Assembly (NCBI GenBank): GCA_020344015.1 | Contig: CP070812.1 | Location: forward strand, 4,261,489 to 4,325,488 | Direction: 5' to 3' | Source of the DNA: Gemmatimonadota bacterium | GTDB taxonomy: Bacteria > Gemmatimonadota > Gemmatimonadetes > Palauibacterales > KS3-K002 | DNA: 64,000 nt | Shown here: positions 1-64,000 of the stretch, in pieces | How positions within the stretch are numbered: position 1 is the stretch's first letter | Layout of the letters: every line of letters starts with the position of its first letter | Translations under genes and position numbers: made by a program | Notes under the pieces: model-generated | The model's input: the letters and a program-made list of their open reading frames with translations, nothing else | The model's database searches: none | What the model was told of the DNA's origin: nothing

Positions 1-300
1 CTTCGAGACCTCCAACCCTTCGATACCCGCCTGATATGCCGCCGCGGCTCGCCGTACAACCCCCGGGCCCAGATCGATGAGGTACGGCGTGTCGTCCACG
101 ACGATGGCGACCGCTGAACCCGAGCGGTCGGGCTCGGCGTTCGGCGTGCCGGTCCCCAGCAGGACGACCTTTGTGCGCGCCGCCTGCTCGAGCTTCGCCG
201 GCGCGCGCTCCTCGTCGTCGGGCGAACTCGGACGACAGGCCGTAATGGTCGCCATTGCCAGCACGAGAGAGTAGCGAAGCGCGCTGCGGACTATCCTCAC
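1..300 (-). CDS. MBL-fold metallo-hydrolase, N-terminal fragment (gene runs off left edge of window)
   Basis: Minus-strand reading from GTG at 300..298 gives VRIVRSALRYSLVLAMATITACRPSS...KVVLLGTGTPNAEPDRSGSAVAIVVDDTPYLIDLGPGVV. This is a signal/lipoprotein-like N-terminus followed by the classic MBL beta-strand/Asp motif. A GAAGGGG Shine-Dalgarno sits about 8 nt upstream. The ORF is in frame to position 1 with no stop. It is absent from the ORF track because it is open-ended. Confidence 0.55.
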   Translation of the reverse strand, partial: MRIVRSALRYSLVLAMATITACRPSSPDDEERAPAKLEQAARTKVVLLGTGTPNAEPDRSGSAVAIVVDDTPYLIDLGPGVVRRAAAAYQAGIEGLEVSK

Positions 301-320
301 GCGTGCAACCCCTTCGTAAT

Positions 321-459
321 GGGAATTCGGCAATCCATGACTAATTGACTAATAGAACAACTGAGCATCTGAATTCGGAACCGGCTTTGCAGACACGTTC
401 CATATTCAAGTAGTCTATTAGTCTATTACTCAAGTAGTCATGGATTGCCGAATTCTCCC
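321..459. repeat. AT-rich palindromic element with 21-bp perfect terminal inverted repeats (MITE-like / long hairpin)
   Basis: The left arm GGGAATTCGGCAATCCATGACTA (321-343) is the exact reverse complement of the right arm TAGTCATGGATTGCCGAATTC (435-455). The arms extend imperfectly for about 15 more bp. Internal sub-repeats are TGACTAAT x2 and TAGTCTAT x2. The block is markedly AT-rich relative to its flanks. Confidence 0.6.
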
Positions 460-485
460 CGTTCTTCTTGTTCCCACTACAACAT

Positions 486-2057
486 CTACCGCCGCCGGTA
501 TTCTCCCCAGCTCCTCATCGGCGTCCGGCACTCGGGCCAGGTCATCTGCTCGCCCGTGCGTTGGCTCACCGGCAGCACGCGCTGGTCCCGCGGCATTAGC
601 TCGTCCTCCTCGGCGGCGAGGTAGGCGAGCATAGCGTACAGCGTCGCGTTGTTCTTGAGATCGTCCAGCACGATCTTGTCGAACGTGTCACGCTGTGTGT
701 GCCAGGTGTATGGGAAGTACGACCAGTTGAGCGACCCCAGGCCCATGGCGGGCCCGCCCGTGCACGCGAACGACGCGTGATCGCTGCCACCGCCACTCGG
801 TGTGCCGGGTACCGTGAGGTCGATGTGTCGCGAGATCTCCGTAGGTATCGCAGAAAGCCAGCGCCCGAGGTACTCACCGGAACGGGTCAGGCCGCCCCCG
901 CTGGCCCGCACGATCCGGCCGGTCCCGTTGTCCTGGTTGAGCAGGACCTGCAGCCCATCGACCACCTCGGGATGGTCGGCCACGAAGGCACGTGACCCGA
1001 TGAGCCCCTGCTCCTCAGCGCCCCACAGTCCGGCGATGATCGTGCGCTTCGGGTTGGGATAAACGGCCTTGAGGATCCGCATCGCCTCCATCATGATGAC
1101 GCTGCCCGTCCCGTTGTCGGTGGCACCCGAGCCGCCGTCCCAGGAGTCGAAGTGGGCCGAGAACACGACGTACTCGTCGGGCTTCTCGGTACCACGAATC
1201 TCGGCGATCGTGTTGAATATCGGCTCCTCACCATGGAACCGGGCATGTGCCTCGACCTCGAGCACCGGACCCTGATCGTGCTTGGCGAGGCGGTAAACGA
1301 GTCCGTAGTCCTCGCAGCTCAGTCCCAGCGACGGCCCCTCCTCGGTACTGGCGCTGAACACCCGGTGTACACCCCAACCGCCGGGCCAGCTGGTCGTCAG
1401 GATCCCGCTGACGCCCGCCTCCTCGAGAACGCCCGGAAGGCTACGCTGGTTGTAACCGGTGCGTTCGATCCGCGCCCGCCACTCGCGGCGCGCGGTGTCG
1501 CGCTCGGCCTGCATCCGCTCAAACGACGCGGCCGTTGCGTACTCTTCCCAGTTGTCGTTGGGACGACACGAGGGTTCGGGGTACGAAACGAGGACGAACT
1601 TGTTCCTCGCCTCGGGCAGCCAGGCCTGGAAGGCGGCCGAGTCCGCGACGTCGGGAAGGATCACTACCCCGGCCTTTACCTTTCCACGCGTGCCGGCGCT
1701 CCAGGCGAGCAACATCCCTTCCAGGGTGCGGACTCGGGGCTCGAGGAGATCGATGTGCGTGATCCCGCGCTCCCAATTCATCCACGTACCATACTGCTCG
1801 TTGCGCGCCTCGATGCCCCAGCTCTGGTACATCTGCACCGCCCATTGGTTTGCCGCCTTGTGGGCGGGTGACCCACTGAGCCGTGGGCCGATCGAGTCGA
1901 GCAGCGCCTGCGCCAGACTGTAGGTCTGCGAGTTCTCCGTCCCCTCCTCCCAGATGCGCTGGAGGACGGGGTCCTCAACCGGGAAGGTCTGGGCCGACGT
2001 CGTGGAAGCAACCGTGAACAGCGCGGCGACGAGCGTGAAACCGATCCTGATTCGCAT
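486..2057 (-). CDS. M28-family zinc aminopeptidase, secreted
   Basis: Internal start MRIRIGFTLVAALFTVASTTSAQ is a signal peptide with a GGAG RBS upstream. HFDSWDGGSGATDNGTG, EEQGLIGS and GGGSDHASF match the M28 metal-binding motifs. The ORF track start at 2192 is probably an upstream alternative start. Confidence 0.85.
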   Translation of the reverse strand: MRIRIGFTLVAALFTVASTTSAQTFPVEDPVLQRIWEEGTENSQTYSLAQALLDSIGPRLSGSPAHKAANQWAVQMYQSWGIEARNEQYGTWMNWERGITHIDLLEPRVRTLEGMLLAWSAGTRGKVKAGVVILPDVADSAAFQAWLPEARNKFVLVSYPEPSCRPNDNWEEYATAASFERMQAERDTARREWRARIERTGYNQRSLPGVLEEAGVSGILTTSWPGGWGVHRVFSASTEEGPSLGLSCEDYGLVYRLAKHDQGPVLEVEAHARFHGEEPIFNTIAEIRGTEKPDEYVVFSAHFDSWDGGSGATDNGTGSVIMMEAMRILKAVYPNPKRTIIAGLWGAEEQGLIGSRAFVADHPEVVDGLQVLLNQDNGTGRIVRASGGGLTRSGEYLGRWLSAIPTEISRHIDLTVPGTPSGGGSDHASFACTGGPAMGLGSLNWSYFPYTWHTQRDTFDKIVLDDLKNNATLYAMLAYLAAEEDELMPRDQRVLPVSQRTGEQMTWPECRTPMRSWGEYRRR

Positions 2058-2283
2058 GGTCGGATTCCTCCTGAAGCAGTACGTGTATCTTTGCGGCAAC
2101 CTTCCAGAGCGCCGGCTCCGGCGGCTGCGCAGATGGGGGCCCACGCCGAGTAGAGGGTGCGTAAGGATGGCCACTGGTCCCCCCGGCGACAAGATGCCCT
2201 GCCGTCCGCCCTGTCGGCGCTCTCAGGGCGACACTAGTTTGCTGCGTTCACCCGAGCACCCCAACCGGAGAAGGAGAACGACC

Positions 2284-2805
2284 GTGGCCATCAGAGAAGC
2301 TCTTTTGGTGGAACTGGCGATGGAGACCGCAGCGACGCGGAAGGTCTTGGAGCGGCTACCCGAGGACAAACTGGACTGGAAGCCGGCGGACAAGTCGATG
2401 ACGATGAGCCGTCTGGCAACGCACCTGGCCGAGATGCCCAGCTGGGGTGTCCACGCGCTGACGATGGACGAGCTGGACATCAATCCGCCGGGCGGCGAGC
2501 CGTACCAGCCCGTCGAGCTGGGCTCGGTCGCGGAGATCCTCGAGCTGTTCGACGCCAACGTCGCCAAGCTGCTCGCGACCCTCGAATCGACCAGCGACGA
2601 CGACTTCAAGAGGCCTTGGACGCTCAAGAACGCCGGCGTTGAGATCTTTACCGAGCCGAAGATCGGTGTGCTGCGCGGTATGGTGATGAACCATTCGATC
2701 CATCACCGCGGACAGCTCTCGGTCTTCCTGCGACTCAACGGGGTGCCGCTGCCGGCGATATACGGACCATCCGCCGACGAACAAATGACGGGAGGTTCCA
2801 GTTAG
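2284..2805 (+). CDS. DinB/YfiT-family (DinB_2) metal-dependent hydrolase-like protein
   Basis: GTG start is preceded by GGAGAAGGAG. The C-terminal MVMNHSIHHRGQLSVFLRLNGVPLPAIYGPS is the characteristic DinB-family His triad region. Confidence 0.8.
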   Translation: MAIREALLVELAMETAATRKVLERLPEDKLDWKPADKSMTMSRLATHLAEMPSWGVHALTMDELDINPPGGEPYQPVELGSVAEILELFDANVAKLLATLESTSDDDFKRPWTLKNAGVEIFTEPKIGVLRGMVMNHSIHHRGQLSVFLRLNGVPLPAIYGPSADEQMTGGSS

Positions 2806-2826
2806 GGACTTGGGGAAGTCCCTTGG
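2805..2826 (+). terminator. putative hairpin terminator after the DinB-family gene
   Basis: GGGACTT-GGGG-AAGTCCC forms a 7-bp stem with a 4-nt loop, followed by TTGGG. It overlaps the stop codon. The downstream U-tract is weak. Confidence 0.35.
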
Positions 2827-3012
2827 GAATCCTCGACTGTCGATTCGGGGACCAGTACAACAAGGGAGGTGGGGAAGTCAGAGATGACCCTGAGGGGGCG
2901 ACCTCTTCACTTCCCAACCTCCCCGATACCACGGATTCCACGGACTCCACGGATTCTCGGATCGACCTCCCGGCCTCGCTATTCGGGGATTCCCGGACGA
3001 CTTCGGACTATC

Positions 3013-3042
3013 CCAAAAAAAGCCCGGCTAACGCCGGGCTTT
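3013..3042 (-). terminator. intrinsic terminator of the rplU-rpmA operon
   Basis: On the minus strand, GCCCGGCGTTAGCCGGGC forms a 7-bp GC stem with a 4-nt loop, followed by TTTTTTTGGG. It lies about 20 nt after the rpmA stop. Confidence 0.6.
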
Positions 3043-3060
3043 CTCACGAATTCCCCAATC

Positions 3061-3315
3061 CTAGTTTTCGGGAACGACCGAGACGACCTTTCTTCCGCGG
3101 CTCGTTCCGAAAGTCACGTAGCCATCCGAGAGGGCGAACAATGTGTAGTCGGTGCCTTTGCCGACATTGTGGCCCGGATGGTACTTGGTGCCGCGCTGCC
3201 GCATGATGATGTTGCCGGCACGCACGAACTGCCCCCCGTACTTCTTGACGCCGAGGAACTTAGGGTTGCTGTCGCGGCCGTTCCGAGTCGAGCCGCCTGC
3301 CTTCTTATGAGCCAT
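3061..3315 (-). CDS. rpmA: 50S ribosomal protein L27
   Basis: [29 protein letters not shown] is the canonical L27 N-terminus. Length is 84 aa. Confidence 0.95.
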
Positions 3316-3329
3316 GGGGTCCGGTCCCG

Positions 3330-3914
3330 CTAAGATTTCTTCTTCTTGGACTTCGTAGTGGTCTTGGCTTTGGCCTTGGTCGTCGTCTTCGACGTCGTCT
3401 TGGCCTTTGCCGTAGTCTTTTTCGCCGTCGTCTTCTTGGCCGTGGTCTTGGCCTTCGCCTTGGGAGCCGCCTTTTTCGCCGGCGCCTTCTTCGGCTTCGC
3501 CGCCGCCTTCGCCTGCGGCTCCTTCGCCTCCGCTTTCTTGGCCACCTTCTTCTTCGGAGCTGCCTTCTTCGGCTTCTCCAGGCTCACCCGCCGATCGCCG
3601 CCGAAGTCGATCTCGCTAACCCGCACCTCGGTGTAGTCCTGGCGGTGGCCCGTCTTGCTCCGCACGTTCTTGCGGCGCTTGAACTTGAAGACCACGACCT
3701 TGTCGGCCCGGCCGTGCCCCAGGACCTCGGCGCGCACCGCCGCCCCCTCCAGGGTCGGCCGCCCGATCAACACGTCGCCCTCCGTGGCGCCGAGCAGCAC
3801 CTCGTCGAAGGTGACGGTGTCGCCGGATTCGACGTCCAGCGACGGCAGCCGCAGCACGTCGCCGAGCTCAGCGCGGTACTGGAAGCCTGCGGCCTTGAAG
3901 ATGGCGTATGTCAC
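3330..3914 (-). CDS. rplU: 50S ribosomal protein L21 with long Lys/Ala-rich C-terminal extension
   Basis: [27 protein letters not shown] matches the L21 core for about 100 aa. It is followed by about 95 aa of [16 protein letters not shown]...[10 protein letters not shown], a histone H1-like tail. The gene sits immediately upstream of rpmA. Confidence 0.9.
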
Positions 3915-4245
3915 AACCGTGTTACCACGTGAAAGTTACCGATTTTGAGAACCTTATAGGCTATCCGCCCAAGCCACCCCTGTCAACCACGACCTGAGGC
4001 TGCCGCAACCCCTTCCCGCTCCTCGCCTTTGGTCCCATACCAGGACCCAAGTGCGATAGCCCCTGGTCGAGCCTCGACGGATCGGGTGCCCTCCAACAAG
4101 AGCGGCTCTTCTTGCCGAGCGCCCATCCGCCCGGCTGGGCTTGGAACTGTTTACACCCCATACGCGTTGAGGTTGACACAGCCGCGCGGCACAGCGTGCC
4201 GGTCGACCCAGTGTTCTTCGTCCACTGGCCCACCGGGAGAATACT

Positions 4246-5622
4246 ATGCCAGCCAACAACAACGTCGGAGCGTTCAAGGCGAGTCTGCACGGTGAGCTGA
4301 TCCAACCGAACGACGCGGGCTATGACGAGGCCCGCAAGATCTACAACGGCATGATAGACAAGCGGCCGCGCATGATCGCCTACTGCGCGGACGTGGAGGA
4401 CGTCCAGAGAGCGGTACGATTCGGCCGGGAGAACGAGATGCTGACGGCGATCCGCGGCGGCGGCCACAACGGCGGAGGCTTGGGTCTCTGCGATGACGGC
4501 CTCGTCGTCGACCTCTCGAAGATGAACGACGTAGCCATCGACTCCGAGGCCCGTACTGTGAGGGTGGGCGGCGGCTGCACCTGGAACGATGTGGACACGG
4601 CGACGCACGAGCACGGTTTGGCAGTCCCCGCCGGCACCATCTCCACTACAGGGGTCGCCGGCCTGACGCTGGGCGGCGGCGTCGGCCATCTGACCCGGAA
4701 GTACGGCCTCACCATCGACAACTTGCTCGCCGCTGACCTGGTGCTGGCCGATGGGAGCACGGTCACCGCCAGCGCAGAGGACAACGAGGAACTCTACTGG
4801 GCGATCCGCGGCGGCGGCGGCAACTTCGGCGTCGTCACGTCGTTCGTGTTCAGGGCGCATCCCGTACACACGAACTACGCCGGGCCGACGCTCTGGGAGC
4901 TCGACCAGGCGGCCGAGGTATTGAGTTGGTACCGTGAGTTCATATTGAAGGCACCGGAGGAGCTAGGCGGCTTCTTCGCTTTCCTCGTAGTCCCCGGACC
5001 TCCTTTCCCCGAACATCTGCACGGCAAGGCGATGTGCGGCGTCGTCTGGTGCTACACGGGTCCGATGGAGAAAGCCGAGGAGGTCTTCAAGCCGATTCGT
5101 GAGTTCGGGCCACCGGCCTTCGAGCACGTGGGACCGATGCCGCACCCGATGATGCAGAGCATGTTCGACGTCTTTTATCCGCCGGGGCTACAGTGGTACT
5201 GGCGGGCCGACTTTGTTAACGAGATCAGCGATCAGGCTATCGCCGAGCACGTGAGGTTCGGCTCCGACATCCCCACCGGGCACTCGACGATGCACATGTA
5301 TCCCATCGACGGGGCGGCCCACCGTATCAGCAACAGCGAAACGCCTTGGGCCTATCGCGAGAGCAACTGGGCTCAGGTAATCGTCGGTGTCGATCCGAAC
5401 CCGGCGAACAAAGGCAAGATCATCGACTGGACGAAGTCGTACTTTGACGCGCTCCACCCCCACTCGGCAGGCGGTGCGTACGTGAACTTCATGATGGACG
5501 AAGGACAGGAGCGCGTTAAGGCGACGTACCGTGACAACTATGCCCGGCTGGCCCGAATCAAGAAGCGGTACGATCCGGACAACTTCTTCCGGGTGAACCA
5601 GAACATCGAGCCAGCCGGCTGA
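4246..5622 (+). CDS. FAD-linked oxidoreductase (FAD_binding_4 / berberine-bridge-enzyme-like)
   Basis: RGGGHNGGG and GGGCTWNDV are FAD-binding PCMH motifs. C-terminal ...ARIKKRYDPDNFFRVNQNI is a BBE-like tail. Confidence 0.9.
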   Translation: MPANNNVGAFKASLHGELIQPNDAGYDEARKIYNGMIDKRPRMIAYCADVEDVQRAVRFGRENEMLTAIRGGGHNGGGLGLCDDGLVVDLSKMNDVAIDSEARTVRVGGGCTWNDVDTATHEHGLAVPAGTISTTGVAGLTLGGGVGHLTRKYGLTIDNLLAADLVLADGSTVTASAEDNEELYWAIRGGGGNFGVVTSFVFRAHPVHTNYAGPTLWELDQAAEVLSWYREFILKAPEELGGFFAFLVVPGPPFPEHLHGKAMCGVVWCYTGPMEKAEEVFKPIREFGPPAFEHVGPMPHPMMQSMFDVFYPPGLQWYWRADFVNEISDQAIAEHVRFGSDIPTGHSTMHMYPIDGAAHRISNSETPWAYRESNWAQVIVGVDPNPANKGKIIDWTKSYFDALHPHSAGGAYVNFMMDEGQERVKATYRDNYARLARIKKRYDPDNFFRVNQNIEPAG

Positions 5623-5642
5623 GGCGACGCCGGGGGGCGCAT

Positions 5643-7154
5643 TCAGGCCACGGCGTAACGCGACGTCACGTCCGTGTCGGCCGGACCGGCCAGGATACGG
5701 AACTCGTCCGCCCGCATCAGCGGGTCGTCGCGGACCTCGATGTCGACCCTGTACTCGGACTCGAGCCGCCGCAGCAGGTTCGGTTCCTCCTCCAGGATGT
5801 GGAGGGCCACTTCGGGGTGCAGGCGGATCACTAAACGCCTCTCCTCCCGCGCCGCCGCCACTCGGTGCACCGCGCGCTCGACCCGGCGAACCACGGTGGC
5901 CGGGGCAACGATGCGCCCGGCTCCCTCGCAGTAGGGGCACGGCCGGGTTACCGTATGGTAGACCGTCGGCCTCACACGCTGGCGGGTCATCTCGACCAAC
6001 CCCAGGTCGGAGATCGGGAACGCCTTGGTTCGCGCCCGGTCGCGGCCCAGGTGCATGCGCAGCTCTTGCATCACCCGATCGCGGTTCGCCTTGTCCTCCA
6101 TATCGATGAAGTCGACGACGATGATCCCGCCGATGTCACGCAGGCGCAGCTGCCGCGCGATCTCGCGAGCGGCGTCCAGATTGGTCCGCAGGATCGTCTT
6201 CTCGGGATCCTTCTTGCCCGTGTAGCGACCGGTGTTCACGTCGATCGCCACGAGGCCCTCCGTAGGCTCGATAATCACGTAGCCGCCCGACGGCAGCTCG
6301 ACCCGGCTCTCGAGCGAGCGGCGGATCTCCTCTTCGATCTCGTACTTGTCGAACAGTGGGACCGTGCCGTCGTAGAGGTTCACGCGGCGCATCAACTCGG
6401 GGTCCACTGCCTCGAGGTAGCCGCGGACCTCGTTGTAGATCTCCCGCGAGTCGACGATCAGCGCGTCGACCTTCTCGCTGAACAGGTCTCTGATGATACC
6501 GGCGGCGAGATGCGCCTCCTGATGAATCAGAGCGGGCGCCTGGGCTTGTGAGACGCGAGCCTCGATCTTCTTCCACGTCTTGCGCAACCCTTTCAGCTCG
6601 CGCTCCAGCGGCTTGCGGGCCGCGTCCTCACCCACCGTCCTGACGATGACGCCGCCCTGGCCGGTCTGTAAGACGTTGCGCATCACGCGGCGCAGGCGGG
6701 TCCGCTCGTCACGGTTCTCTATCTTGCGCGAGACGCCGATGTGCTCGCTGCGCGGCATGTAGACCAGATAGCGGCCGGGCAGCGATATCTGCGCGGTGAC
6801 GCGTGGCCCCTTCGTCCCGATCGGCTCCTTGGTGACCTGGACGAGAAGCTCCTCGCTCTTCTTGATCAGGGTCTGGATGGGCGGGTAGCGCTTGACGCCC
6901 TTCTCTTCTTCCGACGCCTCGGGGTCCTCATCGGCGAGGTCGGAGACGTGGAGAAAGGCGGCCTTCTCGGTCCCTATGTTGACGAAGGCGGCTTGTATGC
7001 CCGGTAGTACGCCCTCAACGCGCCCCAAGTAGATGTCGCCCACCATCCGCTGCGCGTCGGGGCGATCCAGCATCAACTCTACAAGGACGCTGTCCTCCAT
7101 GATCGCGACTCGCGTCTCGTGCGGAGCCGCGTTTATCAATATTTGCCTTTTCAT
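5643..7154 (-). CDS. rng: ribonuclease G (RNase E/G family)
   Basis: MKRQILINAAPHETRVAIMEDSVLVELMLDR opens with an S1 domain. DVNTGRYTGKKDPEKTILRTNLDAAREIARQLRLRDIGGIIVVDFIDM is the catalytic core, and CPYCEGAGRI is the Zn-link. Length is 503 aa. Confidence 0.9.
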   Translation of the reverse strand: MKRQILINAAPHETRVAIMEDSVLVELMLDRPDAQRMVGDIYLGRVEGVLPGIQAAFVNIGTEKAAFLHVSDLADEDPEASEEEKGVKRYPPIQTLIKKSEELLVQVTKEPIGTKGPRVTAQISLPGRYLVYMPRSEHIGVSRKIENRDERTRLRRVMRNVLQTGQGGVIVRTVGEDAARKPLERELKGLRKTWKKIEARVSQAQAPALIHQEAHLAAGIIRDLFSEKVDALIVDSREIYNEVRGYLEAVDPELMRRVNLYDGTVPLFDKYEIEEEIRRSLESRVELPSGGYVIIEPTEGLVAIDVNTGRYTGKKDPEKTILRTNLDAAREIARQLRLRDIGGIIVVDFIDMEDKANRDRVMQELRMHLGRDRARTKAFPISDLGLVEMTRQRVRPTVYHTVTRPCPYCEGAGRIVAPATVVRRVERAVHRVAAAREERRLVIRLHPEVALHILEEEPNLLRRLESEYRVDIEVRDDPLMRADEFRILAGPADTDVTSRYAVA

Positions 7155-7178
7155 TTGCTGCTAATCTGACTCCATTCA

Positions 7179-8435
7179 TTAGGCGTCCTCCTTCTCCGGC
7201 GTCGTTTCCGGACCGAGAAGGTGGCGCGCAATCACCATCCTCTGGACCTCGGAGGTTCCTTCTCCGATTTCCCCTATCTTGGCATCTCTCATTAGCCGTT
7301 CCACGCGGTATTCGGTCGTGTAACCGTACGCACCATGGAACTGCACAGCTTTTACCGTAGCCCAGTTGGCCAGCTCCGAGCAGTAGAGCTTCGCCATCGC
7401 CGCTTCCTTCGAATGCGGCTCGCCCGCTTGCCTCAAGTTCGCCGCATGATACGTCAGGTGCTTCCCCGCCTCGATACGGGTCAACCAGTCGGCGATCTCG
7501 AAGCGTATACCCTGGAAGTCGCAGATCCGCGTATTGAATTGCCTGCGCTCGCTGGTGAACTTGAGTGTCTGCTCCAGCGCACCCTCGGCGATGCCTAGCA
7601 GGTGCGCCGCCATCCCGATCCGCCCCCCGTCCAGCGTCTGCATGAAGTTCTTGAAACCGTGACCGCGTTCGCCCAGCATGTTCTCTTTGGGCACGATCGC
7701 GTCCTCGAAGATGAGCTCCGTCGTGTCCGAGGCGCGCCAGCCCAGCTTGTCCTCTTTCTTTCCGTGCGTGAAGCCCGGCGTGTACTCCAGGTCGACGGCG
7801 TGGCCTGTGCCTACCGCCAGCGCTTCCTCCAGATCCCGCGTCTCCTTCGTCAGGATGAACGAGCTGATTTCCTTCTGCCCGTTCGACCGCCGGCCCGTAA
7901 CCGCCGTGGCCACGAATATCTCCCCTACACCACCGTTGGTGATGAAGATCTTCGTCCCGTTCAGGACCCAGTGGTCGCTCTTTTCTTCCGCCCGGGTCTG
8001 CGTACCTTGGGCATCGGACCCCGCCTCCGGCTCCGTCAGCCCGAACGCTCCCAGAACTTCACCCCTGGCAAGCTTCGTCAGGTAACGTTGCTTCTGTTCC
8101 TCATTACCGAAGTAGTATATCGGGCTCGCCGCAAGCGAGATCGTCGCACCCACCGTGATCGCGTGGGAGGGACACACCTTCGCCAGCTCTTCGCTCACCA
8201 GCGCCGAGGCCAGCACATCCATCCCGGCGCCGTCGTACTCCTCCGGCCACGGAATGCCGAACAGCCCCAGCTCCGCCATCTTGGCGACGTTCCCCCAGGG
8301 GAACTTCCCCTCTCTGTCGAACTCACGGGCGACCGGCGCGATCTCGTTATCCGCAAACTCACGCACCATGTCGCGGAGCATGCGGTGCTCGTCGCTCAGA
8401 TAGTTGTCGTCAACGCTGCTCGTTAGCCCATGCAT
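7179..8435 (-). CDS. acyl-CoA dehydrogenase
   Basis: GAFGLTEPEAGSDAQ, FITNGGVGEIF and EIGEGTSEVQRMVIAR are ACAD signatures. Start taken at MHGLTSS; the ORF track extends to 8492. Confidence 0.88.
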   Translation of the reverse strand: MHGLTSSVDDNYLSDEHRMLRDMVREFADNEIAPVAREFDREGKFPWGNVAKMAELGLFGIPWPEEYDGAGMDVLASALVSEELAKVCPSHAITVGATISLAASPIYYFGNEEQKQRYLTKLARGEVLGAFGLTEPEAGSDAQGTQTRAEEKSDHWVLNGTKIFITNGGVGEIFVATAVTGRRSNGQKEISSFILTKETRDLEEALAVGTGHAVDLEYTPGFTHGKKEDKLGWRASDTTELIFEDAIVPKENMLGERGHGFKNFMQTLDGGRIGMAAHLLGIAEGALEQTLKFTSERRQFNTRICDFQGIRFEIADWLTRIEAGKHLTYHAANLRQAGEPHSKEAAMAKLYCSELANWATVKAVQFHGAYGYTTEYRVERLMRDAKIGEIGEGTSEVQRMVIARHLLGPETTPEKEDA

Positions 8436-8626
8436 GTCTGTCTCGCGCTCGCTTCGGAACCGCCCCGGGGCTTTAGGCCGGCCCGTTATCAACTACCAAT
8501 AATAACCGATAAGTATGTAAAGAAGTTGACCCTAATTCCAGTGGCCCGAACCCCGGAACGGCCCAAAGTCGTTGACGGACGAGGCCTCGAGCCCTTATCC
8601 TCCACCGATCTCAACGGAGGATCCGC

Positions 8627-8812
8627 ATGACGACAGGAGCCGACCTGGATCGTATTGACTGCCCCGGCTGCGGTGGAGGCTTCCGGATGGAGGAGCTTCT
8701 AGCGGTGAATGAAGTGAAGTGCCCTAACTGCGGCAAGGAATGGCAGGTAGCGGTTCAGGACGCACCCGGCGGCCGGTTCCTGGTCAATCTCGACCCGCCT
8801 CGGCCGACCTGA
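8627..8812 (+). CDS. small zinc-ribbon protein (two CxxC pairs)
   Basis: CPGC...CPNC spaced about 20 aa apart. A GGAGGA RBS sits 6 nt before the ATG. Length is 61 aa with no family recognised. Confidence 0.45.
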   Translation: MTTGADLDRIDCPGCGGGFRMEELLAVNEVKCPNCGKEWQVAVQDAPGGRFLVNLDPPRPT

Positions 8813-9008
8813 GCCAACCTCAACTCACCTGTCGTCTTCTCGCCAGAGCGTAGTGCCGCTTACGGAAAACGCCGCCTGGCTCCGGGCCCCCGACCACCCC
8901 ATGCCGTAGAGAGCGATGGGCATCCCAAGACCCGGTCATTGATCGGCCCTATGGTAGGCGGCATATTCCGGCGATCAAAACAGGAAACCACCCTTCGCGA
9001 ACGGGGTC

Positions 9009-11429
9009 ATGTCGCGTTTCCGTAGGCTCATAGTCGAGGCGCATCGTCGCTCGATCTGGCAGGTGCTGCTCATCTACTTGGGTGCATCGTACGCGGTCCT
9101 CGAAGCGGTCGATCTGTTCACCGAGCGCTTCGGCCTGCCGGCCTGGTTCTTCCCGACCGCCGCGGTGCTCCTGTTGATCGGGCTGCCGATCGTGCTGGCG
9201 ACGGCCCTGGTCGAGAACGCCGAGGGCGCGGCTCGGGAAGCCGGCGGCGAGGGCGGGGGCGAAGACCAACTTGAGTACGCGCCGAGGCGCTCCGGTCGCC
9301 AGGCCAAACGTCGACTGACCTGGCGCAACGCCATCGCCGGCGCGGTGATCGCCTTTGCGGTCTGGGGGGTGGTGGCAGCCGGCTGGATGCTTCTCGGAGG
9401 TGGAAGGCCCGGCGGTGACGGAGCCGGTGAAGCTGGGTTGGACCCTGGTGTCGTCGCCGTCCTCCCCTTCCGCGTTGCCGGTGCCGATCCGGCGATCGTC
9501 TACCTGAGGGAGGGGATGGTCGACCTTCTGGCCGCCAAGCTCACCGGCGAAGGGGGTCCCCGGGCGGTCGATCCGAGAGCGGCCATCAGCGCCTGGAACC
9601 GCGCCGGCGACTCGAGAGACGCCGACCTCACGGAGGCGGCTGCACTCGACCTCGCGCGCTCCCTGGGCGCCGGTCGCGTTCTGCTCGGCGGCCTGGTTGG
9701 AACGGCCGGGCACGTGGTCCTCAACGCGTCGCTCCTCACGGTCGATGCGGAGGATCGCGGCGTCCAGGCGAGCGTCGAAGGCACGACCGACAGCCTGACG
9801 GCGCTGGTAGACGGGCTCACCGCGCAACTTCTGGCACGTGGGGCCGGTGAGTCGCGACAGCGGCTCGCCGCCCTTACCAGCACATCGCTACCTGCGCTAC
9901 GCGCCTATCTCGAGGGCCAGGCGACTTACCGCAGCGGTCGCTTCGTCGATGCGGAACGACTCTTCCGCGAGGCCGTCGACCTCGACCCTACTTTCTCACT
10001 CGCCGCGCTGGGGCTTGTGTCGGCGCGCTACTGGACGGAAAACGGTTTCAGCCGCGAAGCGATCAGCATCGCATGGGCGCATCGGGATCGCCTGAGCGAG
10101 CGTGACCGAGCGCTCCTCGTCGCACTGGCCGGACCCAATTTCCCGCAAGGGTCCCCGTACGGGGAAGTTTTCGCCGCCCTGCAGCGAGCCGTGGATTCCG
10201 CGCCCGACAGACCCGAAGCCTGGTACTGGCTGGGTGAATCGTACTACCACAACGCGCGGCAGCTCGGCTACGCCGACGCACACCGCCACGCGGAGGACGC
10301 TTTTCGCCGGGCCGTCGACCTCGACTCGACATTCTCGGCCCCCGTCGGGCATCTGCTGGACCACGCGCTGATGAGGGGCGACAGCGCGAGAGCGGAGGAA
10401 GTGTTGGCGTACTACCTCACCGTCAATCCGACCGGCGAGTTTCGGGATTACGAGCTCTGGCAAACCGCGCTCACTTTCGGAGACAGCGTCGCCCTCGACT
10501 CGCTGCGACGGAAGTTCCTCGAGATGAACGTCCTGCCCCTGCGCGCCGTCGTGAGGACCAGCATGCTCAAGGGGTACGACCCGGATGACGCCGAGCTAGC
10601 GGCCGCGATCCTGCGCGAGCGGCCGGCGGCGCGGGGCGAACGTGTCACGACACTATGGCTGTTGCACGATTTCGAGTTGAACCGCGGACGGCCCTCCGCC
10701 GCGTTGGCGGTGACGGAGGAAATTGGACGCATCCAGCCCGATGGTCGGCTGCGCCTTCGGCTCCGAGTCTTCGACGCTCTGTATGGAGAAGGCGACGAAG
10801 CCGCCGCCACCCATGCGGTTGATTCGCTTATGCGCGAGGCCTCGGCACCGCTTTCGCCCGACGTGAACCAGCGGGCGTCACAGCTAGCCGACCTATGTGC
10901 GGTCGAGCATTGGCGGCTTTGGAACGGTGACTTTTCGTCGGCGCCCACATCGATTGATAGGCTGCGCAGCTCGAGCTACCCGGCCGACTCGATCTGGACG
11001 GCGAGCGGCGCGAATACCTGTGCGTCCATCCTCGAGGCGGTCCACGCCTCGGCAACGGGCCAACCTGACAGTGAGATCCTGGTGGCCCAGCTCGACTCAC
11101 TCCTCCGACCGATTCCATACGGTGCCATCGTCCCCGAACGCCTCGACCGAACGGGCACGCTGGCCGTCGCCCGGCTCCTGGAATCACAGGGCGATATCGA
11201 GGCTGCCTATCGCGCGCTCCAGCGGCGCGAGTTCTTTCAGACACGCTACCTCGCGAATTACCTGCGCGAGGAAGCCCGGCTGGCCGCGCTCTTGGGTGAG
11301 CGCGAGGCCGCCGTGCGGGCTTACCGCCACTACCTGACCTTGCGGTCCGACCCGGAACCGGCGCTGGCCGTGGAGGTCGAGCGGGTCCGCGCCGAATTGG
11401 GGAGGCTCACCGCCGAGTCGGGACCCTAG
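9009..11429 (+). CDS. membrane-anchored TolB-N-like/TPR repeat protein
   Basis: N-terminal amphipathic motif RRSIWQVLLIYLGASYAVLEAVD is followed by a TM helix. Next comes VVAVLPFRVAGADPAIVYLREGMVDLLAAKL, a TolB-N-like periplasmic module common in kinase/cyclase-associated proteins. About 500 aa of TPR-like helical repeats follow. Confidence 0.7.
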   Translation: MSRFRRLIVEAHRRSIWQVLLIYLGASYAVLEAVDLFTERFGLPAWFFPTAAVLLLIGLPIVLATALVENAEGAAREAGGEGGGEDQLEYAPRRSGRQAKRRLTWRNAIAGAVIAFAVWGVVAAGWMLLGGGRPGGDGAGEAGLDPGVVAVLPFRVAGADPAIVYLREGMVDLLAAKLTGEGGPRAVDPRAAISAWNRAGDSRDADLTEAAALDLARSLGAGRVLLGGLVGTAGHVVLNASLLTVDAEDRGVQASVEGTTDSLTALVDGLTAQLLARGAGESRQRLAALTSTSLPALRAYLEGQATYRSGRFVDAERLFREAVDLDPTFSLAALGLVSARYWTENGFSREAISIAWAHRDRLSERDRALLVALAGPNFPQGSPYGEVFAALQRAVDSAPDRPEAWYWLGESYYHNARQLGYADAHRHAEDAFRRAVDLDSTFSAPVGHLLDHALMRGDSARAEEVLAYYLTVNPTGEFRDYELWQTALTFGDSVALDSLRRKFLEMNVLPLRAVVRTSMLKGYDPDDAELAAAILRERPAARGERVTTLWLLHDFELNRGRPSAALAVTEEIGRIQPDGRLRLRLRVFDALYGEGDEAAATHAVDSLMREASAPLSPDVNQRASQLADLCAVEHWRLWNGDFSSAPTSIDRLRSSSYPADSIWTASGANTCASILEAVHASATGQPDSEILVAQLDSLLRPIPYGAIVPERLDRTGTLAVARLLESQGDIEAAYRALQRREFFQTRYLANYLREEARLAALLGEREAAVRAYRHYLTLRSDPEPALAVEVERVRAELGRLTAESGP

Positions 11430-11446
11430 CTCAGAGAAAGACGTCA

Positions 11447-11791
11447 ATGAAACTGAGTGAATACCAAACCAGAGCCCATCGGACGAGCCTGGAGACCCGC
11501 TACGGCGCGGACGAAGTGATGGGCCGCTTGCTCTACCCGACGCTCAAGCTGGCCGGCGAAGCCGGCGAGTTCGGCGAGAAAGTCGGCAAGCTGCTGCGCG
11601 ACAAAGGCGGGGTGATCGGCCCCGAAGACAGAGATGCGCTGGCCGACGAGCTGGGCGACGTGCTCTGGTACGTGGCCGAGGTCGCCACCGTGCTCGATGT
11701 TGACCTGGACCATGTGGCGACGGACAACCTGGAGAAGCTGAGAAGCCGGGCTGATCGGGGCGTGATTCAGGGCAGCGGCGACGACCGGTAG
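11447..11791 (+). CDS. MazG-like nucleotide pyrophosphohydrolase
   Basis: EVGELAE-type helix GEAGEFGEKVGK...ELGDVLWYVAEVATVLDVDLDHV. Length is 114 aa. Confidence 0.85.
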   Translation: MKLSEYQTRAHRTSLETRYGADEVMGRLLYPTLKLAGEAGEFGEKVGKLLRDKGGVIGPEDRDALADELGDVLWYVAEVATVLDVDLDHVATDNLEKLRSRADRGVIQGSGDDR

Positions 11792-11964
11792 CCACCCCGA
11801 CTGGATCCCGGTCAGGCGAGGTTAGCGCACGCCTGGTCCGTCGGAACGTCCTGGCCCTGTGCCTATCGCATCACGGCGGACCGAACCCTTCTCACCCTCG
11901 GCATGACTGTTCTGGTCTTCCCGGGCAAGCGGGCGAGTCGTCCAATAACGACCGTTATCCGCAC

Positions 11965-13557
11965 CTACGGGCCGTGCCGACCTGTATTACGCAGATCGTG
12001 TCTGTACTTCGGCCATGGGCTGGCGGCGAGGCCTGGAGTGGTCGCGAAAGTCCTCAGAGCGTAAAGATTACCATCATCCGAGCCTATGTAGACGACCGGG
12101 ACCGTTGGATCGAGGGTTGGCGGCGAGGCCACCCACCAACCGGTCAGGTAGGTCCACAGCACCTGCCCGGTGGAACTCACGGCGTAGACGTTGTAATCCA
12201 GTCCGCCTAGGTAAATGGTGCCGTCCGCGCCGACAGCCGGCGAGGCGTTCCAAACCCCCTCCCCAATAGTGACTGTCCACTTCACGTTCCCGTTCGGATC
12301 TGCAGCGTACAGGCATCCCTGGCTCGGGTCGCTACCACCGGGGCACGCGGCATACGAGGGAACGTAAATCGTGCCGTCGGGCCCAAGCGCAGGTGCCGCG
12401 TTCAGCTGAGTCTCGTCCGGATCATCAATCTCCACCCGCCACTGCTCGACGCCGGTTGTGGCATCAAGTGCGTGGAGGTAGGCTTCCCGGCTCGGAACAT
12501 ACAGCGTGCCAACGCCGTCGTGGATTGGCGCTGCTTCCGTAAAATGCAGCGGCCCGACCCGCCACCGCTCGTTCGACAGGTCGGGCGTAAAGGCGTGAAT
12601 GAAGCCGTCCGGGTAATTCGGCCCGGCTGATGTCATGTACACAGTTCCATCGGGGCCGATGGTGGGTGCGGAATAAGCGTTATGGCCAGAGCCAACACTC
12701 GCGCTGTACACAACCGAACCGTCATTCGGGTCAACGGCGTGGACATCACCGTCACCCGTACCGAGGTAGAGCAAACCGTTACCCAACGCGACCCCGTACA
12801 GAATGGGGCCTCTATTCTTCCCCTTGCGTCTCCCGAAGTATAAGTCCCAGATGAGGTCGCCAGCCGCCGCGTCCAGCGCGTAGAGGGTCCGAAGACCTAT
12901 CACGAACACTGCTGACCCGTCCGCCGAGACAGCCGCAGGTTTGTGGACCCGCCCGTCGGTTCTAAACTTCCATTTCAGACAGCCTTCAGTCGTCACAGCG
13001 TAGAAGAACTCGTCCGCAGAGCCGAAGTAGATGGTGCCGTTCGCAAAGGCCGGAGCGCTGAATACTCCGTCTTGAGTCTTGAAGGTCCAGGCCACCCGGC
13101 TGCTCGGGTCCGAAGATACCCCGCACTGGTTCCTCGCCCTGACCTGGAACATCTCGGTCCCCATACCCTTCTTGCCACGAGGCGTACTCACCATCACGTC
13201 GTACCATTCCACCGGGGCGTCTGACTCTATGGTGATGTTCGCAATCAGTTTCCGCGGGTTGGCGTAGCGGGTCGAGTTGGTTTTGATCTTCGGATGTGGC
13301 ACCCATTCGTGACCGAATTCCACCACCGAACCATCAACGAACCCGGAGCCGTACACCTCCACGTCTAGAGTCGTCCCCTGTTCCGCTTCGCTGGGGTCTG
13401 TCGCAGTAACGGTGACGTCCTTGTCCCCCTTGCCAAGGTTGACGCCGGTGATCTCGGGGCGGGTGCCGGCCGGATCGCCGCAGCCCATGGTCCAGGCGAA
13501 AGCAGCTGCCGCGAGTACTACGACCGTGACGAGGTAGGACTGCCGTGACCGTCTCAT
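11965..13557 (-). CDS. PQQ-like beta-propeller lipoprotein with N-terminal Ig-like domain
   Basis: Signal plus lipobox AFAWTMGCGD. There are repeated YA(V/L)D...G..(L/V)W... blades: YALDAAAGDLIWD, HAVDPNDGSVVYS, HALDATTGVEQWR, YAVSSTGQVLWTY. Confidence 0.8.
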   Translation of the reverse strand: MRRSRQSYLVTVVVLAAAAFAWTMGCGDPAGTRPEITGVNLGKGDKDVTVTATDPSEAEQGTTLDVEVYGSGFVDGSVVEFGHEWVPHPKIKTNSTRYANPRKLIANITIESDAPVEWYDVMVSTPRGKKGMGTEMFQVRARNQCGVSSDPSSRVAWTFKTQDGVFSAPAFANGTIYFGSADEFFYAVTTEGCLKWKFRTDGRVHKPAAVSADGSAVFVIGLRTLYALDAAAGDLIWDLYFGRRKGKNRGPILYGVALGNGLLYLGTGDGDVHAVDPNDGSVVYSASVGSGHNAYSAPTIGPDGTVYMTSAGPNYPDGFIHAFTPDLSNERWRVGPLHFTEAAPIHDGVGTLYVPSREAYLHALDATTGVEQWRVEIDDPDETQLNAAPALGPDGTIYVPSYAACPGGSDPSQGCLYAADPNGNVKWTVTIGEGVWNASPAVGADGTIYLGGLDYNVYAVSSTGQVLWTYLTGWWVASPPTLDPTVPVVYIGSDDGNLYALRTFATTPGLAASPWPKYRHDLRNTGRHGP

Positions 13558-13622
13558 CGCCAGACTCCTGTCAGGGTGTGGGCGTGGGGCGTTCTACTTT
13601 GATAGACGGACAATGCTCCCGC

Positions 13623-16526
13623 TTATTGCGGGGCAATTCCCAGTTCTCTTCCGCCGCTCAGGGTGTAGGCCGCCCAATAGTAGGGCGCCTCGTACGTTGA
13701 ATCGGCCATCATGTCTCGCTGCGCCCGCGCCAGCGCCTCGACCGGTGGGGCGTCCTGCAAATGGCGATAAAAGCGCGCGGCGAAGACCCCGGCGCCCGCA
13801 TCGTCCACCGGCCAGAGTGTCGCGATTACATTGCCTGCACCGGCGTATAGAAAAGCCTGCGCCAGCGTCGCAAAATCCTCGCCGCGCCTGTACTCGGTTG
13901 ACCAAGCGACTCCGACTCCGGTCTCGCAGCCAGATAGAAACACGAGCGGGCTGCGAACCTTCAGTCCGAGCAACTCGTGGACCTCCAACCTACCATCGCT
14001 GGGGCGCCCGTCGGTGGCGTCGCCCCTGAGCTCGATTCTCGAGAACATCGGGTTGCGAGAATTCAACACACCGTGCGTGGCTACATGCACTATCGCGCCG
14101 TCCGAGAGGGCCCGGCGTAGCTCTGCTTCCGTCGCGCGATCACCGATGAAGGTCCCGGCTTCGGGCAACGCTTCAGCAAACGCCGCCACCTCCTCCCGTG
14201 TGGCTGGCAAACGTCTAGGAAATGGCGCGAAGCTTCGCCCGGGAGCGCTGCGCACCTGGGGACCGTGGGTATCGCCAGCGCGGAGGATGGGAAGCGCTGC
14301 CGCCGTCGGCAGATGCAGAAGCGAAAAACCCTCCGCCAGGTAACGGCCGCTCGCTTGATCTCGCAGAGCAGCAAATGGCAGGTACGACAACTCCGCGTGA
14401 GGCACAATGATCAGACGATGCACTCCCTCGAGCGCGCCGGCTGTCACCGCCGGTCGAATAAGGTCATTGTAGAGCCGTGCCAAGGCTGCGTTTGCGTCAC
14501 TCCAGCGCCGGCGCCTTGCCAGCAGGTCACGCGCAACGCGAATACGGCTCAACAGCCCGATGGATCCGGAGCTGGCTTCCAGGCTGAGAATACCTTGCTG
14601 GGTGACCACGAACAGAAGTACCCGATCCGGCGTCACCAGGTACTCCAACAGCGCCTCTCCCGGCTCCAGAACGCTGACGATTGAACCGGCGCTCGCCGGG
14701 GCACTGCCGAGCAACGTCGCCCCTCCGATGTCGCGAACCAGGGCCCGGCTGCGCAGCGATTCGTATTCGGAGCGAGCCGCCGCGAGAGCGCTTGTCAGTT
14801 CCTCCTCCGACGCCACGAAGTCCGCACCACGTTCACCCGACGGGACCTCCTCGACTTCACCCAGTCGCGTGAGGAGCTCATCGATTCTGCGCAAGACCTC
14901 CTCCGCCTCGGCAAGCTCGGCGGCTGACCCTGTCGAGCCAAGCTCATGCCGCGCCGCCGTCAGGTGCTCTAGCAGCGCACGCCCCCGTCCGGCATCCGCC
15001 ACCTGAAAGGCCTCCTCGATCTCACCGCGACGAAGGTGCACCAACACGAGATCCGAGTAGACGCTCGCTTTGTCGGAGAGGTAAGACGTTCGGAGATACC
15101 CGGTCGAGAACCTCGCGCGGGCTCGCTCAACAGCCGCCACTGCTCTCTGGCCCTCAACCACCGCAGAATCGAGCACACCCAGACGCGAGTACGCACGCGC
15201 CGCCAGAGCGTGCGCCTGCCACTCGGTGCCGTAGCCGCCGCGGGTGAGATCGTCTTGAACGGTCTCCAATACTCGAAGCACTTCCGCGCCGTCACGGTCC
15301 TGATCGGCGAGACGCGCTCGCGTGAGTGCGATCTCCACCCGAGCACTACGGACCCCTAGTCCTCGCGAGAGGCTGTCTGCTACACTGAGATGCCTTTGTG
15401 CTTCCTCGTGAGCGCCCCTCTCATGCGCCATCTCGGCGGACACCGCCAGGTCGAACAACTCCTCCAAAGGCGCGCCCGTCTCTTGGTGAATGCGCAGCGC
15501 TTCATCTACATAGCGTCCCGCCAGGCCAAGATCGCCTAGCAGTGCGTGGATCTCGGCTGCGCTCCTGAGGTTGACCCCGATCTCGATCTGTAGCCCCAGT
15601 TCTTCGTTGATCTCGTTCGCATCGCGGTACAGTTCAAGGGCGCGCCGATAGTCGCCCGCCTTCAGGTAGAACTCGGCCATGATCTCCAGGTTGCTCGCCT
15701 CTTCTTGACGCAGGCCTTGCCGGCGAGTTAGGGCTAGTGCGCTGTCCAGCGCCGCGAACGCGAGACTCGGCTCACCCAACGCGTCATAAGCGGTCGCCAG
15801 TTGGCCCAGTGCATTCTGCTCACCTGTTGCATAGTCGATCGATTCGTAAAGGCGACGCGCTTCCCGCAGCGACTCGACCGCCGCGACCGGATTGCCGACC
15901 TTGATATCGAGCATCGCCAGGTTGTTGAGAGCATTACCTTCGATGCGCGCATCGCCGAGGGCCCGGCCGGCCTCCCTCATACCGTTGAAGCCGCGGCGCG
16001 CCTCCGTGAACCGACCCAAGTCGGTAAGCACCAATGCTAGGTTCCCCTCGGCAGCAACAAGCCGTCTTTGGTCTCCCACCCCCCGAGCCGCCGCAGCTGC
16101 CAGGCGGAAGAGATCGGTGGCATCGGACAGCCTTGATTCGTTCCAGGCGAGCAGGCCCAATGCGTTGTACGACCTCGAGAGTTTGTCTTCGAGCCCGAGG
16201 TGCAACTTAAGCCGCAGAGCTTCTTCGCCCAGTCGGCGCGCCGCTTTGTAGTCGCCGGTTCTCCAAGCCGCCAGCCCAAGCCAGGTCAACACCTCCGACT
16301 CTGCCAGCGAGTCGGACTGCGATCGCGCCATCTCCAGCGCGAGCCGGAACGACGCCTGCGCCTCATCGAACTCGCCGGCCCAGTACGCTTTTTCAGCAGA
16401 TGACATTAGCGAATCGAGGGGCGACGCCCAGACCTCAACGGTCCGCGCCTCCAAATAGACTCCGGTCTCTCTTTGGGACGCCTCATCGTCGCCGAAACAG
16501 GCGGACTGAACAAGCGCCGCGCACAA
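13623..16526 (-). CDS. TPR-repeat CHAT-domain protein (caspase-like His/Cys protease fold)
   Basis: The N-terminal ~600 aa carry many TPR-like repeats. The C-terminal CHAT has catalytic dyad motifs IVHVATHGV and LVFLSGCETG. Start is 8 nt after the anti-sigma stop. No clear signal peptide. Confidence 0.85.
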   Translation of the reverse strand: MCAALVQSACFGDDEASQRETGVYLEARTVEVWASPLDSLMSSAEKAYWAGEFDEAQASFRLALEMARSQSDSLAESEVLTWLGLAAWRTGDYKAARRLGEEALRLKLHLGLEDKLSRSYNALGLLAWNESRLSDATDLFRLAAAAARGVGDQRRLVAAEGNLALVLTDLGRFTEARRGFNGMREAGRALGDARIEGNALNNLAMLDIKVGNPVAAVESLREARRLYESIDYATGEQNALGQLATAYDALGEPSLAFAALDSALALTRRQGLRQEEASNLEIMAEFYLKAGDYRRALELYRDANEINEELGLQIEIGVNLRSAAEIHALLGDLGLAGRYVDEALRIHQETGAPLEELFDLAVSAEMAHERGAHEEAQRHLSVADSLSRGLGVRSARVEIALTRARLADQDRDGAEVLRVLETVQDDLTRGGYGTEWQAHALAARAYSRLGVLDSAVVEGQRAVAAVERARARFSTGYLRTSYLSDKASVYSDLVLVHLRRGEIEEAFQVADAGRGRALLEHLTAARHELGSTGSAAELAEAEEVLRRIDELLTRLGEVEEVPSGERGADFVASEEELTSALAAARSEYESLRSRALVRDIGGATLLGSAPASAGSIVSVLEPGEALLEYLVTPDRVLLFVVTQQGILSLEASSGSIGLLSRIRVARDLLARRRRWSDANAALARLYNDLIRPAVTAGALEGVHRLIIVPHAELSYLPFAALRDQASGRYLAEGFSLLHLPTAAALPILRAGDTHGPQVRSAPGRSFAPFPRRLPATREEVAAFAEALPEAGTFIGDRATEAELRRALSDGAIVHVATHGVLNSRNPMFSRIELRGDATDGRPSDGRLEVHELLGLKVRSPLVFLSGCETGVGVAWSTEYRRGEDFATLAQAFLYAGAGNVIATLWPVDDAGAGVFAARFYRHLQDAPPVEALARAQRDMMADSTYEAPYYWAAYTLSGGRELGIAPQ

Positions 16527-16534
16527 GGCAGCGA

Positions 16535-17155
16535 CTAGTGCCCTGCGCCGTCGTTCTGACGCAACGTCGAGAATTGCTTGACTCCCGTAGTGGTGGATTG
16601 ACCGTCAGCTAACAGCGCGTCGACGTACCAGAAGTAGATACGATCGGGTAGCAGAGTTTCCGGCGTTGGAACAGCCACAGTCGTATCCGACGTCGTAGTG
16701 CTCCATACCACCTGACCATCTGCTTCGGTCAGGGTCAACCGGTAAGAGGCATCGGGCGCTGCTGAGCGCCACACAAACACGACCTCATCGCCCAGCAGAG
16801 CGGTGCCGTCGACGGGAGCAACGACCTGGAATCTCGGAGTTGTGGCCAGCTGCGCTTCAGTGTCGGTACCTCTCAGGACCGGCCTCGAATCCGGTCCGGA
16901 TATCTTAGGTCCGAGGAAAAGGATGGCAGCGATAGCCGCCGCAGCCGTCACTGGACCTGCCACGTACCACGGACTGAAACGCTTCAGCTCCTTTAGATCC
17001 CGAGACACCTCGATGACTTCGCGTCGGCACTCATCGCATGTGGCCAGATGAGCTTCGACTCGGGCTGTCTCCTCGTTGCTGATAGCGCCCTCCAGATAAC
17101 CGGCGACGATATCGCTGCTCAGGTGTTCGGCCAAAGACCCATCCTCTGTCATCAC
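16535..17155 (-). CDS. zinc-finger anti-sigma factor with TM helix and ~120-aa extracytoplasmic domain
   Basis: HLATCDECRREV is the ZAS H-x3-C-x2-C motif. TM segment is WYVAGPVTAAAAIAAILFLG. The gene is immediately downstream of the ECF sigma gene. Confidence 0.7.
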   Translation of the reverse strand: MMTEDGSLAEHLSSDIVAGYLEGAISNEETARVEAHLATCDECRREVIEVSRDLKELKRFSPWYVAGPVTAAAAIAAILFLGPKISGPDSRPVLRGTDTEAQLATTPRFQVVAPVDGTALLGDEVVFVWRSAAPDASYRLTLTEADGQVVWSTTTSDTTVAVPTPETLLPDRIYFWYVDALLADGQSTTTGVKQFSTLRQNDGAGH

Positions 17156-17258
17156 AGTCTCAGCGCTACCATGAACAACGTGCCTCCATTCTTATTGGAC
17201 GGACAACCACACCTCGTCTTGCAGCGGTCCGTTTCCTACGTCCGGCACACAGGCAGAA

Positions 17259-17921
17259 TCAAGGCGATGCATCCTCGACGCCTCGCTGCATTAGGTCCTG
17301 CCGGAGCGACCTGCAGATCAAGTCAAGACGACGATAGACACTAAAGACGGACGGAAATCGCATTAATCTGGCGATCTCACGAACCGAGATTTCGTCGTGG
17401 AATCTCAACTTCAAGAGAAGCTGATCCCGATGATCGAGGCGCCCGATCGCCGACTGTAAAGCGTCTCGGAGCTCAGCTTCACGTAACTCGACCTCCGGAT
17501 TGCCGCGGGAGGGATCGGGGACAGCAGACAGGTCAATCTCCACGGCCACCAGATCAGCCAAGCGTCTTCGGGTCGCCCGCGCTTCAAGGGCGGCACGACC
17601 TGACTGTGCCCTATTGCGGCCGTATACGCGCCGCCCGTAGTCCAGGCAGAGGCGCCGGGCTACAACTGCCAGCCAAGTAGAAAACTTGCCGCGTCCCGCG
17701 GTGGCATAGGCGCGCAATCGCCTAAAATCGTCCCGGCGAAGCTCCTCCAGCATGTACGCGTAGCGGTCCATGGCGCTGTCGTAGTCCCGGCTGTAGGCGT
17801 GCGCCGCATGCAGGAGCAGGCGGTTGTATTTGGCGGTGAACGCCGCCCAGTTCGTTTCAACAGAGGGAGGGTCGGACGAATCGAGCAGGCGGGATAACTC
17901 GGGAGGAAGCGATGTTGCCAT
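17259..17921 (-). CDS. ECF-type sigma-70 family RNA polymerase sigma factor
   Basis: Region 2 is KFSTWLAVVARRLCLDY. Region 4 HTH is LLLKLRFHDEISVREIARLM. Start taken at MATSLPPELS (aa 43 of the track ORF, which begins with TTG). Confidence 0.8.
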   Translation of the reverse strand: MATSLPPELSRLLDSSDPPSVETNWAAFTAKYNRLLLHAAHAYSRDYDSAMDRYAYMLEELRRDDFRRLRAYATAGRGKFSTWLAVVARRLCLDYGRRVYGRNRAQSGRAALEARATRRRLADLVAVEIDLSAVPDPSRGNPEVELREAELRDALQSAIGRLDHRDQLLLKLRFHDEISVREIARLMRFPSVFSVYRRLDLICRSLRQDLMQRGVEDASP

Positions 17922-18181
17922 CCGTGCCTCAGCGTCGTGACCGACGTGCTTGAAGTTCGGACGCAGCCCAGCAGTATCGCACGAGTCCAACCTAGAGTTT
18001 AACACTACTGCTCCCCACAGGACTTGGCCAGACTGCGTGGCTAGCAACTAGTGGCGCTGACGATACCGGCTGCTCCTTGGGCACGATGGTTGCGCCTGCT
18101 TCGATCGTTGCTCACTCTATGTCGTTGGGACATCAAGACTACATAGTGGTTCGGTCAAGATTCCAGGAGTAGAGCTCGGTC

Positions 18182-19165
18182 ATGCACACACCGGCCTCGT
18201 ATTCTCGACGGGAGTTCCTCGGAAGGTCCCTCTCCTGTGTCTGCCATCTCGCTCTGATGGCCCTGCCCTTCAATCCGTCTGTACGTCGGCTCTGGTCCTC
18301 CCGGGCACGCGGCCAGGTCGTCGCAGAGGAACCGTTCGCCCGACTGGAGGAGATCGGCGAAGGCCTGTTCGCCCTGATATCGACCCCGCTGGGCGGCGAC
18401 TACACCACGGTCTCCAACGGCGGGATCATCGCCGGTAGCGACGGCGTCCTGGCGGTCGAGGGCTTCATGAGCCCCGATGGCGCGCTCTGGCTAGCAGAAA
18501 AGACCAGGGAGCTCACGGGGCGCTGGCCCACCCACGCCGTCATCACACACTACCATTCGGACCACAGCAGGGGCGTTGACGGCTACCTCACCGAGGCCGA
18601 CGGACCTGACGTTCGGGCCACTGCTGTGACGAGCGAGCTCGTGCTCACGCGACGCAGAGAGCCGGCCGATGACAAAACCCAGAGGGTGTGGGCCGACGTC
18701 ACTCTACTGGACGAGAACGAGGCGAGTCTCATCGACCTCGGTGGACGGACGGTTCGAGTCGTGCCACGCAAAGGGCACACGCCCAGCGACGTCACGATCG
18801 AGCTGGCCGAAGAGAGCATCGTGTGGTGCGGCGACCTCGTTTGGAATGGGATGTTCCCAAACTACGTCGATGCCATACCCTCTCAATTGTCCGAGGCGGT
18901 CCGGGCTATCGGGCGCGGCGCCTGGTCGGCGTACGTCCCCGGCCACGGCCCGCTGGCCGATGCGGCGGAGCTGGAGAAGTACGTGGCGGTGCTGGACGAC
19001 ATCGAGGCCGCGGCGCGCCGTGCCTTCGAGCGGGGGGCCAGCGCGGAGGACGCGGGCGCCGCTTACGAGATCCCGGCCGAGCTCGGCGAGTGGACCCTCT
19101 TCAATCCGCAGTACTTCGAGCGCGCCATCGGGGCCTGGATGCGTGAACTGCGCGCGTCCGGATGA
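18182..19165 (+). CDS. MBL-fold metallo-hydrolase, Tat-exported
   Basis: Twin-arginine motif SRREFLGRS. HxHxDH motif ITHYHSDHSRG, with later His/Asp ligands. Confidence 0.85.
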   Translation: MHTPASYSRREFLGRSLSCVCHLALMALPFNPSVRRLWSSRARGQVVAEEPFARLEEIGEGLFALISTPLGGDYTTVSNGGIIAGSDGVLAVEGFMSPDGALWLAEKTRELTGRWPTHAVITHYHSDHSRGVDGYLTEADGPDVRATAVTSELVLTRRREPADDKTQRVWADVTLLDENEASLIDLGGRTVRVVPRKGHTPSDVTIELAEESIVWCGDLVWNGMFPNYVDAIPSQLSEAVRAIGRGAWSAYVPGHGPLADAAELEKYVAVLDDIEAAARRAFERGASAEDAGAAYEIPAELGEWTLFNPQYFERAIGAWMRELRASG

Positions 19166-19272
19166 GTACACACAGCGGCCGCAACGATGCGTCGCGCCAA
19201 GCTGTTACGTTAGTGGGAGTCTCGCACCCACAACCATCTTCATCTGCTTCCACCCGGTACAAGGAGAAATCC

Positions 19273-21261
19273 GTGCGGAACGAGAGAATCTGCATCTCGA
19301 AGCTCGCCGCGGGGCTGATCTTCCTCACGGCGTCGGCGCTGGCCCTCCCCGGGAGCGGCCAGGCGCAAGCGACGTCGTATCTGGATTTCGATCAGCTCAC
19401 GCGCCAGCTCCGATCTCTGGTGAATAGCTCCGACATGGCCCGCATGAACTCGGTGGGGACATCGATCGAGGGCCGGGAGATCTGGGTCGTGGAGATCGGG
19501 AATCCATCAGGAAAGCCGTTGGAGGAACGCCCCGCCGTCCTGGTGATCGGAAACCTCGAGGGCGACCACGTGGTCGGCAGCGCCCTGGCGCTGGAGACCA
19601 TCCGCTACCTCCTGGACGGAGCCGAGGACAACGCCGAAATCCAGACGATCCTGGAGGAACAGACAGTCTACGTCTTCCCGCGGGTGAACCCCGACGGTGC
19701 GGAAGCGATGTTCGCGTCGGTCAAGTGGGAGAGGTCGAGGAACGCCCGCCCCTACGACGATGACAACGACGGCCGTATCGACGAGGACGGGCCCGAAGAC
19801 CTGAACGGGGACGGACTCATCACCGTCATGCGCGTCCCCAATCCTTCCGGCGACTACATGATCGACACGGTCGACGCTCGCCTTATGAAGAAGGCGGATC
19901 CCACAAAGGGCGAGCAGGGAGAGTACACGCTCTACTGGGAGGGCACCGACTCGGACGGCGACGGGTTCTTGAACGAGGACGGGCCCGGCGGCGTCGATCT
20001 CAACCGCAACTTCCAGCACGCCTATCCCTACTGGCAGCGGGACGCGGGTCCTCACATGGTCAGCGAGCCGGAGAGCCGCGCGCTGATGGATTTCGTGATC
20101 GCCCACCGCAACATCGGCGCGATCCTGGCATTCGGTCGCACAGACAATCTGGTTACGCCTCCCGACTCGCGAGGCAACGTCGCCGACGCGAGCATCCTGG
20201 ACCTGCCATCGTTCGCGGACGCTTCAAACGCGGAAATCTCCGAGGTCGGTGTATTCGGAGCTCAGCAACCTTCCGGCTTCGGTTTCTTCTTCTTCCGCGG
20301 CGGCAGAGGATCCGGCTTCCGCGGCGCACAACCGGGACGCGACAACGATCCGAACGCCGGCCGCAGGCCGGCCACCACGTTCAATCAGGCGGACCTCGAG
20401 TACTTCAATGCCGCCTCCGAAGCATACAAGTCCATCACAGGGATCGAGTCGGTCGGAATCCACCGGACGCCCGAAGGCGCCTTCTTCCAGTACGGCTACT
20501 TCCAGTTCGGCGTCCCCTCCTTCAGCACCCCGGGGTGGGGGCTTCCCTCGGCAGAGCCAGAAGAGCCTGGCGAGGAAACTCCGGGCGCCGCTGAGGAGCG
20601 CCCCGAAGGCGCCGCCCGTGAGAGGCCTCCTGGGGGCGCCAGACCGGCGGGCGCAGGCGCGAGAGCCGGCGGCGGGAGAGCCATGCCTCAGGGAGGACGT
20701 CCCGGCGGCGGTGGCGTTGCGGCCGGGGCGGATGCTCGCGTTCTCTCCGCCCTCGACGCCGCCGGGATCGACGCCTTCGTGGACTGGACCGCCTACACTC
20801 ACCCGACACTGGGTGAGGTCGAGATCGGCGGGTTCCGACCCTACGCCGCGACTAATCCCCCCGCCGAGGATCTTGCGGGGCTGGGGCGTGACCACGGCGA
20901 GTTCGTCGCCCGCCTGGCCCGTATGCTCCCGCGGGTGACGATCGTCGAGACCGAGGTGACGGCGCACGGCGGTGGCATCTACACCGTGGCGGTCGAGATC
21001 GAGAACTCGGGATACTTCCCGACATCGCTCCAACACGGGGTCGTGTCCCGTTCGGTCGGGCCGACGACCGTGCAGATCCACGTTCCACCGGAAGATGTGA
21101 TCACTGGCGACGCGAAGACGAGCTCGATTCGACAACTGAACGGTTCGCACAACCGAGAGCGTTTCGAGTGGGTGATTCGGGGACGCGATGGTGCGAGGGT
21201 AGAGATCACTGCGCTCGCCCAAAAGGGCGGGACCGACAGTGCCACCGTGACGCTGAGGTGA
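19273..21261 (+). CDS. M14-family carboxypeptidase-like protein, secreted, with divergent metal site and low-complexity insert
   Basis: GTG start follows AAGGAGA. Signal peptide is KLAAGLIFLTASALALPGSGQA. It aligns along its length with the downstream M14 gene (VYVFPRVNPDGAE vs FYIVPTVNPDGRD). EGDH replaces the HGNE zinc motif. There is a Gly/Pro/Arg-rich ~120-aa insert. Confidence 0.8.
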   Translation: MRNERICISKLAAGLIFLTASALALPGSGQAQATSYLDFDQLTRQLRSLVNSSDMARMNSVGTSIEGREIWVVEIGNPSGKPLEERPAVLVIGNLEGDHVVGSALALETIRYLLDGAEDNAEIQTILEEQTVYVFPRVNPDGAEAMFASVKWERSRNARPYDDDNDGRIDEDGPEDLNGDGLITVMRVPNPSGDYMIDTVDARLMKKADPTKGEQGEYTLYWEGTDSDGDGFLNEDGPGGVDLNRNFQHAYPYWQRDAGPHMVSEPESRALMDFVIAHRNIGAILAFGRTDNLVTPPDSRGNVADASILDLPSFADASNAEISEVGVFGAQQPSGFGFFFFRGGRGSGFRGAQPGRDNDPNAGRRPATTFNQADLEYFNAASEAYKSITGIESVGIHRTPEGAFFQYGYFQFGVPSFSTPGWGLPSAEPEEPGEETPGAAEERPEGAARERPPGGARPAGAGARAGGGRAMPQGGRPGGGGVAAGADARVLSALDAAGIDAFVDWTAYTHPTLGEVEIGGFRPYAATNPPAEDLAGLGRDHGEFVARLARMLPRVTIVETEVTAHGGGIYTVAVEIENSGYFPTSLQHGVVSRSVGPTTVQIHVPPEDVITGDAKTSSIRQLNGSHNRERFEWVIRGRDGARVEITALAQKGGTDSATVTLR

Positions 21262-23057
21262 TGGAAATGAACTACGTAAAAGAGAACAGAATGGTGACGA
21301 GGCTAGGCGCGGCCTTCCTGGCCATCGCCATCATCCTGGCCGGCGCGCCCGACCTGAGCGCCCAGCAGCGCGGTGGTTCCGACCCGGAGCACAGGTTGCC
21401 ACTCACCTGGGATCGCTGGCTCGATCACGCGGGCATGGCTGAGCGGATGAGGCAGATGGCCGACACGTGGCCCGAGTTCCTGACCCTCACGTCACTGGGC
21501 AAGAGCTACGGCGGCCGCGACCTGTGGATGATGACCATCAACAACCCCAGCACCGGCCCCGAGATGAACAAGGCGGCCATGTACATCGAGGCCAACGTGC
21601 ACGGGAACGAGATCCAGGGCGGTGAGATCTGCCTCTATACGATCTGGTACCTGATGGAGAACTACGGCCGCATAGAAGAGATCACGCGCCTGGTCGACGA
21701 GCGGGTCTTCTACATCGTTCCGACCGTCAATCCCGACGGCCGCGATTACTTCATGCACGGCACGGGCTCCGGCTCGCGCACCGGGCACGTACCCGTCGAC
21801 AGCGACGGAGACGGCCTCTTCGATGAGGATGGACCCGACGATCTGAACGGGAGCGGCATGATCGAGCAGATCCGCAAGTACGTCCCCGGTGAAGGTACCC
21901 ACCGCATCAGTCACGACGATCCGAGGATCATGGAGACCGTCCCCTCGGGCGAGACCGGTGACTGGATCCTGCTGGGGTCCGAGGGAATCGACAACGACGG
22001 CGACGGGCGCGTCAACGAGGACCCGGTCGGCGGCTACGACCCGAACCGCAACTACGGCGCGGGCTGGCAGCCCAACTACATCCAGGGCGGCTCGATGAAT
22101 TACCCGTTCGAGCTGCCGGAATCGCGTGCCACCAACGACTTCTGGATGACGCATCCCAACATCGCCGGCGCCCAGTCGTACCACAATTCGGGCGGGATGA
22201 TCCTACGCGGCCCGGGGACCGCCTGGCACGGCACCTACCCCAGAGAGGACATCCGCGTCTACGACGAGCTGGGCGAAAACGGCGAGCGGATCCTTCCTTA
22301 CTACAACTACCTTATCATCTGGCAGGGGCTCTATACGGTGCACGGGGGCTCCATCGACTGGACGAATGATGGGCTCGGCGCCGTCTCCTTCTCCAACGAG
22401 CTCTGGAGCGGCAGCCTGTACTTCGGCAGCGATCTGCTACGAGAACAACAGGAGGACCCGGACTCGCCGATCTCGGGCCAGAAGTCGCGGTTCTTCTTCG
22501 ATGACTTCGTCGAGTTCGGCGACAACTACGTCGAGTGGACGCCATTCGATCATCCACAGTTCGGAGCGGTAGAGCTGGGCGGGTGGAAGAAGTACTTCGG
22601 TCGGATAAACCCACGCTTCACGAGCATGGAGCAGTTCCACCGCAACATGGCCTTCACACTGTATCACGCCGATCAGATGCCGCTCATGTCTATCGGTGAA
22701 ACCACGGTAGAGAACGTGGGCGGGAACGTGTACAGGGTGCGGGTGGACATCAGGAACGAACGGCTGATCCCGACCATCACCGTGCGGGCGCGGCAGAACA
22801 ACGTCGTGCGCCCCGATCTCCTCACTGTTGACGGTAACGTCGAGGTCATCGCCGCGGGCTGGGTGCCCAACAAGCACCGGCCCGGCCCCACCGACCGAAT
22901 CGACCAGGACGAGCTCGACCGCATCATCATCCGCAGCGGCCACCCCGGCCGCACGACCCGGACCATCGAGTACCTGGTCCGCGGCTCCGGCTCGATGACG
23001 GTCACCTACTCTGCAGTCAAGGGCGGCACGGCTTCCACAACCGTGCGGCTCCGCTGA
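21261..23057 (+). CDS. M14-family zinc carboxypeptidase, secreted
   Basis: Signal peptide is MVTRLGAAFLAIAIILAGAPDLSAQ. The HGNE zinc motif lies in IEANVHGNEIQGGE. VNPDGRDY and SYHNSGG supply the third His. ATG overlaps the upstream stop by 1 nt. Confidence 0.85.
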   Translation: MEMNYVKENRMVTRLGAAFLAIAIILAGAPDLSAQQRGGSDPEHRLPLTWDRWLDHAGMAERMRQMADTWPEFLTLTSLGKSYGGRDLWMMTINNPSTGPEMNKAAMYIEANVHGNEIQGGEICLYTIWYLMENYGRIEEITRLVDERVFYIVPTVNPDGRDYFMHGTGSGSRTGHVPVDSDGDGLFDEDGPDDLNGSGMIEQIRKYVPGEGTHRISHDDPRIMETVPSGETGDWILLGSEGIDNDGDGRVNEDPVGGYDPNRNYGAGWQPNYIQGGSMNYPFELPESRATNDFWMTHPNIAGAQSYHNSGGMILRGPGTAWHGTYPREDIRVYDELGENGERILPYYNYLIIWQGLYTVHGGSIDWTNDGLGAVSFSNELWSGSLYFGSDLLREQQEDPDSPISGQKSRFFFDDFVEFGDNYVEWTPFDHPQFGAVELGGWKKYFGRINPRFTSMEQFHRNMAFTLYHADQMPLMSIGETTVENVGGNVYRVRVDIRNERLIPTITVRARQNNVVRPDLLTVDGNVEVIAAGWVPNKHRPGPTDRIDQDELDRIIIRSGHPGRTTRTIEYLVRGSGSMTVTYSAVKGGTASTTVRLR

Positions 23058-23064
23058 TGCACGA

Positions 23065-23097
23065 GGGGCAGGAGGGCGCAAGCCGCCCTCCTGCCCC
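23065..23097. terminator. strong GC hairpin between convergent genes (bidirectional terminator candidate)
   Basis: GGGGCAGGAGGGCG-CAAGC-CGCCCTCCTGCCCC is a perfect 14-bp stem with a 5-nt loop. It sits 8 nt after the M14 stop and 13 nt after the minus-strand lipoprotein stop. The U-tract on the plus side is weak (CAACTTTCATT). Confidence 0.55.
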
Positions 23098-23109
23098 GCC
23101 CAACTTTCA

Positions 23110-23511
23110 TTAACGAGATTCCGGTGACGACGCGCTCTCGGTCTGACCGAACTTGCATTCCGGCACACCCCGGGTCAGACCGTAATCCGTGATGACCGGC
23201 CCGACCTCCGCCGGAAATTCGCCGTCCCACCACCCATCGTAACGCGCGCAGATCGCTCCTTCTGCTTGCGCCGTTCCGATCCAGCCGCTCTCGTCCGCGT
23301 AGAGGATCGTCGTCGTTACTCTCGCCGATACACTGTGCTCCGGCAGTTCGAGCTCCGTCGTGTAGGTCCCGTTATCCGCGAAGTAGTACTCCTGCGCTGT
23401 CCCAACCGCCCACAGGCTCCTTTTCACCACGGCGCTCGAGACTTGTTCCTGCCCGGACGAGCAACCGACCACTAGGGTCAGCGCCGTCAGTCCTATCAAC
23501 AGCACCTTCAC
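23110..23511 (-). CDS. hypothetical lipoprotein
   Basis: Signal plus lipobox LTLVVGCSSG. Length is 133 aa with no family recognised. It is the first gene of the AT-richer islet. Confidence 0.5.
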   Translation of the reverse strand: MKVLLIGLTALTLVVGCSSGQEQVSSAVVKRSLWAVGTAQEYYFADNGTYTTELELPEHSVSARVTTTILYADESGWIGTAQAEGAICARYDGWWDGEFPAEVGPVITDYGLTRGVPECKFGQTESASSPESR

Positions 23512-23924
23512 CGTTCACCTCGCCGGGTTGGGATGACCTGGAACCCCTGGTCCTCGAAATCTTGATCGAGGGCCAACGCTTCCTGTATGCCCTCTGCCTC
23601 CATCAGCACGAAGCTGACGGAGTCCACCAAGCTCAACCCGCGGCGGTCGGTGCTGAACAGTCGTTCAAGCGCGCGGCGGTGTAGGCCTTCGTCGACCCAG
23701 TGTACCCCGAGGAGAGGAACGAGTCGGTTCTCGAAGTCCCGAACGGCCGCGAGCCCGAATCGATGCTGCAGCAGCGCGCACGTCTCGAGCAAGACATAGT
23801 TGGTGCTCACCAGGCGCCGGTGCGCCTTTAGTAGTCCGCTGAACGCGTCCACCACGATGTCGTGATCCTCTTCTGTGCGGACGAGGAGAGCGTAGAGCGC
23901 CGACGTATCGACGAACACGCTCAT
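23508..23924 (-). CDS. vapC: PIN-domain toxin VapC
   Basis: MSVFVDTSALYALL...LLET...D... shows the PIN acidic residues. A 4-nt overlap with the upstream RHH antitoxin suggests operon coupling. Confidence 0.85.
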   Translation of the reverse strand: MSVFVDTSALYALLVRTEEDHDIVVDAFSGLLKAHRRLVSTNYVLLETCALLQHRFGLAAVRDFENRLVPLLGVHWVDEGLHRRALERLFSTDRRGLSLVDSVSFVLMEAEGIQEALALDQDFEDQGFQVIPTRRGER

Positions 23925-24184
23925 CCTTCGTACGCCTCAGACAGATGCTCATCGTGGTCTTCCGCGACCCGAGATCGACCTTCCGGGTCGGCGTACTTCC
24001 CCACCACCGCCATAGCCTCGCGCACCAGCCCGTCTCGGCCAAGCTCCAGCTGCTCACCGGCCAACCGCTCCGCCACGCAGCGCCGCACGGCCTCCGACAT
24101 CGAGATCCCTACGCGATTCGCCCAAGCCTTCAAGCGCCGGTGCATCTCATCGGGCAATTGGATCTGAGTACGTACCATCTTCAT
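23921..24184 (-). CDS. vapB: ribbon-helix-helix antitoxin VapB
   Basis: MKMVRTQIQLPDEMHRRLKAWANRVGISMSEAVRRCV is an RHH/CopG fold. Start moved from the track M1 to the internal MKM. The track M1 would include the promoter palindrome. Confidence 0.7.
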   Translation of the reverse strand: MKMVRTQIQLPDEMHRRLKAWANRVGISMSEAVRRCVAERLAGEQLELGRDGLVREAMAVVGKYADPEGRSRVAEDHDEHLSEAYEG

Positions 24185-24187
24185 GCC

Positions 24188-24210
24188 ACCATTATATGAT
24201 ATCATAATGT
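24188..24210 (-). promoter_or_regulatory. vapBC promoter/operator: TATAAT -10 box overlapping a 12-bp palindrome
   Basis: On the minus strand, TATGATATCATA is a perfect palindrome at 24195-24206. It is followed by TATAAT (24196..24191) about 7 nt before the MKM start. RHH antitoxins typically bind such palindromes. Confidence 0.4.
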
Positions 24211-24266
24211 AATGATCAAGCTGCTACCCAGAGTGGGAGGCTGGCGGACGCGACCCGAGAAGCTTT

Positions 24267-24611
24267 CTATTCGGCCTCGAGCAGGATGTGCAGTTTCGAG
24301 ACCACGTCTCTTATAACACGTCCAGGTACCTGGCAGATGAACTCCACCTTCCGCTTCTCCCAATCCAAGCTCTTGACCTGATCCGACAACACCACGCCTT
24401 CCACACCACTCCCCTTCGGGGTTTCGACTTCGAAGGGATAGCCCTTGACACGCGACGTGATCGGGCAGACCAAAGCCAGGCCGACCTTCTCATTGTAAGA
24501 AGCCGGTGAGACTACGAGCGCCCGTCGCCGCCCCCCTTGTTCGTGACCCGGCTGCGGGTCGAAGCTCAGCCAAATCGCGTGACCGCGGCCCGGCACGTAG
24601 CCCACTACCAC
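24267..24611 (-). CDS. mazF: MazF/PemK-family endoribonuclease toxin
   Basis: VPGRGHAIWLSFDPQPGHEQGGRRRALVVSPASYNEKVGLALVCPITS is typical PemK/MazF. It overlaps the antitoxin by 7 nt. Confidence 0.85.
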   Translation of the reverse strand: MVVGYVPGRGHAIWLSFDPQPGHEQGGRRRALVVSPASYNEKVGLALVCPITSRVKGYPFEVETPKGSGVEGVVLSDQVKSLDWEKRKVEFICQVPGRVIRDVVSKLHILLEAE

Positions 24612-24847
24612 ACCTCCCTACCGACTGAACGGCCCGTCTCGATTTCGCCATGCCTGTTCTGCGGCGTCACACCGGCGAGCAAATCGGTGAGGGAATAACC
24701 CTCAGCCCTCACCGCCCTCACGCTCAACTTGTCGCCATCCAGCTCGATCTCCACCCGCGACCCCTCGGAGATCCCGGCCTCGACCGCCAGGGCTTTCGGG
24801 ATCCGCAGCGCAAGGCTGTTACCCCACTTTCGTACGTGCGATTCCAT
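24605..24847 (-). CDS. mazE: MazE/AbrB-type (SpoVT_AbrB) antitoxin
   Basis: HVRKWGNSLALRIPKALAVEAGISEGSRVEIELDGDKLSV is a swapped-hairpin AbrB fold. Confidence 0.85.
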   Translation of the reverse strand: MESHVRKWGNSLALRIPKALAVEAGISEGSRVEIELDGDKLSVRAVRAEGYSLTDLLAGVTPQNRHGEIETGRSVGREVW

Positions 24848-24968
24848 GAGTCTCTATCTCAGTTAACTCTTTGTTTCATAGACATTTACATTATGTCCAT
24901 ATACGTATCTACATAGTATCTACATAGAATCTACATCAGCTCCGTTGTTCCGTCAAACTGCGACCACG
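24848..24968 (-). promoter_or_regulatory. AT-rich mazEF upstream region with 11-bp tandem repeats and an inverted repeat
   Basis: ATCTACATAG x3 occurs with period 11 at 24907-24937. GACAT-N7-ATGTC inverted repeat lies at 24881-24897. GC content is much lower than the surrounding DNA. Confidence 0.45.
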
Positions 24969-26678
24969 TCACCCGCAGCGGTCGCACCCGGCGCACCGCC
25001 GGTGCGGTAACACTTCCCCGAAGTAGCGGAGCAGGTAGCGACGCCGGCACCCGCCCTGGTACGCGTACGTCTCCATCCGCTTGAGCTTGCGCATCTCCAG
25101 CGCACGCCGTGCGGCGACCCGCTCCCAGTCGACGGGCAATGCGTCGGGATCCAGCTTCAGGTCGGCGGGCACGTAGCCCGACCTGAGACCGTCATCGCGC
25201 CAGCCGATGAGGCCGGCCGCCTGAAGGGCATCGAGGGCGTCACGGGCGGCGCCGAAGTCGCCACCGGTCCAGCGGGCGACTTCGCGACGCGAGATACGCA
25301 GGTGGCGGCGCTCGGCCTGAGCCGAGATCCGGGCCAGGCCTTCGAGCACGGGAATAACGGCGAGGCGTTCTTCCGAGCCGTTGTCGTACTCGAGCAACTC
25401 ACGCACCTGAGCCGAGCTGGCGATCCATCTGATGGTACAGCTGGAGCGGTTCGCGGTGTCTTCGACGGCGCCTGCATCGCGGAGGATGCGTAGCGCCGAG
25501 TAGATCTCGCCCTCGCCCTTGGCGTCTTTGACGCGAGCCGCAAACTGGGCGGGCGTGACGGGACCGCCGGCGGCGCGCACCGCATCGCGAAGCGCGCTGA
25601 ACGTCGCACGCACAATCTTCCGTGGAGGATAGGATGAGCGGATGAAGAACTCGTGGGTGAAGCGATCGCGGTAACTATGCAAGAGGGTGCACTCGGCGGG
25701 CTCGCCGTCGCGGCCGGCGCGGCCCGCCTCCTGATAGTACGCCTCGAGCGATCCCGGCATCTGGAAGTGGATCACCCGGCGAACGTTGTCCTTATCGATC
25801 CCCATGCCGAAAGCGTTGGTGGCGACGACGACCGGCAGGTTCCCGACGGTCCACTCCTCCTGCACCCGGGCGCGGCGCTCGCGCGGCAGCCCGGCATGGT
25901 AGGCGGCGGCATCGATTCCTTCACCTCTCAGTAGTTCGCTCGTAGCCTCGACCACTTTGCGCGTCGATGCGTAGACCACCGCCGTCTCGTCGCCGTTCCC
26001 GAGGGTCGAGATCAGCAGCCCAGCCTTCTCGCTCAGCTTCTCTTCGCGGCGCACGGTCCAGCGCAGGTTGGGACGATCGAAGCCGCGGACGATGACGCGG
26101 GGCTCGCGGAGCCCCAATTCCTCGACGATATCGTCCCGCACCTCGGGCGTCGCCGTGGCGGTCAGCGCCATGAGGCGTGGTCGGCCGATCTCCCGCCATA
26201 CGTCCCGCAGCAGTAGATAGCTGGGCCGGAAATCGTGACCCCACTGAGAAACGCAATGCGCTTCATCGATGGCGACCAGTCCGATTTCCGTCGCGCCCAG
26301 CGCGCGCCGGAAGACGGGACTTCCGAACCGCTCCGGCGCCACGTAGAGCATATCGAGCTCGCCGGCGGCCGCCCGGGCGAGGCGCTCCTCGATCTCGGCG
26401 CTCGACAGCGTGCTGTTGACCAGGGCGGCCCGGATCCCACGGCGTTCCAAGGCGTTCACCTGATCGAGCATTAGGGCGATGAGCGGCGAGACGACGAGGG
26501 TGAGGCCTGGGAGGACGAGGGCGGGGACCTGGAAGCAGAGGGATTTGCCGCCGCCGGTGGGCATGACGATCAACGTGTCGCGACCGCGCAGGATCGACAG
26601 GATCGCCTCACGCTGACCGGGCCGGAAATCGCCGTACCCGAAGTACCGCCGGAGAGCGGAACGTGCCTCTGACCACAT
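24969..26678 (-). CDS. recQ: ATP-dependent DNA helicase RecQ
   Basis: FRPGQREAI, MPTGGGKSLCFQ, DEAHCVSQWGHDFRP, the helicase C-terminal domain, the zinc-binding RQC region and the HRDC-like C-terminus are all present. Length is 569 aa. Confidence 0.95.
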   Translation of the reverse strand: MWSEARSALRRYFGYGDFRPGQREAILSILRGRDTLIVMPTGGGKSLCFQVPALVLPGLTLVVSPLIALMLDQVNALERRGIRAALVNSTLSSAEIEERLARAAAGELDMLYVAPERFGSPVFRRALGATEIGLVAIDEAHCVSQWGHDFRPSYLLLRDVWREIGRPRLMALTATATPEVRDDIVEELGLREPRVIVRGFDRPNLRWTVRREEKLSEKAGLLISTLGNGDETAVVYASTRKVVEATSELLRGEGIDAAAYHAGLPRERRARVQEEWTVGNLPVVVATNAFGMGIDKDNVRRVIHFQMPGSLEAYYQEAGRAGRDGEPAECTLLHSYRDRFTHEFFIRSSYPPRKIVRATFSALRDAVRAAGGPVTPAQFAARVKDAKGEGEIYSALRILRDAGAVEDTANRSSCTIRWIASSAQVRELLEYDNGSEERLAVIPVLEGLARISAQAERRHLRISRREVARWTGGDFGAARDALDALQAAGLIGWRDDGLRSGYVPADLKLDPDALPVDWERVAARRALEMRKLKRMETYAYQGGCRRRYLLRYFGEVLPHRRCAGCDRCG

Positions 26679-26842
26679 GGGGCAAGGTCGCCCAGTGCGA
26701 TCAACGGAATATCAATGCGCCGGTGTAAGGTATGCCGTGTGCCGTTCGCGGTAGAAATCTCATTGGCGGGACCAGAACGCCGGCCAGGCCACCTCAGTGC
26801 GCACGCCTCGGTCCCGCGACAGTCCGAGGTCGCGCGGTCGGC

Positions 26843-29074
26843 TCATTTCGCGTGTATCACTATGCTGCCGCCGCCGATCTCCTGGTTGAAGCCGTTGTCG
26901 TAGACGTCGGTCTCAACGCCGGCGGCGTCGTCCTCCTCCCAGATCCGAATCCGGAAGGTGTCCGTGTCTTTGTCACCAGCCCAGATCATGAACTTGTAGT
27001 CGCTCACGCCGTTGATCGTGGCCGATCCCTTTAACAGCGCGTAGTCGCCGCCGGTGCCGGTAACGACCAGCCACTCGTAGTTGATGCTGTGGAGGTTGAG
27101 GCGGGCCAGGTGGAACTGGAACTCCGCCTGGCCGGTCGGTACGTACATGCCCTTCTTGTACTTGGCGACGAAGCCGAAGTTGGCCCTACCCGCCAGCGAC
27201 GGGTCTGGCGCGTACGCTCCTGGGGGCGAGTCGATCCAGCCGCCGCCGGTGACGAAGCCGGCGGTCGGGTCGTAGACGACGACGTACGCGAAGACGGGCG
27301 AGAAGCCCGAGTCGCCGTCGTCGTCGGTCACCGCCAGGCGGATCTTGTACAGCCCCGCCTCGTTATAGGTGTGGCTGTCGGTCACCGAGCCGGAGCCCGC
27401 ACCCTGGGTCACGGTTCCTGCCTCGCCGATTCCGGCGGGCCAGTCCCAAACCCATTCGGCCGTGTGGGTGTCCAGCGTACCAGGATCGGTGAAACCGGCC
27501 GATACGGTGATCGGCGTGCCCACCGAGACAAGGGTTAGCGGCGCAGCGATCGTGCCCACCGTCGGGGCGACGTTGCTGATGGTCGCGGCCGCGGTGGCCG
27601 AGTTTGACTGGCCGTCGTCGTCGGTCACTGTCAGCGTGACCATGTATACACCGTCGTCCGCATAGGAATGTTCCGGGGTCGCGCCGCTGCCCGTTTCGCC
27701 ATCGCCAAAATCCCAAAAGAAGCTCACGATGCTGCCGTCGGGATCGGCCGATCCGCTGCCATCGAACATCACGGGCGCGCCCTCATCGCCCGCATAGGGT
27801 CCGCCGGCGTCGGCGACCGGAGGCACAGTTGCCGGGGGCGTAGGCACCACCACCCCGCTCAGCACGACCCGCGCGGTAAGTAGTGATGAGTGGCGGCAGC
27901 AGTCGTCCACATGAGTGATGAGGATAGTGTTCACCTCGCCCCGGACCACGTAGTCCTGTAGATCGGCCGTACCTTCACCGCCCAGGTACACATAGCTGCC
28001 GGGCACGACGAGCCCCTCGGGGTACTGGGAGTTGTAGATCGACACGCGTATCCCGTCGTCCACTCCCGAAGTGACGATTCTGAACTCGGTAAGCCAGGTG
28101 TCCGCCGGAATATCAACGTACGTTCGGAAGTAGGTGAAGTCGCCACCGGTTAGGCAATCACATACGCCACAGACAGTGGAGGGGATCTGGAAGTTTACGA
28201 CTTCGGGATCGGGTGCCGGTCCCCAGCCGGGATCGCCAGGTGACGGTATCGTCGCGTAGTCGTACTCCAGCGGATCCCCGTGTTGTGGCGATTCGAACCC
28301 CCATTGGACGATCCCCTCTCCGTAGTGCATCTCCCACGGCGTTCGGGTGGGCGGTGGGCCAGCCGGTGGGGTGAAGGCGATGTCGTCCATCACCCACCAG
28401 CAGGTATCTCCAACGTTACAAGTCCTCCGGAACACCACCCGGTCGACGGTATCTTCGAAATCGGCCGATAGCCACTGCATGGTCGAGGTCAACGTCAGAT
28501 GACCCGACTCACCGACCTTCGTCGTCCCGTTGTATCCCTCGAACCAGAATTCGTCGGCGTAGATATACTGTGACGGAGGCTTGCCCACCCACGCACCGGC
28601 GAAGGTCACAGGCTGTTCGACGGTAATTTGCTCGCTGTCACGGCCACCGGCGTTGAACAGGAACACCTGACCAGAATGGGGATTCCCGTACGAAACACTG
28701 TTCCAGTGGTAGATACCAAACGTCCCCTGCGCACCAGCCGAAAAGGTGAACCCCAGGTACGGGTTGTGCACGGCCATGGTGTGGTAGCCATCGCCCCAAT
28801 CGGTAAGGTCCTCGAAATCGAGGACTATCGCGCCAGCGGGGACCGAACTTGCACTGACGGCGGCTGCAACCGCTTCCTGCAGCCTTAGAGCTTCCAGCGC
28901 CGCCAGCTCTTCCGGAGTTGTGCCGGTTAGTTCGAAAAAGCTGACCTCGGAGGTCTCAGAGAGGGCCACTCCGCTCGGCGGGCCGGTAAGGTCGCCCAAC
29001 TCATCACGACAGCCCGTCACCAGCAGAATACCGATCAGGCCGATCGACAGAGAACGTGTAAGCGTCTTCTTCAC
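26843..29074 (-). CDS. PKD-domain lipoprotein (two PKD domains)
   Basis: GTG start follows GGAAGGGAAAG. Lipobox is ILLVTGCRD. PKD motifs are WDFGDGETGSGATPEHSYADDGVYMVTLTVTDDDG and HTYNEAGLYKIRLAVTDDDG. Confidence 0.8.
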   Translation of the reverse strand: MKKTLTRSLSIGLIGILLVTGCRDELGDLTGPPSGVALSETSEVSFFELTGTTPEELAALEALRLQEAVAAAVSASSVPAGAIVLDFEDLTDWGDGYHTMAVHNPYLGFTFSAGAQGTFGIYHWNSVSYGNPHSGQVFLFNAGGRDSEQITVEQPVTFAGAWVGKPPSQYIYADEFWFEGYNGTTKVGESGHLTLTSTMQWLSADFEDTVDRVVFRRTCNVGDTCWWVMDDIAFTPPAGPPPTRTPWEMHYGEGIVQWGFESPQHGDPLEYDYATIPSPGDPGWGPAPDPEVVNFQIPSTVCGVCDCLTGGDFTYFRTYVDIPADTWLTEFRIVTSGVDDGIRVSIYNSQYPEGLVVPGSYVYLGGEGTADLQDYVVRGEVNTILITHVDDCCRHSSLLTARVVLSGVVVPTPPATVPPVADAGGPYAGDEGAPVMFDGSGSADPDGSIVSFFWDFGDGETGSGATPEHSYADDGVYMVTLTVTDDDGQSNSATAAATISNVAPTVGTIAAPLTLVSVGTPITVSAGFTDPGTLDTHTAEWVWDWPAGIGEAGTVTQGAGSGSVTDSHTYNEAGLYKIRLAVTDDDGDSGFSPVFAYVVVYDPTAGFVTGGGWIDSPPGAYAPDPSLAGRANFGFVAKYKKGMYVPTGQAEFQFHLARLNLHSINYEWLVVTGTGGDYALLKGSATINGVSDYKFMIWAGDKDTDTFRIRIWEEDDAAGVETDVYDNGFNQEIGGGSIVIHAK

Positions 29075-29401
29075 TGTACTTTCCCTTCCACAGCACGAGT
29101 ACGGACCTCGACAGCCCCCCGCCTGCAACGCGACCGTTGAAGGTGTTTGGCCGCTTTTTTGCCGGCACAGGGACCTCTTGTGAGAACCGCTAATGCTTCA
29201 GAGCGGGAGAACGTTGCGGCCCGTCTGGAGGGAGGGTCCAGAGGCGTCAACCACCGGACGCCATGTTTCTGCAAATAGTACTGAGGCTAGTTACAGGTGC
29301 CGCCACCTGGACTACAGGGTTGTACCCTAGCGCCGACGCAAAGTTCGATGGCAAAACGCGCCTGCGGCCGCACCGGGAGAGCTTCGCCGGCGTGGGTTCG
29401 G

Positions 29402-31696
29402 TCAACGCGGCGGTGGCCGCAAAACGAGCCGGTGGGCCGCGTTCGCCTCCACCGCCTCGCGGGTGAACAAGAGCGGGAAGTAACGGCCCTCAGCCCAGAG
29501 TGGCAGCAGGTCGCCGTAATGAGGGCCACCCGGCTGGCCGGACTGGCCGGGCGTGCTGGTAGCGACGGAGCGGTCCCAGTCGGCGAGGTCGATGATCTCG
29601 CGGAACGAGGCGCCGCTCGAGCGGCCGGCGACGTTCACCGTGGTCCTATCGCCGCTACGCCCCACCGCGGGAAGCTCGAAGGCCGGAATACCCAGCGGAT
29701 GGGGGAACTGTATTTCGTTCATCGGACCCCAGCGCCAGGCCGTCCAATCGGTCCCCTGCTCCGCCTCGAGCCGGCCCACCGCCGCCGCCAGAGCGAGCTC
29801 GACCAGCGAGTCGCGCAGCGCACCCGGCGTCGCTTCCCGCAGCGCGCGACCGTCCAGCGTATCGCGCCAGGCGTGATAGAGCGCTGCGGCCGGGCTATCG
29901 CGATCGATCTCGGCGTCCCATTCCACCAGCATCCGCCGCGCCCGCTCGGTGGCGTCCGTCGTGGCCGTCCACGTCTGAAGAGTCGCGCAAGCTCTGGCCG
30001 CGGCGGATGAGTAGACGTCGAGTTGCAGCCGCTGGTAGTCCTCGACGTCGAAGTCGCCGCCCGCCGACAGCACATCGACGATCCGCAGATATCGCCGCGG
30101 CGAAGCCCAATCGAAACCGAGCGGTGGCTCGTAGCCCTCGGGCATGATGTTGTGGTTCGCCGTGGCGATGAACCCGCGGGCCGGGTTGTACTCGCGTGGC
30201 AGCCGCTCGAGCGGCAGAAAGCCGCGCCACTCGTACTCACCGGTCCCGGGGACCGGCAGCCGCCCGTACCAGCCATCTCTCACCGGAGTCAGGCCCGCCG
30301 CCTGCCAGCCGATGTTCCCGTCGACGTCGGCGTAGATCATGTTCTCCGACGGGACCTTCCAGGCCTTCATCGCCTCGAGGTACTCGTTCCAGTTCCGCGC
30401 CTGGTCGACGCGCAGCGAGCCCAGGTAGCCCGCCGTCCCCGGCTCGGCGAGCACCGAGCGGAAGGCGTAGGCGCGATGGATCACCGTGTCCTCGTAGAGG
30501 ATCGGGCCGTGGCGGCTGAACTTGAGCTCGACGACGCGTGGGTCCTCTCCTTTCACTCGGATCGTGTCGAACTCCACCCGCAGCGGCTCCCAACTACCGT
30601 TCCAGCGCACTTCGTTTCTGTTCTGAGGATTCACCTCCTCGACCACTATGTCCTGCTGGTCGATTCCGACGATCGTCAGCCCCCAGGCGATCCGCTCGTT
30701 GTGGCCGATAGCGACTCCGGGCAAGGCGGGCTCGCCGGATCCGATCACGTTCCAGCCCGGGCCGTTGAGGTGCACCAGGTAGCGCAGCGAGGGGACTATG
30801 ATCGAGCGGTGCGGGTCGTTGGCGAGGATCGGCGCCCCCGTGGCCGTGAGCCGCCCGGCCACGACCCAGTTGTTGCTGCCCGCGTCGCCCCGTCCCGCAG
30901 GGGACGCCGCGGCAGGCGACCGGTAGGGTTCGACGAGCGGCGGCCGGGGCATCCCGGCGTAGGCCGCCCCTATGATCTCGAGCACGGTATCCGGGAGGGC
31001 TCCGACGTCGAGTCCCTCGGGCACCCGGAGCTCCTGCCACGGATCGGGCGCGTCACGCCGGTTCGCCTCCTCGACCCCTACCTGCCCGACCCGCAAGGCG
31101 AGCCGCATCTCGCCGAGGGCGTTGTCGGTCATCGGCAGGCCCGCCATCCGGAGGAGCGGCACCTCAACGGACCAGGGCTCAGGCTGAATCCCGGTCAGCT
31201 TGAACTCGACGGGTGGGTTCTCCCGGCTATGTTCGATGAACGCGTTCACGCCCCTCACGAACGACGTGATGATCCGCTCCCCGTCCGGGTGGTAGCTGGT
31301 CCACTCCGCCTCCATGTCGCCACGGTAGCGTAAGAGCCGCGCCACCCGATCGCGCTCGAACGCCCCCGGCCCAACGATCTCGGCGACCCGCCCCTCGCCG
31401 ACGCGCCGCCACATCTCCAGCTGCCACAGCCGGTCCTGGGCGGCGACGAACCCCTGGGCAAAGAACAGGTCGTCCACCGTCTGCGCGTAGATGTGGGGCA
31501 CGCCCCAGCGGTCGCGCAGGACCTCCACCTCCTGCTCCAGACCGGCGATCGCGATCGTCCCCTCGATCTGAGCCAGGGCCTCCCGGGCCATCTCTTCGAG
31601 ATGCTCTTGATCGACAGGGCCGGGCGTGCAGAAGGAAACCGCCCAGGCGAGGGCGAGGACGGGTAGCGTGTGAGACCATCGTGTGTGTTCAGACAT
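29402..31696 (-). CDS. penicillin acylase family protein (Ntn-hydrolase, peptidase S45)
   Basis: Signal is MSEHTRWSHTLPVLALAWAVS. GSNNWVVAGRLTATGAPILANDPH is the beta-subunit N-terminal Ser nucleophile motif. Start taken at aa 39 of the track ORF. Confidence 0.88.
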   Translation of the reverse strand: MSEHTRWSHTLPVLALAWAVSFCTPGPVDQEHLEEMAREALAQIEGTIAIAGLEQEVEVLRDRWGVPHIYAQTVDDLFFAQGFVAAQDRLWQLEMWRRVGEGRVAEIVGPGAFERDRVARLLRYRGDMEAEWTSYHPDGERIITSFVRGVNAFIEHSRENPPVEFKLTGIQPEPWSVEVPLLRMAGLPMTDNALGEMRLALRVGQVGVEEANRRDAPDPWQELRVPEGLDVGALPDTVLEIIGAAYAGMPRPPLVEPYRSPAAASPAGRGDAGSNNWVVAGRLTATGAPILANDPHRSIIVPSLRYLVHLNGPGWNVIGSGEPALPGVAIGHNERIAWGLTIVGIDQQDIVVEEVNPQNRNEVRWNGSWEPLRVEFDTIRVKGEDPRVVELKFSRHGPILYEDTVIHRAYAFRSVLAEPGTAGYLGSLRVDQARNWNEYLEAMKAWKVPSENMIYADVDGNIGWQAAGLTPVRDGWYGRLPVPGTGEYEWRGFLPLERLPREYNPARGFIATANHNIMPEGYEPPLGFDWASPRRYLRIVDVLSAGGDFDVEDYQRLQLDVYSSAAARACATLQTWTATTDATERARRMLVEWDAEIDRDSPAAALYHAWRDTLDGRALREATPGALRDSLVELALAAAVGRLEAEQGTDWTAWRWGPMNEIQFPHPLGIPAFELPAVGRSGDRTTVNVAGRSSGASFREIIDLADWDRSVATSTPGQSGQPGGPHYGDLLPLWAEGRYFPLLFTREAVEANAAHRLVLRPPPR

Positions 31697-31710
31697 CAGC
31701 GCCCCTGTAG

Positions 31711-31895
31711 CCGGTGGCCGGTAGGTCGGTGGTCGGTAATGGCCAATCGCGGGATGGGAATCGGAAACTACCGGCACACCGGCCCACTGGCCACCGGCTA
31801 CCGTTCGCACCGGCTACCGTTCCCACCGGCCCACCGGCTACAGGCTACCGTTCCCACCGCCTCACCGACCACCGACCACCGCCCACCGGCACCAT
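31711..31895. repeat. structured repeat block in divergent promoter (inverted arms plus 16-bp direct repeats)
   Basis: Left arm CCGGTGGCCGGTAGGTCGGTGGTCGGTA (31711-31738) pairs with right arm CACCGACCACCGACCACCGCCCACCGG (31863-31890). Between them are CACCGGCTACCGTTC(G/C) x2 plus CACCGGCTACAGGCTACCGTTCC with a 16-bp period (31792-31854). The ORF-track ORFs here (TGYRSHRLPF repeats) are artefacts of the repeats. Confidence 0.6.
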
Positions 31896-32054
31896 GGCAC
31901 CTGCAAGACCAACTGGTGTAAGAAGAAGCGGCCGTGCTCGGTGGGCTCAAAGCGGCCGCCGCTCCCCCTCCGGACGGCGTCCTCCAGGCGCTGGAAACCC
32001 TTATTAGAAGCGGGACAAGGTGTAATTGACAGTCCGTGCACGTAGTCCCTAACA

Positions 32055-32768
32055 TTGTGGGCGTACGGCTATACTGACCTTCCCCGCACAGGAGTAGGAC
32101 CACTGGGCGCACAGTCCAACGGTGCAGCGCTCATCGGGCAGTTCTACGCGGAGCGGAACCGGGTGTATCCCCTCCGGGCGCCTGTGATGTCGGTCGGCCG
32201 TGCTAATGCCAACACGCTGAGGATTCGCGATTCGCGGATCGCCGCCCACCACGTCCGCATAGAACGCGATGGTGGCCAGTTCGTCCTCGCGGTGACGGCG
32301 GACGACGCTCCGACCACGCTCAACGGCTCGGAGTTGCGGTCGGGCGACCGCCGGACCCTGACAGAAGGGGACCTGATCGGGCTAGCCGACCTCGTGTTCC
32401 GATTCACCGACGATCACGGGGACGGGGTGCTCGGCCGCTTATGGGTCGTGGCTGGTGTCCACCGGGGCAAGGTGTTCCGTATCGATCGGCCGGACTACGC
32501 GATTGGCCGCGCCACAGACAACGACGTCCAGTTCCCCGATCGTTCCGTGTCCAGGCATCACTGCCGGATCCATAAGAACGACCAGGCCTGGTGGATCGAA
32601 GATCTGGAGAGCACCAACGGTACGATACTGCACGGGGCGCCGCTGCAGGCGCCGGTGCGACTCGAGCATGGAGATGAGATAGCAACCGGGTTCTCGAGAT
32701 TCGTTTTCCAGGACGGAGATCGACCGCTCGTGAGCCTCAGATTGGAGCCTACGCCGCCGTGCAACTGA
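32055..32768 (+). CDS. dual FHA-domain protein
   Basis: Two FHA cores are present: VMSVGRANANTLRIRDSRIAAHHVRIERDGGQFVLAVTADDAPTTLNGSEL and YAIGRATDNDVQFPDRSVSRHHCRIHKNDQAWWIEDLESTNGTILHGAPL. Start is uncertain: TTG at 32055, with AGGAG at 32090. Confidence 0.75.
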   Translation: MWAYGYTDLPRTGVGPLGAQSNGAALIGQFYAERNRVYPLRAPVMSVGRANANTLRIRDSRIAAHHVRIERDGGQFVLAVTADDAPTTLNGSELRSGDRRTLTEGDLIGLADLVFRFTDDHGDGVLGRLWVVAGVHRGKVFRIDRPDYAIGRATDNDVQFPDRSVSRHHCRIHKNDQAWWIEDLESTNGTILHGAPLQAPVRLEHGDEIATGFSRFVFQDGDRPLVSLRLEPTPPCN

Positions 32769-35710
32769 ATCACCGTCTGTACACCGAGCGAGGTCACGCG
32801 AGAGGGCTGATTATCTGGGCCGTCGCCCTCGCGTCCGTCGTCCTCTTCGCCGCGAACGGCTACGCCCAGGCCGTTCCCAAGGCAGCCTACGTGCCCGAGG
32901 GCTCGTTCCAGCTACCCGGTAGAGGGCAGCCCGGCACGCCCGACCAGCCCGTCGCGCTGGCGCTGGGCCACGACCGAACCATTCACATCGCCGACGGCCG
33001 CGGCTTGGTCTTCGTCTTCGACTCGAGCGGCGTCTACCGTCGGAGCTACGGCGACGAACTGGATGAGCCGGTGGCGATCGGGATTACCTCGGAGGGCGAA
33101 TCCTACGTGCTCGATGGCGATCAGAACGGGGTGTACGTGTTCGGTCCCGGCGGCCAATACCTGCGCTTCATCGGAGGCAAGGGCAACAGAGGCGGCCAGC
33201 TGTCCGACCCGGTAGATCTAGCTCTGGGTCCCTGCGGGCAAGTCTACGTCCTCGACGCCGGCAGGAGAGCCGTGCACGTGTTCAGCCGGGACGGCCTCTT
33301 CGTCCGCACGGTCAGCCTGGGGATGGCGCTCACTCAGCCGCTGTCGTTGGCGGTGGGGAACGACGGCCGGATATTCGTCGCCGACGCACGGACCCCGACC
33401 AATATCTTCGCCCTGCCTCCGTTCACCCAGGTACCCTGGGTCGGAGCGACGCCCCGCGGCCTGGCCGGCACCGTGACCTTCCGCGGCGCCGAATTAGAGG
33501 AGCCCGTCGCCACGGCAGTTAACGACCTGGGGAGTGTCGTCGTCCTCGACAAGGAAGCCGGCCGCCTGTACCGGGCCAACGGCGACCAGGTGATCGGACC
33601 CACCGACCTGCTGTACGGCGGCGCGGGTACGGGGCGCGGGTCGTTCCGCGAAGCTGTAGACATCGCCTTCGCAGGCTCCGACGAGCTGCTGATCCTCGAC
33701 CGCAGGCTGCGCAAGGTGGAGAGGATTCGCCTCACAACTGAGGAGGGGTTGCCACCGCGAATCGCGATGGACTTCCCGATCCGGGTCAGCCAGGTGCCGA
33801 CCAGCCTCGCTTCGCAGTTGCTCGACATCGGTTACGCGCCCGACGGTACTCCCCGCTTTCTGGTGGAGACCGAGGACCGGAGCCTCACCATGCACACGGC
33901 AATGGCCCAGCTCCACGAGACGGTCTACGGCGATAGCGTGAACATGTACAGGCCCGACCCTGAGGGCGGGTCGCGCCTGTTCAGCGGCGATATCGGCCGG
34001 GTCGAACAGGCCGCGATCACCGATACCTCGGTCATCGCCGCCGACTCGCGGCGCAATCGCTTCGCCGTCTTCGACCTCGAGAGCGGAGAGCTGACCGGCA
34101 CGTACGGCGACAACTACCAGGACAACCGCAAGCTCAGGGATCCGAAAGGTGTGGGAGTCCTGGCCGATGGCCGCATCGTCATCGCCGATACGGGCAACGA
34201 TCAGGTCAAGATCTTCAGCCCTGACCTGGCGAGCCTCGTTGCCAGCTTCACGTTCAATGATCCGGCGGGCGTAGCGATCGACCCAGACGGCGAGATCTTC
34301 ATCTGGGACGAGAGCGGCGCCCAGGTCGCCCGACTCGACGCCGCCGCGCAGACCTTCGAGCCTCTGCCGGGCGGGTTCCTGCCCGGCCCGGTCGCCGCCA
34401 TCACCTTCGACCAGGCGGGCAATCTCTTCGCCCTCCACCGCGCCACGCACCGAATCACGATCATCACGGCCGGCCTGACGGGAGTGATGATCCAGCTGGG
34501 CGCGGAAGGCGCTTTCGGTAATCCGACGACGCTCAACGTCGATCGCGACGGGAATATCTATATTACCGACGAACGTTCTAAGCGGACCGCGATCTACCGT
34601 TGGGACGTAGTGTTCCCCCCGCTGGCCGGATTCGATGTCGACTTCCAGCCCAACGTGGCGGTGCTGAGCTGGCAGTCGGGTCCTTCAGGCTTCATCCGTG
34701 GGTACGAGATCCAGGGTGCCGACGCGCCGAACGGGCCTTACAGCGGCCTGTTCGTCACGGCCGCGTCGCCATTCCGCATCACCGCCGATAATGTCCCGGA
34801 AAGGCCGCCGCGCTACATCCGGGTGGCCCCCGTCTTCATCACCGGCGTCCGGGGCCGCGCGTCGAATCCGCTGCCGCTAGCCTACTTCGCTGCGAACAGA
34901 GCCTATGCGGACCAGGACTACACCACAGCGCTGCAGGACGTCGCTGAGGCGGACCGACTGATCGAGCGCGGCGTGATCGAGGCCAGCAGCGAGGCCCACG
35001 GGCGGCTGTTGTTCATCGCCACCGCCAGCAGCTACGCCCAAGGCGACTTTCGCACGGCTGTGGATTGGGGACAGAAGGCAGCGCCTCACGTCGACGCGAT
35101 GCCCCGGGAACAGAGGATACAGTTCCACTTCATCGTTGCGGAAACCTTCATGCGGCTCGGCGACCCGCGCTCGGCGAGTCAGCATGTCCTGGCGCTGGTC
35201 GGCCAGGGGCCGCGCCCGGAGTACTACGAAGACCAGTCGGTGGTCGATCAGTCGTTCCGAGTCTATAGGGGCGTCCGCGACGCCGGCTACTCCGAAGACG
35301 CGCTCGAGTACCTGCGCCTCTACTGGCAGTCGATCCCGGAGAGCGTCGAGTACCTGAAGAACCAGTACGCAGACTCGGTGATCGTCTTCTCGACGCGTCA
35401 GGTGCTCGGACCCGGGTTCCAGTTCTGGAGAGAGGCGGACTACGGGCGCGTGGTCGGGTTTTTCGAGAATCTGCTGGCGGAGGGCGGCTTGCACGGCGAG
35501 CAGACGGTGGTCGGGCGGCAGGTGTTGGCGTGCGCCTACTTCGCCTACGGTGATCGCGTCAGAGCCGAGGACACATTCCGCGAGATCTTCGGAATTAGGT
35601 CCGACTTCAACCTCGACCGCGAGATCCCGCGGCTTCTGCAGCTGTATGGTCTGCGGATATACAACCCGGAGACACAGCGTTTCTTCGGGGCTCTGAGACC
35701 CGGGTCGTAG
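32759..35710 (+). CDS. secreted NHL-repeat beta-propeller protein with C-terminal helical domain
   Basis: Signal is LIIWAVALASVVLFAANGYAQA. NHL-type blades recur, e.g. DPVDLALGPCGQVYVLDAGRRAVHVF, DPKGVGVLADGRIVIADTGNDQVKIF and NPTTLNVDRDGNIYITDERSKRTAIY. It overlaps the FHA gene by 10 nt. Confidence 0.8.
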   Translation: MQLNHRLYTERGHARGLIIWAVALASVVLFAANGYAQAVPKAAYVPEGSFQLPGRGQPGTPDQPVALALGHDRTIHIADGRGLVFVFDSSGVYRRSYGDELDEPVAIGITSEGESYVLDGDQNGVYVFGPGGQYLRFIGGKGNRGGQLSDPVDLALGPCGQVYVLDAGRRAVHVFSRDGLFVRTVSLGMALTQPLSLAVGNDGRIFVADARTPTNIFALPPFTQVPWVGATPRGLAGTVTFRGAELEEPVATAVNDLGSVVVLDKEAGRLYRANGDQVIGPTDLLYGGAGTGRGSFREAVDIAFAGSDELLILDRRLRKVERIRLTTEEGLPPRIAMDFPIRVSQVPTSLASQLLDIGYAPDGTPRFLVETEDRSLTMHTAMAQLHETVYGDSVNMYRPDPEGGSRLFSGDIGRVEQAAITDTSVIAADSRRNRFAVFDLESGELTGTYGDNYQDNRKLRDPKGVGVLADGRIVIADTGNDQVKIFSPDLASLVASFTFNDPAGVAIDPDGEIFIWDESGAQVARLDAAAQTFEPLPGGFLPGPVAAITFDQAGNLFALHRATHRITIITAGLTGVMIQLGAEGAFGNPTTLNVDRDGNIYITDERSKRTAIYRWDVVFPPLAGFDVDFQPNVAVLSWQSGPSGFIRGYEIQGADAPNGPYSGLFVTAASPFRITADNVPERPPRYIRVAPVFITGVRGRASNPLPLAYFAANRAYADQDYTTALQDVAEADRLIERGVIEASSEAHGRLLFIATASSYAQGDFRTAVDWGQKAAPHVDAMPREQRIQFHFIVAETFMRLGDPRSASQHVLALVGQGPRPEYYEDQSVVDQSFRVYRGVRDAGYSEDALEYLRLYWQSIPESVEYLKNQYADSVIVFSTRQVLGPGFQFWREADYGRVVGFFENLLAEGGLHGEQTVVGRQVLACAYFAYGDRVRAEDTFREIFGIRSDFNLDREIPRLLQLYGLRIYNPETQRFFGALRPGS

Positions 35711-35764
35711 AAACATGGCAAGGGGGCCACGCTGAAGAAGAAGGACTTATTCCTAGGCCGTCGG

Positions 35765-38053
35765 GTGGCGGTCTACCGGATCGACAAGTTCCTCGGTGAG
35801 GGCGGCTTCGCCTATGTCTATAGGGCGCGGGACACGAACCTCGACATCGACGTAGCGCTCAAGATCCTCAAGCCTGCCTTCGCCTACGACGAGGTGTTCG
35901 AAGAGAACTTCCGGCGCGAAGCACACCGGGCGGCGAAGTTCCGTCACCCCAACGTCATCGCCATCCACTATGCCGGCAAGGACGACGACATTGTCTTCTT
36001 CTCCATGGACCTGCTGGAGACCGGCCTCAAGGATCTCATGACCCCGGGCAAGCCGATGGAGGAGGGCGCCATCATCAAGGTCGGGTTGGACGTCGCCTCC
36101 GCCCTGCAGTTCGCCCACACCCACGAAGGCGGAATAGTCCACCGCGACCTGAAGCCCGACAACATCCTCTTCGACCGTCACGGCAATGCCGTCGTGACCG
36201 ACTTCGGGATCGCCGAAGCAGCGACGAACTACACGGCGGCGACCGGTACGACGGTCTACGTCGGAACCCCGAAATACATGTCGCCGGAGCAGGCGCGTGG
36301 CCATCGCGTCGACCACCGCTCCGACATCTACTCGTTGGGCGTAACCCTCTACGAGATGGCCACCGGCGAGGCGCCGTTCACCGGGCGCGACTGGTTCGAG
36401 TTGGGCCGCAAGCACATCGAGGAACTCCCCTCACTGCCACGTGAAAAGAACACCGATCTCGATCCGGATCTCGAGCGCATCATCCTCAAGTGCCTGCAAA
36501 AGAACCCGGCCGATCGGTACCAGAGCGCCGAACACCTCAAGTCCGAGCTGTCGAGGCTGGAAGGCGCGACGCAGCGAACCGTCGTGCTCACCGTACAGAA
36601 GACCGAGGAGGAGAAGACCCCGACACCGGTGACGCCGGCTCCGTCGGTGGCGGCGGCACAGGAGTCGGAGGCTCGCGAGGTACAGCGCAGCCCGGCCGAT
36701 CTCTACGAGGCGACGACGCAGCCGCCGAAAAAGCGGAGCCGCGCCTGGCTGTGGCTGACCGCGGCGGCCGTGCTGATCGGCACCGTCGCTTCCTACGCCA
36801 CAGACCTCGCCGGCTTCCGCACTTTCGGCGAGGAGAAAATGCCGTTCCTCGCTAACCTGCCGCTCATCGGCTCCGGCGGCGTCTACGTTACGAGCTTCTA
36901 CTACGCCGCCGTGGAGGGCGGAGCCGATGTCGAGAATGCGACGTTCGACATCAGGTTCAGCGCACCCGTCGATCCGGTGACCGCCAGCTCGGAGAACGTC
37001 AAGCTCCTCGGCCCCAATTCGCGCGCCCTGCCTGCCGAGGTCGAGGTAAAGGAGGGCGGCGCGCGGATCACGGTCCTGCCAAGCCTCCGTCTGCGCTACA
37101 ACACCCGGTACGAGATCCAGATCGGCGAAGGGCTGCTGAGCCAGAAGGGAACGCCGATAAGGCAGAACGCGCGCGCGGCGCAGCCGGGTGCCGTCTTCTC
37201 GTTCAACACACGCCTGCCACCGCCCGATACGGAGCGCCCGACCCTGGCGGAGAGCACGCCGGCCAAGAACGCCCGCAACGTCCAGACTGGCGCTACAATT
37301 ACACTCGGCTTCAGCGAGCAGCTCGAGCCCTCGACGGTGAATTCCGGGACGGTGCTATTGCGCGACGCGCGGGGGATACAGCAGGAGATCAACTTGCTCA
37401 CGGGCGACGGCGGACGGACGGTTGAGATCAGACCGATGTCTCAGCTGAGCGCCGGTGCCAGCTACACGGTGGTCCTAACCAACGAGGTCAGGGACCCGAC
37501 GGGTAACAGGCTGGTCCCCGATAGCATCGTCTTCGAGACGAGAGCCGCCACGCCGACACCGGTTGTCCCGGTTGACCCGGGCACCGTCACCGTGAACGTG
37601 ATGCCGCCCGAGGCGCGGGGCTTCGTGAAGGTGTTCATAGACAACGAGGACATGGGATACGTGCCGAAGCTCGGACTGGAAGTCGAGGCACGCAGCCAGC
37701 ACAACCTGAGGTTGGTCGGCGCCCCGCCTTACTCCGCCTTCTCGTTCACGGTCTATCGCGAGGCCTTCACACTCGCTCCGGGTCAGCACCGAGAGATCGT
37801 TCCTGAAATTCAGCCGTTCGGCTGGATCACCGTGACGACTGCCAGCGACGCCCCTGCGGCCGATGTGTTCATCGACGGCGAGTATGTTTCCTCCACACCG
37901 CTTGCGGGTTACACTTTACCCTCTGGACCGCACTCGCTGGAATTGCACCCGAGCGAGGAAGACCTTCAGCGTTACGGGGTGTACACAGCTAATTTCACGG
38001 TCCCGAGGTTCGGTGAGGAGAGGCTCACCAATCTGAGACTGCCCGCCAAGTGA
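35765..38053 (+). CDS. Hanks-type Ser/Thr protein kinase with TM helix, extracellular Ig-like domains and C-terminal PEGA domain
   Basis: Kinase subdomains I, II, VIb, VII and VIII are LGEGGFAYVY, VALK, HRDLKPDNIL, DFG and GTPKYMSPE. TM is AWLWLTAAAVLIGTV. SbsA-like Ig repeats follow. PEGA-like VFIDGEYVSSTPLAGYTLPSGPHSLEL is C-terminal. GTG start. Confidence 0.9.
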   Translation: MAVYRIDKFLGEGGFAYVYRARDTNLDIDVALKILKPAFAYDEVFEENFRREAHRAAKFRHPNVIAIHYAGKDDDIVFFSMDLLETGLKDLMTPGKPMEEGAIIKVGLDVASALQFAHTHEGGIVHRDLKPDNILFDRHGNAVVTDFGIAEAATNYTAATGTTVYVGTPKYMSPEQARGHRVDHRSDIYSLGVTLYEMATGEAPFTGRDWFELGRKHIEELPSLPREKNTDLDPDLERIILKCLQKNPADRYQSAEHLKSELSRLEGATQRTVVLTVQKTEEEKTPTPVTPAPSVAAAQESEAREVQRSPADLYEATTQPPKKRSRAWLWLTAAAVLIGTVASYATDLAGFRTFGEEKMPFLANLPLIGSGGVYVTSFYYAAVEGGADVENATFDIRFSAPVDPVTASSENVKLLGPNSRALPAEVEVKEGGARITVLPSLRLRYNTRYEIQIGEGLLSQKGTPIRQNARAAQPGAVFSFNTRLPPPDTERPTLAESTPAKNARNVQTGATITLGFSEQLEPSTVNSGTVLLRDARGIQQEINLLTGDGGRTVEIRPMSQLSAGASYTVVLTNEVRDPTGNRLVPDSIVFETRAATPTPVVPVDPGTVTVNVMPPEARGFVKVFIDNEDMGYVPKLGLEVEARSQHNLRLVGAPPYSAFSFTVYREAFTLAPGQHREIVPEIQPFGWITVTTASDAPAADVFIDGEYVSSTPLAGYTLPSGPHSLELHPSEEDLQRYGVYTANFTVPRFGEERLTNLRLPAK

Positions 38054-38071
38054 GGGGAGGACCCGGCGCGA

Positions 38072-39661
38072 ATGGATCTAGTCCTCGTTGTCCGTGAAGG
38101 CGCGCAAGTTGGGCGCGTTTTCACCGTCTCACGGGGCGATCGCAAGACGATCGGCCGCGCGCCCGAATGCGATATCCGCCTGCCCGACCAGGGCGTCTCG
38201 CGCCGCCACTGCACAATCGAAAACGTGGGTGCCGTGCTCCGGGTCGTCGACCTGGAGTCGGCGAACGGCAGCTTCATCAACGGGCAGCTGGTGGAACGCG
38301 GCTCGCTGGGGCCCGGCGACCAGCTGGCGGTGGGCCCGACGATCCTCGAGTGCCGGGCGCGGCCGACCGCCCCGGACAGAGCACCCGGCGAGGCGACGCT
38401 CGCCTATCGCGAGGAGGGTACCACGACCGTGGTCCGCAAGGTCGTGGACACCCAGTACACGGGCATGGAGGCGCTGGCCGCCGCTGGAAAGCCCGAGGAT
38501 CTGGACGACCTGCAGCGCGCTCAGCGCAACCTGGCCACCGCCTATCAGGTCTCCAAGATGCTGGCCAACGCCCCCAGACTGGAAAAGCTACTCGACGAGG
38601 TCATCGACTCGATCTTCGCCGCCATCAACGCTGATCGCGCTGCCCTCTTGCTCCACGACGCCAGCGACGGATCGAACGAGCTCAGAATCGTGGCATCGCG
38701 TTCGCGCACCGGCGAGGAAAGCGACCTGGACGAGATTAGCGTAAGCCGGACAGTGGTACAGGACGTGCTCGAGAACGCCGCGTCCTCACTGAGCCGTGAC
38801 GCCAGCGCCGACGCCCGTTACAAAGCCGGGGAGAGCATCATCCAGCAGAAGATCCGCTCGGTGATGTGCGCGCCGGTCTCCACCGACGACAGCGTGATTG
38901 GCGTCCTATACGCCGACAGCCGGAGCCTCACCGGCGCCTTTGCGGAGAGCGACCTCGAGCTGCTGGCTTTGATCGGCAACCAGGCCGGCGTGGCCATCCA
39001 CCGGGCCCAGTTGCTCGCCCAACTCGAGAAGTTCTTCTTCGACACGATCCGCGCGATCGTAGCGACGATCGACGCGAAGGACGGCTACACGCACCGCCAC
39101 TCGGAGCGCGTGGCACGCTTCGCTGCCAAAATCGCTAACGAGCTAGGCAGAAGCGAGGAGGAGATCGAGGTCGTCAAGCTCTCCGCCCTCCTGCACGACG
39201 TCGGCAAGGTCGGCGTGCCCGAGGCCATCCTCAACAAACCGGGCAAGCTGACCAAGGAAGAGTTCGACGAGATCAAGAAGCACCCGGTACACGGTGTGAA
39301 CATACTGGGCCACATCGAGAGCCCCCGCTTCAAGGAGATCCTCCCCGGCGTGCGGCACCATCACGAAAAGTGGGACGGCTCGGGCTACCCGGACGGTCTC
39401 TCCGGCGAAACCATACCATTCCTCGGCCGCCTGCTCGCCGTGGCCGACGTGCTCGACGCTCTGAGCTCCGACCGCTCGTACCGCAAGGGCCTAGGCTTCG
39501 ATAAGTCTGTGGAAATCATCCGGCAGGATGCCGGTAGCCACTTCGATCCCGATGTCGCCGCAGCGGCTGCGGAGCTGCACTCGCGTGGTGAACTGGAAGT
39601 GTTGCCCGAGTGGATCGAGCCCGATTCGGAACCCATGCCCACGACGACCCTGGACCCTTAG
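38072..39661 (+). CDS. FHA-GAF-HD-GYP protein (predicted c-di-GMP phosphodiesterase with phosphothreonine-binding input)
   Basis: FHA is IGRAPECDIRLPDQGVSRRHCTIENVGAVLRVVDLESANGSFING. The GAF region has LLLHD...VMCAPV. HD-GYP has LLHDVGKVGVPEAIL...HHHEKWDGSGYPDGL. Confidence 0.9.
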   Translation: MDLVLVVREGAQVGRVFTVSRGDRKTIGRAPECDIRLPDQGVSRRHCTIENVGAVLRVVDLESANGSFINGQLVERGSLGPGDQLAVGPTILECRARPTAPDRAPGEATLAYREEGTTTVVRKVVDTQYTGMEALAAAGKPEDLDDLQRAQRNLATAYQVSKMLANAPRLEKLLDEVIDSIFAAINADRAALLLHDASDGSNELRIVASRSRTGEESDLDEISVSRTVVQDVLENAASSLSRDASADARYKAGESIIQQKIRSVMCAPVSTDDSVIGVLYADSRSLTGAFAESDLELLALIGNQAGVAIHRAQLLAQLEKFFFDTIRAIVATIDAKDGYTHRHSERVARFAAKIANELGRSEEEIEVVKLSALLHDVGKVGVPEAILNKPGKLTKEEFDEIKKHPVHGVNILGHIESPRFKEILPGVRHHHEKWDGSGYPDGLSGETIPFLGRLLAVADVLDALSSDRSYRKGLGFDKSVEIIRQDAGSHFDPDVAAAAAELHSRGELEVLPEWIEPDSEPMPTTTLDP

Positions 39662-39869
39662 TCACGCCGGAGCCAACGCGAGCCCGGCAGATGGCGTACC
39701 AGGCTGTTCAACCGCTGGCCCAGCGTCTGACCCGGGCGAGCGGGTATGGCGAGTGCGATAATCAGCAACGCCAGCCCCACGTAGAAAAGCCAGCGCTGGC
39801 CCAAGCGATCGGCAGACAGCGCCAGCGGCGCGCCTACGAGTATCAGGGCCAGCTTCAAGCGAAGGTGGA

Positions 39870-40667
39870 TCAGTCACCTCCTTTGCCGCGTCTCGATTCC
39901 AGGAAACGTCGCACGCCCTCGCGATAGTCCTCGGTCAACCTGGCTAGAGCGTTCACCTCGGCGCCCGCCCGGATCGCCGCTTCGAACGAGTGCCGCTCCG
40001 TCTGATAGATCAGCCGCTTCGATAGCGCCAGCGCACTCGCACTGCGCCCGGCCAGTTCCTCGGTGAACTCGCGGCTCTTATCCTCGAACGAATCGGTCGA
40101 GTAGATGTGATGGACGAGGCCGTAGCGCTCCGCAGTATCCGCGTCAATGATCCGGCCGGTAACCACCAGCTCGAAGGCCCGTTTTTCGCCGACCGCGCGC
40201 CGCAGCATAGCGATCACCATCGCCGGCAGGAAGCCGATCTTCACTTCGGGGTAACCGAACCGCGCGTCTGAGGCCGCGAGAACGATGTCACACGCGGTGG
40301 CAAGCCCACAGCCGCCAGCCACCGCATGCCCCCGCACCGCCGCCACGACCGGCAGCTCGATCCTCCGCAAGATCAGGAACAGATCGCCCAGCGCATCCGC
40401 ATCATCGATCTGCTCTTCCACCCCCGCCTCCATCATCTCCGACAATGCCTCGAGATCGGCACCGGCACAGAAGTCCTTTCCCTCACCACGCAAGAGGATC
40501 GCTCTCACCTGCTCGTCCGCGTCGGCCCACGCCAGCGCATCCGATAGCTCATCGACCAGCTCGGAGCTCAACGCGTTTCGCTTCTCCGGCCGGTTCAGGC
40601 TGATCGTCGCAACCCCCGTCGACTCATCGATGTCGACCGTGATCGTGCTGTAGCTCTCTTCGTACAT
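39870..40667 (-). CDS. enoyl-CoA hydratase/isomerase (crotonase family)
   Basis: ISLNRPEKRNALS, FCAGADL and VAAVRGHAVAGGCGLATACDIVLA give the oxyanion hole and the catalytic Glu region. Confidence 0.9.
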   Translation of the reverse strand: MYEESYSTITVDIDESTGVATISLNRPEKRNALSSELVDELSDALAWADADEQVRAILLRGEGKDFCAGADLEALSEMMEAGVEEQIDDADALGDLFLILRRIELPVVAAVRGHAVAGGCGLATACDIVLAASDARFGYPEVKIGFLPAMVIAMLRRAVGEKRAFELVVTGRIIDADTAERYGLVHHIYSTDSFEDKSREFTEELAGRSASALALSKRLIYQTERHSFEAAIRAGAEVNALARLTEDYREGVRRFLESRRGKGGD

Positions 40668-40702
40668 TCAGCTCTCTCCAGTCGAACGGAGATCCGGCAC
40701 CC

Positions 40703-40876
40703 TCAACGCCCGAACCAGCGCCGCTCGGCTATGACCGCCAGCCCCAGGATCAGAAAGCCAACGCTTCCCAACACGAGCAACGTCGACCCGACTTCACCGA
40801 GTTCGGCCACAACACCGACTACGGCGACGATCGCGCAAGCGATCAGTAGTACCCATATGATCCAACGGACAAGCAT
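40703..40876 (-). CDS. small membrane protein (57 aa), not in ORF track
   Basis: Minus-strand reading gives MLVRWIIWVLLIACAIVAVVGVVAELGEVGSTLLVLGSVGFLILGLAVIAERRWFGR*, which is two hydrophobic helices. A perfect AGGAGGA SD lies 6 nt upstream of the ATG. The ORF exactly fills the gap between the flanking genes. Confidence 0.35.
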   Translation of the reverse strand: MLVRWIIWVLLIACAIVAVVGVVAELGEVGSTLLVLGSVGFLILGLAVIAERRWFGR

Positions 40877-40897
40877 CCCCGGTCCTCCTGGTTTAGC

Positions 40898-41257
40898 TCA
40901 ACCGCCCTCCCGAGCCCCACCGGCGATCAGCTCGCCCAGCTCGTCGGGGACGGTGATCTCCATCCGCAAAAGCGCCGCACCGAACGTCTTCGCCTGTGCG
41001 TCGGTCCGCAGCGACAGCGTGCCACCTCCACCCAGCGATTGGTGAAGCAGAAAATTGAGTGCCAGCAGGTTGGGCAGCTCGAATCGCTCCACCGGTCCTT
41101 CGCATATGCCCTTGAAGTGAGTCTTTACGCGATCGGCTGTAACCTCACTAACGATAACGGGATAGAACTCGGGCCTCAAAGCGATTAGACCTATATTGGC
41201 CGTGTCACCCTTGTCGCCCGACCGCGCGTGGGCGACCTCGAGGAGCCGGACCTCCAT
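40898..41257 (-). CDS. DUF4387-family protein (AtuA-associated)
   Basis: MEVRLLEVAHARSGDKGDTANIGLIA is the conserved DUF4387 opening. A GGGGAAGA RBS lies upstream. It is co-oriented directly downstream of the AtuA-family gene. Confidence 0.7.
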   Translation of the reverse strand: MEVRLLEVAHARSGDKGDTANIGLIALRPEFYPVIVSEVTADRVKTHFKGICEGPVERFELPNLLALNFLLHQSLGGGGTLSLRTDAQAKTFGAALLRMEITVPDELGELIAGGAREGG

Positions 41258-41259
41258 GG

Positions 41260-41616
41260 TCAGTCTTCCCCGCCGTAGGTCCGGCCCCGCAGCCATTCGA
41301 CGCCGGCACCGGCGGCGGCGATCCACAGGCCTGCGACCCCAACCGTGCCCAGCCAGTCAACCTCCACACCGACGAACAGACTGGATATTGCCAGCGCGAT
41401 GGCGAGGATGCTGAGGAAGCGTACGCCGAGACTAGCCGCCGCCCCACTCTTTCGCACGGCGAGGGCCCAGGCCGCTACCGCCGCGACGGCCCCCGCGCCT
41501 GCGAAGGCTTGTGCGGCAGGTCCAGCCGCGCCGAGCCCCTCGAGGATGGCCGCGATGACCGATATGGTGGCGCCCGAGGGGAGAAGCAGGCTCGGCTTCG
41601 CGGTCTCGGTCATCAT
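41260..41616 (-). CDS. hypothetical Ala/Gly-rich small membrane protein
   Basis: The 118-aa ORF exactly fills the AtuA-DUF4387 gap, with a 4-nt start/stop overlap to AtuA and 2 nt to the DUF4387 start. It has 3-4 hydrophobic segments. High GC makes a spurious ORF possible. Confidence 0.4.
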   Translation of the reverse strand: MMTETAKPSLLLPSGATISVIAAILEGLGAAGPAAQAFAGAGAVAAVAAWALAVRKSGAAASLGVRFLSILAIALAISSLFVGVEVDWLGTVGVAGLWIAAAGAGVEWLRGRTYGGED

Positions 41617-42992
41617 GGAACGACCTCTACTTCGACACGTGGCTGAACGTGTGCCTTGGGGATGAGCGCCGGCCAGTAGGCTACCATCTCCTGTACGCGA
41701 GGCCGGCCGCCGCCGAAACCGGTAGCGGTGGGCGGCCCGGCGAGGATGAGCGAGGCGATCTCGCGCGAGAACCGCTCGACGGCCGAGCGCTCGCTCGAAT
41801 GCTTTACGCCGATGCGCAACTCGACCTCCGGCAGATCGTCACCCAGCGGACCGGCGAGTGATCCATGACAGGCGCCCGCACCGAAGTACTCCGTATGAAC
41901 CTCATCGAAGCGCAGGCCGATGCGATCCAAGCGACCGCGTATCGTGCGGTCTGCGGTCTGCGCCTTCGCCAAGGCATCGGGCCACGAGTACGCCATCCGG
42001 CCCACGGCCTTGTAACCCGCGAGATAAGATATCGACACCTTGAGCTGATCGGTGGCGCGGTATCCACTCACACCGTACACACGAACGCGATTGGGAGCCT
42101 GCTGCTCCAGCTGTATCGTCCTGAAGTCGGCGACACAATCGGGAGTAATGTACTCCGAGGGATCGCCCATCTCGTAGAGCAGTTGCTCGGTGACGGTAGC
42201 CTCGGTCACGCGACCGCCCAGGTTCTCATGTTTTGTTACGACGAACTCGCCGCTCGCTTGCGATTCTATGATCGGATAGCCGATGTCGATATAATCGACG
42301 GACTGCCAGTCCACGCCCGTGTTGCCGCCCGTGGCCTGTGCGCCGCATTCATTTATGTGCCCGGCGACGACCCCTGCGGCGAGCTTATCCCAGTCATCGC
42401 GAGGCCAACCGTGCTCGAACATCATCGGCGCGTAGGTCAGTGCGGTGTCAGTCGTCCTGCCGGCGATAACCACATCGGCCCCCCGCTGCAACGCCTCGAT
42501 GATCGGAGCAGCACCGAGGTAGGCGTTGGCCGACTGGATCCGGTCGCGAACCATCTCGAGCGGCTCACCGGTTTCCATGCTGCGCAGCTCGACGCCGGCC
42601 GCGAGCAGCTCGTCGATCCGTTCGAGCAGATCGTCACCGGTGATGACGCCGATGCGAGCGCGCCCTGCCAGGCCCTCAGCATTCGCGAGCTCGAAGACCG
42701 CGTCGCGGCAGGCTAACGGATTCACGCCGCCGGCGTTGGCGATCACGCGGATGCCGCTCTCGATGCACGTGCCGAGGATCCGGCCCATCAGGGGCACGAA
42801 ATCGCGAGCGTATCCTTGCGACGGGTCGCGGCCTCGCTGCTTCTGGAGTATGGACATCGTGACTTCCGCCAGGTAGTCCATTACCAGGTAGTCGATGGGC
42901 CCCGACTGGACCTGCAGGACCGGAGCCTCAAGCCAATCGCCCCAGAAACCCTGCCCGGAGGCAACCCGTACACTCTGGGCCCCGTCGCTCAC
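41613..42992 (-). CDS. AtuA-family (DUF1446) acyclic-terpene-utilisation-like protein
   Basis: RVASGQGFWGDW, IDYLVMDYLAEVTMSIL and HINECGAQATGGN are characteristic of the AtuA N-terminal and middle regions. Confidence 0.85.
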   Translation of the reverse strand: MSDGAQSVRVASGQGFWGDWLEAPVLQVQSGPIDYLVMDYLAEVTMSILQKQRGRDPSQGYARDFVPLMGRILGTCIESGIRVIANAGGVNPLACRDAVFELANAEGLAGRARIGVITGDDLLERIDELLAAGVELRSMETGEPLEMVRDRIQSANAYLGAAPIIEALQRGADVVIAGRTTDTALTYAPMMFEHGWPRDDWDKLAAGVVAGHINECGAQATGGNTGVDWQSVDYIDIGYPIIESQASGEFVVTKHENLGGRVTEATVTEQLLYEMGDPSEYITPDCVADFRTIQLEQQAPNRVRVYGVSGYRATDQLKVSISYLAGYKAVGRMAYSWPDALAKAQTADRTIRGRLDRIGLRFDEVHTEYFGAGACHGSLAGPLGDDLPEVELRIGVKHSSERSAVERFSREIASLILAGPPTATGFGGGRPRVQEMVAYWPALIPKAHVQPRVEVEVVP

Positions 42993-44641
42993 GCGAGGAA
43001 GGATTCCAGCGAGCCGGGGAGGGCGAAGGGCCCGATATGGGGTCCCGGGTTCTGGATCGCCGCCCGGAGCGCCAGCGTCAGTGCGTCCCGCGTTCTCTCC
43101 GGCGTGATGACCGCATCGACCAAACCACGGGCGGCGGCGAACCGCGCATCGAGCTGGTGCTCGTAGTCGGCGAGCGTCTTCTCCATCGCCTTCTGGGTCT
43201 CCTCATCCAACTCCCGGCCCGCCTGCTCCGCCTCGTTGATAGCCCGGCCGTGGACAGCCTGCACCGCCGACTCGCCCTCCATCACGCCCATGCGACCGGT
43301 GGGCCAGGAGAAGATGAAGTCGGGGTCAAAACCCTGGCCGGCCATAGCGTAGTAGCCGGCACCGCTGGCGTGGTTCAATGTGAGAACGATCTTCGGCGCT
43401 GTGGCCACCGACATCGCTTCCACCATGCGCGCGCCCGCCCGGATGATCCCCGAGTGCTCGGCGTCGGTGCCTACCATGAAGCCCGAAACATCTTGAACGT
43501 AGAGCAGCGGCCTGCGGTGCCGGTCGCACGTCTCAATGTAGTAGGCACATTTCTCGGCACTCTCGGTGTAGATAATGCCGCCGAAACGAGGTGGCCCCGG
43601 TCGGTGATCCCGCATGATGCCCCTGTCGTTGGCCAGGATGCCCACCGGAATACCACTGATGCGTGCGTCGACGCATATCATCTCGGACGCATGCTCGGGT
43701 TGGAACTCGGTCCACTCGCCTTCATCGACGATGGTCTCCAGCACGGCCCGCATGTCGTAGCCACCACGGTGATCATCGGGAAGCAGATCGTATGCCTCCT
43801 CGGGCGCTCGAACCGGTGGCCGCGGCTCCGCCAACGTTATGGGCATCCGGCCGCCGGGTGGCAGATCCGCGACGTAGCGGCGGATCGACTCGATGCAGGC
43901 CTCGTCGTTCTCCGGCTCGTAGTGGGCGACGGCCGAGATCTTGGTGTGCGTATCGGCACCGCCCAGCGTCTCGCCGTCCACCGTCTGGCCCGTGGCACCC
44001 TTCACCAGGTTGGGTCCGCCCAATCCCATGAAGCTGGTGCCTTTCACCATGAAGATCACGTCAGAGAGCGCCGGCAGGTACGCGCCGCCGGCGATGCAGT
44101 TCCCCATCACCGCGGAGACCTGCGGCACGCGCAGGTACCGCCGCATGAGCGAGTTGTAGTAGAAGATCCGTGACGCCCCGTATTGACCCGGAAAGACGCC
44201 GCCCTGATACGGCAGATTGATGCCCGAAGAGTCGACCAGGTAGATGATCGGGATCCGGCAGCGCATCGCCATCTCCTGGGCGCGGAGTATCTTGGGGATC
44301 GTCTCCGGCCACCAGGAGCCCGCCTTCACGGTGCCATCGTTGGCCACCACCACGACCTCGCGGCCCTCAACGACTCCGTAACCGGTGATCACACCGGCGG
44401 CGGGCGCGTTGCCATCGTACCGGTCGTAGGCGACGAGCAGGCCGACTTCCTGGAAATAGGAACCCTTGTCAAAGAGCAGGTCGAGCCGCTCGCGCGCGGT
44501 GAGCTTGCCCTCCGAATGCTGCTTGTCGACGTACTTTGGGCCGCCACCCTGCTGCAGCTTCGCCTCGAGCTCGCCGAGCTCCTCCGCCAGGCGGCTCATG
44601 CGCGACTTCGATCCCTCCGCCTTCGCAGCCTTCTTCCCCAT
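42989..44641 (-). CDS. acyl-CoA carboxylase carboxyltransferase (beta) subunit
   Basis: This is a propionyl-/methylcrotonyl-CoA carboxylase beta-type protein. Both CT halves are present: GKLTARERLDLLFDKGSY, VVANDGTVKAGSWWPET and GIIRAGARMVEA. It overlaps AtuA by 4 nt. Confidence 0.9.
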   Translation of the reverse strand: MGKKAAKAEGSKSRMSRLAEELGELEAKLQQGGGPKYVDKQHSEGKLTARERLDLLFDKGSYFQEVGLLVAYDRYDGNAPAAGVITGYGVVEGREVVVVANDGTVKAGSWWPETIPKILRAQEMAMRCRIPIIYLVDSSGINLPYQGGVFPGQYGASRIFYYNSLMRRYLRVPQVSAVMGNCIAGGAYLPALSDVIFMVKGTSFMGLGGPNLVKGATGQTVDGETLGGADTHTKISAVAHYEPENDEACIESIRRYVADLPPGGRMPITLAEPRPPVRAPEEAYDLLPDDHRGGYDMRAVLETIVDEGEWTEFQPEHASEMICVDARISGIPVGILANDRGIMRDHRPGPPRFGGIIYTESAEKCAYYIETCDRHRRPLLYVQDVSGFMVGTDAEHSGIIRAGARMVEAMSVATAPKIVLTLNHASGAGYYAMAGQGFDPDFIFSWPTGRMGVMEGESAVQAVHGRAINEAEQAGRELDEETQKAMEKTLADYEHQLDARFAAARGLVDAVITPERTRDALTLALRAAIQNPGPHIGPFALPGSLESFLA

Positions 44642-44677
44642 GCTGTACTCGCTATCAGGCGCTTCGCGCCGCTAGGA

Positions 44678-45100
44678 TCAACCCTCGTCTTCTCCGGCCC
44701 TTGCCTCCGCGAACCACTCGCGGATATACGCCACGGCTTCCGAAGTCGGCGTACCCGGTCCAAAGAGTTTCCCCACCCCCATCTCTTGCAGCTTCTCCAT
44801 ATCCTCGGAAGGGATGATGCCGCCACCCGTCAGCAGCACGTGATCGGCACCTTCCTCGCGCAGCAGGTTGAGGACCCTGGGGAATAGAGTCATGTGGGCC
44901 CCGGAGAGAATGGACAACGCCACCACATCGACGTCTTCCTGGATTACTGCCTGAACGATCTGCTCGGGCGTCTGGTGCAAGCCGGTGTAGATGACCTCCA
45001 TGCCGGCATCGCGCAACGCCGCGGCCACGACCTTGGCACCGCGGTCGTGACCATCGAGTCCGGGTTTGCCTATCAGCACGCGTATCTTACGTTCTGCCAT
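44678..45100 (-). CDS. methylmalonyl-CoA mutase-type cobalamin-binding subunit (B12-binding domain)
   Basis: [37 protein letters not shown] contains the DxHxxG B12-binding motif. Length is 140 aa from MAERK. Confidence 0.85.
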
Positions 45101-45155
45101 AGCGTTGTGAGGTGTAGGGTCAGTCGAGACTCGCGACCGAAAAATACCCGCGGCC

Positions 45156-46145
45156 TCAGAGCCCGGCAACCTTGCGGAACGCCGATCTCAGAGTTTGGGC
45201 GGCGCTCTCGGGCGCCGTCGTCAAGATCCGCACCCCGATCCCCATCTCGAAGCCCGCACTCACCGCACAGCGTGGGATGATTTGCAGGTACCAAGGCAGC
45301 AGGCGTTCGGTCGCGCCCCCCAGCGGCGCTGTGTGGAGCATCAAGTTGTAGTCCGGGTTTCCCAAAGCGACCGCGAGCACACGGGTGGCCCGCCGCACGG
45401 CGTCTCCCAACTCCCGCAGGTCCTGGTCGTCGACCCGGTCGAAGCGCGGCGGCAGCTGGCGCGGCACGATCCAAATCTCGTTGTCGTGTGCGGCGGCGAA
45501 GGGCACGAAGGTGGCGAGCCGCTCGGTCGTGTCGAGCAGCCTCGCGCCGTCCTCCACCTCCGCCTTCGCCATCCCGAGGAGTAGTACCGCCCCGCACTCG
45601 GCCGCATACGTTCGAGAACGCTCGAGAACCTGGGCGATGAAGGGCGGCACGAACGGAAGGCCGGCCAACTGGGAGTGTGGGTGGGGCAGCGACGCGTGGG
45701 CCAGCCGGCCCTGATTGCGGAAGATCACCACATGTTCGATTCGTGGATCGGCGGCCGCCGCCGCGAAACGCTCACGGACTGTCTGCAGCACCTCCAGCAT
45801 CTCGTCCGAGCCGAATCCTGCCAGCTCCGCGTCGTGGATCGGGGTCTCGACAATCACCTCGTGCCGACCCACAGCGGGCTCGACTTGCCGGAACGCACCG
45901 GGCTCGCCAACCGCCGCCGGCATCTCATCCAGCAGCACCGGGTACTTGTTGCACACGACCCGCACGCGCCAGCCCGGTCCGTCTCCCCCCGGTTCCCGAG
46001 CAGGAAGCCGAAAGAGTTCCTCCGTCGTCTGCGCCTCGTTTCCTGGACAGAACGGACAGCCGGGGTCGAACGGTCGAGATCCCTTATCTCCCCGCGGCAC
46101 CTCTGAGGGGCGGGGACGTTCCGCCCTTCCTGGCGCGACGATCAC
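45156..46145 (-). CDS. galactose-1-phosphate uridylyltransferase-like (GalT / HIT superfamily) protein
   Basis: CPFCPGNE is the zinc knuckle. HPHSQL is the HxH nucleotidyl-transfer motif. Exact activity is uncertain. Confidence 0.75.
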
Positions 46146-46191
46146 GCGCTCGCCGGTCAGGGCGTTGGTGCGGACGTGGGGTTGCTCGCCA

Positions 46192-46265
46192 GTCAGTGGT
46201 CGGTGGTCGGTAGTCGGTGAACGTTCAACGTTCGATGTCCGATGTCCAATGTTCTATGTTCAGTA
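46192..46265. repeat. degenerate heptanucleotide tandem array (period 7, ~10 units)
   Basis: GTGGTCG GTGGTCG GTAGTCG GTGAACG TTCAACG TTCGATG TCCGATG TCCAATG TTCTATG TTCAGTA. The array lies between the mutase stop and the GalT-like start. Confidence 0.55.
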
Positions 46266-46270
46266 CATCG

Positions 46271-47998
46271 TCAGAAGAACAGCGGCTCCCTGAACCTCCC
46301 GTATACCTTCTCCAGCGCGTGCCTGATTTCTCCCAGAGTGGCATAAGCGCGAACCGCGCCCAGCATCGGGTCCATCAGGTTCTCGTCGTTCACCGCCGCC
46401 TCGGCCAGACGCTCGAGCGCCCTATCGACTCCCGGTTGACTACGCCGCGCCCTCAGCTCACTCAGCCGCAGTCGCTGTTTCTCCTCGATCTCGGGGCCGA
46501 TCTTCAAGAGATCGATGGAGAGGTCCTCGTTGCCACCGGTGAAATCGTTTACCCCGACGATGATGCGCTGGTTGGTTTCGACCTCGTGTTGGAAGCGCTC
46601 CGCGGACAGGGCGATTTGCCCCTGGAAGTAACCCTCTTCTATGCCCTTCACCACACCGCCCATCTCATCGATCTCGGCGAAGATGCGCTCCGCATCCTCC
46701 TCCATACTGTCGGTCAACCACTCGACGTAGTACGAGCCGGCCAGTGGATCGATGGTGTTGGGCACACCCGTCTCGTAGGCCAGTATCTGCTGGGTTCGTA
46801 GCGCGATACGGACCGCCTTTTCTGTGGGTAGCGCCAGCGTTTCGTCCAGAGCGTTGGTGTGTAGCGACTGCGTGCCACCCAGCACAGCCGCCAGCCCCTG
46901 GTAGGCCACGCGCGCGATGTTGTTTTCAGGCTGCTGCGCCATCAGCGACACGCCCGCCGTCTGCGCGTGGGTGCGGAGCCGCCAGCTGTCGGGACTGTTT
47001 GCCCCGTAGACGTCCTTCAGGTGACGCGCCCAAATGCGGCGCGCGGCGCGGAACTTGGCGACTTCCTCGAAGAAGTCGTTGTGGACGTCCCAGAAGAAGG
47101 AGAGTCTGGGCGCGAACTCGTCTACGTCGAGGCCGCGCTCGATCCCCTTCTCCACGTAGGTGAACCCGTTCTTCAGCGTGTAGGCAAGCTCCTGCACGGC
47201 GGTCGATCCCGCCTCACGGATGTGATAACCGCTGATCGAGATCGTATTGAACTTCGGCGCATTGATCGACGACCACTCGAAGATGTCGGCGATGATCTTG
47301 AGCGCCGGTTCCGGCGGAAAGATCCAGGCGTGCTGCGCCATGTACTCCTTCAGGATGTCGTTCTGGATCGTCCCCCGAAGTTCCGTCAGGTCAACACCCT
47401 GCTTCTCCGCCGTCGCCAGCAGGAAGCAGTAGAGCATCATCGCCGGGCCGTTGATGGTCATGGATACGGAGACGTCTTTCAACGGAATGCCGTCGAACAG
47501 TGTCTCCATGTCGGCCAGGCTCGAGATCGCCACGCCGCAGACACCGACCTCGCCTTCCGAGCGCGGATCGTCGGAGTCATATCCCATGAGCGTGGGGAAG
47601 TCGAAAGCCACCGACAGTCCGGTCTGGCCGTGATCGAGGAGGTACTTGTAGCGCAGGTTGGTTTCTTCCGACGTGCCGAAGCCGGAGAATTGGCGCATCG
47701 TCCAGAGCCGGGTTCGGTACATCGTCGTGTACGGTCCACGAGTGAACGGGTACTCGCCGGGGAAGCCCAGCTTCTCGGTGTACTCCGGGTCGTAGGCGCC
47801 CGTGTCGACCGGCGTGTAGAGCGGTTGGACCTCGGACCCCGAGAGGGTGTCGAAGAGGACGTCCTCCCGCTTCGGCATCGACTTGTACTTTCCCAGCCAG
47901 GCGGCGCGCTCGCGCCGCAACCTCTCGAGCTCCGCCTTCAACTCCCGGTTCTCGGCGGACAGCTCATCTACGGACAACTTCTTCTTTCTCTCGCCCAT
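46271..47998 (-). CDS. methylmalonyl-CoA mutase family, large catalytic (TIM-barrel) subunit
   Basis: FPFTRGPYTTMYRTRLWTMRQFSGFG, GYDSDDPRSEGEVG and RAARRIWARHL are MCM motifs. There is an N-terminal coiled-coil-like extension (ENRELKAELERLRRERAAW). Confidence 0.9.
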   Translation of the reverse strand: MGERKKKLSVDELSAENRELKAELERLRRERAAWLGKYKSMPKREDVLFDTLSGSEVQPLYTPVDTGAYDPEYTEKLGFPGEYPFTRGPYTTMYRTRLWTMRQFSGFGTSEETNLRYKYLLDHGQTGLSVAFDFPTLMGYDSDDPRSEGEVGVCGVAISSLADMETLFDGIPLKDVSVSMTINGPAMMLYCFLLATAEKQGVDLTELRGTIQNDILKEYMAQHAWIFPPEPALKIIADIFEWSSINAPKFNTISISGYHIREAGSTAVQELAYTLKNGFTYVEKGIERGLDVDEFAPRLSFFWDVHNDFFEEVAKFRAARRIWARHLKDVYGANSPDSWRLRTHAQTAGVSLMAQQPENNIARVAYQGLAAVLGGTQSLHTNALDETLALPTEKAVRIALRTQQILAYETGVPNTIDPLAGSYYVEWLTDSMEEDAERIFAEIDEMGGVVKGIEEGYFQGQIALSAERFQHEVETNQRIIVGVNDFTGGNEDLSIDLLKIGPEIEEKQRLRLSELRARRSQPGVDRALERLAEAAVNDENLMDPMLGAVRAYATLGEIRHALEKVYGRFREPLFF

Positions 47999-48017
47999 TC
48001 TCCCAACCGTCTACCGT

Positions 48018-49124
48018 CTACCGTCCACCGCCCACCGAATCACCGCCCACCGCCCCCAGTATCTCCGCCGCGACATCGTACGGGGTCCGGCTCCCCAACT
48101 CCAGGTCGGCGCGGGCGCGCTCGAGGATCGCTTCACCATCGCCATCTCGCCAGACCTGGGTCCTGAGGCCGCGGTCGACGACCGCACGGACCCGCTCCAA
48201 CAGGCGCTTGGCGCGGCGCTCCGCCAGTTCGCCGGTCTCCTTCACAAGCGCGTAATGACTCTCCAGCGTCTCCACCAGCTCCGAGACCCCTTCGCCGTCG
48301 TGGGCGCTGGTCAGCAGCACCGGGATCTCCCAGGGCTGCGGATCGTCCGTTCGCTCCTCGGCCGTCTCGCTGGCTGCACCGTCCGCCTTCTCCTGGTCCG
48401 CCCGACGCTTCGCCATCGCTGTGAGGTCGACCCCGTGGTGGGCCGGCACCCGATCGTAGACCTGCCCCTGGCGGAGACGGAGTATGGTCTTGAGCTCACC
48501 GGCCGCGCGGGCCGCATCGGGTCGGTCGGCCTTGTTGACGACGAAGATATCGGCGATTTCCATCAGGCCGGCCTTCATCGCCTGGATCGAGTCACCCGAC
48601 TCGGGCGTCAAGACCACGACGGTCGTGTCCGCCGCTTCGGCTATCTCGAGCTCCGACTGGCCCACGCCAACCGTCTCGACGACGACGCGCTCGAATCCGA
48701 AGGCGTCCATCAGGTCGGCGACCTCGCGGGTCGTCGTCGCCAAGCCGCCCCGTGACCCTCTGCTCGCCATCGACCGGATGAACACGCCGTCATCGCCGGC
48801 CGTTCCGGTCATGCGTATCCGATCACCCAGCAGCGCGCCACCGGTAAACGGCGACGTGGGGTCAACCGCCACGACTCCGACTCGCCCGCCGTCCTTCCGC
48901 ACGACCTTAGCGAGACCGTAGATGAGCGTGGACTTCCCCGCCCCGGGCGGCCCGGTAATACCTATCCGGTGCGCACGGCCGACTCGACTGTGTAGCGCGC
49001 TCAGCAGTCGCTCGAACCCGGGCCGAGCGTTCTCCACCCACGAAATAGCCCGGGCCAGAGCCCGGGCTTCGCCCGCTTCGAACGCCTCCAGCAGCTCGCT
49101 TTCGCTGGACTTGAGATCGTTCAC
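48018..49124 (-). CDS. meaB: methylmalonyl-CoA mutase-associated GTPase MeaB/ArgK
   Basis: GITGPPGAGKST is the P-loop. FVVNKADR and VLLTSAHDGEGV are G4/G5. Start taken at GTG (VNDLKSS). The C-terminus has a Gly-rich GGDSVGGGR tail. Confidence 0.85.
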   Translation of the reverse strand: MNDLKSSESELLEAFEAGEARALARAISWVENARPGFERLLSALHSRVGRAHRIGITGPPGAGKSTLIYGLAKVVRKDGGRVGVVAVDPTSPFTGGALLGDRIRMTGTAGDDGVFIRSMASRGSRGGLATTTREVADLMDAFGFERVVVETVGVGQSELEIAEAADTTVVVLTPESGDSIQAMKAGLMEIADIFVVNKADRPDAARAAGELKTILRLRQGQVYDRVPAHHGVDLTAMAKRRADQEKADGAASETAEERTDDPQPWEIPVLLTSAHDGEGVSELVETLESHYALVKETGELAERRAKRLLERVRAVVDRGLRTQVWRDGDGEAILERARADLELGSRTPYDVAAEILGAVGGDSVGGGR

Positions 49125-49289
49125 CTCAACCCCGACTCCATAGTAACTGGTAAAAATAACCGATCTCCGCGCCCTCTTACAGCCCTGGGCCGGAGGCGCA
49201 TGACCACCGGCCCCCATCCTCCCCATCCGCATCGCCATCGCGATCGCCAACGAAGCCACCGCCCGATGGCGATGGAGATTTGATGCGGA

Positions 49290-50672
49290 CTAGAGCCGGG
49301 GCAGCAGGATCCAGCTGGCGAGACCGAGCAACAGGAAGAAGCCAAAGATGTCGGTCAGCGCGGTGAAGAAGACGGAAGATGCCACGGCCGGATCGACGCC
49401 CAGCTTTTCGAGCAGCACCGGTACGAAGGCGCCGGCGAAGCCGGCCACGATCAGGTTGCCCCACATGGCGAGCAGCACGACCAAGCCCAGGTAGACGCTG
49501 CCCTCGGGCAGTAGGAAGCCGACGAGCGCCGCCAAAAGGCCGATTGCGGCCCCGTTGACCAGCCCCACGGTCAACTCCTTGAGCACGACCCTGCGGGCGC
49601 CGGAACGCTCCGGTGAGAGCGCGAGCCTTCGGACAGTCACGGCAAGGGCCTGCGTGCCGGCGTTGCCACCCAGGGCAGCAATTACCGGCATGATGGCTGC
49701 GAGGATGACGACCTGTGCGACGGTCTCCTTGTACAGGTATATGACCGCCGCTGCGATCGATGTGGTTACCAGGGCGACGGCAAGCCACGGTAGACGGTTC
49801 TTCACCGCCTGGCCGACACCGCCGTGCAAGTACTCCTCGTCCAAAACACCGGAGAAGCGCAGGATGTCCTCGGTGGTCTCGGCCTCGACGATGTCCATGA
49901 CGTCATCGAAAGTGATACGGCCGATCAGGCGTCCGGCGGGATCGACAACCGGGACCGAGACCAGGTTGTAGCGGGACATCACTCGTGCCACCTCCTCCTG
50001 GTCCATCGTCGCCGCCACCGCCGCCACGGCTGGCTCGACCACCTCTCGTATCGGGGTAGACGGCTGCAAGAGGATGAGATTCTGGAAGGAGACCGTTCCC
50101 AGCAGCCGGCCGCCCTCGTCGACGACGAAGACCGTGTAGTACTCCTCGCCCTCGGCGACCTGTCGGCGGATCTCGGCGATCGCTTCACCGATCGAGGCAC
50201 TTTCCTGGACCGCGACGACCTGGGTGGTCATCACGCCGCCGGCCGACTCCTCGTCGTAGGCCAGCAGGTCCCGGATGTCCTCAGCCTCCTCATCGGGCAG
50301 CTGCGCCAGGACCTCTTTCTGCTTCTCCACCGGCAGCTCGCCGATGATGTCGGCGGCATCATCGACGGACAGCTTGTGAACGAGCTCCGCAACCCGCTCG
50401 GTCTCGGCGATCAGCAACTCTTCGGGATGCTCCTCCTCCTCCATCTCGGCGAGGGTCTCGGACGCGAGCTCGTGCGGGAGGACATGGAGTACACGCCCAC
50501 GCTCCTCCTCATCGAGTAACTCGACCAGGTCGGCAAGGTCGCTAGGATGGAAGCCCTCGAGGTGACGGAGAAGCTTCTCGTCCTCGCGGCCCTCAAGGAG
50601 CTGGCGGACCCGCGCGACGTTCGCTTCCAGTGCCTGGGGGTCGCTCACTTTGTCGCCGCGCCTAGCCATCAT
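49290..50672 (-). CDS. mgtE: magnesium transporter MgtE
   Basis: N-domain, tandem CBS (VMTTQVVAV..., VVDPAGRLIGRITFDDVMD) and C-terminal 5-TM MgtE domain are present. Confidence 0.9.
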   Translation of the reverse strand: MMARRGDKVSDPQALEANVARVRQLLEGREDEKLLRHLEGFHPSDLADLVELLDEEERGRVLHVLPHELASETLAEMEEEEHPEELLIAETERVAELVHKLSVDDAADIIGELPVEKQKEVLAQLPDEEAEDIRDLLAYDEESAGGVMTTQVVAVQESASIGEAIAEIRRQVAEGEEYYTVFVVDEGGRLLGTVSFQNLILLQPSTPIREVVEPAVAAVAATMDQEEVARVMSRYNLVSVPVVDPAGRLIGRITFDDVMDIVEAETTEDILRFSGVLDEEYLHGGVGQAVKNRLPWLAVALVTTSIAAAVIYLYKETVAQVVILAAIMPVIAALGGNAGTQALAVTVRRLALSPERSGARRVVLKELTVGLVNGAAIGLLAALVGFLLPEGSVYLGLVVLLAMWGNLIVAGFAGAFVPVLLEKLGVDPAVASSVFFTALTDIFGFFLLLGLASWILLPRL

Positions 50673-51291
50673 CCGAACCCAGCTGCTGTGTCAGCTCCGG
50701 TGTCACCGCACCGGCCGAGACCACGAGCTTGAAGCCCTCCTCCACGCTCATGTCGAGGCGCCGCACCTGGGCGCGCGGCAGGAACACGATGTACCCCGAG
50801 GTCGGGTTGGGAGTGGTGGGCAGGAATATCGAAACCGAATCCGCCTGAGCGGTATCGCTGATCTCCCCGGACGCCTCGCTGGTGAGAAAACCGATCGCCC
50901 AACAGCCGGGGCGCGGGTACTCCACCAGCACGCACGCTTTGAAGAACTTGCGATCCTCTCCCACGATCTGCTCGACGATCTGACTCGCCGCGCTGTAGAT
51001 AGTGCGGGTGAGCGGGAACCTCTTCAGCCAGTTGCGGCCGAGCGCGATGAACTCACGCCCCACCGCTTGGTGAGCCGCCCAGCCGACACCGATCACGATG
51101 GCCACCAGCACGACGAGACCCAGGCCGGGGATCCGGATCCCGATCACGTTGAACAGGCGGCCCAAGATCCTGTCCAGGTTGGCGAAAATCCACCAGAGCA
51201 CGTACGCCGTCACGCCAACCGGCGCGATCACAACGATCCCGGTCAGAAAGTAGCGCCTGAGCAGCTGAAAAAGCGTCTTGTCTTTTGCCAT
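50662..51291 (-). CDS. DUF502-family membrane protein
   Basis: LLRRYFLTGIVVIAPVGVTAYVLWWIF...TRTIYSAASQIVEQ...PRPGCWAIGFLT is characteristic of DUF502. It overlaps mgtE by 11 nt. Confidence 0.8.
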   Translation of the reverse strand: MAKDKTLFQLLRRYFLTGIVVIAPVGVTAYVLWWIFANLDRILGRLFNVIGIRIPGLGLVVLVAIVIGVGWAAHQAVGREFIALGRNWLKRFPLTRTIYSAASQIVEQIVGEDRKFFKACVLVEYPRPGCWAIGFLTSEASGEISDTAQADSVSIFLPTTPNPTSGYIVFLPRAQVRRLDMSVEEGFKLVVSAGAVTPELTQQLGSDDG

Positions 51292-51343
51292 AGCAATCCA
51301 CCCGGCCTAACTGTATCCGGATCCGGGCCTCGCGTCTACAGTC

Positions 51344-51382
51344 GCATGAACGTCGAACGTCGGACTTCGGAAGTCGACCGCT
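51344..51382. repeat. heptanucleotide tandem repeats (GAACGTC family) upstream of DUF502-mgtE
   Basis: GAACGTC GAACGTC GGACTTC GGAAGTC GACCGCT. Same 7-bp periodicity and similar units (AACGTTC) as the array at 46192-46265. Confidence 0.4.
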
Positions 51383-51431
51383 GAGAGGAAGCCGAGAAAC
51401 TGACAGTTTGCTGTCCGCTGTCGAGTGTCGA

Positions 51432-51866
51432 CTACAATACCAGGGAGAGGATCTCTTCTTGACGCCGGAACATCTCGCTCTCCATACGCTCCGGCCCTTC
51501 CGGGTGGTCGTGGCCGAGGACATGCAGCACTCCGTGCACCACCAGCCGTAACAGCTCCTCCCGCAGCTCGACCCCGTACTCGCTGGCCGATTCCTGCGCC
51601 ACAGCAGGGCAGATGTACACGTCACCCAGCGGATCCGCCGGCTCGGCCAGATTGAAAGCGATCACATCGGTGGGATCCGTGCGCCCCAGGTGAGCCGCGC
51701 CGAGGGCTGCCATGGCGTCCGCGTCGAGGAAGGTGACCGAGATCTCACCGCCTTCGACACCTTCAGCTTCCGCTGTTAGCGTCACCGCCCGCTCCACGTC
51801 GGCCGCTTCGAGAACCGAGACTGTTTCCAGCCTGTTGGCGTGGATGACGAGGCCGGTCGGTGTCAC
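51432..51866 (-). CDS. ybeY: rRNA maturation endoribonuclease YbeY
   Basis: HGVLHVLGHDH is the H3xH5xH zinc motif. Length is 144 aa. It is downstream of pgpH/phoH. Confidence 0.9.
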   Translation of the reverse strand: MTPTGLVIHANRLETVSVLEAADVERAVTLTAEAEGVEGGEISVTFLDADAMAALGAAHLGRTDPTDVIAFNLAEPADPLGDVYICPAVAQESASEYGVELREELLRLVVHGVLHVLGHDHPEGPERMESEMFRRQEEILSLVL

Positions 51867-54127
51867 GACGCGCCGGGTACCGCCGGTTCTTCCGCCTCCG
51901 CAGCCTGACTGTTCTGCAGTGGATAGTCGAGGCGGTGGTGGTACATGCTGGTGAGTACCTTCACGAACTGCTGCTTGATGATATCGATCTCGCGCATGGT
52001 GAGCGGCGCCTCGTCCAGCTGGCCTTCGGAGATCTTGAATCCGACTATGCGGTCGACAAGTTCCTCGATGCCCTCAGGCGTCGGATCCTGGAGCACGCGC
52101 GCCGCCGACTCGACGGAATCGGCGAGTAGAACGATGGCCGTTTCTCTGCTCTGCGGCTTGGGACCGCCGTAGCGGAAGTCCTTCGAGCTGAGCTCGGCCT
52201 CAGGGTCGAGCTCCAATGCCCTATCCCAGAAGAAGCCGATTTTCTGGGTCCCGTGATGCTCGGTGATGAACGCCATCACGGTACCCGGCAGCCGCGCTTC
52301 CTCTGCCAACTCGAGCCCATCCTTAACGTGTTCGCGGACTATGCCGGCGCTCGTGACAGGCTTAAGCTTGTCGTGTGGGTTGCGCCCCGGTGGCTGGTTC
52401 TCGACGAAGTACTGGGGCTTCTTCACCTTGCCGATGTCATGGTAGTAGACGCCGACGCGCACTAGTAGAGCGTTCGCCCCGATTTCACGAGCCGCAGCTT
52501 CCGCCAGGTTGGCGACGTTGATCGAGTGCGCGTACGTGCCCGGCGCCTCCAACGATAGACGCCTCAATAGTGGCCGGTTGACGTCTGCCAGCTCAAGCAG
52601 CGATTGGTCCGTGATGATCTTCGTAAACGATTCGGCCAGCGGCAAAACGCCCACCGCGAGCAACGTGCAGCCCACACCGTTCACCGTCCCCCAGAACACG
52701 CTCAGTACGACACCGTCAGTACCCTGAAGCCCCATTAGGCCAAGGCTGAAGGCAGTCAGTATGTAGGTGCCAGCGATCACTGCGGCAAACGCCCAGGTAT
52801 GGGCCCGCCTTCGCACTACCCTGCCGCTCAACGCCGCCGCGGCTCCCCCCATCACCGTGAAGAATGAAACGTAGAGACCGGCAAACGCCGGGTTCGACGA
52901 GATCAGGGCTACCAGCACGAACACCGTCAGCAGCGCCAGCACGCCGTCGTAGAGAGTCGCGATCGTCAGTGCAGCAAACGCGATCGGGATCAACTGCCAC
53001 GGCGCGTCGGTCCGCGAGACCAACGCCGCCGCACCCGCCACCGCCAATACGAGGAACCAGATCAGGGTCAGCGAGCGACCGGAAGCATAGACGTCAGGGC
53101 GGTAGTACCTGACGACCAGGCCGAGAACGACGAGCAACAGAATGTTGTACAGGAAACCGCCCAGGTTGGCCGGCCACATACGCCCGGCCTCTTGGCCGGC
53201 AAGATGTTGCTGCAGCGCGACCAGACGTTCCCGCTGCTCGGCGCCCACTCGCTCATGCGCCGCCACGATCATTTCCCCTTCCAGCACCTCGTAGGCAACC
53301 CGGTTCACGGCCTGCCGCGCCTGGTTCCTGGCCGCCTCGGTCGCTTCCCGGTTGAGCACGATCGTCGGGCGCGCGAAGTGTACGATGATGTTGTGGAACA
53401 GACGGTGCGCATCCACCCCCAACTCGGAGGGCGATCGCGAGTCGGCCCGCTCGAAGAACTGCTCCATTGTCGTCAGCGTATCACCTCGCACCAGCGTTTC
53501 GCCGCCCGCTGCTGACCGCAGGCTGACTCCGCTGGAGGCCACGTCGCCCAGCTCGGATCCACTCACCACTCCCGGCCGCAGCAGTCCTTGGAACGTCGAC
53601 TCGACGGACGTCCAGAACAGCCCACGCGACTCGGCCGCCATCAGAAGCGTCACCTGGTTCTCGGACGCCGCGATCCCATAACCGTCAAGCAGAGCGCGTA
53701 CCTCGTTGCGTCCTCCCTCCGGGTCCGTGGCAGCGGAGACGACCACCTCCACCGTGTCGAAGAACGCTCGCGCGGCGCTGATCGAGCTATCGGCGAGTCC
53801 CGGCGAGTGCTCGAAGATAGGCTCGACACCGGCGGCAGCCTCCGCCCGTGCCCGAGTCAACTCCGCCTCCGACTTGTAGACCGGGAAGCTGACCGGAGCG
53901 ATCACGTCCTCCTGCGCCACCATCCCTTCCTGGAGCGGCGCGACGACGTCGCGAGCCGAGCCGCGCGGGAAGACGAAGACGATGACGATCGCGGCGGAGA
54001 TCAGCAGAAGTAGACGATAGGCTTGGCTGAAACGGCGTGCCAAGATCTGTACGCCGCGGCGCCTCGTCAGCTCACGCATCAGGTAGCGTATCCGGACCGT
54101 GGTCTTGCTTTTGCCACCCGGGTTCAT
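51863..54127 (-). CDS. pgpH: 7TM-receptor with intracellular HD hydrolase (PgpH/YqfF, c-di-AMP phosphodiesterase family)
   Basis: N-terminal extracellular domain, then 7 TM helices, then HD domain YAHSINVANLAEAAA...YYHDIGK...EHHGTQ. Conserved phoH-pgpH-ybeY order. Confidence 0.85.
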   Translation of the reverse strand: MNPGGKSKTTVRIRYLMRELTRRRGVQILARRFSQAYRLLLLISAAIVIVFVFPRGSARDVVAPLQEGMVAQEDVIAPVSFPVYKSEAELTRARAEAAAGVEPIFEHSPGLADSSISAARAFFDTVEVVVSAATDPEGGRNEVRALLDGYGIAASENQVTLLMAAESRGLFWTSVESTFQGLLRPGVVSGSELGDVASSGVSLRSAAGGETLVRGDTLTTMEQFFERADSRSPSELGVDAHRLFHNIIVHFARPTIVLNREATEAARNQARQAVNRVAYEVLEGEMIVAAHERVGAEQRERLVALQQHLAGQEAGRMWPANLGGFLYNILLLVVLGLVVRYYRPDVYASGRSLTLIWFLVLAVAGAAALVSRTDAPWQLIPIAFAALTIATLYDGVLALLTVFVLVALISSNPAFAGLYVSFFTVMGGAAAALSGRVVRRRAHTWAFAAVIAGTYILTAFSLGLMGLQGTDGVVLSVFWGTVNGVGCTLLAVGVLPLAESFTKIITDQSLLELADVNRPLLRRLSLEAPGTYAHSINVANLAEAAAREIGANALLVRVGVYYHDIGKVKKPQYFVENQPPGRNPHDKLKPVTSAGIVREHVKDGLELAEEARLPGTVMAFITEHHGTQKIGFFWDRALELDPEAELSSKDFRYGGPKPQSRETAIVLLADSVESAARVLQDPTPEGIEELVDRIVGFKISEGQLDEAPLTMREIDIIKQQFVKVLTSMYHHRLDYPLQNSQAAEAEEPAVPGAS

Positions 54128-55128
54128 TCGCTCTCCTGGGAACCGGCGTTGCCCGGGCGGACCCGTGCATACGCTTTGATGATCTCTTTGACCAGGCGGT
54201 GACGCACCACGTCCACCTCGGTCAGGTAAACGAATGATATCCCATCAATCCCTTGTAGTATCCGCTCGACCTCGAGCAGCCCGGAGTCCTCGCGGCGCGG
54301 CAGGTCGATCTGCGTCTTGTCGCCGGTGATCACCGCTTTCGAGTTGAGGCCCAACCGCGTCAGGAACATCTTCATCTGCAACGTGGTCGTATTCTGGGCC
54401 TCATCGAGTATGACGAACGCATCGGACAACGTGCGGCCGCGCATATAGGCGAGCGGCGCGATTTCCAGTGTTCGGTTCTCCAGCGCTCGACGGAGTTGCT
54501 CCGGTGGCATCATGTCGCCCAGCGCATCGTACAGCGGGCGCAAGTAGGGGTCGACCTTCTCTTCCACGCTGCCGGGAAGGAAGCCGAGTTGCTCGCCGGC
54601 CTCGACCACGGGGCGAACGAGGACTATGCGGCGCAGGCGCTTCTTGTGAAGAGCGTCGACCGCCATGGCCACGGCGAGGTACGTCTTGCCGGTTCCCGCC
54701 GGGCCGACACCGATCACGATCTCGGTGCGGTTGATCTCGTCGATGTAAAGCTTCTGACCGGCGGATTTCGGTGTAATGACTTTCCGCGAGCCCGGCAGGA
54801 TGATCTTGCTACCCTCGAGGGCGCTGGGCGGCAGTCCCTCGCTCTCGGCCACGACATCTGCGAAGCGACCGATATCGCTCACGGAGAACGGAGTCTCCAT
54901 GCGGGCGAGATCGATCATGTGCCGAGCGATGGGCACGCAACGCTCCACGTCGGCGAGTGACCCTGAGAGTACTACCTCGTCGTCCCTCAAGACGACACGG
55001 CATCCGCAAATACGAGCCAACTCCTGGAGGTTGGCATCGTTCACGCCAGCCAGAATGAGCTGGTCGGCCCCTTCGGCCGCCAGGCGATGTTGGATGATCT
55101 GCGACGAGTCCGTCGACTGATCAGGCAT
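54124..55128 (-). CDS. phoH: PhoH-like ATPase (YbeZ)
   Basis: GPAGTGKTYLAVAMAV is Walker A. ILDEAQNTT is Walker B. Start taken at MPDQS (aa 23) with an AGGCGGA RBS. Confidence 0.9.
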   Translation of the reverse strand: MPDQSTDSSQIIQHRLAAEGADQLILAGVNDANLQELARICGCRVVLRDDEVVLSGSLADVERCVPIARHMIDLARMETPFSVSDIGRFADVVAESEGLPPSALEGSKIILPGSRKVITPKSAGQKLYIDEINRTEIVIGVGPAGTGKTYLAVAMAVDALHKKRLRRIVLVRPVVEAGEQLGFLPGSVEEKVDPYLRPLYDALGDMMPPEQLRRALENRTLEIAPLAYMRGRTLSDAFVILDEAQNTTTLQMKMFLTRLGLNSKAVITGDKTQIDLPRREDSGLLEVERILQGIDGISFVYLTEVDVVRHRLVKEIIKAYARVRPGNAGSQESE

Positions 55129-56935
55129 CGGTCCGCCTAATTCTCTTGATTCCCAATTCTTTGAGCTCCTCATCGGCAACCGGCGCGGGCGCACCTTCCA
55201 TGAGTGCGCGAGCCGCCGTGGTCTTCGGGAAGGCGATCACCTCACGTAACGATGAACCGCCTGCCAGGTGCATGACGACGCGATCGAGGCCTATAGCGAA
55301 CCCGCCGTGAGGCGGCGCGCCGTACTTGAACGCCTCCAACAGGAAACCGAACTTTCGCTCCGCCTCCTCGGGCCCAATGCCGAGGACGGCCAATACCCGG
55401 CGCTGCATGCTCGGGTCGTTGATACGAATACTGCCGCTTCCCAACTCCGAGCCGTTGTAGACCAGATCGTAGGCACGCGAACGTATCGACAGCGGGTCTT
55501 TCTCCAGCAGATCCACGTCTTCAAGATTGAGTCCGGTAAACGGGTGGTGGCTCGGTACCGGCTCGCCGCTCTCCGGGTCACGCTCGAACAGCGGAAACTC
55601 GGTCACCCAGAGGAATCGGTCGCCCTCTTCCACGGCGTCCATGACCGACCCGAGGTGGCGGCGCAAGGCATCGAGGGCAGCGTTCCCCTGTGGCTCTGGA
55701 CCGGCGATCGACACGATGAGGTCACCCTCTTTCGCCTGGAGCCGTCCCCTCAGAGCGGTGAGCTCCGTCTCTGAGAGCTTGGCTCCGAAACCTCCCTGCG
55801 CCCCCGTATCGCTGAGCTTGGTCCAGAGTGCACCAGGGGCGCCGGCGTCCTGAGCCACCTTGTCCAAACCATCGAGGACCTTGCGGGAAAGCTTCGCGCC
55901 GCCGGGCACGCGGAAGCCGCGTACCCTACCGCCACCCTCTATGGCTCCGCGGAAGATGCGGAATTCGCTACTCCGCAAGTCATCGCTGAGGTCGCACAGC
56001 TCCCAGGCGATTCGCAGGTCCGGCTTGTCCGTGCCGTAGCGCTCCGTCGCATCGCGATACGACATACGCTGGAAGGGGCGCTCGACGGTGCGGCCGGCAA
56101 CCTCCTTCCATACCGCCGCCATCACGATCTCGATCACCGTCCAGACGTCGTCCTCGGCGACGAAAGACATCTCGACGTCGAGCTGAGTGAACTCCGGCTG
56201 GCGGTCGGCGCGCAGATCTTCATCGCGCAGGCAGCGGGCGATCTGGAAATAGCGGTCGAAGCCCGACACCATGAGGATCTGCTTGTAGAGCTGCGGCGAT
56301 TGGGGCAGAGCGTAGAACTCACCGTGGCTCACGCGGCTCGGTACAACGTAGTCGCGTGCGCCTTCGGGAGTCGGCCGCGTAAGCATCGGCGTTTCGACAT
56401 CGACGAAATCCAGCTCGTCCAGCGCGCCGCGGATCGTGTGGAAGACACGATGGCGCAGCACGAAGTTACCCAGCATCTCGGGGCGTCGCAGGTCGAGATA
56501 GCGATAGCGCAGTCGCAACTCCTCCGAAGCCAGCTCCTCGTCCGCACCGTAGGCGACCAGTATCGGAGTTGTCTCGGCCGGCGCCAGTTGAACGATACCC
56601 TCCGCCTTCACCTCGACTTCACCCGTTGCCATGTCCGGATTCACGGCCTCCGGCGGCCGCGCCACGACATCGCCCTCGATTGCCACCACGACCTCAGAGC
56701 CGATCCGGCGCGCACTCTCCATCGCCTCGCTCGACAACACGTCGGGATCGCACGATACCTGCACGACGCCCTTGCGATCACGCAGGTCGATGAAGATCAG
56801 GCCGCCCAAATCCCGACGCCGGTGGACCCAGCCTGCCAGGCGGACCCTGCTGCCGACATGTTCGGACCGTAACTCGCCCGCCATGTGGCTGCGATACGAA
56901 GTGCTGTACAAGGAAGCCGTCATGCGGTCAGCCAA
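55121..56935 (-). CDS. aspS: aspartate--tRNA ligase
   Basis: AGWVHRRRDLGGLIFIDLRDRKGVVQV is the OB anticodon domain. Class II motifs are FYALPQSPQLYKQ, GSGSIRI and GGFAIGLDRVVM. Length is 604 aa. Confidence 0.95.
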   Translation of the reverse strand: MADRMTASLYSTSYRSHMAGELRSEHVGSRVRLAGWVHRRRDLGGLIFIDLRDRKGVVQVSCDPDVLSSEAMESARRIGSEVVVAIEGDVVARPPEAVNPDMATGEVEVKAEGIVQLAPAETTPILVAYGADEELASEELRLRYRYLDLRRPEMLGNFVLRHRVFHTIRGALDELDFVDVETPMLTRPTPEGARDYVVPSRVSHGEFYALPQSPQLYKQILMVSGFDRYFQIARCLRDEDLRADRQPEFTQLDVEMSFVAEDDVWTVIEIVMAAVWKEVAGRTVERPFQRMSYRDATERYGTDKPDLRIAWELCDLSDDLRSSEFRIFRGAIEGGGRVRGFRVPGGAKLSRKVLDGLDKVAQDAGAPGALWTKLSDTGAQGGFGAKLSETELTALRGRLQAKEGDLIVSIAGPEPQGNAALDALRRHLGSVMDAVEEGDRFLWVTEFPLFERDPESGEPVPSHHPFTGLNLEDVDLLEKDPLSIRSRAYDLVYNGSELGSGSIRINDPSMQRRVLAVLGIGPEEAERKFGFLLEAFKYGAPPHGGFAIGLDRVVMHLAGGSSLREVIAFPKTTAARALMEGAPAPVADEELKELGIKRIRRTDA

Positions 56936-57051
56936 TCGCTAGGGTGTGTCGTTTCAGTCCAGCGTGACAGTCGCTCGATACGGATGGGGAGGAACCGGAC
57001 GTGAGGGTCTGAGCGACTTTCTCATTTATCTCCTGGGACCGAGCGTGCCTC

Positions 57052-57558
57052 TCAGATCGCGCTCTCGGCCTCTCTTAGTATTTCACAGAACCGCCGCGCA
57101 TCCTCCGCCGACACGAGCCGCTGGCGCAGCGACTCCCCACTCAACAGCCGGCTGATCCGGCTCAACAGGCGCACCTGCACGTCCGCCGCGGTTTCCGGGC
57201 CGAGGACCAAGAACAGCAGCCGCACGGGCTCAGCGTCCAACGCGCCGAATTCCACCGGCCCCCGTGAGACCCCGGCGGCCACGGCAACGGTGTCCAGGCC
57301 GCCGATCTTGGCGTGCGGGAGCGCGATCCCGTCTCCGATACCTGTGCTCAGCACTTCCTCACGCTCCCAAACGGCCTGGTGTATCTCGTCGCGTCGCGCT
57401 GCGAGCCCCGCCGACTGCGTGGCGAGGTCCACCAGCTCCGCCAGGATGCTCTCCTTATCGAGGCCCTCCAGGGGTACCTTGACACGCTCGGGGGCGAGCA
57501 GGTCGACGACCCGCAATATAGTCTGATCCCCGGCGGCGCTTTCTGCCCCGCTCTGCAT
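57052..57558 (-). CDS. PTS EIIA(Ntr)-like protein (PtsN family)
   Basis: STGIGDGIALPHAKI is the EIIA type-2 phospho-His region. Start is MQSG, with a GAGGGGGA SD immediately upstream. Confidence 0.75.
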   Translation of the reverse strand: MQSGAESAAGDQTILRVVDLLAPERVKVPLEGLDKESILAELVDLATQSAGLAARRDEIHQAVWEREEVLSTGIGDGIALPHAKIGGLDTVAVAAGVSRGPVEFGALDAEPVRLLFLVLGPETAADVQVRLLSRISRLLSGESLRQRLVSAEDARRFCEILREAESAI

Positions 57559-57645
57559 TCCCCCTCGCGACCTCGACAATAGCGGTAACCACGACGATTT
57601 CCCAACGAGCAAAGATAAAAGCGCCACTCGGGCCCATCAACATGA

Positions 57646-58149
57646 CTAGCCCGGCCACAGACGGCGTGCCGCCCGCTTCACACGTTTCCACCAAACCCCT
57701 CCCCCTTGAGCCTGCGGCTCGGGGTTGCGCGGCTCGGGACTGCGGCCCCAATCCGACCCAAGTATCACCGTGACGTCCAGATAGAGATTCCTGTCGGGTT
57801 CGTGCACGACATGGCGAAGCCCGAGGGCGTCGGCGACGTGCCGAGCAGGCTCCACGTCATCCAGCCGAGCGATGACAACCGAGCTGTCGCGGCCGAACGA
57901 CGGGAGGTTGCCGTAGTAGACGACGTCGAAGTCGAGTTCGCGCAGCCTTTCGGTGGCACGAACGGCCAGCCTGTCCACACCCGCGCCGTTGAGGACTTCC
58001 ACGCGGATTCGCCGTCCACCCCAGTGTCCCTCCGGCTGCTCGACGGTCATAGGGGTCTCGTGCCGGATCTCGAGCCATAGCGAAGCTACGAACACTCCCA
58101 CCACGAAGAACACCAAAGCGAGGATAGCGGTGCGCAGGTGGCTACTCAA
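57646..58149 (-). CDS. LytR_C (cell-envelope-related transcriptional attenuator C-terminal) domain membrane protein
   Basis: N-terminal TM is ILALVFFVVGVFVASLWL. This is followed by RIRVEVLNGAGVDRLAVRATERLRELDFDVVYYGNL, a typical LytR_C. Confidence 0.6.
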   Translation of the reverse strand: MSSHLRTAILALVFFVVGVFVASLWLEIRHETPMTVEQPEGHWGGRRIRVEVLNGAGVDRLAVRATERLRELDFDVVYYGNLPSFGRDSSVVIARLDDVEPARHVADALGLRHVVHEPDRNLYLDVTVILGSDWGRSPEPRNPEPQAQGGGVWWKRVKRAARRLWPG

Positions 58150-58745
58150 ATGTCCCCCCTGCTATCTACCGCGCCGTTCTCCTGCAGCTCGTTCCAAAAC
58201 GCGACGGTCTCAGGGCGTAGAGGTCGGCCGCGACTGAGAACCTCCTGAATGCGGAGAGCACAAATACGCCTCAGGACCGCGTCGGGCTCGTGGGGAAGCG
58301 CGGCGCGCATCGCGGCGTTCTCCACCGGGGAAAAAGGCCGCCCGGGCTCGAGGTAGTCCGCCAGATAGAGATAGCGTCCAAGGGCACCGAATCCGCTGTT
58401 GCCCAGACTGTGGAAGCGGATCGCGTCCAGTAGCTCGCGATCGTCAACGCCCTCTGCGCCGAGCCGCTCCGCGGCAGCCGGCCCATGCTGCACTTGAATA
58501 GGATACTCGGGCGCTGCAGCGGCGAGCGACTCGGGAACCTCATCACGTAGCGAATCGTGCAACCAGCCGGCCGCGACCCAGCGTAGGCGATCGCCCTCGT
58601 CCAGGCCGAGCTCGGCCGCCCAGCGTGACAGCAGCTCCGCCACCGACGCGAGGTGGGTCAGGCGCCCCGTCCGCACGCGGGCCCAGGCGGGCAGCTCTCC
58701 ACGGGCCGCTCTAATAATAAGAGGATGCAACTCCCGGCGTGTCAT
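58146..58745 (-). CDS. HD-domain hydrolase (YqeK-like)
   Basis: HLASVAELLSRWAAELGLDEGDRLRWVAAGWLHDSLRD is the H...HD motif arrangement of YqeK-type HD proteins. Start taken at MTRRELH (aa 34) to avoid overlap with panC. Confidence 0.55.
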   Translation of the reverse strand: MTRRELHPLIIRAARGELPAWARVRTGRLTHLASVAELLSRWAAELGLDEGDRLRWVAAGWLHDSLRDEVPESLAAAAPEYPIQVQHGPAAAERLGAEGVDDRELLDAIRFHSLGNSGFGALGRYLYLADYLEPGRPFSPVENAAMRAALPHEPDAVLRRICALRIQEVLSRGRPLRPETVAFWNELQENGAVDSRGDI

Positions 58746-58758
58746 ATGTCTCAATACT

Positions 58759-59631
58759 CTATAATAGCCTTGCCAGGCCCGGGTCTGGCGCGCCCAGTCG
58801 CGCATTATCGATGAGCCGTGTGGTGCCGACCCGAGCAGCCACAACCACGACCGTCTCCTCGTCCGCCTGTTGGACCGGCTCCAGGTCGTCGGCGGAGACT
58901 ACCTCTACGTACTCGACGTCCACACCGCCGGCCTCCTCCATCGTCTGCAAGACACCCCGACCGATCATCGCCGCGTCCCGCTCGCCCGATCTGAAAGACC
59001 TCAGCGCCCCGGCGAGGCCCCGCGAGATGCTCAGAGCCCGCCGCCGCTCGTCGGCCGATAAGTATTCGTTGCGCGAGCTCATGGCGATACCGTCCGCCTC
59101 CCGCACCGTAGGTGCCACCTCGACGCGGACGGGCATGTCGAGATCGATCACCATCTTCTGGATCAGGACCGCCTGCTGGAAATCCTTCTGGCCAAAGACT
59201 GCGAGGTCAGGCTGAACGATGCCGAACAGCTTGCCGACGACCGTAAGCACGCCCTCAAAGTGGCCCGGCCGGCTGAGGCCACAGAGCCGGTCGGCCAGCC
59301 GCCTGGGCGCAACGGTCACGGTGAGCTCAGTCGGATACAGTTCGCGGTCAGCGGGAGCGAACACCAGGTCGACGCCTCGCTCTTCGGCCAACGCCAAGTC
59401 GCGCTCCAGCGCTCGCGGGTACTCGTCGAAGTCTTCTGAGGGCCCGAACTGCAGGGGGTTCACGTAGATCGACATGACCACGTAGCCGGCGAGCTCGCAG
59501 CAACGGTCTGCCAGGCTGAGATGTCCCTCGTGGAGGAATCCCATTGTGGGGACCAGGCCGATGCTCCGTCCGCTACTGCGGGCCCGACCGACTTCCGCCC
59601 TGACCTCCGAGATCGTCTTGACAAGCTTCAC
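58759..59631 (-). CDS. panC: pantoate--beta-alanine ligase
   Basis: VPTMGFLHEGHLSL has the HIGH-like motif. Length is 290 aa. Confidence 0.9.
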   Translation of the reverse strand: MKLVKTISEVRAEVGRARSSGRSIGLVPTMGFLHEGHLSLADRCCELAGYVVMSIYVNPLQFGPSEDFDEYPRALERDLALAEERGVDLVFAPADRELYPTELTVTVAPRRLADRLCGLSRPGHFEGVLTVVGKLFGIVQPDLAVFGQKDFQQAVLIQKMVIDLDMPVRVEVAPTVREADGIAMSSRNEYLSADERRRALSISRGLAGALRSFRSGERDAAMIGRGVLQTMEEAGGVDVEYVEVVSADDLEPVQQADEETVVVVAARVGTTRLIDNARLGAPDPGLARLL

Positions 59632-59652
59632 GGCAGGAATAGCGCGTCACCC

Positions 59653-60492
59653 TCACTCGTACGAGTGCTCGGGACCGGGATAGACGCCCTCTTTCACCTC
59701 ACGCACGTAGTCGGAAACCGCCTCACGGACGCCGGCAGCCAGGTCGGCATACCGCTTCAGAAAGCCGGGGCTGAAGGCCTCGTTCAGGCCCAGCATGTCT
59801 GGCAGGACCAGAACCTGCCCGTCGCATTCGGGACCGGCCCCGATCCCGATGGTGGGGATCGGCACCGCCCGGGTAATTGCGCCGGCCAACCCCTTGGGAA
59901 GCATCTCCAGCACTATGCTGAAGCACCCCGCGTCGACCAGCCGCGCCGCTTCGGCCAGCAGCCGCTCCTGTTCCTGTTCGACCCTGCCGACCAGGCGATA
60001 GCCCCCGAGCTTGTGGACTGACTGTGGCGTGAGGCCCAGGTGACCCATCACCGGTATACCCGAGACGACCAACCTGTCGATGGTCCGCGCCATCTCTTCA
60101 TGGCCACCCTCCAACTTCACCGCCTGCGCCCCGGTCTCCTGTAGCACCCGGCCGCAGTTGCGGATCGCTTCCTCGACCGAGACCTGGTAGGTGAGAAACG
60201 GCATGTCGACGACGAGTAGTGCCCGCTCGATTCCCCGTCGCACCGCCTTCGCGTGATAGATCATCTGCTCGATGGTGACGGGGAGGGTCGATTCCTCTCC
60301 GGCGACGACCTGGCCCAGCGAGTCGCCGACGAGCACACAGTCGACCCCGGCCTCGTCGAGCAGCCCCGCCATTAGATAATCGTAAGCGGTGAGCACGGCG
60401 ATTCGCTCGCCGCGCTGTTTCATGGCGACGAACTCGAGCGTGGTCATACGACGCCGAGGGTCCTTCTGGTCTGGAGGTTCCTTGGCCATCAC
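59653..60492 (-). CDS. panB: 3-methyl-2-oxobutanoate hydroxymethyltransferase
   Basis: RIAVLTAYDY, LVGDSLG and VKLEGG are KPHMT motifs. Length is 279 aa. Confidence 0.9.
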   Translation of the reverse strand: MMAKEPPDQKDPRRRMTTLEFVAMKQRGERIAVLTAYDYLMAGLLDEAGVDCVLVGDSLGQVVAGEESTLPVTIEQMIYHAKAVRRGIERALLVVDMPFLTYQVSVEEAIRNCGRVLQETGAQAVKLEGGHEEMARTIDRLVVSGIPVMGHLGLTPQSVHKLGGYRLVGRVEQEQERLLAEAARLVDAGCFSIVLEMLPKGLAGAITRAVPIPTIGIGAGPECDGQVLVLPDMLGLNEAFSPGFLKRYADLAAGVREAVSDYVREVKEGVYPGPEHSYE

Positions 60493-60558
60493 GGCTGGGA
60501 TGTTAGCGCCGTCGATTCCAAGGTGTCAAACCGGGCAGGCGCGTGTCGCCACCGTCGC

Positions 60559-62022
60559 TCAGGCTACGTAGTCGGAAACCGTGATGCTGTATTTGTCAGG
60601 GTCGGTTGTCTTCACGATCGTGCGGACCGGACGACCCGTCGCCGCGTCCTCCTCCGACAGGTCAACCAGCGGTGGTTCCGGGAGCTTGCGGCCACTGGCA
60701 TCGGAGACCACCCGTACCAGAGGCCGGTGCAGCTCTTCCGGGTTCGGGCTCGGCGCGACGACGACGGCCAACTCGCCCGTGTCCAGAATGCATAGCGTTC
60801 CCACCGGATAGATGCCCATCATGTTCACGAACGCCTTGACGATTGTGGCATCGAATCCGCGAGACGGATTGTCCCGCATCTCCCGCAGCACCTCGTCGGG
60901 TGGAAACGGTATGTACTGGTAACTCCGCTTACTCGTCGCCGCGTCGAAGGCATCGGCGACAGCCACGATCCGCGAGAAGAAACCCATCCAGCGGTCCCGG
61001 ACCACCCGCGGGTAGCCGGTGAAATCGGTCCGCATATGGTGCTCGTACGCCGTCAGCATCGCCCGATAGGGCGGCTCCTCGAACCCGTGTAGGTCGAACA
61101 GGAGGATGAGCCCGAACTCGGGGTGCTGGCTCATGACCCGCCACTCCTCTTTGTCCAGCCGGCCTTCCTTGTTCAGCACGCTGAGCGGGACACGCGACTT
61201 GCCCACGTCGTGGAACAGGGCGCCGAGCCCGAGGTCGAACAGCTGATGTCTGCTGAAACCGAGTTTCTGGCCGAGCGCCACCGAGAGGATGCAGACGTTC
61301 ACCGAGTGAGTAAACGTGTACTCGTCGTAGTCGCGCAGCGTCGTCATTCCCAGCATCGCGGCCTCGTCGTGCAGAACCTGGTCGACGATACCCAGCACTA
61401 CGCGCTTGACTCGACGCCCGCTCCAAGCCTTGCCGAGTCGAACGCTGGTCATCACGTCCTTGACCACGCTAACCGAGCGCGCGTACGTGCGTCGCGCCGC
61501 TTCCTTGGCTTCTTCGCTCAGGCTCAGCGTATCGACCAGCGCTGCAGCCGGCCCCACCGCGATGTTCTCGACGCCCGCCTGTTGGATGCGCTGCTGGACC
61601 GACTCCAGCGCCTGCTGAGCAGTCCCCTCCGGTTCCTGGACCAGCAGCGACAGGAACGACGTCCACTCGCGGATGTCGACCGCCGGGTTCACGTCGATGC
61701 TTCCGACGCCATGTGCTTCCAAGATCTTCCGGACGAAGACGAAGCTGGCGTAGTTACCGAGATCGAGCCGCAACCGCACGTCGTTGAAGAAGACGAAATC
61801 GCCAGCCAAACGCAGTTGCAGGCGCCCTTCCCGGTTGAGCGAGATCCGCGCGCTCGCCTCTACCTCGGCCAACGCCCGCTGTACCACTTGGTTCTCCAGA
61901 GGATAGAGGCGCAACGAGCGCATCGTCGCGTAGAGCGCCGCCAGGACCTTGCGCCCTTCACCGCTCAATAGGGCGCTGGTATCCTGGATCAGCCCATCCT
62001 CACTCCTCGTTACCATCATCAT
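60559..62022 (-). CDS. HD-GYP domain protein with ~230-aa N-terminal domain of unknown function
   Basis: LFHDVGKSRVPLSVLNKEGRLDKEEWRVMSQHPEFG...YEHHMRTDFTGYPRV has HD plus GYP. Start is MMMV (aa 17) with a perfect AGGAGG 9 nt upstream. Confidence 0.85.
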   Translation of the reverse strand: MMMVTRSEDGLIQDTSALLSGEGRKVLAALYATMRSLRLYPLENQVVQRALAEVEASARISLNREGRLQLRLAGDFVFFNDVRLRLDLGNYASFVFVRKILEAHGVGSIDVNPAVDIREWTSFLSLLVQEPEGTAQQALESVQQRIQQAGVENIAVGPAAALVDTLSLSEEAKEAARRTYARSVSVVKDVMTSVRLGKAWSGRRVKRVVLGIVDQVLHDEAAMLGMTTLRDYDEYTFTHSVNVCILSVALGQKLGFSRHQLFDLGLGALFHDVGKSRVPLSVLNKEGRLDKEEWRVMSQHPEFGLILLFDLHGFEEPPYRAMLTAYEHHMRTDFTGYPRVVRDRWMGFFSRIVAVADAFDAATSKRSYQYIPFPPDEVLREMRDNPSRGFDATIVKAFVNMMGIYPVGTLCILDTGELAVVVAPSPNPEELHRPLVRVVSDASGRKLPEPPLVDLSEEDAATGRPVRTIVKTTDPDKYSITVSDYVA

Positions 62023-63778
62023 CCGATTCGCCCTCCTCGGGCGGTTCGCGCCGCGCTGCATGCACCGCACTCAGGACCATCGGGTCCTTGTCGAACTCCG
62101 CTACATTGAGTTCCTTCTCCGCCTCCGCGCCACCCACCAAGCCCAGCGCCCGCGCCGCACAGGCGCGCATCTGGCTCGGATACTTGAACCACAGATAACG
62201 ACGTCCGTTCAGCATACGCGCCAACAGCCGGGTCCCTTTGTCGCCGGCGGCGCGAGCGTAGGCCTCGAAGAAGGCTAGCTGTTCCGTCAAATCCCGCTTG
62301 CGCAGGTCGTTGCCCTTGATGTACCCCTCAAGTTGCTGAGCGCCGGGGCTGTACTTGAGCCGCGCGATGCCTTTGGCCGCCGCCACCCGAACGTCGCGAC
62401 TCTCGTCAGTCAGCGCTCCCATCAGCGGACTGCCCGCCATCGAGGTCCGCAGCGCCACCAGCGCCTCGACCGCGGCGAGCCTCACTTCCTGCTCGGGCCG
62501 CTTGAGCAGCCCCGAGATAGGCTCCGCCGTGCCGCTCATCTTCAGACGCCCGGCGATCTTCGCCGCCTCCGCCGCCACCCGCGGATCGTCGGCCGTGACC
62601 AGGCCCGGCATCAGCTTCGGATTTATCGAGGCCAGCCGGTCGAGCGTCGCCATGAGCTGCTCCCGTGCCTCCTTGCGCGCCACTAAGGGCAACGCCTGGA
62701 TCAGCACGATAATCGCCTGCGGCTTGAGCGCCCCCAGCAAGGTGGCCAGCGCCTCGCTGTTCGGATCGACCGTCCCGTCTTCCAGGATCTTGACCAGCTG
62801 CTCGAGCACGATCGGCTCGCTCAGTTCGCCGATGATCGCGTCTACTTCCTCTATGACCGCCGCGTCCTCCTGCTTCTTGACGGCGATCCCCTTCAGCTCA
62901 CCGACAATGAAGGACGCCTTGGCGAAGTCCCCTTCCGCTAGCACGCGCGGCAGCATCTGACGCAGCATGTCCACGACTTCGGCGCGACGCTCCTCATCAC
63001 CCAGCTCGTACTGGTCGAGGACCGCAACCGTCACATCCTGCCTCACCGGCCGATCCCACTCGCGAAGCAGTTCCTGTTGGAGGTGCGCCACGTCGGCTTC
63101 GTCCAGGAAGTACAGCGACGGCTCGAAGTCCTCGCGCAGTGTTGGCGTCTGCAACTCCGGAGACAGCTCCAACTCGGGAAGCGCTGGAAGCGTGTCGTCG
63201 GCCTGCGACAAGTCCGGTACAGGCACCGGCGGTTCATCACCCAGTACGTCGACGTACTCGTAGCGGATCAGACTGAAGTCGCAGTTCCACAGCAACGTCA
63301 GCAGGTCGTCCTCATCCTCCTTCAGCGTTTTCGAGAGGCGTAGAACGTCGATGAACTGACGAAGCTCGTCATCTTCGACGCCCGGCAATAACTCCACCCG
63401 CCTGATACCGTCCCTGTACAGGTTGAAGGCCAGGTTATCCTGCCCTCCCAGCTTCTCCTGGTAGACCTGGCTGTCGAGCCAGCGGATCTCGCTCTCGTAG
63501 ACCGTTAAGTTGAGCGAGGGGACGCGGTCCCAGATCGCGTTCAGGCGTCGCTTAAGGTCTTCGATGAACTGATGCAGAAGTGGGTTGCCCTGGACGTACA
63601 GTTGCGCCGCCCGAACCGTCTTCACGAAGGCCGTGAGGAACTCCCGCACTTCCGTGTCGAGTCCACCCTCCTCCGCGACCGGAACCGCTTCCGTTCCCGG
63701 GTCCGTGGCCGGCCCTACATCCGATTCGAAATCGGAATCGAAATCAGGTAAACCACCGAGGACGTTCTCGTCCATCAC
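62000..63778 (-). CDS. HEAT-repeat (PBS-lyase-like) protein with acidic N-terminus
   Basis: Repeated AAVEALVAL...D..VRVAAAKGIARL and ARALGLVGG helices. The 3' end overlaps the HD-GYP start by 23 nt. Confidence 0.65.
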   Translation of the reverse strand: MMDENVLGGLPDFDSDFESDVGPATDPGTEAVPVAEEGGLDTEVREFLTAFVKTVRAAQLYVQGNPLLHQFIEDLKRRLNAIWDRVPSLNLTVYESEIRWLDSQVYQEKLGGQDNLAFNLYRDGIRRVELLPGVEDDELRQFIDVLRLSKTLKEDEDDLLTLLWNCDFSLIRYEYVDVLGDEPPVPVPDLSQADDTLPALPELELSPELQTPTLREDFEPSLYFLDEADVAHLQQELLREWDRPVRQDVTVAVLDQYELGDEERRAEVVDMLRQMLPRVLAEGDFAKASFIVGELKGIAVKKQEDAAVIEEVDAIIGELSEPIVLEQLVKILEDGTVDPNSEALATLLGALKPQAIIVLIQALPLVARKEAREQLMATLDRLASINPKLMPGLVTADDPRVAAEAAKIAGRLKMSGTAEPISGLLKRPEQEVRLAAVEALVALRTSMAGSPLMGALTDESRDVRVAAAKGIARLKYSPGAQQLEGYIKGNDLRKRDLTEQLAFFEAYARAAGDKGTRLLARMLNGRRYLWFKYPSQMRACAARALGLVGGAEAEKELNVAEFDKDPMVLSAVHAARREPPEEGESDDDGNEE

Positions 63779-64000
63779 CGCTTCCCTCTCGGCAGCGTGC
63801 CGCCGTCAGTTTCGAGACGCCCTACGTCCTCCACGTCCCTGCCGCCCGTGCCTAGTTTTACCGCCCCCTTATACGCGAGGATCCCGCGGTCAGCTTCTCG
63901 TTGGTTTCTGGAACCTCAGCCGGCATAGCAAGTGGCGCCGTCTGGCCAACGGCCTGCGAAGACTGCCCTATGACGGCCTGGGACTCGCGGACAAGGCAGG

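Follow-up and report, generated by a model that had tools for sequence, protein, structure and literature searches.

The AT-rich segment at positions 323–455 of the 64-kb window, a term used here for the whole stretch of Gemmatimonadota DNA that was analysed, is considered with moderate confidence to be an old member, inherited vertically, of a lineage-specific family of small palindromic ('foldback'-type) repeats of Gemmatimonadota. The best reading of this family is that of a low-copy, non-autonomous palindromic repeat that resembles MITEs and REPINs in its behaviour and lacks one defining feature of each. Each copy consists of two inverted arrays of about seven phased octamers around a short, usually GC-rich stem-loop, the near-invariant outer octamer GAATTCGG being followed by CAATCCAT and then by GAMTAMTT-like units. 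Gemmatimonadota are common in soils and saline sediments, and few studies have addressed the biology of their genomes. The literature searched yielded no account of repeats of the REP, MITE or ERIC type in Gemmatimonadota, and this lineage-restricted, dispersed, non-coding, and palindromic repeat family is apparently undescribed.

The Palindrome in the Window

The two ends of the element are formed by the 21-mer GAATTCGGCAATCCATGACTA, which comprises the first two octamers of the arm and the start of the third one. It is located at 323–343 on the plus strand and, as the exact reverse complement, at 435–455 (minus strand), and no further site for it was found in the 64-kb window with up to three mismatches allowed (chance expectation, 0.01 matches). 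The GC content of 323–455 is 39.8%, compared with 64.3% for the window, in which only four AT-rich islands are present, the hairpin element among them. Both the perfect 21-bp terminal inverted repeats and the AT-rich block described in a first-pass annotation of this DNA are, thus, borne out. That annotation had also reported an arm similarity of about 36 bp. The corresponding match (321–356 with 414–449) does exist, but it reflects a shifted register arising from the octamer repeats, while the real inverted-repeat arms are 323–381 and 397–455, each of 59 nt and 80% complementary. The internal 8-bp sub-repeats noted at the same time were recovered as well (TGACTAAT twice at 338–353, and TAGTCTAT-type units at 403–439) and prove to be part of a strict 8-nt periodicity that extends along both arms. 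Stop codons are found in all six frames, so the element contains no ORF.

The boundaries of the element are fuzzy, in the window copy as in the family. The block initially delimited at 321–459 is real, but its limits are slightly too narrow, as the inverted repeat usually continues outward. In the window, comparison of the flanks places a degenerate outer repeat, GTAATGG, at 316–322 (plus strand), and an inverted repeat, 316–325 with 471–480, surrounds the element. In the right-hand outer region (456–480, minus strand), the partner of the outer repeat is CCCACTAC at 473–480, which reads GTAGTGGG on the minus strand and is set off from the end of the element by 17 nt (456–472) of GGGAA-like filler. 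A GTAGTGGGA(A/G) motif after the stop codon is also present in the related loci L036, L037, and L038, with near variants in L045 and L046.

On either strand, the 133 bp fold into one long hairpin. The minimum free energy of the minus-strand RNA, whose folding had been proposed as a check on the element, is -69.4 kcal/mol (z = -9.5) and that of the plus-strand RNA is -62.8 kcal/mol (z = -8.4), and no shuffled sequence folds equally well in either case. In the minus-strand fold, the stem gains two pairs between GG at 321–322 and CC at 457–458, and the downstream RBS stays free. The window copy has only a weak central stem-loop (377–401), with a 15-nt loop closed by the pairing of GGAAC and GTTCC.

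Both flanking genes are encoded on the minus strand. The upstream gene (486–2057) codes for a secreted M28 peptidase (Pfam PF04389, E = 1e-35), for which orthologues were found, and its TAG stop at 488..486 is 30 nt from the element. The downstream gene (1–300), which runs off the window, is assigned by synteny to an MBL-fold (Lactamase_B_2) lipoprotein, whose residues 1–100 share 72% identity with a 317-aa Lactamase_B_2 protein encoded in syntenic position by a relative. This gene is preceded by the RBS GAAGGGG at 315..309 and starts 22 nt beyond the element. The earlier placement of the element in the 3' UTR of the M28 peptidase gene and upstream of the MBL RBS holds, with the GTG start codon corrected to 300..298 instead of 299.

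Other non-coding features of the window were recorded independently of this element. An AT-rich island at 24600–24950 (minus strand), in which ATCTACATAG-like units form three direct repeats (24900–24930), is located upstream of an apparent AbrB/MazE-type antitoxin, followed by a MazF/PemK-like toxin, and judging from the sequence the island is probably the operator of the toxin–antitoxin pair. An AT-rich island at 24110–24235 (minus strand), with the palindrome TATATGATATCATAATG, lies upstream of a ribbon-helix-helix-like small ORF that starts near 24183, and from its sequence this island looks like another antitoxin or repressor promoter. Finally, the window contains a GC-rich inverted repeat at 31707–31801 (GTAGCCGGTGGCCGGTAGGTCGGTG...), whose 25-nt arms are 88% complementary, with 45 nt between them; it has no relation to the AT-rich family.

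A Dispersed Family of Diverged Copies

When an exact 18-mer from the terminus was scanned against 185,579 species genomes (one genome per species, 596 Gb), 23 loci were obtained, 13 of which are true homologues of the whole element. All 13 copies belong to Gemmatimonadota, where 7 MAGs contain up to 3 of them each, at a total of about 10 unrelated intergenic sites. The search for multiple copies suggested in the first-pass annotation was, thus, successful, revealing related units rather than a unique sequence. The other 10 loci, together with L032, match only across an 18–24-nt core and were rejected as copies, and the number of these 10 core-only loci is close to the approximately 17 matches that an 18-mer is calculated to have by chance in 596 Gb. 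Scanning metagenome contigs with a 20-mer yielded five additional loci, i.e., three counterparts of known loci, one half element, and one bare 20-mer match. As detection required an exact 18- or 20-mer match, the copy numbers are minimum values, and each copy has one arm that is biased in favour of the query. Moreover, of the five occupied orthologues of the window's site, a single one retains the exact 18-mer and, thus, the true family is probably several-fold larger.

The elements of the family range from 41 to 147 bp in size, and each of the 12 copies analysed folds into a long hairpin (-33 to -87 kcal/mol). The best copy is 82% identical to that of the window, with no identical copy in any scan. 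Arm identity among paralogous copies is about 0.6–0.75, no two of them being near-identical, and paralogues in one genome are as diverged as copies from different genomes. Therefore, the paralogous copies are all old, and no recent movement is shown by them. A greater likeness of arms within a copy than between copies was only marginal (0.65 vs. 0.59) and was not retained.

An arm HMM applied to 345 kb (the window plus related loci) detected no second copy in the window, and BLAST searches of plasmid and phage collections gave no matches to the element. In Rfam 15, nothing exceeded the threshold, the sole match being MIR6135, a plant miRNA hairpin (42 bits vs. a threshold of 99), which was dismissed as a generic long-hairpin match. 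Seven matches of the 18-mer in viral contigs (IMG/VR, L001–L007) were equally rejected as coincidental, all of them residing in one AT-rich phage gene family, where the 18-mer TTCGGCAATCCATGACTA encodes GSAIHDY and could mislead short-seed searches for the repeat.

Phased Octamers and Their Conservation

Each arm is built from seven in-phase octamers with the consensus GAMTAMTT, the G and the A being nearly invariant. In the window, the left arm (323–378, plus strand) reads GAATTCGG CAATCCAT GACTAATT GACTAATA GAACAACT GAGCATCT GAATTCGG, and the right arm (400–455, minus strand) reads, from 455 down, GAATTCGG CAATCCAT GACTACTT GAGTAATA GACTAATA GACTACTT GAATATGG. The arm consensus of the family, from the end inward, is GAATTCGG CAATCCAT GACTACTT GACTAATT GAACAATA GACTACTC GAATTGAG. 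This periodicity results in a lag-8 self-match of 0.58 for the window copy and 0.51 family-wide, against a background of about 0.24 at other lags. A terminal consensus of 21–26 bp, (T)GGGAATTCGGCAATCCATGACTA, is common to all copies, and the inverted repeat usually runs 3–8 nt further out, with (G)TTGG or GTAGTGG before GAATTC, the consensus just outside GAATTC being GTAGTGG or TGTTGG.

Conservation was measured on the arms that had not been used to find the copies, which removes the ascertainment bias. On these arms, the outer octamer GAATTCGG exhibits 97% pairwise identity and octamers 2–7 exhibit 65–77%, while in octamers 3–7 the first G is conserved at 91% and the following A at 98%, with 40–68% at positions 3–8. 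The notion that the termini are far better conserved than the interior was accordingly moderated, as only the first octamer is near-invariant (0.97) after the correction. Most of the other copies carry a central GC-rich stem of up to about 11 bp, GAGAAnGGCCGC...GCGGCCnTTCTC. RNAalifold retains a 20-bp terminal stem, the GA:TC rungs, and the central stem, in which compensatory changes occur at alignment columns 66/92. In the mid-arm, no pairing other than the GA:TC rungs is consistent across copies and, thus, selection for RNA pairing is not demonstrated by these folds.

The arrays also vary in their number of units. In L018, an additional GAATTCGG is present on both arms in symmetric positions (351–373 and 501–523). 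The terminal octamer tends to amplify in tandem elsewhere, with four CCCGAATC-like units in L012 (~121–165). In L041, a non-syntenic relative, a GC-rich inverted pair of GGGGAACG/GGGGACGG octamers follows an M28 gene at 5590–5690, which suggests that hairpins built from octamers are more widespread in these genomes.

Change and Persistence at Orthologous Sites

At the site occupied in the window, some form of the element is found in all relatives whose peptidase is 83–89% identical. In L037 (peptidase identity, 89%), the copy has lost three left-arm octamers and harbours a second element of 172 nt nested in its right arm. L046/L047 (88%) contain a 41-bp mini hairpin made of the two termini only, L036 (85%) contains a 47-bp mini hairpin, and L045 (85%) retains only a remnant (GGGGATACCCGAATCCCC). 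In L038–L040 (83%), the site is taken by a 128-bp relative with the same octamer arrays and different termini (GGGAGGTCAGAG). Finally, L043/L044 (75%) have no spacer at all, the TAG codon being followed after 4 nt by the GTG of the lipoprotein gene. A comparison with empty sites had been proposed in the first-pass annotation, and L043/L044 do provide an unoccupied site, but its junctions are not clean and, since more distant relatives lose synteny, insertion and loss are not told apart at the M28/MBL site.

The KamA site displays a similar gradation, with a full copy in L018, a half element consisting of one arm and the central GC stem in L049/L050 (93%), a half element with a variant terminus in L051 (86%), and nothing recognisable in L054 (80%), where the junction is again not clean. 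L029, L030, and L031 represent one site, where L029 contains a 60-bp form and L030 and L031 contain 125-bp forms. Furthermore, the copies at L025:7004–7145 and L022:6527–6668 are inverted with respect to each other, being 88% identical as reverse complement and 75% in direct comparison. Their left flank, the MlaD gene, is 89% identical, and their right flanks are unrelated, with Lon next to one copy and a GspE-like ATPase next to the other; the element, therefore, marks a rearrangement (synteny) breakpoint. Taken together, copies change in place by gain and loss of octamers, deletion of the centre or of an arm, inversion, and nested insertion, and they persist across species at orthologous gene-end sites.

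Two further kinds of elements were observed at these loci. A sister subfamily with termini GGGAGGTC..., the same phased octamer arms, and a central GC stem is represented by L038:5583–5710 (also L039 and L040), the occupant of the window's orthologous site in the 83% relative, and by a second copy at L018:6962–7122, which is situated just after a TAG stop and 6.5 kb from an A-type copy. The nested element is GC-rich, 172 nt long, and bounded by 15-bp terminal inverted repeats (CAGGTCGCTGAARAACG...), and it is located inside the right arm of its host element. It is complete at L019:5461–5632 and L037:1887–2058, with the same length and about 82% identity, and partial at L014:~4067–4118 and L012:~1–107. 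In these four different loci and genomes, it occupies the same octamer phase, just before TTAGTCA/CTAGTCA. The nested element is strongly structured (-101 kcal/mol, z = -6.3), has no matches in Rfam, and, among the loci examined, occurs only inside host elements. It represents either a site-specific insertion or part of a composite that moved as a unit.

Placement at Gene Ends

Genes at these loci were called from third-position GC content and from reading of the translations, not with a gene finder. At every locus with callable neighbours, the element begins 3–30 nt after a stop codon, and the flanking genes at 10 sites are co-directional in six cases, convergent in four, and divergent in none (P = 0.056). 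The neighbours are unrelated housekeeping genes, e.g., those for enoyl-CoA hydratase, MlaD, Lon, NIF3, M14 peptidase, acyl-CoA oxidase, PolX, phosphate acetyltransferase, MltG, PhzF, and KamA, among others. Since these genes are functionally unrelated, the idea of a regulon or operator was rejected. A fixed orientation relative to the upstream gene was likewise discarded, as the calls are weak (82% vs. 78% identity) and the orthologous loci L025/L022 are inverted.

The adjacent stop codon is TAG in 11 out of 14 cases (the window, L008, L011, L014, L018, L019, L024, L025, and L029–L031), a weak excess over the local background of 45–52% (P = 0.01–0.04). Several copies have their adjacent stop codon within the degenerate outer repeat, in the arrangement TAG-nTGG-GAATTC, and the outer repeat of the element may supply or overlap the stop codon.

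Relation to Known Classes of Bacterial Repeats

REPINs are REP doublets that form hairpins (Bertels & Rainey, PMC3116915, PMC3337134). Their inverted ends are conserved, their hairpin-forming spacer is variable, and they persist vertically for a long time (PMC3337134), a pattern also described in bioRxiv 10.1101/2021.07.10.451892 and 10.1101/2022.05.22.493013. The family described here behaves most like a REPIN, and its size, terminal repeats, and intergenic position give it the look of a Correia/ERIC-type MITE. A strict REPIN, in which two inverted REP units would be mobilised via single-stranded hairpin intermediates by a single-copy RAYT encoded elsewhere, is nevertheless an unlikely identity. 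Such a RAYT would be an IS200/IS605-like HUH tyrosine transposase, its gene being expected to be flanked by GAATTCGGCAATCC units. The family does possess two conserved units inverted around a spacer of 5 to about 100 nt that is variable in sequence and always forms a hairpin, as in the definition and pattern of PMC3337134. It also shares with REPINs an extragenic position, the lack of target-site duplications, half-elements as decay products, and a long vertical persistence at orthologous sites (the M28/MBL and KamA series, L029/L030/L031, and L025/L022). Moreover, GTAG stands beside REPs, and a GTAG/GTAA-TGG motif is found just outside GAATTC at several ends of the family. However, unlike the REP unit, the terminal unit does not contain a palindromic core, folding alone as single-stranded DNA at -0.3 to -0.6 kcal/mol, no better than shuffles (43–144 of 200 fold as well), and the spacer is a phased octamer array. 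The 1–3 copies per genome detected by exact 18-mer look far below the hundreds typical of REPINs, and no link of RAYTs or REPs to Gemmatimonadota was found in the papers searched. Less probable again is a classical MITE, i.e., an internally deleted derivative of a DDE-transposase IS with the same terminal inverted repeats, whose target-site duplications would have been erased by age. The terminal inverted repeats of 21–26 bp, the small, non-coding size, and the dispersed copies are all features of MITEs, to which the apparently empty site in a relative might be added, and L019, alone among the copies, is flanked by a 7-bp direct repeat (ATTAGAT). Against this stand the searches for target-site duplications proposed in the first-pass annotation, which came out negative: in 10 independent copies (offsets 0–14, lengths 2–9), no repeat is common to more than two copies and, with mismatches allowed, nothing rises above a flank-swapping null. 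In addition, neither the window nor 345 kb of related DNA yielded a transposase or a longer element with the same ends, and the phased-octamer arms with their symmetric changes are atypical of IS deletion derivatives. The original description as a miniature transposable element, therefore, survives as far as a dispersed, multi-copy repeat is concerned, with an apparently empty site in one relative, but no target-site duplication, no near-identical paralogues, and, in the sequences searched, no autonomous parent were found. Lacking a REP core on the one hand and target duplications on the other, the family is filed under neither REPINs nor MITEs.

Readings that dispense with mobility fare worse. 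A symmetric set of 8-bp-spaced sites that the host maintains at gene ends, and to which a regulatory or nucleoid-associated protein binds, would account for the contrast between the 97% conserved outer octamer, the 91% and 98% conserved G and A of the later octamers, and the 40–68% at other positions, for a pattern that is symmetric on both arms and independent of orientation, and for mini forms that keep just the two termini. Yet the neighbouring genes have no common function, and the element has been lost (L043/L044, L054), halved (L049–L051), or reduced to a remnant (L045) while the genes beside it were kept; as the 8-bp spacing does not match the helical repeat of DNA either and no candidate protein is known, we deem such a host-functional palindrome improbable. 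The possibility of a local regulatory hairpin or terminator specific to the peptidase–MBL operon can practically be dismissed. The first-pass annotation had reasoned that a single-copy element at a conserved position in relatives and without target-site duplication would be a local hairpin rather than mobile DNA. The position is indeed conserved in close relatives and no duplication is seen, but the element is not single-copy as a family, its termini and architecture recurring in 7 genomes at about 10 unrelated loci. This refutes the local reading, which is further disfavoured by the lack of a T-tract terminator and by the relative without the element. An integron attC site was also considered and rejected. 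The outer GTTGG...CCAAC motif recalls the GTTRRRY/RYYYAAC of attC, but attC carries these motifs in the opposite order; the motif is absent from the window copy, and neither a cassette array nor an integrase was found nearby.

Several other named repeats offer partial parallels. Correia/NEMIS elements of Neisseria and ERIC/IRU elements of enterobacteria are bacterial MITEs that form long hairpins co-transcribed with flanking genes, and members of this type act on RNA through RNase III or RNase E processing and mRNA stability. Like the family, they are imperfect palindromes of 100–150 bp with conserved terminal inverted repeats, they are intergenic and often found at gene 3' ends or between cistrons, and they generate size variants via internal deletion. 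However, Correia elements duplicate TA on insertion, whereas the family shows no duplication, and it differs from Correia and ERIC elements in the absence of sequence similarity or an Rfam family, in its AT-rich octamer build, and in its far lower copy number. Foldback (FB) transposons, which are kilobase-scale eukaryotic elements with arms of tandem sub-repeats, resemble the family in their long inverted arms of short tandem units that are gained and lost; unlike it, they make target duplications, and any relation would be one of analogy only. In cyanobacteria, short tandemly repeated (heptamer) sequences contain small dispersed repeats nested within the tandem arrays. They share with the family an intergenic array of short units whose length is not a multiple of three, and the nesting of small elements, here the 172-nt element, but they belong to another phylum, differ in unit length and sequence, and do not form one palindrome with conserved termini.

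Possible Routes of Spread and Action on RNA

The copies share their termini at many unrelated intergenic sites and, therefore, the family has spread by copying. This copying was probably performed in trans by an enzyme that reads the outer one or two octamers. Since no target duplication is seen, a single-strand or hairpin route (HUH/RAYT-like) or a template-switch route appears somewhat likelier than DDE cut-and-paste, although this preference is weak, as old short duplications could have eroded.

Regarding function, the location of the element points to co-transcription between the peptidase and MBL cistrons, probably in the form of an intercistronic hairpin. The transcribed stem, of about 55–60 pairs, might serve as an orientation-independent punctuation mark at the RNA level, for instance by blocking 3' exonucleases, by offering a processing site of the RNase III type, or by terminating transcription in part. 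In this way, the peptidase and MBL genes, between which the relative without the element has only 4 nt, would be uncoupled. By analogy with ERIC, Correia, and REP elements, a role at the mRNA level is proposed, and the element, if co-transcribed, would affect mRNA processing, stability, or read-through. The first-pass annotation had suggested an RNA stem-loop acting as terminator or stabiliser. The hairpin is real, but no stem followed by a T-tract was detected on either strand of the window, L018, L049, and L025 copies, nor was a sigma-70-like promoter found in any of these four copies; with neither a U-tract terminator nor a promoter signature, the terminator or stabiliser role is a matter of inference.

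The phase-locked GA and the near-invariant outer octamer would also fit recognition by a protein, which keeps the protein-binding palindrome of the first-pass annotation alive. It is conceivable, although the odds are low and about those of a classical MITE, that the family constitutes a distinct bacterial foldback class, neither an IS-derived MITE nor a REP/RAYT system, or else a domesticated array with 8-bp spacing that is read by a host protein and marks gene ends. As a foldback class, its evolving unit could be the phased 8-nt module with the invariant GA, and a hairpin-templated process could keep the arms symmetric, as suggested by the same octamer on both arms of L018 and by the flip of the element between L025 and L022. 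Its spread without target duplication could rely on an enzyme that reads only the outer GAATTCGG–CAATCCAT.

Implications for Gemmatimonadota Genomes

The low-copy palindromic repeat favoured here is a familiar kind of bacterial repeat DNA with an unusual build from eight-base units. Its GGGAATTCGGCAATCC ends, together with a GA every 8 nt, provide a family marker that can be used to follow repeat dynamics, synteny breaks, and intercistronic punctuation in Gemmatimonadota genomes. Moreover, the graded series of empty, full, mini, remnant, and nested forms at one locus, with half elements at the KamA locus, illustrates how a bacterial palindrome decays. Should a binding protein or a new copying mechanism underlie the phase-locked octamers, the family would represent a third type of small bacterial repeat beside IS-derived MITEs and REPINs.

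Follow-up and report, generated by a model that had tools for sequence, protein, structure and literature searches.

The ECF-type sigma factor, zinc-finger anti-sigma factor and TPR-CHAT protease encoded in the 64,000-nucleotide window (the whole stretch of DNA that we analyzed) belong to a self-contained cassette for envelope signalling. It has multiplied in Gemmatimonadota, and the window contains one copy. The cassette has four genes: the three-gene module of the original prediction leaves out an adjoining gene for a beta-propeller lipoprotein, which also belongs. The sigma, anti-sigma and TPR-CHAT genes are co-directional on the minus strand, where they had been placed originally, and all four genes share one orientation with short gaps (Table 1). 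This four-gene cassette is almost certainly a real conserved unit. Its closest known system is DdvA/DdvS of Myxococcus, and it is a natural "split" version of the sole characterized anti-sigma factor that bears a CHAT domain.

Table 1. Features of the cassette and its surroundings (positions in the window)
Feature	Position	Strand	Remarks
Beta-propeller lipoprotein, 530 aa, fourth cassette gene	11965..13557	-	PQQ_2 E=4e-25
TPR-CHAT lipoprotein, 983 aa from proposed ATT	13623..16574	-	Pfam CHAT
Catalytic Cys883 codon (LSG-C-ETG)	13926..13928	-	invariant 31/31; 80/80 loci
Catalytic His834 codon (HVATH-G, numbered from ATT)	14073..14075	-	invariant 31/31; 79/80 loci
Single-pass ZAS anti-sigma factor, 206 aa	16535..17155	-	zf-HC2
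Proposed non-canonical start: GGGAG 16586-16582, 7-nt spacer, ATT 16574-16572	16572..16586	-	within anti-sigma 3' end
Arg95 codon, periplasmic juxtamembrane linker (..PVLR|GTD..)	16871..16873	-	candidate CHAT cleavage site
Divergent ECF-type sigma factor, 220 aa, ATG at 17921	17259..17921	-	TIGR02937
Divergent intergenic region, sigma gene/MBL gene	17922..18181	.	promoter presumed here
MBL-fold gene	18182-19165	+	real gene, SRREFLG Tat-like N-terminus

To count conserved neighbors, we used 80 Gemmatimonadota loci. An anti-sigma homolog lies directly upstream of the CHAT gene in 74 of the 74 loci that have room for it, and a sigma homolog lies upstream of the anti-sigma gene in ~61/63. A propeller homolog directly follows the CHAT gene in ~55/67 loci, and 6 further loci have one at another place. 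These four are the only gene families common to the 80 loci; the context otherwise differs. The reverse search, from divergent anti-sigma homologs (31–41% identity), led once more to a TPR-CHAT gene as the following neighbor, and the two genes overlap by 4 nt. Chance adjacency had been named originally as what a lack of conserved synteny would indicate, but the synteny is kept in essentially every related locus, and the predicted membership of the caspase-like protease in an ECF circuit stands. The anti-sigma and CHAT genes are tightly coupled: in 65/74 loci, the CHAT gene starts before the anti-sigma gene ends, and 64/74 have the two genes in one fixed frame relation, against the 1/3 that chance would give. 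The sigma/anti-sigma and CHAT/propeller junctions are mostly gaps of tens of nucleotides.

The sigma factor passes the TIGR02937 model for ECF sigma-70 factors (53.6 bits, with a cut-off of 42.9), so an ECF sigma does lie upstream as predicted, but it is a divergent one. Among the Pfam domains that were to be checked, CHAT, TPR and zf-HC2 were all found, while the sigma-70 r2 and r4 domains are slightly under threshold in the window's copy. Across the 18 members of the sigma family, r2 was matched in 17, r4 in 14, and Sigma70_ECF in 6. The top PDB match of the family profile is the ECF sigma factor SigW (E=5e-7), and an LPPEL..LL peptide is conserved at the N-terminus. The family profile search detected no closeness to DdvS.

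The predicted ZAS-type anti-sigma factor with one transmembrane helix was borne out. It matches zf-HC2 (37.6 bits, with a cut-off of 22.2; E=2.3e-9) with the motif H36-x3-C40-x2-C43, and it has a single hydrophobic span. The protein is made up of a cytoplasmic zinc-finger three-helix domain (residues ~10–58), the transmembrane helix (64–82), a disordered linker (86–110) and an FN3-like beta-sandwich (111–198). In the AlphaFold model (mean pLDDT 82), both folded domains are above 95 and the linker is below 50. In Foldseek, the periplasmic sandwich matches FN3 domains (E 1e-4 to 1e-5). The family is large, with 841 clusters at 50% identity (E<=1e-10). Across paralogs, the FN3 domain has strongly conserved surface-type motifs (W129, Y138, D157-T158 and W176-x-V-D-A). 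Identity between copies is only 21% in the linker; at the position of Arg95, 72 of 75 sequences have arginine, one has lysine, and two have glutamine.

In the TPR-CHAT protein, the CHAT domain matches Pfam with E=1.5e-59 over profile positions 3–288 of 289, and there are hits to TPR_12 and other TPR models. As predicted, both HVATHG and LSGCETG are present. Non-conservation of the His/Cys dyad, the other reason originally given for doubt, is not what we see: the dyad is near-invariant, which shows that catalysis is under selection. The predicted structure of the protein (pLDDT 83.8, pTM 0.77) has its best Foldseek matches to separase, Csx29 and DdvA (E 5e-14 to 9e-13). The DdvA structures 8rw5 and 8rot match with E=2e-13 and 9e-13, and their 16–17% identity is the highest among the TPR-CHAT matches. 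Csx29 matches by fold with E=7.5e-14; against the Csx29 profile, the protein scores 20.5 bits, far under the cut-off of 300.

The original prediction held that the TPR-CHAT protein has no evident signal peptide and so is cytoplasmic, with the anti-sigma factor sensing outside. This does not fit the DNA just upstream of the start given by the open reading frame rule (TTG at 16526; 13623–16526, 967 aa). The frame remains open 5' of this TTG and translates as ...ILDVASERRRRALVAALCAALVQSAC|FGDD, which includes an in-frame lipoprotein signal: the n-region RRRR, the h-region ALVAALCAALV (the most hydrophobic 11-mer in the whole protein) and the lipobox QSAC. Homologs of ~990 aa have lipoprotein signals as their N-termini, and the lipobox cysteine is invariant in 31/31 and kept in 73/75 homologs. 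Upstream of the RRRR n-region, the only start codons of genetic code table 11 are an ATT and, further up, one ATC. The ATT follows a GGGAG, and these bases are identical in an independent assembly (contig L081). An in-frame ATT 7 nt downstream of a run of G is likewise present in two other loci (L001 and L002). We therefore predict that translation probably begins at this ATT, which gives a signal peptide at residues 1–25, the lipobox Cys26, a disordered tether at 27–48, TPR repeats and other helices at 52–621, and the CHAT domain at ~640–975. The signal peptide of the window's copy rests on this rare start codon. The NCBI annotation (P0001) starts at an ATG instead and has 927 aa. The 8 nt originally reported between the anti-sigma stop and the CHAT start holds for the TTG only; the likely ATT gives a 40-nt overlap with the anti-sigma gene.

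We conclude that the TPR-CHAT protease is very likely periplasmic. Since it and the propeller protein are both exported and lipid-anchored, they would be in the same compartment as the linker and the FN3 domain of the anti-sigma factor. The cytoplasmic domain of the anti-sigma factor, which was the originally suggested target, would then be the wrong one, and the periplasmic juxtamembrane linker is a candidate substrate instead.

DdvA combines a ZAS domain, a transmembrane helix and a periplasmic TPR-CHAT in one fused protein, which is proposed to cleave its own linker ahead of RseP, although cleavage by CHAT is still a hypothesis there (PMC11506125). The two systems share an ECF-type sigma factor, an N-terminal zinc-finger anti-sigma domain and a single transmembrane helix. 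In both, a flexible linker and a TPR-CHAT with a His/Cys dyad are on the periplasmic side, and the hypothesized order of cleavage has CHAT cutting the linker before RseP acts. Unlike in DdvA, the TPR-CHAT of the cassette is a separate lipoprotein from the next gene, the anti-sigma factor has its own FN3-like domain, and the propeller lipoprotein is a fourth conserved member. Also, judged by sequence profile, the CHAT domain of the cassette covers the full Pfam model, while DdvA lacks three conserved helices. Reports of the fused type come only from Myxococcota and a single Comamonas, whereas the cassette is in Gemmatimonadota and has no defense island beside it.

Other systems resemble parts of the cassette. 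In craspase (type III-E CRISPR), Cas7-11 acts with Csx29, a TPR-CHAT protease that cuts Csx30 in its complex with an ECF sigma factor (RpoE). Craspase likewise connects a TPR-CHAT protease with the freeing of an ECF-type sigma factor, but it is cytoplasmic, RNA-guided and CRISPR-associated, while the protease of the cassette is exported and has no cas genes. The anti-sigma factor of sigma-E, RseA, is inactivated by regulated intramembrane proteolysis with DegS, RseB and RseP. It too is a single-pass protein with a domain in the periplasm, where a site-1 protease (putative in the cassette) and an accessory protein, encoded next to it, are also located, and the mechanism that we propose follows the same logic. 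However, the site-1 protease of the cassette would be a caspase-fold cysteine protease (clan CD) and not a serine protease like DegS, and the accessory protein is a beta-propeller without the RseB fold. The founding CHAT protease, HetF from Anabaena, is a TPR-bearing membrane protein whose cut in PatU3 falls after Arg117; arginine is also what MEROPS family C50 (the family of separase) prefers (PMC9457339). The CHAT domain of HetF is cytoplasmic and has no link to a sigma/anti-sigma pair, unlike the exported CHAT of the cassette, but HetF demonstrates that a single arginine-specific cut by CHAT can control a regulator. This supports the conserved arginine in the linker as the mark of a CHAT site, and by analogy Arg95 is a candidate cleavage site. 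Alternatively, Arg95 could be recognized by another protease or contact lipid head groups.

By analogy to these systems, we tentatively propose that the CHAT lipoprotein cuts the linker of the anti-sigma factor in trans as the site-1 protease; this seems quite possible to us, rather than probable. The cassette would be a split form of a DdvA-type anti-sigma factor. The zinc-finger domain would keep the sigma factor held in the cytoplasm, and the periplasmic side would expose the flexible linker and then the FN3-like domain. A signal would be sensed via the TPR and/or propeller parts, and CHAT would then cleave after Arg95. A site-2 intramembrane protease would next act on the trimmed anti-sigma factor, followed by cytoplasmic proteases, and the sigma factor would be set free.

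The adjacency could in principle be due to chance or to an annotation artefact, with functionally unlinked genes, but nothing favors this beyond the general possibility, and we give it essentially no credence: the synteny counts already contradict it, as do the loci that were found independently from the anti-sigma side and the fixed frame relation. A more serious alternative, if a somewhat doubtful one, is that sensing of the signal falls to the FN3 anti-sigma factor alone, that other proteases inactivate it, and that the TPR-CHAT and propeller proteins are cargo of a sigma-dependent operon. They might be periplasmic effectors, for instance in envelope protein turnover or in attack or defense at the cell surface. 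ECF operons often include their own effector genes, no other conserved neighbor could be the regulon, all four genes are co-oriented with short gaps, and co-transcription would fit regulon products equally well. But the overlap of start and stop is particular to the junction of the anti-sigma and CHAT genes, which suggests a fixed stoichiometry with the anti-sigma factor and not inducible cargo, and DdvA is a precedent for fusion of the two (PMC11506125). In another locus (L003), a protein with the transmembrane helix, linker (LR|G) and FN3 domain has a non-ZAS cytoplasmic domain and is paired, along with a TPR-CHAT, with a different, canonical ECF sigma factor. The sigma factor and the cytoplasmic domain are swapped while FN3, CHAT and the linker arginine stay together, which fits the periplasmic parts being an input module.

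It is also conceivable, but in our view unlikely, that the TPR-CHAT and/or propeller proteins bind FN3 and guard the anti-sigma factor from a separate site-1 protease until a signal displaces them, much as RseB protects RseA. The catalytic activity of CHAT would not be the trigger, or would act elsewhere. TPR and propeller folds typically serve for binding, the conserved FN3 motifs fit binding to a conserved partner, and the bulky TPR-CHAT of DdvA blocks RseP (PMC11506125). However, this would leave the conserved linker arginine without a role, and it does not explain the selection on the dyad. Finally, it seems very improbable that a TPR-CHAT inside the cell cuts the anti-sigma factor in its cytoplasmic domain or triggers an abortive response, as originally suggested and as in craspase, where a TPR-CHAT in the cytoplasm is indeed linked with an ECF sigma factor. 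The TTG or the NCBI start would give a product without a functional signal peptide, but the signal peptide and lipobox are intact and in frame, the cysteine is conserved in homologs, the score against Csx29 is low, and our search of the locus found neither cas genes nor a match to any PADLOC system.

As for the surroundings, we found no defense island near the cassette. The MBL gene upstream of the sigma gene is on the opposite strand and encodes a true MBL fold, as predicted. It recurs next to the cassette only in one near-identical contig and is outside the conserved cassette. No sigma-70-like site was found in the intergenic region, nor did we find a shared ECF-type promoter motif among 61 cassette upstream regions. 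The propeller protein has a lipoprotein signal (...AFAWTMGC|GD) and an Ig-like N-terminal domain, followed by a PQQ_2/BamB-like propeller. In a divergent locus (L082), the position of the fourth gene is occupied by an RCC1-type propeller lipoprotein.

The four minus-strand genes that we call the cassette (an ECF-type sigma factor, a ZAS anti-sigma factor, and putative TPR-CHAT and β-propeller lipoproteins) are a conserved unit. Scanning one genome per species, we identified 302 proteins related to the TPR-CHAT protein, and we analyzed the best 80 loci. These 80 loci are from Gemmatimonadota assemblies, except for two from "uncultured bacterium" and one from a bin labelled Myxococcota, and at least seven of their assemblies contain two or three copies. 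An anti-sigma homolog lies directly upstream of the CHAT gene, on the same strand, in all 74 loci with upstream sequence, and a sigma homolog is upstream in about 61 of 63. A PQQ-type propeller homolog is directly downstream of the CHAT gene in about 55 of 67 loci and is elsewhere in the locus in 6 more. When long ORFs were clustered across the loci, the common families were the four cassette genes only, plus antisense "shadow" ORFs. Because just these four gene families are common to the loci, the cassette is self-contained and occurs in differing contexts. Neither the MBL gene nor the MazG gene next to it in the window belongs to it. The original prediction was of a three-gene module of sigma factor, anti-sigma factor, and TPR-CHAT protein, which is essentially right in its domains (TIGR02937, zf-HC2, and full-length CHAT with TPR-like helices), and the module is conserved across relatives.

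Features of the cassette and its surroundings, in window positions
Feature	Position	Strand	Evidence or remark
806-aa protein, N-terminal hydrophobic segments and TPRs	9009-11429	+	weak TIGR04510 match
MazG-like gene, downstream, convergent	11447-11791	+	
β-propeller protein, fourth cassette gene	11965-13557	-	PQQ_2 repeat models
TPR-CHAT protein	13623-16526 by ORF rule	-	Pfam CHAT and TPR
Anti-sigma factor	16535-17155	-	zf-HC2
Sigma factor, ECF-type	17259-17921	-	220 aa, TIGR02937
MBL-fold hydrolase gene, upstream, divergent	18182-19165	+	SRREFLG Tat-type signal
Peptidase_M14 (zinc carboxypeptidase), tandem paralog	19162-21261	+	E=9e-32
Peptidase_M14 (zinc carboxypeptidase), tandem paralog	21168-23057	+	E=2e-39

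We also searched from the anti-sigma side. This identified three divergent homologs (31–41% identity), each with a sigma gene upstream and with a TPR-CHAT gene downstream that overlaps by 4 nt. At E ≤ 1e-10, the anti-sigma family comprises 841 clusters (at 50% identity), all of about 190–210 amino acids. No paralogs were found within the window, and the best database match of the TPR-CHAT protein is a CHAT protein that is encoded on a 4.8-Mb contig of a metagenome-assembled genome from Gemmatimonadota. The long antisense ORFs, which lie opposite the CHAT gene (13623–16526 in the window) and recur in 63 loci, are an effect of high G+C content and codon bias and are not evidence of genes.

The sigma factor matches the ECF superfamily model TIGR02937 (53.6 bits versus a cut-off of 42.9), which makes it an ECF (group 4) member of the sigma-70 family. 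Among the Pfam domains that were originally expected in the module, CHAT, TPR, and zf-HC2 were confirmed, but the window's sigma factor falls just short of the gathering scores for Sigma70 region 2 (22.8 versus 24 bits) and region 4 (16.7 versus 24.1 bits). The family is thus divergent. Most of 18 family members do match (17/18 for region 2 and 14/18 for region 4; Sigma70_ECF matches 6/18). The closest match of the family profile in PDB is the ECF sigma factor SigW (E=5e-7, covering region 2.4 to region 4), and a search of PDB with the sigma factor did not detect DdvS, from the DdvA/DdvS system of Myxococcus. The main text of a paper on ECF classification mentions neither CHAT nor Gemmatimonadetes (PMC7826278).

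The anti-sigma factor has a zf-HC2 domain (37.6 bits versus a cut-off of 22.2) at its N-terminus with the HxxxCxxC motif, which places it in class I (ZAS), with putative zinc and sigma binding. Across 75 anti-sigma sequences, the zinc motif is largely conserved (H36 in 69, C40 in 68, and C43 in 68). There is a single hydrophobic span (residues 64–82). In the structure model (mean pLDDT of 82), a three-helix zinc-finger bundle (residues 14–59, pLDDT of ~95) is followed by the transmembrane helix, a disordered linker (residues 86–110, pLDDT below 50), and a confident β-sandwich (residues 111–198) that matches FN3 domains (Foldseek E values of 1e-4 to 1e-5). Conservation is lowest in the linker, at a mean pairwise identity of 21%, yet its Arg95 is kept in 72 of 75 sequences, mostly within [LVI]-R-[GAS].

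The CHAT domain of the TPR-CHAT protein is full-length (PF12770, E=1.5e-59, profile positions 3–288 of 289) and is preceded by about 570 residues of TPR-like helices. Its catalytic residues, His834 and Cys883 (numbered from the start codon proposed below), are invariant in 31 aligned sequences. The His/Cys dyad had originally been read from the sequence of this one protein; it is borne out by alignment across 80 loci, with the histidine in 79 and the cysteine in all 80. By sequence, this is a CHAT peptidase (clan CD, caspase fold) with the residues for catalysis present. Using its structure model (pLDDT of 83.8, pTM of 0.77) as a Foldseek query, the top solved structures were human separase (5e-14) and the craspase Csx29 (7.5e-14). 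The model also matched DdvA (8RW5 at 2e-13 and 8ROT at 9e-13), which had the highest identity of the three, at 16–17%. In contrast, searching PDB by sequence with the whole protein or its profile returned TPR proteins only, and the CHAT domain alone found Csx29 at E=1. It took the structure model to connect the protein with DdvA, Csx29, and separase.

The TPR-CHAT protein was originally thought to be cytoplasmic, as it had no evident signal peptide. However, its frame is open upstream of the TTG codon at 16526, where it reads ...QAILDVASERRRRALVAALCAALVQSAC/FGDD. This stretch has a positive n-region, a hydrophobic core, and a cysteine at the lipobox position (RRRR-ALVAALCAALV-QSA-C26; the glutamine at -3 is atypical). 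The core is the most hydrophobic 11-mer in the whole protein. The cysteine is invariant in 31 aligned sequences and is kept in 73 of 75 in a larger set, and full-length homologs are about 990 amino acids long with N-terminal lipoprotein signals (such as ...LSAALGC/S). In the window, there is no ATG, GTG, or TTG ahead of the RRRR stretch in this frame. There is an ATT at 16574–16572, with GGGAG 7 nt upstream. The near-identical contig L081, an independent assembly from Logan, agrees exactly in these bases, which rules out an assembly error; and in the two nearest relatives (L001 and L002), too, an in-frame ATT follows a G-run at this spacing. Given the in-frame signal, the conserved cysteine, the ATT with its GGGAG, and the agreement among these loci, we predict that the protein is a 983-aa lipoprotein with a non-canonical ATT start. 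Its signal peptide and lipobox cysteine predict lipidation and a periplasmic location. The NCBI annotation (P0001, 927 aa) and the TTG start both cut away the export signal. We consider the original cytoplasmic model very unlikely. The original observation is largely correct, and its interpretation had the right general idea with the wrong topology. Many homologs (P0003, P0008, P0010, P0013, and others) have a P-R-D-P-P motif 3–7 residues past the lipobox cysteine; the window's protein lacks it and has CFGDDEAS at that place.

The fourth protein also begins with a predicted lipoprotein signal (...AFAWTMG-C/GD). It matches generic propeller repeat models only (PQQ_2). We ruled out a PQQ-dependent dehydrogenase, as the scores are far too low (48.5 bits versus a cut-off of 480 for TIGR03075, and 14.4 versus 833 for TIGR03074). 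From its sequence, we class it as a BamB-like propeller; it is no evident enzyme. In a divergent cassette (L082, 7946–9901), the place of the PQQ-type propeller is taken by a lipoprotein that has an RCC1/WD40_RLD-type propeller and a Big_5 Ig-like domain, and so the fourth position may accept different propeller families. Together, the predicted export signals and the topology of the anti-sigma factor would put the functional parts of all three non-sigma proteins in the periplasm.

To our knowledge, DdvA is the single studied case in which a CHAT (caspase/separase-like) protease, acting from outside the cytoplasm, controls an ECF sigma factor. The predicted periplasmic TPR-CHAT is the DdvA-like feature of the cassette. 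In contrast to DdvA, which has the ZAS domain, the transmembrane segment, and the periplasmic TPR-CHAT in one polypeptide, the cassette splits these parts over two genes that a stop codon separates, in the window as in all 74 related loci; it also has an FN3 domain on the anti-sigma factor and a propeller partner. None of the best 120 TPR-CHAT homologs has the fused form (of about 1,200 amino acids), and DdvA was not detected when we searched PDB with the anti-sigma factor. The fused type is reported only from Myxococcota and one Comamonas (PMC11506125). We infer that the cassette works like DdvA but is not a member of the DdvA-type family. Its logic also parallels that of RseA/DegS/RseB/RseP, with a caspase-fold protease that would replace DegS. 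We rejected a type III-E craspase, as NF041237 scored 20.5 bits versus a cut-off of 300, no PADLOC system matched, and there is no cas-like gene among the conserved neighbors. As for other defense systems, PADLOC gave only a weak BovA match and a TPR match, and no defense genes are conserved nearby.

How might these proteins act together? On the predicted topology, the flexible linker of the anti-sigma factor, with its one conserved arginine, is exposed on the protease's side of the membrane. The CHAT lipoprotein would act on its own anti-sigma factor as the site-1 protease, gated by a signal and cutting after Arg95, and a site-2 protease and cytoplasmic proteases would then free the sigma factor. 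Four observations suggest this. DdvA, in which the ZAS, the transmembrane segment, and the periplasmic TPR-CHAT are fused, is proposed to cleave its own linker before RseP acts (PMC11506125). The CHAT protease HetF is Arg-specific, and MEROPS family C50 (separase's family) prefers arginine (PMC9457339). The anti-sigma and CHAT genes appear to be translationally coupled: in 64 of 74 loci, the TGA stop of the anti-sigma gene is overlapped by an NTG codon that is in frame with CHAT, 15–31 codons ahead of the lipobox cysteine (GTGA in 25, ATGA in 18, CTGA in 12, and TTGA in 9), and one further locus has TAGTG at this junction. Finally, in the related locus L003 (WVYX01000088.1, 4629–6019), the gene product upstream of TPR-CHAT retains the transmembrane helix, the linker (LR/G), and the FN3 domain, but lacks an HxxxCxxC motif and any Pfam match in its cytoplasmic part. 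The sigma factor of L003 is a canonical 174-aa ECF (40 bits for region 2 and 60 bits for r4_2) that is unrelated to the window's family. This looks like a swapped cytoplasmic half on a constant periplasmic half, which points to an input module made up of periplasmic parts that stay together.

Cleavage in trans as a whole is plausible, though we stop somewhat short of calling it probable. Alternatively, the protease and the propeller could both be outputs of the operon, which we think is unlikely; the junction of anti-sigma and CHAT is tighter than either the gap between CHAT and propeller (mostly -4 to +100 nt) or that between sigma and anti-sigma (mostly tens of nucleotides). It is more doubtful still that the two proteins shield the anti-sigma factor without cutting it. 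Returning to site-1 cleavage, we speculate, a little more cautiously than for the mechanism itself, that Gemmatimonadota have hundreds of diversified, receptor-like cassettes in which a caspase-fold protease, lipid-anchored in the periplasm, serves as the dedicated trans site-1 protease of its own FN3-bearing anti-sigma factor and cuts after the conserved linker arginine, and in which a variable propeller lipoprotein sets the ligand specificity.

For DdvA, self-cleavage is no more than a proposal, and with the enzyme and the substrate in one chain it is difficult to test. The cassette is a DdvA-like variant whose proposed mechanism is directly testable: the proteins presumed to be its enzyme, substrate, and accessory factor are separate, are of purifiable size, and come in hundreds of natural variants, so the cleavage hypothesis reduces to a simple mixing experiment with Arg95 as the predicted site. 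If it is true, regulated intramembrane proteolysis would gain its first family of caspase-like initiators, and there would be direct, separable enzyme-substrate evidence for a mechanism that, for DdvA, is so far just a hypothesis. The public annotation, lacking the export signal, would mislead inferences about TPR-CHAT that are based on localization. In the literature we searched, we came across no account of the split cassette of Gemmatimonadota; an earlier mention is possible in the ECF classification's descriptions of its groups, which lay outside that search. Gemmatimonadetes have an excess of ECFs that are linked to anti-sigma factors of class I (~79% of their ECFs; PMC7406223), and as a guess, the cassette family may contribute to this.

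Non-canonical starts appear to be common at the anti-sigma/CHAT junction. In 12 of 74 loci (L001, L002, L003, L047, L054, and others), CTG (as CTGA) is the overlapping start codon of the CHAT frame, and no canonical start precedes the signal peptide. At this junction, the window has CTAG, and the upstream ATT is seemingly used.

Neither counting of ECF-type dyads upstream of the sigma genes nor Gibbs sampling of 61 upstream regions gave a motif that exceeded the shuffled control (for the latter, 9.2 bits versus 8.5–9.1 bits). A housekeeping-type, sigma-70-like element (TTGC-N17-TAxxxT) lies 60–115 nt upstream of the sigma gene in loci L015, L006, L050, L036, L009, L068, and L077; it occurs in a subset of cassettes only, without statistical support over the whole set, and a consensus scan found no such site in the intergenic region upstream of the window's sigma gene. 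Gibbs sampling did bring up a coding signal, the peptide L-P-P-E-L-x-x-L-L, which is conserved at the N-terminus of the sigma factor, ahead of region 2 (17880–17921 in the window, and in the sigma genes of the loci).

As for the neighboring genes, the MBL hydrolase on the opposite strand does have the Tat-type signal that was originally noted. Its best NCBIfam matches are "quinoprotein relay system zinc metallohydrolase" models, at scores far below their cut-offs, and it adjoins the cassette only in the window and in L081. Both Peptidase_M14 proteins have signal-like N-termini, and the first has a long insert rich in Gly, Ala, Pro, and Arg. The 806-aa protein scores 61 bits against TIGR04510 ("putative peptide modification system cyclase"; cut-off of 400), and it has a homolog in one related locus, L024.

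Follow-up and report, generated by a model that had tools for sequence, protein, structure and literature searches.

The window analysed here, a 64,000-nt stretch of a Gemmatimonadota genome (GCA_020344015.1, CP070812.1:4261489-4325488), carries at positions 19,273 to 23,057 two genes of the M14 peptidase family, designated P1 and P2, with the following features:

19273..21261, + strand: P1, predicted exported M14 pseudo-carboxypeptidase, 662 aa; start codon GTG, with AAGGAG six bases 5' of it
19273..19371, + strand: P1 putative signal peptide, read from the sequence (hydrophobic core, ...AQA/TS)
19552..19578, + strand: P1 NLEGDHVVG, with E96 and H99 at the positions of His69 and Glu72; second position H in 117/121 orthologues
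19756..19815, + strand: P1 acidic loop 1, DDDNDGRIDEDGPEDLNGDG, residues 162-181
19948..19992, + strand: P1 acidic loop 2, DSDGDGFLNEDGPGG, residues 226-240
19996..20013, + strand: P1 DLNRNF, with N244/R245, a putative retained Asn144/Arg145-type anchor for the substrate C-terminal carboxylate
20125..20148, + strand: P1 LAFGRTDN, with G288 in place of the third ligand His196, after strand 281-287 in the structure model
20164..20316, + strand: P1 insert A, absent from P2; Gly/Phe-rich stretch GFGFFFFRGGRGSGFRG, then conserved RGAQPGRDNDP..GRRPATT
20518..20541, + strand: P1 SFSTPGWG, with P420 in place of the general base Glu270; strand 416-419 in the model
20545..20730, + strand: P1 insert B, a low-complexity, G/A/P/E/R-rich linker (G17, A14, P10, E9, R7 of 62 residues)
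20770..21258, + strand: P1 C-terminal domain, ~160 aa (hairpin, helix, beta-sandwich), common to P2
21258..23057, + strand: P2, canonical M14 zinc carboxypeptidase, predicted exported, assigned from its ORF, the junction sequence, PF00246, and profile alignment to carboxypeptidase T
21594..21620, + strand: P2 NVHGNEIQG, zinc ligands H114 and E117; 121/121; aligned to HxxE of carboxypeptidase T and CPD
21798..21857, + strand: P2 acidic loop 1, DSDGDGLFDEDGPDDLNGSG, residues 180-199
21990..22034, + strand: P2 acidic loop 2, DNDGDGRVNEDPVGG, residues 244-258
22038..22055, + strand: P2 DPNRNY, substrate anchor N262/R263; 121/121; aligned to carboxypeptidase T NRNY
22173..22196, + strand: P2 QSYHNSGG, with H308 as third zinc ligand; 121/121; aligned to carboxypeptidase T His204
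22329..22409, + strand: P2 LYTVHGGSIDW ... SFSNELWS, with Tyr248-type Y358 and general base E380; invariant; aligned to carboxypeptidase T Y255/E277

The genes are on the same strand and overlap by 1-4 nt: the P1 stop codon (TGA, 21259-21261) runs into the start of P2, which is either GTG at 21258 or ATG at 21261 (598 aa counted from the ATG). Both products match Peptidase_M14 (PF00246; 8.7e-32 for P1, 1.6e-39 for P2), and profile and funnelin alpha/beta fold agree in placing them in M14. They are, as a preliminary description had proposed, paralogues that align along their length, with 33% identity across the N-terminal 264 aa and 30% across the C-terminal 180 aa. Within the first 60 aa of P1 the maximum Kyte-Doolittle window is 2.17, and the structure model has a helix at residues 9-23; at the other end, the strands of its C-terminal domain span residues 555-660. 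The C-terminal domains of P1 and P2 gave nothing above Pfam threshold, and neither protein has a dedicated NCBIfam model. An AlphaFold model of P2 was poor (pLDDT 52.6) because the underlying alignment, 53 orthologues 74-94% identical to P2, was too shallow.

Active-site residues, acidic loops, and inserts

In P2 the canonical catalytic set is complete (H114, E117, R173, N262/R263, H308, Y358, E380) and invariant among 121 orthologues; equivalents in carboxypeptidase T, by profile alignment, are H69, E72, N146/R147, H204, Y255, and E277. All of the residues expected of an active M14 enzyme are accounted for: the zinc ligands His69, Glu72, and His196, together with Glu270, Tyr248, Arg127, Asn144, and Arg145. 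The HGNE motif and third His (SYHNSGG) earlier noted for the downstream copy are H114, E117, and H308 of this alignment. In a genome-derived set, each catalytic position is canonical in 66-68 of 68 P2-type sequences, the remainder being gaps or N-masked residues; the set is present in every P2-type sequence not truncated at those positions.

P1 lacks the zinc ligands and Glu270. Its NLEGDHVVG aligns with P2 NVHGNEIQG and, when the PDB is searched by single sequence or by profile, with the HGDE/HGNE motif of CPM (NMHGDETVG), CPD-II, and CPN, placing E96 and H99 at the first two ligand positions. The preliminary description read this as an exchange of Glu and His. EGDH is indeed at the aligned position, but there is no conserved alternative ligand set: the His69 position drifts among E, S, A, T, and Q (S/A/T/Q in ~25% of close orthologues), although the second position is His in ~97% of these, and an acidic residue is frequent at the first in the wider family, distant relatives included. 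Since the residues at both the His69 and Glu270 positions drift across orthologues, the apparent swap is better described as a loss; a functional Glu/His ligand swap was considered and rejected, the first-position Glu not being conserved. The Gly reported in place of the third His (LAFGRTDN) is confirmed as G288, aligned opposite P2 H308; Gly occupies this position in 121/121 and 78/79 sequences (close orthologues and species-level genomes, respectively). Alignment restores neither a canonical HxxE nor a third His elsewhere in P1.

The general-base position in P1 orthologues is P, Q, L, A, or T, with Glu in just 2/121 and 1/79, and the Tyr248 position is variable. No conserved replacement residue was seen beside the lost positions in P1 orthologues; the residue after the Gly, for example, may be H, L, E, or R. 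A canonical His/Glu/His/Glu set was found in none of the P1-type sequences searched, whether the 121 close orthologues, the 79 sequences taken from species-level genomes, or the 150 that represent 50%-identity clusters. Loss of the general base (P420 in FSTPGW vs. E380 in P2 FSNELW) is an addition to the earlier observations. The Asn144/Arg145-type anchor, on the other hand, is kept: its Arg is present in 121/121 and 79/79 sequences, preceded by Asn or Asp with one exception (Gly) among the 79. From this pattern we infer that peptidase activity has been lost in P1, although the E96/H99 site may have a residual metal-binding or structural role.

Both proteins had also been described as carrying two acidic loops resembling EF-hand or dockerin calcium sites. 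All four loops are present as quoted, with the pattern D-x-[DN]-x-[DN]-G plus a downstream acidic ligand, and in each protein both lie within an ~85-aa insert between the Arg127 region and Asn144/Arg145. Invariant positions are, in P1, D162, D164, N165, D166, G167, E171, D172, D176, G179, and D180 (loop 1) and D226, D228, D230, G231, E235, D236, G239, and G240 (loop 2); and in P2, D180, D182, D184, G185, D188, E189, D190, G191, D194, L195, N196, and G199 (loop 1) and D244, D246, D248, G249, N252, E253, D254, G257, and G258 (loop 2). With these Asp, Gly, and Glu columns invariant in both family alignments, the loops are far beyond chance. The likeness to an EF-hand loop is real but below threshold, and by profile neither an EF-hand nor a dockerin domain is present: the best match to the EF-hand models (PF00036, PF13405, PF13202) scored 14.5 bits (E 0.029; cutoff 25) and covered loop positions 9-20 only, while dockerin type I (PF00404) scored 11.8 bits (E 0.29; cutoff 22.9). 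A 90-aa query containing the insert found only a chance match in the PDB (E 0.96) and nothing above threshold in Pfam. No helix-loop-helix flanks the P1 loops in the model, where the region is low-confidence coil. The loops are probably calcium-binding, judging from the motif.

What had been taken for a single disordered insert of ~120 aa in P1 proves to be two separate ones. Both are disorder-like (pLDDT <50 in the P1 model). Insert A follows the His196-equivalent strand, in a region of 109 aa in P1 vs. 49 aa in P2 (~60 extra); the region is conserved in length, at 98-116 aa across 120 sequences, and R350, G351, A352, and N358 within it are invariant. Insert B, after the Glu270-equivalent strand, adds ~39 residues, in a region of variable length (24-94 aa in orthologues).

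Conservation and possible functions of the pair

The arrangement is not confined to this genome. At 72 of 81 loci, in Gemmatimonadota, Acidobacteriota, and Bacteroidota, a P1-type ORF has a P2-type ORF immediately after it in the same orientation. At the remaining nine no intact P2-type ORF is present, for the most part because contigs end or the gene is fragmented. The same order is found in relatives only ~33-39% identical, and P1-type sequences form at least 150 clusters at 50% identity. The two genes overlap by 4 nt at 38 of 67 junctions, and most others are within 13 nt. No third gene is conserved at the pair loci, the next commonest flanking cluster occurring in 11 of 82; the local neighbors (MBL hydrolase, ECF sigma/anti-sigma, toxin-antitoxin pairs) therefore lie outside the module, and genomic context gives no clue to the substrate. 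In Phycisphaerae there are six full-length dead/live fusions of 1220-1265 aa from independent assemblies; identity to P0271, the first of the six, is 59-72%, and one fusion was called as a single gene on a 495-kb Phycisphaeraceae contig. In each the dead half is N-terminal, the live half C-terminal, and a signal peptide is found at the N-terminus alone. The linkers of the six have no hydrophobic stretch and no evident conserved cleavage motif.

Taken with the absence of the canonical set from every P1-type sequence searched, the tandem order across phyla, the overlaps, and the natural fusions bear out and strengthen the original suggestion that one member of this M14 pair is active and the other inactive, the upstream protein being a pseudoenzyme partner. 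Its recurrence across several phyla, sometimes in fused form, makes it probable that the dead copy works as a partner of the live enzyme. The explanation we favor, and consider fairly probable, is an exported heteromeric M14 carboxypeptidase with two paralogous subunits, P2 catalytic and P1 a pseudoenzyme. The genes would form a translationally coupled module whose products are exported through Sec and assemble at ~1:1. P2, in which zinc site, general base, and the anchor for the substrate carboxylate are all intact, would be the catalytic subunit; P1 would be a dead paralogue that has lost the zinc site and general base and gained two inserts, while keeping the M14 fold, the acidic loops, the Asn/Arg anchor, and the shared C-terminal beta-sandwich. 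In the complex it could act as a non-catalytic scaffold, or hold substrate for P2. Physical association of the two, and the contribution of P1, are what we infer from the sequences. Sharing an operon, or being fused, does not in itself require a stable heterodimer.

Retention of the anchor in all close P1 orthologues would also suit an independent non-catalytic binding protein, such as a peptide or C-terminus receptor or a protein that binds the envelope, co-expressed with P2 but not in complex with it. P1 is less conserved and faster-evolving than P2 in 59/59 loci, which is compatible with a separate role, and the known M14 pseudopeptidases AEBP1 and CPXM1/2 are binding proteins, not enzyme subunits (PMC11266112). 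This seems unlikely, however: strict adjacency across phyla, stop/start overlap, and recurrent fusion are a better fit to joint action at fixed stoichiometry. P1 might instead regulate P2 from outside, either inhibiting it in the manner of a prodomain or chaperoning its folding, and in this way keep it inactive or help it mature after export. P2 has no M14A-type N-terminal prodomain, its mature start being near the catalytic domain; expression of the two is presumably coupled 1:1; and the disordered P1 inserts, as modeled, could occupy a cleft. But P1 has no sequence resemblance to known M14 prodomains or inhibitors, and a permanently fused inhibitor would need a release mechanism, for which the fusion linkers offer no conserved cleavage motif. 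We regard this as quite unlikely.

That P1 is an active hydrolase, with a metal site rearranged around Glu96, His99, and another residue or with some other mechanism, is very improbable. Both Glu and His are possible zinc ligands, His99 and the frequently acidic first position have the conservation already noted, and Helicobacter Csd4, which was among the fold matches, is a known M14 protein with a variant ligand set; but about a quarter of close orthologues do not keep the first position, Gly stands in place of the third ligand in all of them, the general-base and Tyr248 positions vary, and no conserved replacement lies adjacent. Finally, loss of catalytic residues and conservation below that of P2 might be expected of a functionless, decaying duplicate. 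Intact P1 ORFs are found, however, in ~80 species-level genomes across phyla, with dN/dS of 0.16-0.22 and 118 invariant columns in the family alignment, and the protein is kept in fusions. P1 is under purifying selection, not decaying, and the pseudogene reading is effectively refuted by dN/dS and conservation, its remaining probability being negligible.

A broader form of the heteromer proposal, to which we would give a little less than even odds, is that this is a large exported bacterial M14 family, in at least four phyla, working only as a live/dead heteromer, in which the dead subunit would keep a C-terminus-binding pocket and, with the calcium-loop insert, set substrate choice or hold substrate for the live one. 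For a classic enzyme family, a conserved, translationally coupled, and now and then fused pair of this kind, present in Gemmatimonadota, Acidobacteriota, Bacteroidota, and Planctomycetes, would be a new type of quaternary design, and P1-P2 would offer a testable case of reuse of a dead active site. There is also a practical consequence. P1-type proteins are annotated as "M14 family zinc carboxypeptidase", or even "murein tripeptide amidase MpaA", and so treated in public databases as ordinary active peptidases, with the result that the peptidase repertoires predicted from metagenomes of soil and sediment are inflated; reading P1 as a pseudoenzyme would correct this.

Comparison with known systems

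Solved structures of carboxypeptidase T (Thermoactinomyces vulgaris) and of the M14A and M14B enzymes (CPA, CPB, CPM, CPN, CPD) do not have the ~85-aa two-loop insert of P1 and P2. The two proteins differ from these also in a C-terminal domain matching no Pfam family, and P1 in having neither zinc site nor Glu270. The loops share the pattern D-x-[DN]-x-D-G-x-x-[DN]-E-D with EF-hand, integrin FG-GAP, and thrombospondin type 3 loops, with weak matches to part of the EF-hand loop; unlike EF-hands proper, they are under every Pfam threshold, and the P1 model shows no flanking helix-loop-helix.

Among kinases, and likewise among M16 peptidases, pseudoenzymes that partner active paralogues are well documented. 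Within M14, the eukaryotic pseudopeptidases (AEBP1/ACLP, CPXM1, CPXM2, CPD domain III, and yeast Ecm14) have lost at least one of H69, E72, H196, R145, and E270, and act by binding (PMC11266112). They have other architectures, with discoidin domains or prodomains, and no adjacent gene for an active partner, whereas P1 has one; several have lost R145, where P1 keeps the Arg anchor. The M14 pseudopeptidases listed in the same review are free-standing and eukaryotic, with no bacterial example (PMC11266112). Searches of the open-access literature brought up no account of a dead/live pair in bacterial M14; within that literature, whose silence is not proof of novelty, a heteromer with a pseudoenzyme subunit appears to be undescribed for bacterial M14.

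The closest parallel is in another family. In the bacterial M16B two-gene peptidases, and in the alpha and beta subunits of the mitochondrial processing peptidase (MPP), an active paralogue and one without a metal site form a heterodimer, with fused single chains in related lineages (PMC11266112). The mechanism of P1-P2 is most likely analogous, with P1 corresponding to the inactive M16B subunit. The folds and activities are different (M16 clamshell vs. M14 funnelin, endopeptidases vs. carboxypeptidases), and the M14 heterodimer is a proposal. Like the M16B pairs, however, P1-P2 has a two-paralogue operon with one active member and one without a metal site, fused forms exist, and the adjacent, co-oriented genes are kept across lineages. 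If the proposed heteromer is real, P1 would represent the first bacterial M14 pseudopeptidase family, and the pair would carry the M16B/MPP alpha-beta principle over to M14.

Gene arrangement and its conservation

Two ORFs, both on the same strand, were called here and are listed with their neighbors.

16535–17155, − strand: anti-sigma factor with a zf-HC2 zinc finger (Pfam)
17259–18047, − strand: sigma-70 region-2 protein (just under the Pfam cutoff)
18182–19165, + strand: metallo-beta-lactamase-fold protein with a twin-arginine-like N-terminus (SRREFLGRS), ending ~100 nt before the P1 start
19273–21261, + strand: P1, upstream M14 paralogue (662 aa); most plausible start GTG 19273, with AAGGAG six bases upstream; stop TGA 21259–21261
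21258 (GTG) or 21261 (ATG)–23057, + strand: P2, downstream M14 carboxypeptidase (598 aa), sharing its first 4 or 1 nt with the end of P1
23110–23511, − strand: 133-aa ORF with a lipoprotein-like N-terminus (LTLVVGCSSG), converging on the P2 end; no Pfam family
23508–24205, − strand: PIN toxin and RHH antitoxin (type II), just downstream of P2
24267–24847, − strand: PemK/MazF toxin and MazE antitoxin (type II), back to back with the PIN/RHH module
24969–26678, − strand: RecQ-type helicase (DEAD, Helicase_C, and RecQ_Zn_bind domain matches)

P1 and P2 both match Pfam Peptidase_M14 strongly, and both open with a hydrophobic, signal-peptide-like segment, by reading of the sequence rather than a predictor's output. 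By sequence comparison they are paralogues (33% identity in the catalytic domain, 30% in a C-terminal domain of ~170 aa); MAGs of Gemmatimonadota contain their nearest relatives, with identities reaching 87% for P1 and 94% for P2.

When one genome per GTDB species was searched with patterns specific to P1, 80 loci came up, in Gemmatimonadota, Acidobacteriota (including Aminicenantes and Thermoanaerobaculia), and Bacteroidota (Bacteroidales, Rhodothermales, and others). A P1-type ORF is followed directly by a same-strand P2-type ORF at 72 of 81 loci; the nine without an intact P2-type ORF are mainly at a contig end or have a fragmented gene. The two genes overlap by 4 nt at 38 of 67 junctions, and nearly all the others are within 13 nt. 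No third gene is conserved across these loci, and flanking genes vary from one to the next; by gene order, the unit is the P1-type/P2-type pair. Upstream of the module, the genes at 16535–18047 resemble an ECF sigma/anti-sigma pair; they are not conserved at other P1/P2 loci. The metallo-beta-lactamase-fold gene is probably outside the pair, since the other locus studied in detail lacks it.

Active sites of the two paralogues

The preliminary description had the downstream copy as canonical, and so it proved: carboxypeptidase T aligned to the P2-orthologue profile across HxxE, NRNY, the third His, the Tyr248-type Tyr, and the Glu270-type Glu. The P2 catalytic residues (H114, E117, N262/R263, H308, Y358, and E380, plus R173) are invariant in 121 sequences. 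In species-level genomes, each position has the canonical residue in 66–68 of 68 P2-type ORFs, the remainder being gaps or N-masked residues.

Residues at four M14 active-site positions (CPA numbering) in P2, P1, and 121 close P1 orthologues
His69: P2 H114; P1 E96; orthologues E 91, S 15, A 8, T 5, Q 2
Glu72: P2 E117; P1 H99; orthologues H 117
His196: P2 H308; P1 G288; orthologues G 121
Glu270: P2 E380; P1 P420; orthologues P 63, Q 35, L 16, A 4, E 2, T 1

The Glu/His exchange noticed earlier in the upstream copy is real: single-sequence and profile searches both place NLEGDHVVG, position by position, on the N[ML]HG[DN]E motif of carboxypeptidases M, D, and N. The replacement of the third His by Gly (121/121 orthologues) is real too. 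The general base Glu270 is also missing, a loss beyond those originally described. In the predicted P1 model, strands at 281–287 and 416–419 lead into G288 and P420 respectively, which is where the His196 and Glu270 positions should fall. The zinc ligands had been called swapped or lost; because two of the four positions vary from orthologue to orthologue and the Gly is invariant, these alignments argue that the zinc site and general base are gone, and against a functional rearrangement. The canonical set is found in none of 79 P1-type ORFs from species-level genomes, and in none of the best 150 pseudo-type representatives (50%-identity clusters, 1.8 billion proteins), the most distant of which are less certainly aligned. 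As judged by residues, the suggested inactivity of the upstream copy holds in both of these wider samples as well.

P1 does keep the Asn/Arg of NRNF (Arg in 121/121 close orthologues and 79/79 species-level ORFs), so a pocket for the C-terminal carboxylate may persist. Judged by its coding sequence, P1 is functional: comparison with four orthologues gives a dN/dS of 0.16–0.22 for P1 and 0.09–0.16 for P2, and P2 is the better conserved at 59 of 59 loci. Public records call P1-type proteins active M14 peptidases or MpaA. Several P1 orthologues (P0001, P0002, P0076, P0091) carry the JGI label “murein tripeptide amidase MpaA,” very likely wrongly, since zinc ligands and general base are missing.

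Inserts and acidic loops

The single disordered insert of ~120 aa first described in P1 is instead two. One (20164–20316, absent from P2) lies in a region whose length is conserved; it contains a stretch rich in Gly and Phe and leads into the conserved motif RGAQPGRDNDP..GRRPATT. The other (20545–20730) is a linker of low complexity whose length varies. Within the former, 20260–20316 (P1 residues ~330–348) encodes the Gly/Phe/Arg-rich stretch GFGFFFFRGGRGSGFRG, with a similar G/F-rich consensus in P1 orthologues. It resembles low-complexity segments of the FG or RGG type, and is unusual for an exported bacterial protein.

In both proteins, an insert of ~85 aa also separates the Arg127 region from NRN. 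At either end of it lies a D-x-[DN]-x-D-G-x-x-[DN]-E-D loop, and the acidic residues and glycines of these loops do not vary in the P1 and P2 family alignments. We take this pattern to fit the DxDxDG class of calcium loops. The paired motif reported earlier stands; its likeness to EF-hands or dockerins is slight, Pfam matches to either being far below threshold. A structure search found no solved structure matching the insert, where the predicted model is of low confidence. Since the loops are common to both paralogues and to distant relatives, they predate the duplication.

Two Phycisphaerales pseudo-type proteins, P0384 and P0404 (913 aa), have an extra N-terminal region of ~600 aa before the M14 domain. 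P0449 (1272 aa) is a fusion in which an M28/M20-type aminopeptidase region, with PA and TFR-dimer domains, precedes an M14 domain belonging to the loop-bearing clade; a pattern search of this M14 domain found no HxxE-type motif. By its domain content the protein adds a further multi-peptidase architecture to the family.

Fusions and comparison with known systems

Six fusion proteins of 1220–1265 aa were found in independent assemblies, at 59–72% identity to the first, P0271 from Phycisphaerae; one is a single called gene on a 495-kb Phycisphaeraceae contig. In each of the six the dead half is N-terminal (DGTR, LGRHD, FATTMW), the canonical half C-terminal (HANE, FHNMGG, FTNELW), and the putative signal peptide at the N-terminus only. 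The linkers contain no hydrophobic stretch, which argues against read-through artefacts. The tandem P1-type/P2-type gene arrangement also occurs in relatives only 33–39% identical to the fusion query. Mainly because of the gene fusions, with coupled translation, we propose that P1 and P2 form a physical heteromer, in which P1 might serve to scaffold P2, to hold its substrate or to regulate it.

The M14 pseudopeptidases listed in a 2024 review of metallopeptidase pseudoenzymes are all eukaryotic, and the only bacterial two-gene active/inactive example cited there is M16B (PMC11266112); literature searches of an open-access corpus found nothing closer to a bacterial M14 dead/live pair. By family, P1 and P2 belong with the M14 enzymes; by mechanism, if the proposed heteromer forms, they would follow the enzyme/pseudoenzyme heteromer principle of known systems.
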